From NCBI RefSeq assembly GCF_963676685.1, contig NC_092351.1, positions 13,144,001-13,208,000 of the forward strand: a stretch of 64,000 bases of DNA. The letters run 5' to 3'. Position 1 is the stretch's first letter; each line of letters starts with the position of its first letter. The notes beneath the pieces were generated by a model. The model ran no database searches. It was not told where the DNA came from and worked only from the letters and a program-made list of their open reading frames with translations. Source of the stretch: Mytilus edulis (Eukaryota). Positions 1-64,000 of this stretch are shown one piece after another. A program made the position numbers and the translations under genes.

Positions 1-662
1 GGGGTCACAGTGGGGTGCTTTTATGTTTAAAATCGTTACATACAGGTTAGACTGTGATTTTAAAAACAAATGTTGATATCTTTATATAATATTTACACAA
101 AAAAAACGGTGCGGGAAATGGACATGATTACATTTCTGGATGCGGGAAGCAGGAATATAAAAAAAATAAAAAAATTCTGGTTTGAAAAAAATAGGTGCAG
201 GCGGGTCCGTCGAACAAGGAATCAAATTGGTGTGGCCTAAGTATTCTTTATAATATGAGATTAGATAAAATTACAAAGTTTTTATAAGATTAACATGATC
301 AAGGGTCGACTATTAGTTTTTGAATGTTAAAAGAGGTAAAAAAAAATGTAGCTTGAAACTCAAGATCTTTATTACAGAAACAGTTTACTTTTTTGTTTTA
401 TATGAAAATGTCTTTGTTAAAATCATTTTATATATTTTAATTCAAAATGAAAGCTCTCATTTACTGGCACTTTTTTCTAAGACCCTTTTCATAAATGTAT
501 GTATCTTCCAATTCTCCCTCTTTGTACCACAACCCTAATGTATCACATAAAATTGGCTGAGTCCTAAAGGTGACAACATGACATTGCTGCAATAAGTTTC
601 TTAGTCTCTATATTGTCAGTTAATGTGATAAAAATCCCTAATTTGAAGTAATCTGCACATAC

Positions 663-3600
663 AAGCAACCTGTTGATGTTTGTTCTGGGTATAAAATGCC
701 AACATCTTGAACTTCATAACTCTTCTTTGTATGAGCTGATACTATCTTATCTCCTGAAAAGAGTCAAGGTATGATTATGTTTAAGAGGTGTTCATTACAT
801 TCAACTTTATATATGTGTCTTCCATTGAAAGCTATTAATGCTGAGCAGGTAGCAGATCATTCTATAAACATAATTAAATATAAACTTATTTATATAGTTT
901 TGGAGTTAAGTGTGATGTCCATTTTTATTGAACAAAAAAACAATTTGTTTAGGGGCCAGCTGAAGCCGCCTCTGGTGTGAGATTTTCTCGCTGTGTTGAA
1001 GACCCATTGGTGGACTTACTCTGTTTTCTACTCTTTGGTAGGATTGTTGTCTCTTTGACACATTCCCCATTTTCATTTTCAATTTTATTATTACTTTTTT
1101 TTTTAAATTGCACTTATATGAAAGTCAACAATGAAGTTCATTTGCATGAACATTTAAGTCCTATGATATATAATTTTTATATAGAATACCACACAAACCT
1201 TTTTTAACCACTCCATCTTTGACACTAACATTAGTTACAGCTCCTTTAAACTTCTCATATGTAGAATCAAATACTAATCCTTTAAATGGTTTCTTGATAT
1301 CTGTAGTAGGTCTGGAAAACATTAAATGGTGAAAATGTCAGATATGTGGTGGCTTTGGCAGAAGTAGTTTTTCTCTACAAATGCAACTGTAAGTTGTTTT
1401 AATAGAACTAATTTTGTATTTGCAAGACATGAACACAACTAAAGGTTTATGGTTTTACTATCTAAAATATATTTTGTGTAATATTGTGTAAATGAATTCC
1501 TGTTTCATTGTCCTCTTCCACACAAAAATGTTATTTGTTTTACTATGATTTTGTCCACTAAAAAGTCAGTTTTCTACAAAATTTGATTTTCTGTTCATCA
1601 TTTCTGATGATTCATATAGAAATTTGTTAAACAGTAAAACCTGCATGTTGTATGCTTTGTTATAAAAAACAGAGGATAAAACTTTAAAATTCTGTGCATA
1701 CTGAAGTATTGCAGTAATCATTTTTTCATTATATGCCTATGTCATTGGCTCAAACTCTGAGCTCTCTCTCTCTCTAAAAATCTTTAGTTTGTGATACCAT
1801 GCATGGCTCACTTTAGGTCAATATCTATAGTTCTGTATACAGAAAAACTTGATAATGTTTTATATTTAGACATCCTTAGCTTTCAAATGGTGGTTTTGAG
1901 CAATCACGATGAAGGTTCTAGAAAAATGATTCAGAAACACATAAATTAATTTTCCTAAGATACTGTGTGTTTTGTCATAACTAAGAAACTCTAAAGTCAT
2001 CAAAATCTACTTAAGAAAACCACATGCATCTGGATATACATTAATTAGCACAATAAGTGTAATACACAGTTTACTTGTTGTATGTCTTACGGAGGGATTC
2101 TATCTATCACAGCTTTTAACACCTCTTCTACACCTGTACCATGCTTAGCTGATACCTACAATAATCAACATATTACAATAACATATTATCAGGATATACT
2201 GGGAAGTATAAAAATTACAAAGGAGGGAACAGTGGGAGGAGATAATAAAACGTCTAATTGTTTAAAATCATAAAATTCATACAAGGCAACCCTCTTCAAT
2301 CTAAAATAGCTAGGTGGTTATTAAAGTCCAAGTTGTTATCTGACACAGTGTAAAGTTTACAGTAAATCAAATTTGAGAGTTTATCAATCATTATAACACA
2401 AAGTCAAATTAATTGAAGTATTTTGCAGTTTTCATATTTTACTAGTAGTCATTTTGTTTTGTAGCATACTGGTCAATATATCCAAGCAAGCCGATTTTTT
2501 TTGTTTTTAGTAAAGAACCATTTAAATGAAGCTTTAATCCCTGACTATTTTATAAAAAGACTTATTTACAGTTGAATGCAAATTTGTCTGCCATTACTTA
2601 AAACCACTCAGAATTCTTTTTGTTGTACAACTATACACTAAGTTGTTTACTTTTTTCAACCTTGATGTTTTTTCCATTAAAACGACATATTCATCTACGG
2701 GTGTACTAGGTAATTTTTCATCTCCAATAAGAATTTTTATTTTGCAAACCATGACGAATAAAGCCACAAGAAACAATTCACCTGTAATATTTCATGAGGT
2801 TCAATATCAAATACATTTTTCATTTGTTTCTGTACTGTCTCCACATCAGCCCCAGGTAAGTCAATTTTGTTGAGGACAGGTAAAATTGTCAAGTCTGCCT
2901 CAAATGCCAAGAAAAAGTTAGCAACAGTCTGAGCTTGTACACCCTATAAATAGAGTACAATTTACATAACATTTCAATATTTCTACTTCATTTAGAACAG
3001 TTACTCAAAACAGTTTGATATATGTGAAAGGCACATGCTAAAATAACTAAAAAAATCTTAAAATGATGAGTTAACTTTCCATTAAAAAAAACGAAAAAGT
3101 AGAATAAAGCTTTTTTACATAGTTATCTTTCTTTAGAAACCGGATTTGTATCTTAAGCTTATCATTTCATTACATTTATATAACAATTTTATTCAAGTGT
3201 TGATTTTAAGGATTTTCCCCAAAAAACATAATACACATGTATAGTGCAAAATAACATAAAAGACCATAGAAAACATCATGAACATAGTTACCTATTTAAA
3301 TAAAAAAAATTAACGAAAGAACCATTTGCAATAAAAGCTTACCTGATTAGCGTCAACAAGTAGAATAACACCTTCACATGCCCTTAGTGATCTGGATACT
3401 TCATAATTAAAATCTACATGTCCCTGGAAAATAATATATAAAGTAAGTAAGTAAATAGTTTATTAATTGTATATTATGACTACATATCATTTTTAAAAAG
3501 ACATTTTTCTTTTTTGGCTGATCTATTATTATCATTATAATACTTTTTTTTTTAATTTATTAGTTTATTACATGCAAGTTCTACATGTACATGATTAGAA

Positions 3601-6600
3601 GCAAATTTTTTATTTGCTACTTTACATTCTACAATGCACAAAGTTACTGTAATATTGGGACATAAAAGTGGGCTACATGTGTTCATATTGTAAAAGACAT
3701 CCTCTGGTGTTGTTTTCCTAAAATAGGTGGTCTGGGAATCGAAAGGTCTCTCTATACAAGCTCCATTGTATTAAAAATTAGCTCTAATTCATATTACAAG
3801 TAAAGACAAATAAAATAATAATCTTTTCAAAAATTTTACTTTATAGATTCAAATAAATGGACAAAGGGACATAATAAATGTATGATAACTTGACAGATGT
3901 ACAATGCCATCAACAGATTATTTGCCATTTCAGAATCTACATATAGACATGCTAGATGACCTCTTGCAATTTATTTTTAATAGTAAAAAAAAGGAACAAA
4001 AATTCAAGATTTGAAGAATGATATATGCAGTTGTAATGTCTAAAGAGTTTCATTGTGACTATTGACAATATTTGGTTAATTATACAAGATATATTTAGGT
4101 CTTTGATAATTATTTTGTTTGTCTTCAGTCTTTGTGATGCTATTTTTTTTCTGTGTTTTATGTCAATCTGATGAGTCAAGTTTTTTTCACCTGTTGTTAC
4201 AGTTTTGTCTTAAGTTGAGCAGTACCACTACCGTCCAAAGCCTATAATCAGTGAATGTCATTGATTAAGTCATTCTTGCTTTTTTGTTTAAATGTTGTTG
4301 TTTTTTAATACACCTTATAGCTATTTGTCAGCCAATACTGGATATCACACAGGTTCCCGTAAAATTTTGACGTCATAAAGCAAAATATCTGACGCCACAA
4401 TGGAAAAGTGATTGTTGTATGCGTCAAAAGTTCAAGCGGCCGGGTCAGCCTGATTAGCGATAAGGTGTATTATAAAATCAATTTATTTGTTCCATAATTT
4501 TTTTATGTCAGGCCGTTTATTTCTAACTATATGTACAATACACTATGGGTTTTCCTCATTGTTGAAGTATGAATGGTCATGATGGTGACCTAACATTTAC
4601 AAAACTTGATCTCTGGTGGATAGTTGGCAATCATATCACATCTTCTCCTTCTTATATTAAATGTATAAGCAGCTAATACTAGAATTTGTTTGCTTTAGGC
4701 ATGTTAGATAGTATATGCAATCTGTACTTACTGGTGTGTCCACTAGGTTAAGGAGATATGTCTGTCCTTTATATTCATAAAATAATGAGGCTGTTTGAGC
4801 TTTCACTGTAATTCCTCTTTCCCTCTCTACCTGTAGTTTGTCTAACACCTGTTCATTCTTTGTGTTACTTGATATGGTACCTGTAAATATAAACAATAAA
4901 GGAATGCAAGATGAAAGCTCATAAAATATCAGCTGCTCTAAATAGTATTACAATCACAAAAACAAACTGCTTTTAAAGCGGTCTGCATGTATAATTGAAA
5001 AAAATACAATCAAGAATTTATAAAACCAAAGTTGGTATTGGACAACCAGTGTTTTGTGGTCAATTTTTCCAAATTAATATTCATCAGAATTTTATACGAG
5101 CAGTTGAGCAAGAAGCATATCAATTCATTTTTTTTCAAGCTCTTTAAGTGTGATTTATTTTAATTGTCGTTTAGTTTTCATTTGTAACAACATTTCCATT
5201 TCTTATGTGTATGTTGTTAGAATTCACTTTAACAACATTCAGTAGTCTATAATTATTATAAACATAATATCTTTGGTAAAGTATTAGGATAAGAATAAAT
5301 GAAGATCTATAAACCTAGTATGCCTAATCAATTACTTTGACTGACTTGATTTAAACATAAGTAGTATAATGGTTGTCTTTTACCTGTAATTTCCAATAGT
5401 CTGTCAGCTAGTGTACTTTTACCATGGTCTACATGAGCAATAATACTGAAATTTCTGATAAGATCTGCTGGGAACTGTAGTAAATCTATCTTCTCCTGTA
5501 ATTTTAAAAACAAGATGATGTGTGATATATCTTATAGTGAATTCGAAAGGGTCAAGTGATGTTACAGTATGTGAAAGAAATTTTGATGTAAAAAAAAATA
5601 ATATCGTGGAAGAACTTAAACATGTTAAATATTTCTTTAGATTTTTGCACTTATCATGTAATAAATGTTTTCGCAATTGTGTTTGCTCTCAAATCAGTGT
5701 TGCCATAGCTATAAACATGAACAGTTGTTTATTTTTTCCACATTAAATGCTATGTGTAGCCGGACTTGATTTTAATACTGTACATTATTCAAATATAGCA
5801 ATAAGCAATGCCTTTTAAGTCAAAAACTTCTTAAAACAAGAATGTGTCCATAGTACACAGATGCCCCACTCGCACTATCATTTTCTATGTTCAGTGGACC
5901 GTGAAATTGGGTAAAAACTTTAATTTGGAATAAAAATTAGAAATATCATATCATAGGGAACATGTGTACTAAGTTTCAAGTTGATGTAACTTTAACTTCA
6001 TCAAAAACTACCTTGACCAAAAACTTTAACCTGAATTTCGCACTATCATTTTCTATGTTCAGTGGACCATGAAATTGGGGTCAAAACTATAATTTGGCAT
6101 TAAAATTAGAAAGATCATATCATGGGGAACATGTGTACTAAGTTTGAAGGTGATTGGACTTCAACTTCATCAAAAACTACCTTGACCAAAAACTTTAACC
6201 TGAAGCGAACAGACACACAGATGGACGCACAGACGGATGAATGAACGGACGCACAGACCAGAAAACATAATGCCCCTCTATTATCTTAGGTGGGGGATAA
6301 AAATTACAAAATCTTACCAATTTAGTCTGTAGTCCAAGAGAAGTGAAAAGATTTCTTGTACTATTACTGTGTGGTGAAATAATTCTGGAAAAAATATATC
6401 ATTTATCTTATTAAATTATTATAAGGGTTCATTAAACAGGAAACCTCATTATTAGCCATGAAATTTGACATCAATGGGATTTTATATGAAATTATAATGA
6501 ATATTCACTTATCATGCTTCTGGCTGGGACTATTATATATATTATGGGGACGAAGTCCCCAATTACGGTAGAAAAATCAATAAAAAAAAAAAAATTAAAA

Positions 6601-7816
6601 AATCGGGAAAATTTCCCGAATTTTTCATTCAACTAATGAACTCAAAATCGTTAACTTTTTTTTTCAGATCTACTTCCTGTTCGGTTCTCTCCGCTTTTGC
6701 GCAGATACCTGTCTTGTTTGCATGAGACTTTGAAAAAATGTATATTTATCAGTCTAGTAAAATATAAGATTGGATCTCAATACAAATTCAATTTTAATAA
6801 TTGTTTGATATGAAAAAACGTTACCTGATGAAAGCGTTTCTTTTGTTTACATCGAATATGACGTCATAACTTAAAGAACGTCACAGCTTATTCCCTAACA
6901 ACAGAATCAAAATCGGGAACGTTACGTACGGTATTTCGGTTCTTTTGATATCATGTAGTATATGTAAACATGGTAAATATTGTTTTTTATTAACCTACTC
7001 TATATTCTTGAACAAAAATATGGCATTAATATTGTTTGTTTCTCAAAGTTTTTCTTTCGTTTTGGAAAATGTGTGATGGTTTTTTTTCTTGGAAAAATCA
7101 TGTGCAGACAAAGAGACATAAGTTGCTTGTCATTTTTTTTTTTAAATATGATTTGCTCGGCCTGATTGGTCTGCCATTAAGATTGATGATGCTTAATGGA
7201 ATGTAAAATAACAAAACAATGGAGTCGGGATATGCTGAAGTGGGATGTTTTGGAAGTTTGAAATGATTTAAGGCATTCAGAAGTCAGGTATGAAATGGCC
7301 ATTAGAATATCTGCATTGTTACACATTACTGAACATAACAATGAACACACATCTTTAGAATAATCAATATTTTTTTTCCTAGTAGAAAAAAACGTATTCT
7401 GCACTAGTTTTGTAAGCTGGTATACAATGGTACATGTATAAGCATAGTGACATCAATGCAGAGGTTTCCTGTGTGAAAAGTACAATAACCTACAAGTCTA
7501 AACGAACCAACATGATGACCGATTGTACAACATGTAGACAGACTACAGAAGGATATTCCTAAAAAAGTTGAGTTATTTTCTGCCAAAGAGAATGAACAAC
7601 TGAACATGTACCTTTTCAGTCCCAAAATTCCAAAACTAATCCTTCTTATGCACTTGAAGCGTATAGAGATAGAAATTCAATAATACACTCTGAAATTATG
7701 TGAATGAATGTTAAGACATGCCTGGAATTTCTTTTTATGCTAAATATTTTCTGCTCGCATCGTTTGCACATACGACAAGTCGAGGAAAAAGTTGGAATTC
7801 TCCACAAAAACATCAT
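663..7816 (-). CDS. GUF1: Translation factor GUF1/EF-4 (LepA), mitochondrial; 5' exons only, gene continues beyond the left edge
   Basis: Exons with GT-AG ends and matching phases: 5495-5384 ([37 protein letters not shown]), 4880-4732 ([17 protein letters not shown]...LNLVDTP), 3423-3343 ([18 protein letters not shown]), 2943-2782 ([10 protein letters not shown]...NKID), 2155-2091 (VSAKHGTG), 1311-1199 and 753-663. G1-G5 GTPase motifs of LepA are present. The presequence exons 6384-6318 and 7816-7722 are less certain. Confidence 0.95.
4306..4472. mobile_element. Small MITE
   Basis: Terminal inverted repeats TAATACACCTTAT...ATAAGGTGTATTA. Confidence 0.6.
5835..6300 (+). mobile_element. Helentron/HINE-like non-autonomous element with an internal 168-bp tandem duplication
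   Basis: Starts AACAAGAATGTGTCC, has two core repeats (5871 and 6039), a (GACG/GAAC)-type microsatellite and a 3' CCCC...GGGG hairpin. A one-core copy lies at about 45738-46005. The class assignment is inferred from this architecture. Confidence 0.65.
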
Positions 7817-8162
7817 TGTCGATGTAATGTTGATGTTGTTTTTGGAAGATTATTCAATTATAAATGAATGTTACTCATATTTCCGTCTAATACATCAAAA
7901 TAACTTTAATTTGCTTCGTATTCTATTTGACATTTCCAAGGGAGATGGGGGCTGACATCTTTGATTCAAAACGAGGCAGAGAGAAGTACCTAGATTGTTC
8001 CCTTATTGAACAATCTGAAATATCACGAGATCCACTAAGAATACTTTTAAATAAAAACTCACCCCGAAGAACATTTTTTTCAGCTTTTCTGACAAGCAGA
8101 AATTTTCATAGTAGGTTAAAGAGCTCACTAGAGCTCATGTTTTGTCTGTTATTATGTATATA

Positions 8163-9475
8163 TGCTACAGTGAATTTGTATAATTAGGGATTATGTAGAA
8201 TCATGGGGTTTTTCAGGGAATATGTAGAATCACTGAAATCATTAGTATATAATCACAGAGACATGTATATTTATATGTCTCTGATAATCATGATAATATA
8301 ATCCCTGAAAATGACCAGATATTTTACATAATCAATGAACATTTTAATAATTATTCTACATATTTCCTAATATGATTTCAGGGATTATCAATAATTTTAG
8401 GATCCTTTGTTTGTTAAAATATAAATAGTATAGACAAATTATCATTTTTTTTTTCATATTCCTTGCCAGATGAAATAAGTTTACTTTTAAACACAGAGGA
8501 TAATCTTAAAGATATAACCAACACAGGGTTTTGAGATAAAGCTGGAAGACTTCAAAATTCATAATAATCAACATTCCCTTTATAGCGATAACTAAAATAC
8601 ATGTTTGTTTAAAAGCCGCCATCAAATGGTTATTCATGTTCTATTTGTAAATCCACAGAGCTTGTTATTTGTGGTATAGAAGGTTATGGAACCCCTGTTT
8701 TGTGGTTTAAATTAACTTTGTTTTTTTTTTCTTGTTTTTTTTATTTTTGGTCAAATAAACAAAAAGAATTCAAACTGAGAGAACTTAGACATCTATATGT
8801 CATGATAAAAACAGGCAGAACTAAGATTGATAAATAGAACAAAATTTTAGAGGAAGCTGGCATTTGGTGTAATATTCTCATAGCAATTCCGCAGGTAAAA
8901 AAAGAAAAGGGAAACCCAAAAAACAATCATTGGCAATTGTTCACAAAAAGTCTGAAAAAGAATACTATAGTATTGCCTGGCCACAAAACATGGTATTTTG
9001 CTCGATCAGGTTCGAGGCTGCTAATTTCCTTTTTTTCGGGATACCTTGAGATGGTTTTACAGAACACTTTATTTTTCGTAGGCGTGTCGAAAAATTTGAT
9101 TCGATATGTGAAGGAAAAGGTATTTTTAAATGTGGATATTGTGATAGAAGCAGATGTGAAGCATATTATTTTAATATATTGTGTCTAACATTTTAATATA
9201 TTGTGCCCAATATTTTACAATTTATGTTTATAATGATGTTTGAATTTGATTTAATAGAATACATTATTTGACTTTTATTCATTTCTTAATAAATAAAACT
9301 ATTTCTTCATTTCAGTTATTATGTATAATCCCTAACGTTTTTTCTAGTGATTATACATAATCCCTAAAATATTTAGTGATTATTTATAATCCCTAAACTA
9401 GCCAGTGATTCTACATAATCCCTTAAATTTTCAGGGATTCGACATACTCACTGATAATACAAATTCACTGTAACA
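8163..9475. mobile_element. Non-autonomous TIR element with TG...CA ends and subterminal GATTAT/AATC repeats
   Basis: TGCTACAGTGAATTTGTAT...ATACAAATTCACTGTAACA, flanked by TATA on both sides. Confidence 0.75.
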
Positions 9476-10581
9476 TATATATGCCGACTCTAAATAAAAT
9501 TTACTTGCTTACTTACTTCAGATTCATAAACCAGGAGCTTTCTATAAAAAGTTGGTAAAGAAAGTGCCTTCATAAACTTTAACAAAAAACGAATTCAAAA
9601 ACGAACAATATTATGTTTGAGTAAATAAAAAATAATAAGATGTTGTAAGATTGAGACAACTCTTCACAACTGACTAAATGACACAATATTAACAACTATG
9701 GGTCACCGTACGACCTTCAACAATGAGCAAAGCCTATACCGCATAGTCAGTTGTAAAGGGCCATGAAATGGAAACAGCAAAACAATATCTCACCGTTTTT
9801 TTAACACATATATGACATATAAAAGACAAGTTTGAATCAACAATGATTTAAATATTTAAATATTATTTGCACGATCACGTTCACTTTAATAACAAAAAAT
9901 GTTATCAAAGATACAAGATGAACAATTTTTTTACTGGAAAGTTAATGTCTAAGCAGCGACCGGTTACTAGTGGGAACAGTCTTGGGCAGGTTTGTTGGAT
10001 AGTTCTAAACATATACATACTATTGGAGATTCCATGGAGTGAAAGAATTTGAAGGGCCCGGAGCAGCCTTAATCTGGGCGTTCATATGTTGAATTATTCT
10101 GCATATCCTGGTACGTATGTATCAGTACTGATTTAATACGAAGTGTTTTGATTGCACCAGTTGTCTTACTGTTTTGAATTTATTGGAGTAAGACTCGGAG
10201 TGTTCACTCTTCAATATTAGTCTGATATGACTTGGCATTTTGATTTGACCTCGGTTCAGCATATTCATGTCAATATACACGTGCTCCTTATTTGGATCAT
10301 TCATTGAACATTTTAGGCAAAAACAAATCTTTAATGGCTTGACATTTTTTTTAATTGTAAAGACAAATATGTGAAACTTAACAACTTTCTTACATCAGTT
10401 GACACTTCAGTTATACTAAAATAAACGTCTACATCTACATGATCTACATCTACCTCTACTAATATTGCTACTACTACTTCTTGTCATAATTAATATATAA
10501 CATTATTATTATTATGTTGTCTGAATTACTGATAATTTAATAATAGTTAATTTTATTTATATCCATGTTTGGAAATAATTA

Positions 10582-20056
<9,475 letters not shown>

Positions 20057-22399
20057 GGTTTGGTTCTTTTTGTCTAAACCAAGTAAAAATCAATCCATAT
20101 ATCGCAAGTAACTGCAATTATAACATATTCAGTTAATGAAAAACAAAACTGTTTGCACGTCATTGGAAAATGAAATTCTAAATATAGCATACCAAACAAA
20201 AAGAAACAAACAAAATCTTCTTGAAATGATAATATGAAGTTATTGTTGTTAATACTTGGGATAATCTAGAAACTTGTTTTGCTGCTAACGATAAATCAAT
20301 CACGGGAAATCAAACGTATAGTGTCACGAGTGTTTTTGCCTATCCTTTACTAGCTTTGTATCTTGATGCACTATAAAGACAACCCAGAAAGTATGCAAAG
20401 CTCAAAATCTGCAATCTTCTTTTTTAATTACATATGTTATCATTGAATAGCATGCTTTTGCGGAAAGGACTGCTTAATGACATGTCATTATTATTTAACT
20501 TTATCTTGTTTATTGTGATTGACATGCTTCATTAACCAATACTTTTTGTATTAGAGCTCCTAACTATACCAAAAGATAACCAGATCACTTCACCTTCTAT
20601 ACGAGTTTTATCATTACCTACTTCTGGTTATAATAAAAATAAATTATATATATTGTTTTTCATATATATGTTTAAAGTTCTAGACCGAGCGCCCTTCGCA
20701 ACTCAACAATCAATCAATTTTGCAGAAAGATTTATATACACGATCAAGATTTCTCTGGTCTGAGCACAGCGGTGAGAAATAGGAACCCTCACTATAAAAA
20801 CCAAAGGATACTTTCGGCGAACTGTTAGTTATTTTTTTCCCGAATTTACAAATATATGCGGGTTATCTAATGAAAACTACATGTAATTTGTCTCGCTCAT
20901 GACTTAATATTTTGTCTAGTCATTAGTTGTTTTATTTAAGACCACCAAGAAAGAAAAACTAGAAAGAAAAATTCTGAGAAAAAATCACAGATACATCAGG
21001 AACTTGTAACAGAAATTGAAGTTGCCTCTTTACGACCTTCCCATTTATATTAAAGAGTTTCGTAATTTCATCGTTTATGATGTCATTATGTCGTTGATAT
21101 AACTTGATGTCGGGACATTCATATTTAAGTTCAGTTTCCAAAATATCACATACCTACCTTAAATCAAAAATATGGTCTTTAATTTGTTCATATTCCGCTA
21201 ATAGATGCTTAATATATATCTTTATATACACTATGTAATCATATTGATTTTAAATGCAATTGTGTATTTCTGATTGTATTTCTTATTGTATTTTCTCATT
21301 AAGTACACCTGTTACAGTTAAGTGCAATAAAAATCGTTACACTGTTGTTTGAACTTCTTCAATGTTATGAAACTGTTTTGTAAGTGAAACGGGCAGTTAA
21401 AATATTATAAATCGATAAAATCAACTTAAAAAAAAATCAACCCTCTGATTTTATATTTTTATTTAGCTTTAGTTTAATTTCGTTCAAAGCAAAAATAATA
21501 TTATAGTGAATGAAAACACAAAAAGTAGTTTTCTCTCCTAATATATAATAGCCAACACAAAATTAACAGGAGTATGTATTTTTTTAGTACAATTTCTCCA
21601 AACTAAATTCATGATTTGTAGGAAAATTGATAGAAAAAAGGCAACGATGACCATGACGATATGTGTTTTGTCATGTATTTTTACCTGTTGAGATTTTAAT
21701 TAGTACATAGAAGGGACCAACAAATAATTATATCATTTATATGCTGAATGAATGCAAATGAAATGCGTGGTGTTAATCTGCACGTCATTTCACATTCCAT
21801 TGTATCATGGGAATAACAAAGAATCAGCAGTATAACATTACAATCCCCTCTAGTTATTACAAATGGTCACTTGTATTTACCCCTGTCCCAAAGTTAGTCT
21901 CGGTGAGAGCACTTTCTTTTGTTAGTGCAGTGTGTATATAACACATCACAAATAATTATGACATCGAATTTCATGTCCCGTTTTGGAAGACTGATCTCTC
22001 TTTTTAGGCTTTTAAATGTGCTCTGTATGTGATCTTTTGCAAATATCTTCCCTATCCTATGTACCGGGGTTTCTTTCAGCCCGCTTTAATTTTAATCAGT
22101 CACTTTGCTAGAAAAGACACCTATATTTTATTATCTTTGTTTATTTTGTTCTTGTAATGAATACGCATGAAATATTTTGCAATATCAAGCAAACAGTAAT
22201 TGATAGGAAATTACACAATCAATTCTTTATCTTTTCGGCAGTACGTTACCATTTGATAAGTTTCTGTGAATGTTGCACCAGGAAGCCGACAACCAAACAT
22301 TTGTTTTTGTTTGAACATTTTCAGTATGATTATTTAAAAGAGGACAAAAAAAAACATTTTAAAATCGATACAAACTCAATAAATGAAGATACATATTTT

Positions 22400-22822
22400 T
22401 GTTTATTTTCTTTGGTTACATCTTCTGACATCAGACTCGGACTTCTCTTGAACTGAATTTTAATGTGCGTATTATTATGCGTTTACTTTTCTACATTGGT
22501 TAGAGGTATAGGGGGAGGGTTGAGATCTCACAAACAAGTTTAACCCCGCCGCATTTCTGCGCCTGTCCCAAGTCAGGAGCCTCTGGCCTTTGTTAGTCTT
22601 GTATCATTTTAATTTTAGTTTCTTGTGTACAATTTGGAAATTAGTTTGGCGTTCATTATCACTGGACTAGTATATATTTGTTGAGGGGCCAGCTGAAGGA
22701 CGCCTCCGGGTGCGGGAATTTCTCGCTACATTGAAGACCTGTTGGTGATCCTCTGCTGTTGTTTTTTATTTGGTCGGGTTGTTGTCTCTTTGACACATTC
22801 CCCATTTCCATTCTCAATTTTA
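22400..22822 (+). mobile_element. Dispersed SINE-like repeat (3' fragments at 945-1087, 10795-10860 and 35265-35300 -)
   Basis: Shared GGGGCCAGCTGAAG...GTTGTCTCTTTGACACATTCCCCATTTCCATTCTCAATTTTA. Confidence 0.7.
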
Positions 22823-24167
22823 TATGACGTTATTTTTAGTATGAATTACGTTATAGTATTTATTTTTTATGCACTGGAATCAAAATAAATATTTTGTTAA
22901 TTATCATATCAAAACATGAAATAAGGTTATTAACCATTCGTTCAACATATAAAATGAAGATTTAAAATGATACTATGATTAGAGACTTTCCGTTTTGAAT
23001 TGTAAAGCTACATGAGTGCAGAATGAGAATGGATCTCGTTCAATAATGTTTATATGAAGAAAAGAAAGTTAATGAATTTCTTTTAAGTTGACACAATAAT
23101 CATCTCTAGTTTATATTTCACACAACCATGCAATGTGGAAAACAAACCCCCCAAAAAGTTATAACAAACTTAAATCCTTTTTATAATATATTCACCTGAA
23201 AGTGTTACATAAATCAAGTTTAGAGATATAATATTCCATAAAAGAGGTCAATATTATTAATTAACAAATACATGTAACATACATGTATCATGATAATCAT
23301 ATGATACTTCAGTGTATCAAAATGTAATGAGTATATCTATAAAATAAATATAGATATTCGACTATAATATTTACAGTACATATTTAACATTACACAGATA
23401 AATTCTTATAAAAATAGATAGATATGTAAATTTGTATTGCACATGTTCAAAATTCAAAACAGTAAATCAATTAGACTTTTCACAGCTTTATTTGAAATAA
23501 AAACATAACAATGTTTAACAGAAAAAAATATATTTGTAAGTAATTATTTGAGAAAATCAGATACGAAAAATGGACAAATATACCTCAACTTTTGGTTGAT
23601 ATTAGCGAGCTGATTGTGAAAATAATACATTATAGCATGTCCCATATGCTAACGCCGCGCGCGCGCTGTAAAATGTGGATTATTCGATCCTGGATAGATA
23701 AATTCGAAAAATGAGAAGTCACTATGTAAAACGTACACAATCAAACTAAAGCCCCGCTATACGAACAGTGTCAAATACACAAAATAAAGCCGACCGTAAA
23801 CTTTTTAAACAATTCATTTCACATTGAAACAAAGTTTTGCCTCTGTCAGAGTAACAAACAAATTGAGGGTAAAACAAAATAAGTATGTTCTCATGATTTT
23901 TTATTTATTTCATCTATGAATGACAAGTCAGCAGAAATCATTTTTTCTAATTCAAGGTTTACAGACTTAATATACATTTTGGCTGCTTCATCCTTTAATC
24001 AGTGACAATGTTCAACTCGGTTTTATCAAAATTCTGGTATATAGAAGACATAAAAGCCTCGTTGTTCATAGCTAACTCTTTCAAAATGAAGGCATCCTTC
24101 GTAAGTTGTTGTGCGTGACAAAACGAAATTGAAAATAACTCGCTCGTTATGGTATTGTCTTTCAGAA

Positions 24168-27100
24168 TTAGTTCTTCGATACTCCCGCCAGAATTGCTCC
24201 AGTGATGCCCATTGTAAATGCTATCACAAGGATCAGTAAATTATATGTACCCTGAAATAAAAATGATAGAATATTTCTTATGCAGTGTTGCGTCATGTCG
24301 CTACATGATATTTAAACGCCTTCATCTAGCTGAGTTACTCTATTAACGGAGATAATTTGCCAGACATCAACGTAGAACTTCACTTTACATCGTATGAAGA
24401 TTTTCTATGACAATATGATGTATTTATCTACAATGTATATGCGCGACTAAATTGTCTGACAGTCAAGAGTCATAAAGGAAAAAATACACAGTCCACGTGA
24501 TAACATCAGTATTGATATTATTGGTCGTCATAGTGTTGATCATGTAGAAATCAAATTTCAACATCTTCCTTTTTAATCATTAGACAGATGTCGTTTATCT
24601 ATGAGTTTTTATAATAAACTAGATGTGTCGGAACGACAAGAATTATCCCAATCGCAAAAGAAAATGTTCAAACCACAAAGCCCGTAATTGTTTTACTGAT
24701 AGGAAAAAAACGTTAACTTGATTAGAATCTCATCATAGTAGACCAGGCATGGGGTAATCGTAATCAGTAATCGTAATCAGCTGTAATCGATTACATTTTG
24801 CAGTGTAATCTTATGTAATCAGTAATCATGCCATTTCTGATTACAAGTAATCATAATGTAATCGATTACATTGCAAAACACAGGTGTAATCCTGATTACT
24901 TTTAGATTACTTTAAAATTACATTCATATGATTACTTGCTGATTACAAATCTTGTATATATATGAAAATAGTTTTTGATAGACAAGAAAATAAGAAAATG
25001 TAAAGCTTGAATGAAGAATCATGAAACTGGTATTCACAATGATGGGACCTTGTTTCATGTGATAAATTGTATCATCTATATAAAAAATGTATATAACCAA
25101 GTGTTCTATTTTGTAAACAGTTTACTAAAGGCAATTGCCTCTCCAATATTTCATTGTGAGATTGAGCTCTTATGATACAAGAATATGCCTTGAAAGCATT
25201 GTTTTCCCTTGATTGAAAATTCTGATATTAACTCCAATTTCATAAAAGTTTACCCAATACTTTAACATAACTACATTGAAATTAACATGCAGAAAACATT
25301 TAGTTCCAATTTGACTTTGATTGTCGACGTAAATATATGAGCCCACTTAATTAAAAATGGAAGTTAAAACCAGATTTCATTTATTGACAACTATCAGTAT
25401 AAACAAGTACATGTACAGTGTAAACATATGGCATACTATTACAAACAATGTGCATAGTAAACAATAGGTGACGTCAGAAGTTTCATCAATACAAAATATC
25501 TTTTATTACAATAAACTGTTGAGAAATGTATATACTTTCCTAAGTTACAAAGCTGTTTTGTGTTTTCACCTGACAAAAACTCTATTAATTATTAATTAGA
25601 TCAAGTATTAAAAATTTTCAAACAAATAATGACAATCAACCATTTCTAACTTTATTGATATTTTATTAAGACAATGAAAAGTTTAATACCCAAGCTCACC
25701 TATTGTTTGTAAAAAAATGGAATTAGTGATTTACACCTGTAAAAACATTAATGGATGTGTCAATTATGTCCCAACAGACAATCAAACTTTACTTAATTAA
25801 TTTTTCTCTATTTGTTCAGCGTTTTTGTTAATTAGGCAGTTGGTTGAAAATTTGTAGAAAAATCAAGTTATATATTTACATAGAGAAAGAACATGTACAC
25901 TTGTCTATAGTTATTGTTAACAAATTACACATGTTACACTGTACTTGTCTATTAATTCTTTATTAAAATAATTTTTGAATAAATTAAGGCTTTTAAAGAA
26001 ATCCCCAAAGTTAGCTTTTTTGTGAGGATAAAAAGTTATAAAAACTTTGATATTGCAATATACAATGTAATCATAAGTAATCTAAAGTAATCATGATTAC
26101 TTTAAAGAAAAGTAATCTAATATAATCGATTACATATGAAAAAGGGTGTAATTGTAATGTAATTGATAACATTTTATCAGCAAAGTAATTGTAATTTAAT
26201 CGATTAAATTTTAAAGTAATCTACCCCATCCCTGTAGTAAACCCATTTACAAAAAATCCCTCAATACGTGAAGGCGTTTAGAAAAACAATCCGTATAATT
26301 GGTTGTTGCAGAATGACGGAATGACAAAATGACTGATAAGTGTAAAAACTATATAGGTCAAACTTCAAAGTGGGAGGGCAATTTAAAATAAAATGCAAAT
26401 AAATGCAAATGAGACAATTATATAGCAAAGATAAGGTAGAAGTTTGCAATTGTGGATGACCATATCGCATCTTAACTGGACATCGCTATTTCGTATTCTG
26501 TTTCAAAAGCACACAGATGTTACAAAAGGATAATCAATGTTTTACCTTAGCCGTATTTGGCACAACTTTTTGGAATTTTGGATCCTCAATGCTCTTCAAC
26601 TTTGTACTTGTATGGCTTTATAAATATTTTGATATGAGCGTCACTGATGAGTCTTATGTAGACGAAACGCGCGTCTGGCGTACTAAATTATAATCCTGGT
26701 ACCTGTGATAACTATTACACGTCAGTATCTTTTTACCTTAATTTCTTTGAAGACAATAACGCCCCATAAAGAAGCTACAATCGATGGTCCAGTTGTAACA
26801 ATAGGAAATGCTACTGGTATTGATAATGCTCTATTTGCTATAAACCAACAACTGTTTCCAATTGCCCACATTACACCAGATATCAAGGCAGGTATCATTA
26901 CTTTTGGGTAGACCTTTGGTTTAAACTTCATAACTATAATGTATGTAACAAAAAATGTGGTACTTGTCAAATATACGCCACAAAAATCAGCAAAAACATA
27001 ATCCAAACCTGAAATATAAAATGTATGATTTATACCAATGACATTTGTTATCAACTTGAAACTAACAAACAGTCGTTGCAATAAGATAGATATACTTATT

Positions 27101-30100
27101 TCAACACGATTGATTGAACAACATATGTATTTACGATTTTATTAATATTTATTATTACTTTTGATGTTACCGTACATTTAAATTAAAAATAAAATGTAAG
27201 GAACTCGTCTGTTATTTCTTTGCATCTTACTTATTTCTATATGCAGCTAACATTATTAACATCACATATTATTCATTTAAATGAAAACAAAGCAGTACAA
27301 TTACAGAATATATTCAATATATGAAATATTTATATTTCATGCACAAAAAATTTAAGATCTATTTAACATGTTGTAATATGTTTCAAACTACCTTCTGCTA
27401 TGGATGTACACTTTGTGTAGTTTATATGTTGAATGCATTTAGTTGTTACTACTTTGGTACATATTTTTTTTTATAACTATAATTCCTTTCTACCAATGTA
27501 ATAATTTGCATCTACTAGATAATATAGATAGCTGTATTCTATTATCTGCACTATTTTTCGAGATTTTGTAAATGCAAAATATTTTGCAGGCTGTAAATAC
27601 TTATAAATTTTCTTTTAAAATTGATACCATTTATTGTTGCCCCTGGGTAATGATCTCGATGATCTTGTACATATGTAGCTCCAGTAAACATTTGTCCATA
27701 CATTAGACCAGAAAATATGCATAGAAGCAGTCCTCTGAAATGAGAAAGTCAGAGTTATAAACATTGCATCACTTTCATTAGAATTTGCAACGTATGATAA
27801 AGTAGTAAATAAAAGCATTTTACTAAAAAGATGTACTAGCAAAAGATTCAAAGATTTATCAAACCAACATGAGTCAGTTACTGTACCGTTGCTTTATATG
27901 TATTGATCAAGCCTCTTTAAAACTTTAATATACAGCTGCATACACGGTAAATAGATTTAGGAGAACAGATTTAAAGGCGCCATTGTACTCGTGAAATCTC
28001 AAATGCTGGGTGATATATTTGTAGGACTCTAAAGTGCGATGGGGACGCTAAAGTACGATGGTCACGCTAAAGTGCGATGGTCTACGCTAAAGTACGATTC
28101 CTCCATACGCTAAAGTGTGATGGTCCGCGAAAGTATAGACGAGAGAATTGTACTTGGATTATGACGTTAACAGTCGTTTATACAAACCAAAAAATGTATA
28201 TGCCGGAACATAAATTAAGAACATTTGATTCATACTTTTAAACCAAATGTCCATGATTTAATTTCAGACCTAACCGTGCTTCGTCGGCTGAAGCAACTGT
28301 GTTGATTTATTTCGGATGCTGGAAGAAGGACTTGTGTCCTTCAGTCGACCATTTTACTTTATAGATGCTAAATAGGTTGAAAATAGTATACGCATAGGTA
28401 TCGTAGATCCTGCTTCTATTGGCAGCGAACGGATGCACTGAAATTATTGTTTACAATTCAGTTTTACTTTATATAGAGGTTCCCGTTAAAATATTCTCGA
28501 TTTTATTGAAAAGTAACGTCAGGAAAATAAAGGTTCATGTTTTTCAGCGTAAATTATAAATTGTCGGCTAAAACATAGTTTGTACAGTGCAGAAAAATAT
28601 AACATGTTTTTTTTACGGAAAAGAGAAAGCTCGACGAATATCGCTTTTTCTCGCATTTAAGAATAAAGCTAAACACCTTGTACAAATAAATGTTACTTAA
28701 TGTATTCAGACAATGTGGTCGGTCTTACAAATTTAGAAACTATCACTATATAAGCTTACCGATAAATCATAAAGCCTATCACATATGTTATACCTTCGCA
28801 TTCTAGCTTTTGCAAATAGACTATTTTTTATTTTTTTTAAATCCATGTATTTAAATGTTTTAAACCGTCGACTTTAACATATTGGTCCATCGCACTTTAG
28901 CGTGAAATACCATCGTACTTTAGCAAACAAACAACCATCGCACTTAGCGTGAGACACCATCGTATTTTAGCGTAGCCCATCGCACTTTAGCGTGACCATC
29001 GCACTTTAGAGTACCATCGCACTTTAGAGTCCTACATATTTAAGACACACATTTTTCGGTTAGGTTGCATTACTATGTGTTGTGTTTTTGTAATTGCCAC
29101 GCCATGGAAAACAGGTGTAAATATTAAGTGATGTAATTGCGTTAATTATACTTCCAAAATAATGTACATGCAAAATATAACATAACTGCTCATTCAGATA
29201 TTTACGCACACAATTTTTCGCATACCAGGAGAGAGCATGTCAAAGTAGGAAATTTCGTCAATTGCAGTGTCAACTTTTATGCTACTGGCATTTTTTGGAT
29301 ATTCCTGAAAATATTGATGTGTAAAAAACTTTTTATTTAGTTAAATTGATGTAAATTGTTTAAAGATACAGTGCTCAGACATTGTGTCGATATTTAGATG
29401 AGTCCTGAAATCACGATTATAGCCTTATACTTTGTTTGTTTGCATTTGTTAAGAAAATAAATAGACTTTTTTTTATTAGCAACGTTGAATGAAATAATTC
29501 AGATTAATCTGTAATTCTTTTGGAATGTTATAGCAATGATTTATTAATCCTGAACATAAGAGAGATGTTGAAGAGCAGAAACATTGGAAAAGGACCAAGA
29601 ATATATGTAACTATAAACTGGCCATCAATGTGCTTAATTGAAACAAGTACTAGAAAAGCAAATACAAAAAGTCTATGTTGCATAACTTACAGTTACCAAC
29701 AAAGCTTCTGTCTCTTCGTCTTGTACTGGTGTTACTTCAGTCTTCACCATAACGAATACAAATGCACTACAAGACACCAAGAGAGGACGAGTTTCATAAT
29801 AAAAACCAACTTCACCGATACAGTAGTGTATACATATGTATTATGCTGATCGAGTACATGTGAAAAGGAAATTATTGATCAAATCATTTGAATTTAATTG
29901 TTCTCATGATTTCTGTGTGCGTTAATGGTAGCAGCTTATATGTGTTGCTGTATAAGATTCCAATTCTAATACGAATAAAACAGGAAAATAACAAACATAT
30001 TAATCTCCAAGGAAATGAAAAATATATTCTTTATGAAATGGCAATATCAAAAACTCAAACACATTCAACGAATGGAAAACAACCAAAAAGACCATACCAC

Positions 30101-32924
30101 ATAACACGATCTTGTTTGTGTAATTCGATTTGATTTTCATGAATCGTTGTAATTCAAATAAGCCGAGAAGTCACACGCTAGATGTAAATGTGTCTAAATT
30201 TCGTGAAATATGTTAAACAGTGCTGATCCTACCTGAGCCCCATGTTGCTTGTGCTTAATTTCAGCCTACTTCAAAGTTTGAAGTGCATTGGGTTTTGTTT
30301 TATTACGTTAGGAATGACATTTCCCTATGATTTAAAACCCCTTCACATTGTAATAACCTCTTGTGTTGTAATTAAGCTGACCTTAACACACAAATTGCAA
30401 CCCCTAGGTAGTTCATGGTAATATGCTCTGGTATTGATTTGTCTACACCGAAAAACCCAAATCTGAAAAAAAAATTGTTTTTTATTGATGATGATGTTGA
30501 TGATATAAGAACCTGAAATAAAATAAGAAAGTAATTTTACTTAAAAGGTATGTTGGCACGAAAAAGTCCATCCCAAGCAGTTCATGAAAATTACGTAGTG
30601 TAATTAAATAGATAGACACTAGTTATAAATGCTTTGAATGCAAATATTTGTAACATACTTTTCTTTAAATAAAGATTGTTACACAAGGAATTCCTGGATG
30701 CCTTACAGATTTTGACAGAATTTTTTGAATTTGTTAAGATCAATGTTTACTATATTAATCAAAGAACATATTGATCACCGATTTTTAAAAATGATCCAAA
30801 CAGAAAAAATAATATAAATGATTTAATAAAACTGATAGAATTTACTTGCTAGTATAAGAATGTTAACGCGATAAATAAAACCGATGCCATTGGATTGATT
30901 TATGCACATCTTCTGTTAATTTATTGTTTCAAAAATGTAGTCAAAAATAAGTCTCTCCCGAAGGCATTGAACCGTATTTGACGCATCTTATCAGAACTTT
31001 CATTTTTTAATGATTTCACTACTTCGTTTTTGGTTTAGGCCTTTCAATCGTTTTGATTCCAGTGTTTACTGATCAGTCTTATGAATATCTGACACGCGTC
31101 TTGCTTGCCAAATTATAAACCTGGAATCTTCGATGAGGTTTTACGTAAATACTTAAAAAGTTTGTATGCTCAAATCTTATCATTCGTGAGTGATGCGTAG
31201 TAAATAGTGCATAATGAAAAAGGACCTGCATGTAACCAGTATATATAGCCAATTTTCCTGAGACAGTTGAAATCATGTGGTAAAATTTAAAAGGAATAAG
31301 TTTTTTTCAGAATTTTGCAAACCTTCCGGTAGACCATCCACTAAGGAGACATACCATAGACCAAATACCAAATCCAAGTCCCAATCCAATGGTCTTCACA
31401 ATGGGAACAACACATATGTTTCCTGTAACAGTAAAAAAAAAACCTAGAAATATTTCATCCGAACAGCATTGTTGATGGATGGCAAAGATGGAACAGGACA
31501 ATCATCCTTCTTAGAAAAAGGACATAATGAGTGGAATATATATACATATGTATATACTATAGATAATTTAGCTGATCTGTATCAATAACATCTTCATGCC
31601 TTATATATCATGTACTGTAGTACGCCGCTAGATTAAAACTGACGTGGAAAGGTAACACATGGCCAGCGAAAGCTCTTTTTTGAGAGCCCAGGTGGTCGTG
31701 TGGTCTAGCGGGACGGCTGCAGTGCAGGCGATTTGGTGTCACGATATCACAGTAGCATGGGTTCGAATCCCGGCAAGGGAAGAACCAAAAATTTGCGAAA
31801 GCAAATTTATAGATCTAACATTGTTGGGTTGATGTTTAGACGAGTTATATATATATGTATATATATATTTGCAATGAATGTGATGTATATAGAATGGATT
31901 AAAGCTAGCACGTTATTGTATAACAATTAGAATAGAGAATTTCGTTTTCAAACTGGCAATACACACATGCATATATACATATAATTGTTAGTTTACCTTT
32001 GAATAACTTATATTGAATCTGTTATAATGTCTAAAAAGATTTAAACTAAAAAAAGAAATAAAGTTAAAAAAAAATGAAAATAGAAAATAATTTACCGAAT
32101 GCAAAGACAACTCCTCCAGTCATTGCTATTGGGAAGAACGGAGGTTGTTGTCGAATTAACTGAACCACAATTCCGGCAAGCATTACACCACTACAAAATA
32201 TCCACTGGAAAAACAAGCCTGTAGGAGTGAAAAGACAATGAAACTTATAATTTCAACATATTTACCCCCCTCCAAAATATACAATTAATAACAGAATATA
32301 TAATAAATAACAGTAATCAAAAAGAAACTGAACAAATCATAACGCTTGTATTTTACACACGAAATAGTTTGGTCAAATCATTTAAAAAGCACGCAAAATA
32401 GAGATTGTTTATTTACTCTTCGAACATAGCACTATTATTTTTGATTACATATGTAAATCTTGATCCGGTATTTAGCAAAACATGATTTATTTGTGTCTTT
32501 GGCAATCGTCTTAAGACTTTGGTGTCAGAAATTATGCCTTAACCATTCATTGTGTACATTATTTTTTTTAATATCATCACCAATTCTTTTAACAAATTAA
32601 ACTACAATAAAATCTAAAAGTTTGTACTGTCATAATATTCTATGTAATTCCTTTCGATTGCTTACCATCACCCGTTTCGTACTTTTTAACAGGAAGTGGA
32701 ACACTGCCAAAAAATAAAACTGCAATACCAGCTGCTATGAAGCCCAAGTATTCGGGTATTGTATCATCTGTAAATGGCACAGCTGTTGTATGAGTATATG
32801 TTGTATTATATGATTCTGTAGAATTCGTCCAAAAGGATGTCATATTCAATGGCACTGATGACGTCGATGGGATGTGTGAGCTCTGCCATGATGTAATATT
32901 TGAAGATGCAGTGGTCAATGCCAT
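24168..32924 (-). CDS. TMEM144: TMEM144-like paralogue B, 9 coding exons, 398 aa
   Basis: Exons 32924-32666, 32218-32096, 31422-31323, 30462-30382, 29766-29691, 29304-29210, 27734-27628, 27008-26737, 24251-24168 (TAA). All GT-AG and in frame, total 1197 nt. Exon sizes 123/100/81/107/272/84 are identical to paralogues A and C. Confidence 0.92.
24744..26234. mobile_element. Non-autonomous hAT-like DNA transposon
   Basis: TIRs CAGGCATGGGGTA / TACCCCATCCCTG; 8-bp TSD TAGTAGAC/TAGTAAAC; dense subterminal GTAATC/GATTAC motifs. Confidence 0.85.
26638..26681 (+). ncRNA. Type I hammerhead ribozyme (family 2), inside a repeat fragment at about 26543-26720
   Basis: GCGTCA-CTGATGA-GTCT tatgt AGAC-GAAA-C GCGC G-TC/TGGCGT. 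The core is intact with a GUC cleavage triplet ending at 26675. Confidence 0.9.
28020..29036. mobile_element. Ginger-like non-autonomous element
   Basis: TGTAGGACTCTAAAGTGCGATGG...CCATCGCACTTTAGAGTCCTACA; 4-bp TSD TATT; arrays of about 19-bp CGCTAAAGTRCGATGG at both ends. Confidence 0.8.
31686..31780 (+). mobile_element. tRNA-derived Pol III head (SINE-like) inside an element flanked by (TA)n tracts
   Basis: A-box-like TGGTCGTGTGG (31693-31703) and B-box GGTTCGAATCC (31760-31770); no canonical cloverleaf. Confidence 0.6.
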
Positions 32925-35900
32925 ATCAGAAGTCCAATGTGTTGATGTATTATTATGATTCCATTCTCTATGTCATAATTAATATAAATTTGCATATGTC
33001 TTTAACATCATGTATATGATATAGATAAATTTCGAAAATAAAACATATAGGTTTTAATGTTGAACTGTTTAAAAGTGTTGTATTAAAAATCCATAAAGCA
33101 TTAAACTATGCACTCCTATGAAATAATAAAATCGTACCATCGATGAATATATTTTTATCAAGAGTGAGAAAGATCGTCGATTTCCAGGGTAACCAATATA
33201 AAATTCAACCACCTAAATCAAAGTTTCAAAAATTGATTTTCCAGTTTAACATATTAATTTGTATATTATCTTCACCTTTTTTGAAATGTGATCATGGGGA
33301 TGTTGCTGATTCTGCAAGGGATTACAAACAACACTATCAAAACATCAAAATGACTAACAATAACTATTCATGAAAGTCATTTCCCTTAGTGTGGACTTGA
33401 TATTAGTGATGTATCTTACTGGAAGGTCGATGTAGGAGTCTAAACGTACATATTTAATCATTTATTACTTATATATAGGTCTAGCTTTATTTTTGAGAAG
33501 ATAGGATTCACATTTTTTTCGTCTTTTACCGGATGCAACTTTTTGCTGGAAATCTGCCTGGCATCGAATTATGGTTTTGGATCAACTCATTGGTATTTTT
33601 TTACTTCTTGCAAAAAATCTTACCAGCTTAGAAATTATTTTAATAAACTGGGAATCGAAGATACAATTTGTTTATTATATCATTAAAAGGTTTACTGTGT
33701 GAAGAAACAATGTAACGCAAAACATAAATATGACGTAAAAGATATCATCAAAATGCAGATGTTTTTATCTACAACAATTGTATTATGTTGGTATATTGAT
33801 ATTTAAAATCAATCTCGATATTCTAATGTGTAACAATCTTTGATGACTACTTGTTGAACTCTAATGTAGTAGAATTCATTAAAACCTTCTCAAATACTAA
33901 GAACAATAACCAAATATCTAACTTAGAACAGGTATTTGATTTCACTTTCAAATACCTATATATTATTGCCAATTTCATATGCATGTATATTAATGACATC
34001 CTGTAACTCAAAAACCAATCATCGTAGTGAGTAATTGCATTCTTATGAGATTGGAATTTTTGATCGAAATACTACAGAGATTAGAAAGTTTACCTCATAT
34101 CCTGATCCTTTCGTCGATGATGACACAAATGACAACGTCACAAACGTGATGCTTTCAACTTTCAAATTTATTTGAAGGACCTTTATTGTCAGATCGATAC
34201 AAAACAGAAACACACCTAACAAAAACACAGACCACTATGTGTGCCTGTCATAGGTCCGGGGCTTGTAATTGCGTGCTTTTCGTTCGCTGTAGGTTATCAT
34301 GTTCATTTTCCCTTTTTTCATACATAAAACAGGCTGTTAGTTTTATCATTGAATTGTTTTACATTGTTATTTCGAGGCCTTTCATAGTTGAGTATGTTGT
34401 ATGGGTTTTGCTCATTGTTGCAGACCGAACGGTTACCTCTAATTGTAATTTTTCATGTTATTTGGTTTTGGTGGAAAATTGTCTTATTGGCCACTATACC
34501 ACATCTTCTTATTTTTATCTACTAGTATACAATAATTAATAAAATATCCGAAAACTTCAAATAAGGTTATATTATTCAACTTTTTTATAAATGTTTTAAG
34601 GAAAACAAAAAGAAAAAAGAGGTTTCATTAATATGGTTCCTTTTATAATACGTGTAATTAGTTATAATATTTACCTTCTTTTAAAAGTAGTATTACGGTG
34701 AAAGGTTTATTTTATCAATCAAAAGATAATTGTGTGTCTATCTATAATAAGTTTGTGACAATACCCGATATAATCATATCTAGTATTAACGTTTATCAGA
34801 ATAACAAGGAGATACAATAATAGTTAGTGTGTTATTGACCTAGTACGATACATTGAGTGTGTAAATTCGATACATATGGGGTTAGAGCGAACCCAATACA
34901 GAATGTACAGACCCCATACATGAATTATATTAGGTCACTAGTAAACTGTGCAACACATTTATCTTACCGACTTTCTAAACATGAAGCTTATAAACTAGTG
35001 GCCTATGATAGTGATCAAATCTTATAGCTTTTATTTTCAATCTTTCAATATAATCATCTGCTGTTTAGGCATAACATTTCAGATTTCCCCCCTAATTATG
35101 TACTTTTTATAAAGATAAGTAACACAACTTCAAACCTGTATTAAATAAAACACGCCAAATAGCACTTAACAAGATATATAGGGTCTCAACGTGTTCCCTT
35201 TTAACTAAAGATATCCCTTGAAGTTTATAGGAGGTAAGATAATTATAACTGTGTTTGAATCTTTGAGAATGGAAATGGGGAATGTGTTAAAGAGACAATA
35301 TTTCATATATGAATTAGACCTTTAGTTGTTTTAACTAGTTATAATTGGACCCTTAAAATCTTGCTATGCAGTGTGAGCAAAGGCACCGTTTGGAAGCCCG
35401 AATTTAGAACTATAATTGCTAACTTTTCATACATTGTGACTTGAATGGTAATTGGCATTCAAACCCTATCTTCTTTCATTAAGACCTGCAAAAAGTATTC
35501 ATAAAGGATTGGAAGGCCTTCAATACAAAGCTTCAATTAGGAATACTTTCTTACACAAGATATCTTGTTCCTCACATACAGTAACCAACACTTTAACTCA
35601 CTGATTATAGGGTCTTATCAATCATAGAACTGTAATTTTAAAAAGATGTCTCGGTAATAGTTTAAATTATAGACGCAATGGATAAGCTTTGGCTGGTTAA
35701 ACATGATATAATAATTACCAGTTGTAATTGGCTCTCGATAACTTAATAGTACTCTAAGATTAGTTTTTTGCGTCATTTGTTAGTTGTTTTCTGTACTTTG
35801 GGTTGAACTGATGACACAAGCTATGTTTAAAATAAAAAGAGGCGAAAGATACCAAACGGACATTCCCACTCATATATCTATAGTCTAAAATCAACTGACA

Positions 35901-38900
35901 ATGCTGCAACTACTTATTTTTAGGTGTTTTCCGTATTGTGCTACAAAACGACTGTCCAAGGTTAGGGGAGGGTTGAGTAATTACAAACATGTTTGACTTG
36001 TTTGACTGCCTAATTCGTATGTGCCTGTTTCATGAGCAACAAGAAGGGTGCCACATGTAGAGCAGAATCTGCTTACCCTTCCGGAGCACCTGAGAACACC
36101 CCATTTTTTGGTGAGGTTTGTGTTGCTTATTCTTTATTTATATATGTTGTGTCATGTGTACTACTGTTTGTCTGTTTTTCTATTTCATTTTTAGCAATGG
36201 CGTTGTCAGTTAATTTTCTATTTATGAGTTTGACTGTCCCTCTGGTATCTTTCGTCCCTCTTTTTCAATCAATAAAGGAGAATGTTTTCAGTGGTAGTTA
36301 TTGGTTTCTGTTTTTAATATATCAGGTGTAAGTGTTTAGTTTGAACTATGTAATAGGTGGTAACGTTGAGGCCTGTTTTAGCTTTGTTATGGGTTTAGCT
36401 CGATGTTGTAACATGTAGGTCATTCAGCAACATATATTTATTAACATCTATGTATGGTCTATGGTGGATACAATGCAAGTCCCATTGGCAATCATTCATA
36501 TTTCTTCTTATTTATACAGTATATTCAACACTGAAAAACTGAAACACACATAACAAAAGTTTCCATTAACTTTATGTAATGCAAATATAAACTATAAATA
36601 TTTCCTGAATGATATTTTAACACTTCAATTATATAAACAATTCATGAATATACAATGTATTAATCTCATTTAAAAAAATACAACCTTGTTCTTATCACTG
36701 GCATAAAACTTATTAAATTTCATTTTTAAATGACTGTTACTTTAAACCATGAAAACATCGTAATCTTAAAATATAAGTCATGCAGAGGTGTTATTTGTAC
36801 AGTAATTTGCTCAAAATATAAATTATTTCTTAAGATTTACAATTTTAACAAAGCTTAGCAAATAGCATACATGAGTGTGTTTGTAGTAACTGACCTACAA
36901 TCATTTGTGTGTGATTTAACAGACTAATACTATAAGAGTTGGTACAGGTTCTCTCTTTCTGGACAACTCAAGATGCTGCTGTGTGAAATCTACTCTTCAG
37001 AATACATTTTACTATGAAACATCAGAGTATAATCTAACAAGATGTTTATATTCAGCATAATTGAGCTTGCCAACAGTAGCTATGAGGTTCATATAAAGTT
37101 CTGTTTAAACCAAATTTTGAAGGTTTTTTTAGTACCTTGTGTTATTCCATTGAAGTTGAACAAAGAGTCAATTACATAGATTGTATGGAATGTTTCTTCA
37201 ACAATGGAGAATGATATTTAAGGAACATATAAATAAATAGAAATAATGTAAGTGAAAAATTAATTTGTTCACAAATTAGGAAAATGGAACATATATTTAT
37301 CAAACAATTCCATAATAGCAGGTGCAAAACTTCAATATGTGAACAATCTTTCTGTGAAGTTTGAAGGTTCTGAGTAGAAAGATGTAGATTGATCAGAATA
37401 CATAAATATTTGTTATGCTAGCATCTCATCAATCAACCTTCAAAAAATGTCCCTATAATACGCCAGATGTGCACTCTGCTAGACATAGCATAAGGATTGA
37501 GAGCTTCAACTTCAAACATCAGTTCAAAGTCAGGAATATTGTCAGTGGTTGGCATTAAAATATATCTATTCATTTTTACAATGATACATGTGTAAGGTAC
37601 GTGTGTATAAATAAATATAAGCATTGTTGATACTACTTGAGACTTTGTAGAAGCTAAAACTACTAGACCAAAGAACAAAAGTCATGTCATTGCAATGGAA
37701 ATCATCAATTCTCTGCATTGTTTGGGCAGAGTATTATAAATTATGAATTATTTGGTACATTTATTATTAATGTAAATATAGGTAAACAGGCCCTAATTGG
37801 AGAAAATATAATTCTACATATAAATAATGTCCTCAGAATTTAAACCTGTGTGCTATTATAATATTAGCCCAATAAAAGGACTGTCACAGTTTGAGAAACC
37901 CCAAGATTACTTTGCTGTAGCTTAATGTCTTGCACCCCTCTATTCATAGGTGAATTGATAATTGTTGTGTGTTTTAATGTGTCATTGTGACATGAATGTC
38001 ATAAATATAGTAAAACTTTCCATAACTCCCATAAAAATGTTACACTCAAAATGATAATACAATATAGTCAACAACATAATATGATGGCAAAACAACCTAT
38101 AAAGGTAGACAGCTTTCTGTGATGTCAACAGCTGTAAAAGGAGTTAAATTCACAAAGAGTCATTAGGTACAAAACTAACATAAGTATAAAAATTTCAAAG
38201 TCTGATAACTCCCTTAAAAAGAGTTACTTCAAAATGACACCATTACCATCTCAACACTATGTGCATGGGACAATCATAAATACTATAAGGAAATCTCAAT
38301 TTACAATGAATAACATGTATGTAATAATAAGAATTACAGTATAATCTCAAAGTATGAACATAGTTGATTATATAAAGATGTTTTGAAACATGTATGTACT
38401 ATGAAAATAAGCAGATATATGACCCCAATTAATATCTTTAACAAATGAGTATACATGCAGTGAAATGTAGGAAATATTGTATTTTTAACCAAAAGAAGAT
38501 AATATTGTTTAGGAAAAATCAAGTTACTACATGAATTTGATTGATAGAGAAAAATATAAACACATATATACTTACAAAAAACAGAGACATAAAATAAAAA
38601 AGGTATCACAGACATAAATCATAAAAGTATTTGTAATCATAATATCAAAATATGTAGTGCCATTTTTATACTTTATATGAAAAATGGATAATTTTTTTTT
38701 TACTTCATTACATGCTTCTTGTGGGTACACATGATAATCAGTATTAATCATCCAGTTAAAATAAAAGAATAAAAAATTATAACAGTTAAAATAAATATCA
38801 TCGTAACATTTTGATAAAAGCAAATTAAAGGTTATACAAGTATCAACAGGAATTAGGAAGCTAAATATTTGTCACTTAGCCATATATTTGAATCAGAAAA

Positions 38901-39180
38901 TCTGGAATGTTTGAACATTTACTAATATATGCATACAAAAAAATTCCTGCTACATCCACTGGCGAATCAAATATTTCAATTTTACACCGGAAATGTGTAC
39001 CCTTTTTTACTTATATTATTCATTTGTCATGAACATAAATGTATCAACCCACCTCAGGTCATGATACGATCTACCTTGACTTATCTAGTAAAGGCAGACA
39101 ATTTAAAAAACTTAACATGGTAAATCATTATGTTATTGCACTGGTAATTATGTAATGTAATCTTGTGTACCAATTAATTT

Positions 39181-50270
<11,090 letters not shown>

Positions 50271-51352
50271 TTTCTTAATCTTTCAGTATTCTCTTCTTTC
50301 TCTCTGAAAACACATACATGTATAATATAATATATTAATATCTGACTATGTAATTCAGTGGTTGTCGTTTGTTTTATGTGTTAAATATTTTTTTTTTTAC
50401 ATTTTTTTATATTTTCTTGTTTGAATTGTTTTACATTGTCTTATCAGGGCCTTTTATAGCTGACTATGCGGTATGGGTTTTGCTCATTGTTGAAGGCTGT
50501 ACGGTGACCTATAGTTGTTAATGTCTGTTTCATTTTGGTCTCTTGTGGACAGTTGTCTAATTGGCAATCATACCGCATCTTCTTTTTTATATGCCAACAT
50601 TGTATAGAAGTGCTTACACCAAGTTTAGGTGTGGAGTAGCCCCAATCCGCATCCAGACAGGGAGATACGGGAATTTAAGATTGCTAGAACGAACTTATTT
50701 TTGCTGTCAAAATGTTTTGTTTTCTTCTAAATTTTCCTAATGTTACGTCATGAAAAAAGGCGACCATGTCTGATGACGTCGCATATAAAGAACACAAGTT
50801 TCTAAAAATCTTTGAAAAAGAAGGATAAAAAACATCAGAGAAACAGATTCCTACACTATAACATTTGTACATTTTGTGTACCGGTAATTTGTTTTAATCA
50901 ATGTGTTATGTATTGCTTTGTAAAAGGTGAGCCGTTAATTATATTATATAACTAAATAAAATATTGTATTGCATTGTATATAAATTTCATACAAACACAT
51001 GATACAGTTTGAAAATAAGGCATCAAGCTTAAATCTTAGGCAAATAGCTAACATTTAGGTACAAGGCTTGAGACTGTCATGACTATTGCCTAAATGATGT
51101 TAGGCATTATTTCTAAATCCAAGGATATAAGCTTAATTATAAACCCTGAAAATGGTGTCCAGGCAATTTGAGCTTTAACTCTGATAGTACCAAAGCTGTA
51201 CTGTTTACGACCATTGTTACTTTGCAGTTTATGGGGCACATCAAAAATTGCAAACATCAACTAAATTGAGTCACCTCTGAAGCACATTTTGAGGAGAGAG
51301 CTCTAATTACAGTTACAAACTTTTGTTAGATGATTTTACCATGTTTACAGAA

Positions 51353-54300
51353 AGGACAATTGGTACAATAAGGGCCAATTTTGGCCCCCTCTTGAAAGAC
51401 ATTAAATTTTATAATTTCAATAGACTAGGGTATAGAAGCTTAAAAAAATGGCATTTTTTTAGGTGATTCTCATTTTTTGGTTGCCTAGCAACAGATTTGA
51501 AACCTGCCAATAATATGCTATTTTAAACCTTATCTAAAAAAAAATCATATTTTCCATATGAATCATAATGTATAATTGTAAAATACATATATGGAAATCT
51601 AAAGCAGTAATGTTATCTATATTAATTGAACGAGTATTTATCAACACCTTAACCCCAGTATGGCCCTTAGCAACAGTAATATATATTAAGCAACAGTAGA
51701 CTTTGGTATATGGTCATGGCTTATGTAAAGAATAATATGTTAACCAAAGCTGTTTCTATTGCTAGGTACTTTCAGGACAATTGTACAAATCTTACAATTT
51801 GTTTGGCTTGTTTTTTCGCTAAGAAACTACCTAGCAACCATAATAACTGCATAGCAATCACCTTTTTCATTTATGATTTACGTTGATGTTGTCTTTTCTA
51901 ATAGTATTTTGTCGTCTAAATAAATGAGCTTTTAAAGATTAATCTATGTCCGACTATGGATGAAAATAGCTTGATGTTCACTTTCAACAAACAACACCCC
52001 CCCCCCCCCCACACTTTTTCCTCCCAAAAAAAATAGCAAATAAATAAATGAATAGACATAATATATTTCCCCACAATCCAACATTTCACGAACTTTATTC
52101 TCAATTGCATGGGCCCTGGGCTCCTTCCCCTCAATACTAGGAAAATCACTGCTGTCAAACTCATAAATTGAAAAAAAACTGACAACGACATGGCTGAAAA
52201 TGAAAAAGACAAACACACAAGCAATAGTACACATGACACAACATATACAACTAAAGAATAAGCAACACGAACCCCACCAAAAACTGGCGGTGATCTCAGG
52301 TGCTCCAAAATCAAATATCTTAATACACCATCAGATTCAGCTCATCAAAAGAACCGCAAGAATTTTATTTTGGTAAAACCAAAAAAATATAATTTTGGAC
52401 CCTTGAGACCTCATTGTAGGCCTCATATGAAATCGGGCCCAAAATAGACAAATATATATTCAGGGATATATTTGGCATACATGTTAATGTTTGATGAAAT
52501 TAAACAAAGTTTAATTTTGGACTTTAGACCTCACGTTTAGAACAATTTAAACACGGGGCCTTGAATCCAAAAACATAAAAACACAGTTAGATGCAGCATT
52601 TTAAAGAACCCCCGGAATTAAATCCCATTGAAATTGGTCAAGAAATAAACAACAAACACCAAACAACAACATATGATAATATTATACGGACGCAAACATT
52701 TTCCCGGTCGCTTAAAAAGTGATCTGATCTTTGAATACAAAAATCATTAAGTCTTTAATGATATACAACAAAACAACTATACCATGTATACTATTAACTG
52801 AGAACAGACACAAGACATTCCATGTATTGCATTATGTTGCGCTCATGGTTTACATTTTCAGGATGCCAATTTCATATTTGTAAAAAGACAGGGAAATGGT
52901 TAGATGTAAAGTTATCAATTGAAAAAGAGTTTGCGAGTAATATATATATTATAGCAAACATTACATATCATAATGATCAGATTGGCCATGATTTTTTTAT
53001 ACCTTTTTATCATGTCATGATTATTATTTATTTTAACTTTAAAATATAAAAATCATTTTGAAAGGACATCTGTCTGCTATCCATTGACAAAAGTTACACA
53101 CTTAAAAATTCATGTGCGTTTGAAACTACATGATGTATATAGATAAGTACTTCCTTATTTTAAGTTAAATATTATTTTTTCAAAAAGCCTCTACAGCTTT
53201 TTTTTTGTTAAAAACAAAATTACCCAGAAACAGCAGAAATCAGCGGCCTATAAAGAAACACTGTAAGTGAGACTAGAACCGCGAAGAATGTCCCTAAACA
53301 TCCCATTGAAAAATACTAAAAAAGAATGTGTATTGACAACCAACTAAATTGATAGCTATTATAATCAAAACAAATACTCCAGCCATTCTATCTCGTTGAA
53401 ATATTTTTAAATATTATTAGAAGAAAAATGTATTGGACAAAAATATACACAGTATGAGATTCGAACGTAAATCGCGGCATTCAAAAGCCGACGCGATACC
53501 ACTACACTACGTTGTCTCAAATGTGGTAAATGTATGTATTTATAGGCATACTGTAAAGTCATGAATTTTTTGATAGAAATGAAAAAAGAAATCAGGGAGT
53601 CCCGACTTGGGCTAACTACCTCCCTGGGACTACCTCTCCATTTGTTTCCTTTATATGAGAAGATGTGTACTCTAAACAAAAAAGATTCATGTTAATATAA
53701 AACAGAATTAACTTGTTCTTTTCGGCGGTGGTATTTTGCAAAGTCGTATGCAATTACAGACTCGACCAAAGGTATCTTGTCCCGAATTTACACATTATTC
53801 TAAAGAACCCAAAAAAGGAAAAACAAATTATTCAAACTTTTTTTGTTTTATTTTATGAGGGGGACACTTGCAAAACGCCTGTTTATCGTGTGTGCCGAGT
53901 GCGTATACGTATGTTTTCACTATGTACAAAATGATGTAAGGTGTTGATTTAAATCGATAAAACACACTCCACCTTGATATAAAGATAAAAAATACAATTT
54001 GAAACTGAATGATGGCAAAATCATACAACTGAAAACCTTAAGCACCTATCGAAGTATTCTTGCTTTAGTTGAGGGTGTCTTGCCGTAACAGCCGAATGAG
54101 GATATTTTCAGCTCTTTCTGCGACTTCGATCCGATACTACTGTTTTGACACAAATTGTTGTTTTTTTACGAGAGATTTTTTAAATTTTTTAGCACCTCCG
54201 CCAACGTGAGCCAAGAATTTCTTTTCATATTTGGAAAACCCTGTTTGTATGCCATCTTTATCACTAATTATTACCGTGGCTCACGTTGGCGGAGGCCTTT

Positions 54301-54531
54301 AAAAACGAAGGATTGCAGTCCACAAATGGACATTTTTCTATCTTTTGACGTTATCAACACACTTTAGCCAACCCAAAATCAGGTTTCTGCCATACTAGAA
54401 GACAAATTGGGCATGTGGTATTGAAGAACATATATATTAAGATATTTTATGATGCTCAGTTCATTTATAAGATGCAAATGATTTTTTGACAAAATAGGGG
54501 GTCAAATACGGCCCTTAGTGTACCTTGTCCT
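51353..54531. mobile_element. Old Kolobok-like non-autonomous element (about 3.2 kb) carrying nested insertions
   Basis: Left end AGGACAATTGGTACAATAAGGGCCAATTTTGGCCCCC; right end reverse complement AGGACAAGGTACACTAAGGGCCGTATTTGACCCCC; TSD degraded. Confidence 0.55.
53450..53515 (-). pseudogene. Degenerate tRNA-like sequence (Gln-TTG-like)
   Basis: GTAGTGTAGTGGTATC (A box), CGGC TTTTGAAT GCCG anticodon arm, GTTCGAATC (B box); T stem and acceptor stem broken. Confidence 0.5.
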
Positions 54532-54642
54532 TTATTGTTTGCATCTGAGTTTGATTAGAAATTCATAAATTTGACCTGTTCTCTTGGGATAACATGGGTT
54601 TCACTCCTTCTCCCTTCCCATTGAAAATAAGAATTTGGAGTA

Positions 54643-56060
54643 TAGACATTAGACATTAGACATTTATAGACATTATTTTATTAAACCAATCATGGGCCCT
54701 TGTCGGGCAAGATACAAAAACATCATACAATGATTATATAAACATTAATGAAATACACAATATTATAAGTAATACACAAATAATAAATTGATGATATGAG
54801 CAATGTAGGATATAATTAAGGTAAGAGGCATTGAGTGCAATGAGGTCGATTTAATATTAAAAGAATATGATATAAAGTTTATTAATACGGAAACAAAAAG
54901 TAAAAATAGAACCAGGAATATAGTATCTCATTCTGCAGTAGTTCTCCTCATGACCAGTGCACAGCAGTGAGGGACTTTTACATCACAACAATGCAAAGGT
55001 CATCAAGGGGAGATCCTTCAGAACTAGCTACAGATACATGAGATAACTCCAATAGTGATTCTCCTCATGATTAATGCACAGCAGCAAGGGTTGACATTGC
55101 TACTGGGCAATATTCATCAAGGGACGGTGCTCTAGAACTCACTATAGAGAAAATATAAAGTTCAAATTACAAGTAGTAGAGGGAGATAAATCCCATTAAC
55201 ACTTTTCATATTTCTTAATGAACATGCATAATTCTGATAATAAATTCTCATCTTCATTATTCATTAACCATATCAGTTTTTGGTTAAGGTCAAGATTTAT
55301 AAAATTCTTGCAGCAATTATTTATCATTGTTATCATGTCTTTCCTTTGGTCCGATAAACTATCACAGTTGAAAAGAAAATGTGTTTCATCTTCGACCTCA
55401 TTACTACAACATCTCTTACAAATTCTATTGTGTCGGGAGTATTACTATATCTACCTCTCTCTATAAGTAAATGGTGAGCAGATATGCGAAATCTTGTTAG
55501 ACTCCGTCTATCTTCAAATTTTTTAACAATATTAAGATATTTTTCACAACCAAAATTTGATTTAAAGGTAACATATGTCATGTATGTGCATAGTTTTCCT
55601 TCTGAGTGAGTTTTGAGATTTTTTTCCCAATCTTTCAACATGGCATTTCTTAGTTTTCCGTTGTCAATTGGTTTAGCCGTGTCTGAGGATATTGGATAAT
55701 TATTAATCAGTGAAAGAAGTTTTTCAGATGACATATACCACGACGGTTTCTTTGACTCATACAATTTTTTTGATTCTATAAATGCTTTATATAACAATGG
55801 AAAGTTAGTGTCTGATTTTTCTAGTCTGTAATAGTATTTAGTCATTGCTTTAATCATGTTAAAATATATTGGTAGTCTTCCCAACTCAGTTAATACTGCA
55901 AAATTGGTACTTTTTTTTGGAGCTCCAAGAATAAATTTACAGAATTTAGTATGAAGTTTTTCAGCAGGTAATTTAGAGTAAATATGGTCAAATGAAAAAA
56001 TTCCATTTCTATATTTAGATGACATTGGATTAAAAGCACCCCATATCTCAGAGCTGTATA
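54643..56060 (-). mobile_element. 5'-truncated non-LTR retrotransposon (CR1/L2-group-like): ORF2 C-terminus, 3'UTR and tandem-repeat tail
   Basis: YSSEIWG...KLHTKFCKFILGAPKKSTNFAVLTELGRLP...RRSLTRFRISAHHLLIERGRY, then a frameshift into CKRCCSNEVEDETHFLFNC (Cys/His motif). The 3' end has AATAAA followed by (AATGTCT)n at about 54643-54675. Confidence 0.85.
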
Positions 56061-56582
56061 TGTGTCAAATGCACATATTTTTTGTCAACCTATGCTATTT
56101 TTCATACAATTCATTAACATGATTAAAATGCATGAACTACAAGTAAAACAGATATATAATATATAATACTAATATCCCTTGTAAATATTTTTCTAACTGG
56201 GTTTGACAATGTTTGAACGACTTTGTAAGACCAGATGAGGTTATTACTTTATGGCTTCAAATGGCCATTTTCAGATGGGATGGAAATGAAACACATAATC
56301 ATATTAAGTATCAAACATGTCAAACAAAAACATGCACATGTACATGTGACAAGTTATATTTGCAACAATCTGCATGTTTATTTATACAGATGAATTGTTA
56401 TTAAATTACATAATAACTTTCACCAATCATGCAGGTGCAACAACATGAATTCTTTATTCAGTGCCAGTATTGCAAAGGAAAGATCGTGATTCTAGCATTC
56501 TAGAGGAAAGGCTATATATACTATAGGGGGGGGGGGGGGGGGGGGGGGGTTTAGCCGATAGCCATGATTGCTATCATATACA

Positions 56583-56705
56583 CAGTGGCGGATCCAGCCA
56601 TTTGAAAAAGGGGGGGTTCCAACTTTATGGCCCCATTTAAATGCATTGATCGTCCAAAAAAAGGGGGGTTCCAACCCCCGAAACCTCCCCCTGGATCCGC
56701 CACTG
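56583..56705. mobile_element. Small MITE with CAGTGGCGGATCCAG TIRs (inverted related copy at about 59038-59151)
   Basis: ATACA|CAGTGGCGGATCCAG...CTGGATCCGCCACTG|ATACA. Confidence 0.85.
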
Positions 56706-58178
56706 ATACAGTGTCGGATAAAAGCTCTACAGAGCTTATGTTGTATTGTTATATGTATAACCGACTTTAAATAAATCTTTTATGCTTTATGCAGTTAAAA
56801 AAGACGTCTGATCGGACTTCGTCCTCTTTCATTCAGAGAGGTGTTAACCAGATCGATCTTGTCTATCTATTAGTCTAAAGTGCAGTTGGGCTGACAAAAG
56901 AAGACCAGACTAGTTGACTTATAATAGTCTGGACTAAAAAACTTACAGATCTAAATTAATTTAAAGTTGTTCCCATTATTTTTTGTTGACAAATTGTCAA
57001 ATGATAAGAAATTGCTAAAAGAAAACAAACTCGGAATAGGTCGTTACTATATTCCGGATTAAAAGTGTTTTAACTAGGATTACTAAGTCTTACTATAAAT
57101 ATCCTTGGTTCTAAACACTTATAAATATCGTGTGTATGTAATTTCAGTATACAACAGAATTCAGTAGGATGTAGAAAAATAATCGGTATTTTTTGTGATT
57201 TTCAAGACTAGTAAAACTATAGGGCTAGGGCAAAAAAGGGGATGGCCAAGGAGACAAAAACTTGTCTAATGATTAGACAGTATCAGAGACTTACTTACTT
57301 GTAGCTGATATTTAAAAAGTTATAATAGCAATATGCAGACAACCTGGTAATTGGTATATACATGTACATGTATGACACATTTTTAGTCAATTATAATTCT
57401 TCTTCCTCTGTCTTTATTTTCTGTGTTTGTAGTTTTATAGACTAATTTTTGGTTTTTGTTTCCCCACCTTGTTAGTTGCCTTTCAACGATAATCTTATTG
57501 TAACTCAGTGCATTGGTTTAAAAAATCAGACAAAAAGAAGATCGGTAAGCAAGTTTATTATTTGTAATTATTATTTTGATACTGAAAAGTCCCGGATAGT
57601 TTACATCACAGTGATAGTGAAAACTAATAAATAATAATGTCATTACAACATTAATAAATGTACATAAATAGAAAGGACATGTATATACGCAACTGAGTTC
57701 AAGTCAAGTGTTATATTTTTGGGTATATTTTAAACTTCAATTCTTAAATTTCAAGCTTAGTAATATAATACTCAACTCAATCTAAAATCACCATATTTTT
57801 ATCAAGCTAACAAGTCGGTCATTGATTTTAATGACAACAGATAAAAATGGATTGAACAATATCTGTGAGCGCTCGCATAGATGTACACATAACAAATTAA
57901 AGAAAAAAATAGTAACTGTTCTGAAATTTGAACAGCTTTTATCCGAACATACAGATGTTGTGTAATTTACGTAAATGTATTTTAATGCAATCATTGTTTC
58001 CCGTAATTTCTAGCCATTTTTTTAACCATATTGCTTCATGTATTTACTTGCACAAGCTTTTACTTATAGATATATCGGTCACCATGTTACATAGATATTT
58101 CAGACTAAATGTTTCAATGACAAATTTCATGCCTTATCTGTATCCCACTTCTGGATGTGTTCAGTAATCTTAAACACA

Positions 58179-58430
58179 ATGGCCGCATACATTAATTCTT
58201 ATATGTTCTGGTTCGGAATATTTTCATTTCTTACTCTTAACTGCTGTAAAGCAACTGAGAGCAAACGACTTCTGATAGACGATCCAAGTTATGTCCAATC
58301 ACAACTTCATCAGATAAATATTGATATTCAGGATGTAAAGACAAAGCTGGCGGAGAAAGATATTAATCTGATACAAATGCAAAACGTCATTCATGGACTT
58401 GCTGATAGACTTAACCAAAAGGATAACCAG
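58179..58430 (+). CDS. Probable first coding exon of a secreted protein (signal peptide plus coiled coil); downstream exons not identified
   Basis: MAAYINSYMFWFGIFSFLTLNCCKA is a hydrophobic signal-like segment. It is followed by ESKRLLIDDP and heptad-like QLHQINIDIQDVKTKLAEKDINLIQMQNVIHGLADRLNQKDNQ, ending at a CAG|GTACAG donor. Without splicing the frame stops at 58442. Confidence 0.6.
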
Positions 58431-59334
58431 GTACAGATATAAAGCACAAATTCAACAATACCTTTTAAAATATTTTGTAAACCAAATCTGTGTCGTTTTA
58501 CCTGGTCAAGCTGTCCCAATTATGATCGAGAAATGCTATTCTTTTTATACACGCGTTCAAAAGGCTCCACAAAACAGCCTCTTACCACTGAACTACATCT
58601 CATAGACTAACTGATTATATCAAAATTTGTTTTGCTATGTAACAAGCTGAACAACAAAACCTGTTTTAAGTTATACAACATTATTAATCATGTTAAAAGA
58701 TACATTTTTTTTGCAAATGAAACTTGACTGCTACTTTTAAATCTCTTGCACGCTCTTTTTGTGAACTATTCTTATTATTTATCTACTGGTGTATCAATTT
58801 TAAACCTGGCCGGATGGCTGTAGGCGCGATTAAAACCCGTTCACATCAAACATGTCAAATACCTTTATCATGAATTTATAAAAACAGTACATATTGTATA
58901 TTATTTCTTCTTTTATTAAAAAATCTTGAATTTGTCGTCTGTTTATTTATCATTCTACATAAAAAAAAATCATCACGGAAACAGTGAAAAAGACATTTCA
59001 GGATTCGAACATTACATACACTGATACACTCACCCCTAATGGCGGATCCAGGGGGGGGGGGGGGAGGGCCGGAACCCCCCTTTTTTCTTGGACGATCAAT
59101 GCATTTAAATGGGGACATGTAGTTGGACCTCCCCTTTTGTCCTCGCCACTGCACCCCTGTAATTGACGGGATGAATATGGAATGACTCCCACTTCTCTCT
59201 CCCTTACATTTTTTTTTGTCAGTGAGGCATAGATTATCCCTTGTTTCCTACCCTCTTCAAATGGTTCCCGTTCCTGTAATTAAGGGGTGAACCTTTAATT
59301 TTTTGTGCAACAAAGAAATTTTCTATAACTACAC

Positions 59335-59475
59335 TCGTCACCTGCTTTCCATACAACTCCCAAATCCCTCTAACCTAACACCCACTCATTCCCAAGCCTC
59401 GATTCAAGAATCATGTCCACCTCAGGGGCGGATTAGGGAGTGGAAGGTCCGAGGATTGGAACCCCCCTTTTCTCC
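59335..59475 (+). repeat. Local dispersed direct repeat (partner at about 61200-61340)
   Basis: CGTCACCTG...CCCTCTAAC...CACTCATTCCCAAGCCTCGAT...GGGAGTGGAA...TTGGAACCCCC occurs in both. Confidence 0.7.
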
Positions 59476-61589
59476 AGTATGAAATGTATAAAATCACCCG
59501 TAATGTTTTCTTAAACCCTTGAAGGTAGCCAGAATTAACCGTTATTTTTTACTATAAATCCTTTCAGACTTGAAATAGGACTATTATTCATATCATTTGT
59601 TATTATGATTTATCCCTTTTTATTGCATTTTGATACATACAAACATTTTTTAATGATTTTGGGAGGTGTATATTGGTTTTATAATAAAAAAAAATTCACC
59701 AAAAGGAAACGTAACATTTTTTAAGTCAATGGTGTTACCAAAGGACAAATTAGTAGGATAAAAGTTATCTTTCGCAAGATTTTGGCATTTACAACAGTTT
59801 CTCCCTTAGCAATGTTACCTGTAAGCATGTTGTACAAAAGAAAACAAACAATCATGTTGAAGATTTAGTGAAAAAATCGTAAATTTAAAGTAAGTAAAGG
59901 TTATATCGTAATTGGAAATAGTGTCCATGGTGTACCCTTTATAAAAATCATTTTTTGAAAACATTTCCTTAACTTTGAATAATGAAACATATTGATTATA
60001 GAAACATGCACCAGTAAAAACATATAGAATAGCGGAATGAAGCATTTATTTCGTAACTGAATCTTAAAATACACCTTAAATCATTGGTGTTACTGTCAAT
60101 GGTGAGACCATTTTGTTAAAATAACACCATTGACCAGACGAGTTTAGAAACACCACTGAATATATCATGACAATCAGCATTGTTTTGTGTTTCTTTCATA
60201 TTTAACAAGCTAAACATCATATTATTTATGAAAAACAATACTTATATTTAACAATTTTTTAACAATAGCATGTATTACATATACACAGTTTTCACAAACT
60301 GATGTATGCTGGTAACACCAATGACACTAGTTAGTAACACTTTTGACATTTTTAGTAATGGATGTTATGTTATATAATTTGAGATTTTTTAGCCTAAGAA
60401 TTATTTTTTCATCTTTTTCTTTTGCTCGGTGATCTTGGCCTTGCGTTCAGTACTTGATAAAGGTAAAATTTGAAATGTGATGTCATTGGTGATACTTTTG
60501 TGTCAATGGAGTTACTGAAGGGTCAGTGGTGTTACTATATAAAAATGCGACATTTTTTTAATTTCTATTCATAAATGAAAGTGTTTTTAGGTCGTGTACG
60601 AAGGATTAGGTATATTTTATCATTTAATCTTATACAATTCACATATATTCAGTTTAAGTGTATTTTTTAGTATTTACAACGGCCATAATTAGGACAGCCA
60701 ACTTTTTTACGACAATGTATTCAGAAATTTATGTTTAAATAGAATGCACAGCTATATGAATAATGTCAATAAGTCGTAATTTAAACCTAAACAACAAATT
60801 GGAACAGTTGTTTGATGTTAAACAATAATATTTAGTACCTAAATGTATGCTTTAAATTGGTAACACCATTGACACGATTCTTTCAAAGGATGACCTAAAA
60901 TTGTTAAAATTGAAGAAACTCTTCATTTTTCCCATTGCATATTTCTGAATATCGTTGCTACCATATTATAGAATAGCGGGACACATTTAAAAGTTTTAAA
61001 CAATGACATAATTTTTCAAAATATTACCTCGTTGAAATTTGCACTTTTTTTTTTATAATGACCCGTATATGTACAATACACTTGGGATCCTCTTCACCTG
61101 GTCCCCGTCCCTATAATTGAGAGGTGAGCATGGGTTAGTTCCCACTTCCATCACCCTTTTGTTTTATGAAGCATATATTTTTTTTCTATTTTACTACCCG
61201 CGTCACCTGGTTCCCGCCCGACTCCCAATTCCCTCTAACATAACTCTCACTCATTCCCAAGCCTCGATCCAAGATCAAGTCCACCACAAGGGCGGATGAG
61301 GGAGTGGAAAGTCCAAGGGTTGGAACCCCCTTTTCTCCTTGGTTGGGAACCCCCTTTACAAAATGCCTGGATCCACCAGCTCGTATTTGTTATCATTATT
61401 GATATATGTACAATACTCTACTAGGGATAACATATTTAATATTTGAATCAAATAGGAATAATAGCTTAATAAAATCTTCCGTATGAAAGACATTAATTGT
61501 CATCCGCAGCCAAGCCGTATGATGACAGCATGATGACCATAATTTAATAATTACCACTACTACAGCTAAGGGTAACAGTTATATATAGA

Positions 61590-62899
61590 CAGGGGCGGAT
61601 CCAGGATTTCCGATTAGGGGGGGCGCAAAGTTTTATATTCGCCGAGCGGAGCGAGGCTAAATTTATTTTGAGGTTAAATTATTGAAATATTCTTCTAAAG
61701 GGGTGCAATGTAGGTATTTCGAACTATTGTGAGGTAAAATTAGCGAGAAATGTTAAAAAGTTTCAAGCAGAAACCACCTAAATCTACCCTGCCAACAATC
61801 TACAATCACTAAAGACTGACTTATGGATGGATGGACAGAGGTAACACAATATGTTCCTGTTCCGCGAAGAACCTTAGAGTTATGATGGCATAATCTCCTA
61901 CAAATTAGAAAAATCTAAAACAATTTCCAAACACCCCTTACTAACACAATAAGATATTGATATTGCACATATGAGTTTATAAAGCTACAGTTTTAAAGCT
62001 GCAGCCCAAAAAACAGAAGATCATGCGAACATTTTAATTTGATTTTGTGTTCCAATGCAAGCCAATCTAAAACCAAGACACCAGCACTTGTTGTAAAATT
62101 ATCTGTATAGCAATACCAGGTAATACATATCTCAACTTATCCTTGAAAGACATGGTGCTGGTAGTTGTCTAAGCCAATTGTACATGGTTTCAATAATGTG
62201 AAATGAAACCGTTTCACTAAAAAATTGCTCTAACACTCCATTACATCAGCTTGCTTAAGACGATGGCAATGTAAAGAGTTGAGATAGACAGCTCACCTTG
62301 ACCAATACTAGTATTAGATTTTGCAAACAAAAATTTATACTTTTCTCCGTGATTTTGAATTGTTCTTTCATAGTATCTGTTTATACTTTTTTTTTATTTT
62401 CGGAGGTCGTACCAGACTTTATATTTACTGTGTTCACCACAAACCATTAAAATCAGAATGAGATGCATTTACGTAGTTATGTTTATTTTCTGGGGATCCC
62501 ATGCATTTAATACAGTACATAATTCGGCAAACTTTCAGGTTGCAAGTAAAAAATATATAAAGACACAGAGAAACAAATTATAAACTAACATTTCGCTTGA
62601 AACAGTATTTCTATATATCTTTCATTAAGGACATTACATGTAAGAAAGAATCTCACATAGACAGCTCCGCTTTTGACACCTTTCTTTGAAGTATATAATA
62701 TTTATAGAACTTGAATAAATCGTAGGTCAGTTAATTAGTTATCACGTTGATTCTATTAAACTGACTGTTTTATATACTTTGAATTGTTCAAAAAGATGGA
62801 ATGGTCTCTTCTGATACTTAAAAAAGTTTGAAGACTACCCATGCTTTGCAAATTTAGGGGGGCACACGCCCGCCACGCCCCCGCCTAAATCCGCCCATG
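61590..62899. mobile_element. Non-autonomous TIR element related to 56583-56705
   Basis: ATAGA|CAGGGGCGGATCCAGG...CCTAAATCCGCCCATG|ATAGA. Confidence 0.75.
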
Positions 62900-64000
62900 A
62901 TAGACCATATCAGTCGACTGGCAAAAATCTCAAATGCTGTTTGTCAGTAACTTCGACATATATTACAAGTAAAACCAATTAAAATAAACGTTTAATGAAA
63001 AATAAATAAAAATTAAAAACCAATTCTTCAGAGAACAATTGAAGGTCTTTCCACCTCGATAATAAGAATGAAATTTAAAAAACGATGTTAGAAAATGTCA
63101 CTCCTTGTTGATGTTATTTAGGATATGCCATTGACATTCAACCTAGACCTCAATTTCAAGGTCATTAGTCAGTGAACTCAAATCGAAAGACCCGAGGTCA
63201 ATCACTTGTGTGGTTGTGGAGAAATACTGATTTCAAATACATAAGGGGAGAAAACTCCTATAAGAGTTAACAAAAACACTCCGACTTAAAAATATGATGA
63301 AGTTGCGCCTTATTGTAAACAGTTATTTGACAAACACATCATATCATTAACTGTTACAGTTTCTTTTTAATAACGATAACCAGCTCAATTCAAAATTTAT
63401 AACATGACCTTGACCTTTGACCTTGACCTCAATTTCCTTCAAATGGACCAAGGACTTCATATCAAAAGACTGTAGGCCTCTACGACTTATAACGTATGAA
63501 TTTATCCAACATATCGCCTATCTTAAATTTTCAAAGCGAAATAACTCCCATAAGATGTCTTCCGATCACTCCAGTTTAAATTAACCAAATCATTCTTAAG
63601 AGTAGACAAACAATTTCATGAAAACAGTTTGTTAAAATCTTTTACGGTTTTAGAGATATAGCGATAACAAGAAAAAGGGGGCGGGGGAGATAACTCCTAT
63701 AAGAAAAAGTGTTCGGTCACACTGGGTGAGCTTTGAACCCCCATTACTGAACAACATCATTGGCCAAAAATCCACTCGATATGTTCTAAAACAAAAAAGC
63801 ATCTCAGACGACAGAAGAAAAAAAATAATTAGAAGAAGAAAAACAAAATGTCTTTAGTGGAAAGACCTTATTAAACTACATAGGGGGTCATTTGAAATGG
63901 ATTATGCTCCCACTCAGGGGCACCCAGAGGGTATCCTGTCCACAAGTACCTGTGGTTCATATTGTCGTTTATATTGTTGTTAAATAGTATGGTTAATTTC

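Follow-up and report, generated by a model that had tools for sequence, protein, structure and literature searches.

The nearest described counterpart of the repeats reported here is the retrozyme of Mytilus galloprovincialis. According to the accessible part of the published account, it consists of expressed repeats of ~350-390 bp that are low in GC, lack an open reading frame (ORF) and carry two similar hammerhead families, and self-cleavage, abundant circles of ~350 nt and ligation by RtcB in vitro have been reported for it (PMC7229834). Which reverse transcriptase (RT) moves animal retrozymes has been an open question ever since their description, and a review, as far as its available text goes, sees in these repeats no conserved motif that would identify a partner RT (PMC7761336). 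Xenopus retrozymes have been argued to be non-autonomous derivatives of Penelope-like elements (PLEs), arising from PLE pseudo-LTRs; that study deals with vertebrates, and its accessible portion includes no mollusc, records Naiad only in coral and describes no shared RNA structure or priming site (bioRxiv 10.64898/2026.07.22.740005). Naiads are autonomous PLEs of 3.2-4.8 kb whose hallmarks are an N-terminal endonuclease and a DKA motif; they are described as lacking canonical hammerheads, and the available pages of their description do not treat the 5' leader as a structure (PMC8557442).

The window, which is the whole stretch of DNA that was analysed, comprises 64,000 nt of Mytilus edulis (NC_092351.1, positions 13,144,001 to 13,208,000), from a genome of 1.37 Gb with 14 large contigs. 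On its forward strand, a type I hammerhead of family 2 occupies 26638..26681, with stem I at 26638-43/26676-81, CUGAUGA at 26644-50, stem II at 26651-63, GAAA at 26664-67 and a palindrome at 26667-74; cleavage is predicted after C26675, a site assigned by established hammerhead numbering. A second family-2 hammerhead lies at 12386-12429, and two of family 1 lie 350 nt apart at 16433-16476 and 16783-16826. The marks of type I are all present, namely the CUGANGA and GAAA boxes, an NUH site and three helices with helix I open. Helix I has 6 bp, helix II 4 bp and helix III 2 bp plus a tetraloop, as in the canonical metazoan type I hammerhead with its palindromic loop (RF00163; PMC4209133, accessible text). 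The minimal PLE-type hammerhead, in which helix III is absent or core-only and helix II has 7-8 bp (PMC4209133), is ruled out by these helices II and III. Against Rfam Hammerhead_1 (RF00163) the 26638 copy scored 33.0 bits (E 2.4e-4), just below the gathering score of 34, and the 12386 copy 24.9 bits (E 0.11), while no match to the family-1 copies was listed at E<=1. A full hammerhead descriptor gave three matches in the window and none in 100 Markov-resampled windows. The family-2 hammerhead is nearly identical to that of M. galloprovincialis Rtz, of 375 nt, in the portion of that report available (PMC4918200 Additional file 11).

A sequence-only reading of this DNA had proposed that the two families covary in all three stems, and this was borne out. 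The sequences claimed for both families are found at their positions and, between the copies at 26638 and 16433, 9 of 24 stem positions differ, yet each of the 12 pairs is retained, 4 of them with changes on both sides; an outcome as good as this occurred in 33 of 1,000,000 random placements. The family-2 stem II of GTCT/AGAC holds for the copy at 26638, whereas that at 12386 has GACT/AGAC with an A-A mismatch. Compensatory change supports selection on the hammerhead fold; this selection, which had been suggested to bear on catalysis, acted on the source elements and not on the 26638 copy, a lone fragment. An extension of stem I allowing a contact between loops I and II had also been put forward and finds no backing, since constrained folding gives no extension or gain at 26638 and, in the accessible account, the mussel motifs, unlike canonical type I hammerheads, lack the usual loop 1-loop 2 contact nucleotides, most tertiary-contact nucleotides being absent (PMC7229834). 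The copies at 12386 and 16433 each fold with a different extension. The free minimum-energy fold adopts the hammerhead in none of the three copies folded (26638, 12386 and 16433). Further families with another stem II were sought, and among 100 of 439 matches (control, 14) the candidates were mostly decayed copies of families 1 and 2. Neither the retrozyme with its two families nor the palindromic loop III is new, and hammerhead covariation and a palindrome are by themselves ordinary.

These hammerheads belong to the published Mytilus non-LTR retrozymes, which are tandem repeats of ~350 nt. The monomer units, of 355 nt in family 2 and 350 nt in family 1, lie head-to-tail, are homologous over their full length (71% identical, 264/373 columns) and are AT-rich (GC <50%). 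As expected of non-LTR retrozymes, the tandem units fall within 150-450 bp and carry one type I hammerhead each; there is no LTR, PBS or PPT (the last two judged by eye), and no ORF of >=120 aa was found on the element strand across the copies. Exact hammerhead cores number 14,843 and 4,561 genome-wide, with none for a reversed-pattern control, that is about 19,400 here against the ~5,000 reported for M. galloprovincialis (PMC7229834). Two longer families, 3 and 4, were also seen in loci L171-L220, with units of 547 nt (L176:1565-2111) and 544 nt (L173:1583-2126) that are 92% alike and have only the hammerhead in common with family 1; their CNNG-loop cores number 930, of which 207 are CTAG. 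They lack the leader hairpin described below, lie mostly within (TA)n and, in 35 of 49 loci, have their end at +364..+376. They are probably the outcome of a swap that put a hammerhead module on a body for which another PLE provides the enzyme; among 40 PLE/Naiad loci no partner for them was found.

The palindromic stem III regions of the sequence-only reading are present in both families, but the palindrome does not covary, as families 1 and 2 have the same GCGC, which also stands in the Rfam RF00163 consensus, whose stem III palindrome is that of family 2. Since a hairpin stem is self-complementary by definition, only the GCGC loop tests the palindrome. That reading had further linked the palindrome to dimeric cleavage of minimal hammerheads; minimal they are not, but dimer cleavage is plausible. 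The loops of four amplified subfamilies are all self-complementary (GCGC, GCGC and, in two more subfamilies, CCGG and CTAG), which gives modest support to dimer cleavage, and co-folding yields a double hammerhead in three of four representatives. We lean towards dimer-dominant cleavage. That the hammerhead is mainly monomeric, with a loop III palindrome inherited and not selected for pairing, is a serious possibility, to which we give a little under even credence and which concerns the mode of cleavage alone. A cloned single M. galloprovincialis repeat cleaves at ~0.1/min (PMC7229834), most invertebrate motifs cleave as monomers according to the accessible text of the review (PMC7761336), and a short helix III with a palindromic loop is described as the rule (PMC4209133). 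In addition, GCGC is constant between families 1 and 2, CpG decay favours a CG -> TA route, just two independent loop changes are known here, and the CTAG copies are clustered, with no support for a single clade (5 changes, 2 forced). Set against this, CCGG -> CTAG alters two adjacent bases that are able to pair only between molecules, and a by-eye count of the first 100 of the 930 CNNG copies gave 70 CCGG, 16 CTAG, 6 CTGG, 3 CCAG and 5 other, where independent decay predicts about 0.3 CTAG. Furthermore, loop II TATAT accompanies CTAG in 21/29 rows and CCGG in 0/27, the predicted dimer is at -29.5 kcal/mol compared with 2 x -5.7 for the active monomer, and the PLE hammerheads in this genome have GCGC or CATG loops. 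Such hammerheads were observed in the C-terminal-endonuclease PLE families L091/L132, L101, L129, L117/L131 and L122-L124, with a 1-bp stem III; in L134, a PLE hammerhead with a GCGC loop lies in the 3' UTR after a 784-aa ORF and, by eye, has an apparent U3-A8 core, a variant that has been described (PMC4209133).

The insertion ends are polar. In family 1, 30 loci yielded 13 independent arrays, every one of which stops +33..+35 from the cleavage site; their 5' ends are scattered. In family 2, 25 of 30 loci end at +40..+44, these loci having been picked by likeness to the window copy and including two duplicated pairs. When loci were picked by core pattern alone (60 loci, comprising 46 that aligned to family 2, 12 from other families and 2 without an alignment), 36 of the 46 end at +30..+50, where ~6% would be expected for uniform ends, and 10 end elsewhere. 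Arrays reach 9 units and end in ATT. In both families the fixed 3' end lies ~6 nt upstream of a 64-nt hairpin, here called the leader. No target-site duplications were found in 38 arrays (the longest shared word averaged 5.4, compared with 4.9 for mismatched controls), which fits PLEs without singling out Naiad. We infer from these ends that copying starts at a set point 3' of the cleavage site and then passes through that site, so that a cut linear monomer could not serve as template; it would give only 33-41 nt of cDNA, and longer inserts would need a circle or an uncut multimer. In the accessible part of the M. galloprovincialis account, the fixed 3' end, the Naiad leader and the 550-nt CCGG/CTAG families go unmentioned (PMC7229834).

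The leader is the best-conserved part between families 1 and 2 (60/65, compared with 29/39 for the 5' part of the hammerhead), and it is the only similarity between the retrozymes and the 3,370-nt unit of a Naiad element, Naiad A, whose leader matches family 1 at 56/64 and family 2 at 55/64 (pairwise E about 1e-19). A genome search for GIY-YIG, in which 150 of 858 candidates were scored and 50 loci examined, revealed the leader at the beginning of Naiad C (L133), an intact frame of 1053 aa with an N-terminal GIY-YIG at aa 179-269 (E 2.8e-7) and a weak C-terminal RVT_1 match (E 0.021). Naiad A (1000 aa, many near-identical copies) and Naiad B (1007 aa) likewise have intact ORFs and open with the leader. 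All three have the DKA motif, A and B match the GIY-YIG region of C, and the leader of C matches that of the published Naiad_Mcor/Mgal. A regular-expression search of one unit each of Naiad A, B and C found no canonical hammerhead. The register is shared too, as published Naiad_Mgal starts 6 nt before the stem (PMC8557442) and, among 45 distinct Naiad-A ends, 28 lie within -8..+3 of the first base of the leader, 10 stop earlier, 1 is at +4 and 6 read through, which makes 28 of the 39 without read-through. The retrozymes share a cis element, the 5' leader, and a 3'-end register with Naiad, and they also have 5' truncation, head-to-tail tandems and the lack of clear target-site duplication in common with that clade (PMC8557442); in sequence, the retrozyme shares the leader only. 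Shared sequence demonstrates descent, not current use.

The leader has a covarying structure. In an alignment of five related rows, with the structure derived from two of them, 114 of 115 cells are paired and 7 of 23 pairs are changed on both sides (0/500 shuffles), while the core is invariant. A model trained without Naiad C finds Naiad C (5 matches, E 0.004-0.04), and a search of 49 sources (the window plus 48 of 272 loci) gave no match in family-3/4 loci or where C-terminal-endonuclease PLEs begin. Of 54 published Naiad consensi, at least 12 have the core string at their start: 8 from bivalves (one unlabelled), 3 from hemichordate families and 1 from a fish. This count is a floor owing to line breaks, and one extra match inside an ORF was discarded from it. 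A pseudoknot was considered and set aside, as the nested hairpin accounts for all the covariation, and no known RNA family is credible among the Rfam matches, the two found being chance matches at E 1.5 and 2.5. Naiad C (L133:3412-3499, minus strand) and the hemichordate Naiad-1_Skow have one hairpin more in the leader, inserted in both at the same point, which creates a three-way junction beside the invariant core. In both retrozyme families, a UUCG-capped hairpin with compensatory changes follows the leader (16571-16592 in the window); it is absent from Naiads, in which the start codon comes after the leader.

The retrozyme is expressed as RNA. In three raw RNA runs, whose species may differ from that of the genome and which report on the family and not on the 26638 locus, 5,856 of 8.7 M, 6,665 of 8.3 M and 9,975 of 7.3 M reads (0.07-0.14%) fell on one family-2 monomer. 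The reads are several-fold strand-biased, in a direction that under the usual library convention corresponds to hammerhead-sense RNA. Reads across the exact end-to-start joint (339, 423 and 306 per run) are compatible with circles and multimers alike, and depth along the monomer neither dips at the cleavage site nor shows molecule ends piling up, although fragmentation libraries hide ends. Many reads exit the element at +41..+43 into mixed flanks.

Based on these observations, we think it likely that retrozymes with the Naiad leader are copied into the genome by Naiad RT, starting ~6 nt upstream of the leader. We also believe, a little less firmly, that the leader is probably an RNA motif, spread from bivalves to hemichordates and fish, that recruits the telomerase-related RT of Naiad to start 6 nt upstream of it, and that the retrozyme is this handle joined to a circle-making hammerhead. 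First, read-through transcripts would be cut by the hammerheads, as monomers or as palindrome-paired dimers, and ligated into circles. The Naiad protein may then bind the leader, nick AT-rich DNA and prime internally at +33/+41, a step modelled on the Poseidon PLE of Anolis carolinensis. From there, the RT would move back across the ligated cleavage site and keep copying round the circle before dropping off, and its circuits would yield half-turn fragments, such as that at 26542-26716, or arrays of up to 9 units. As described in the accessible text, Poseidon likewise starts reverse transcription internally at a stem-loop near its 5' part, uses ATT targets and has insertion ends that coincide with the start site; it differs in belonging to another PLE clade, with a C-terminal endonuclease and a hammerhead of its own, and in starting inside the stem-loop and the ORF, whereas the mussel ends lie just outside the hairpin (PMC11167929). 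Binding and priming just 5' of the leader are proposed by analogy with that element. If our proposal is true, both the enzyme and the start site of an animal circular-RNA retrotransposon are identified, and by implication Naiads too use tandem or circular RNA as template. The link points to a PLE clade without hammerheads, not to the expected one; the leader and the start register narrow the tests to a single protein, a single RNA element and a single nucleotide position, and the retrozyme could serve as a minimal circular template in studies of PLE reverse transcription. We found no report of the leader or of a link between Naiad and retrozymes in the literature, although Repbase, subscription journals or supplements could hold one.

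Identical fixed ends are also what would be predicted if the leader marked a cut in the RNA, self-inflicted or made by a nuclease that recognises it, leaving a free 3' end ~6 nt upstream from which Naiad RT would prime by ordinary TPRT, the arrays arising from multimeric RNA or template jumps. An invariant core within covarying stems at the extreme 5' end of elements without canonical hammerheads (PMC8557442) speaks for such a cut, and other retroelements keep ribozymes at their 5' end (PMC7761336). We nevertheless consider this explanation unlikely, given that no Rfam family matches the leader, that read depth on the monomer has no pile-up of molecule ends (with the reservation on libraries made above), that circles of ~350 nt are abundant for the mussel element (PMC7229834) and that the one PLE tested in vitro primes internally (PMC11167929).

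Less likely still, in our opinion, is that the retrozyme derived from a Naiad 5' end and is now moved by another enzyme, supplied by a LINE or by a Penelope/Neptune element that bears a hammerhead; the hairpin would then have been kept for another reason, for instance as a promoter or for RNA stability. Hammerhead-bearing PLEs are the partners favoured in the accessible literature (PMC7229834; bioRxiv 10.64898/2026.07.22.740005, for Xenopus), and this genome does contain PLEs with intact ORFs, a C-terminal endonuclease and 3' UTR hammerheads, some with a GCGC loop. However, we rejected the C-terminal-endonuclease PLEs as partner, as in the loci searched they lack the leader and have only chance matches of 15-35 nt. 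Several PLE families end in (TA)n, a run that the flanks of families 1 and 2 do not have, and the ends of young copies (98-99% identical) fall in the Naiad register, which another RT leaves unexplained. Spread at the DNA level, by unequal crossing-over of a satellite or rolling-circle DNA copying with hammerhead and hairpin as passengers, could account for arrays of up to 9 units and recalls the local tandem expansion discussed for Xenopus (bioRxiv 10.64898/2026.07.22.740005), but is largely refuted by end polarity. It is highly improbable, given that the copies are scattered over thousands of sites on every large contig and are mostly shorter than a monomer, with fixed 3' and random 5' ends, and that both RNA structures show compensatory change.

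In the window, the retrozyme piece at 26542..26716 (plus strand) is a 5'-truncated family-2 fragment that begins at monomer position 222 and extends to +41 beyond the cleavage site. It is 98% identical to the monomer of locus L002, BLAST extending the match to 26720 through a 1-nt gap, and is a single half unit without a tandem partner that ends just short of where the leader hairpin would begin. Its 3' end lies 20 nt from the splice donor (26736-26735) of a TMEM144-family exon on the minus strand (26737..27021). The piece is antisense within a TMEM144 intron, would be the product of half a turn of the circle and is probably inert. An older family-2 copy lies at 12111..12461 (plus), 88% identical to the monomer over 12132-12461, with the hammerhead at 12386-12429 and a damaged leader hairpin at 12111-12178. 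Decayed family-2 fragments lie, also on the plus strand, at 14956..15054 (75%) and 30972..31134 (69%). The family-1 array at 16363..16853 (plus) has 1.4 units, ends +33 past the second cleavage site and is the sole copy in the window from which a complete 350-nt monomer (16471-16820) could be released; the Naiad-type leader hairpin in this monomer, at 16505..16571 (plus; outer stem from 16510), belongs to the training set of the leader model. Genome-wide, family-2-type cores with the leader downstream number only 3,965, compared with the 14,843 exact cores (the two patterns differ), and most copies are thus terminal fragments unable to form a circle. The candidate autonomous partner family is represented in the window by a Naiad-A 3'-end fragment at 12694..12925 (minus), matched by eye to the Naiad-A 3' UTR and repeat pieces.

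Three tandem TMEM144-family paralogues occupy 11305-40910 on the minus strand. The five retrozyme pieces of the window all run antisense to these genes; four of the pieces are located between mapped exons, the fifth just beyond a splice donor, a placement that fits the purging of sense hammerheads from pre-mRNA and has a chance of 1/32 if the pieces are assumed to be independent. Elsewhere in the window, a frame of 243 aa at 55333-56064 (minus) has no Pfam match; presumably, to judge by impression, it resembles a LINE C-terminal fragment. Finally, a tandem repeat of 67 nt is present in 6 copies at 17445-17912.
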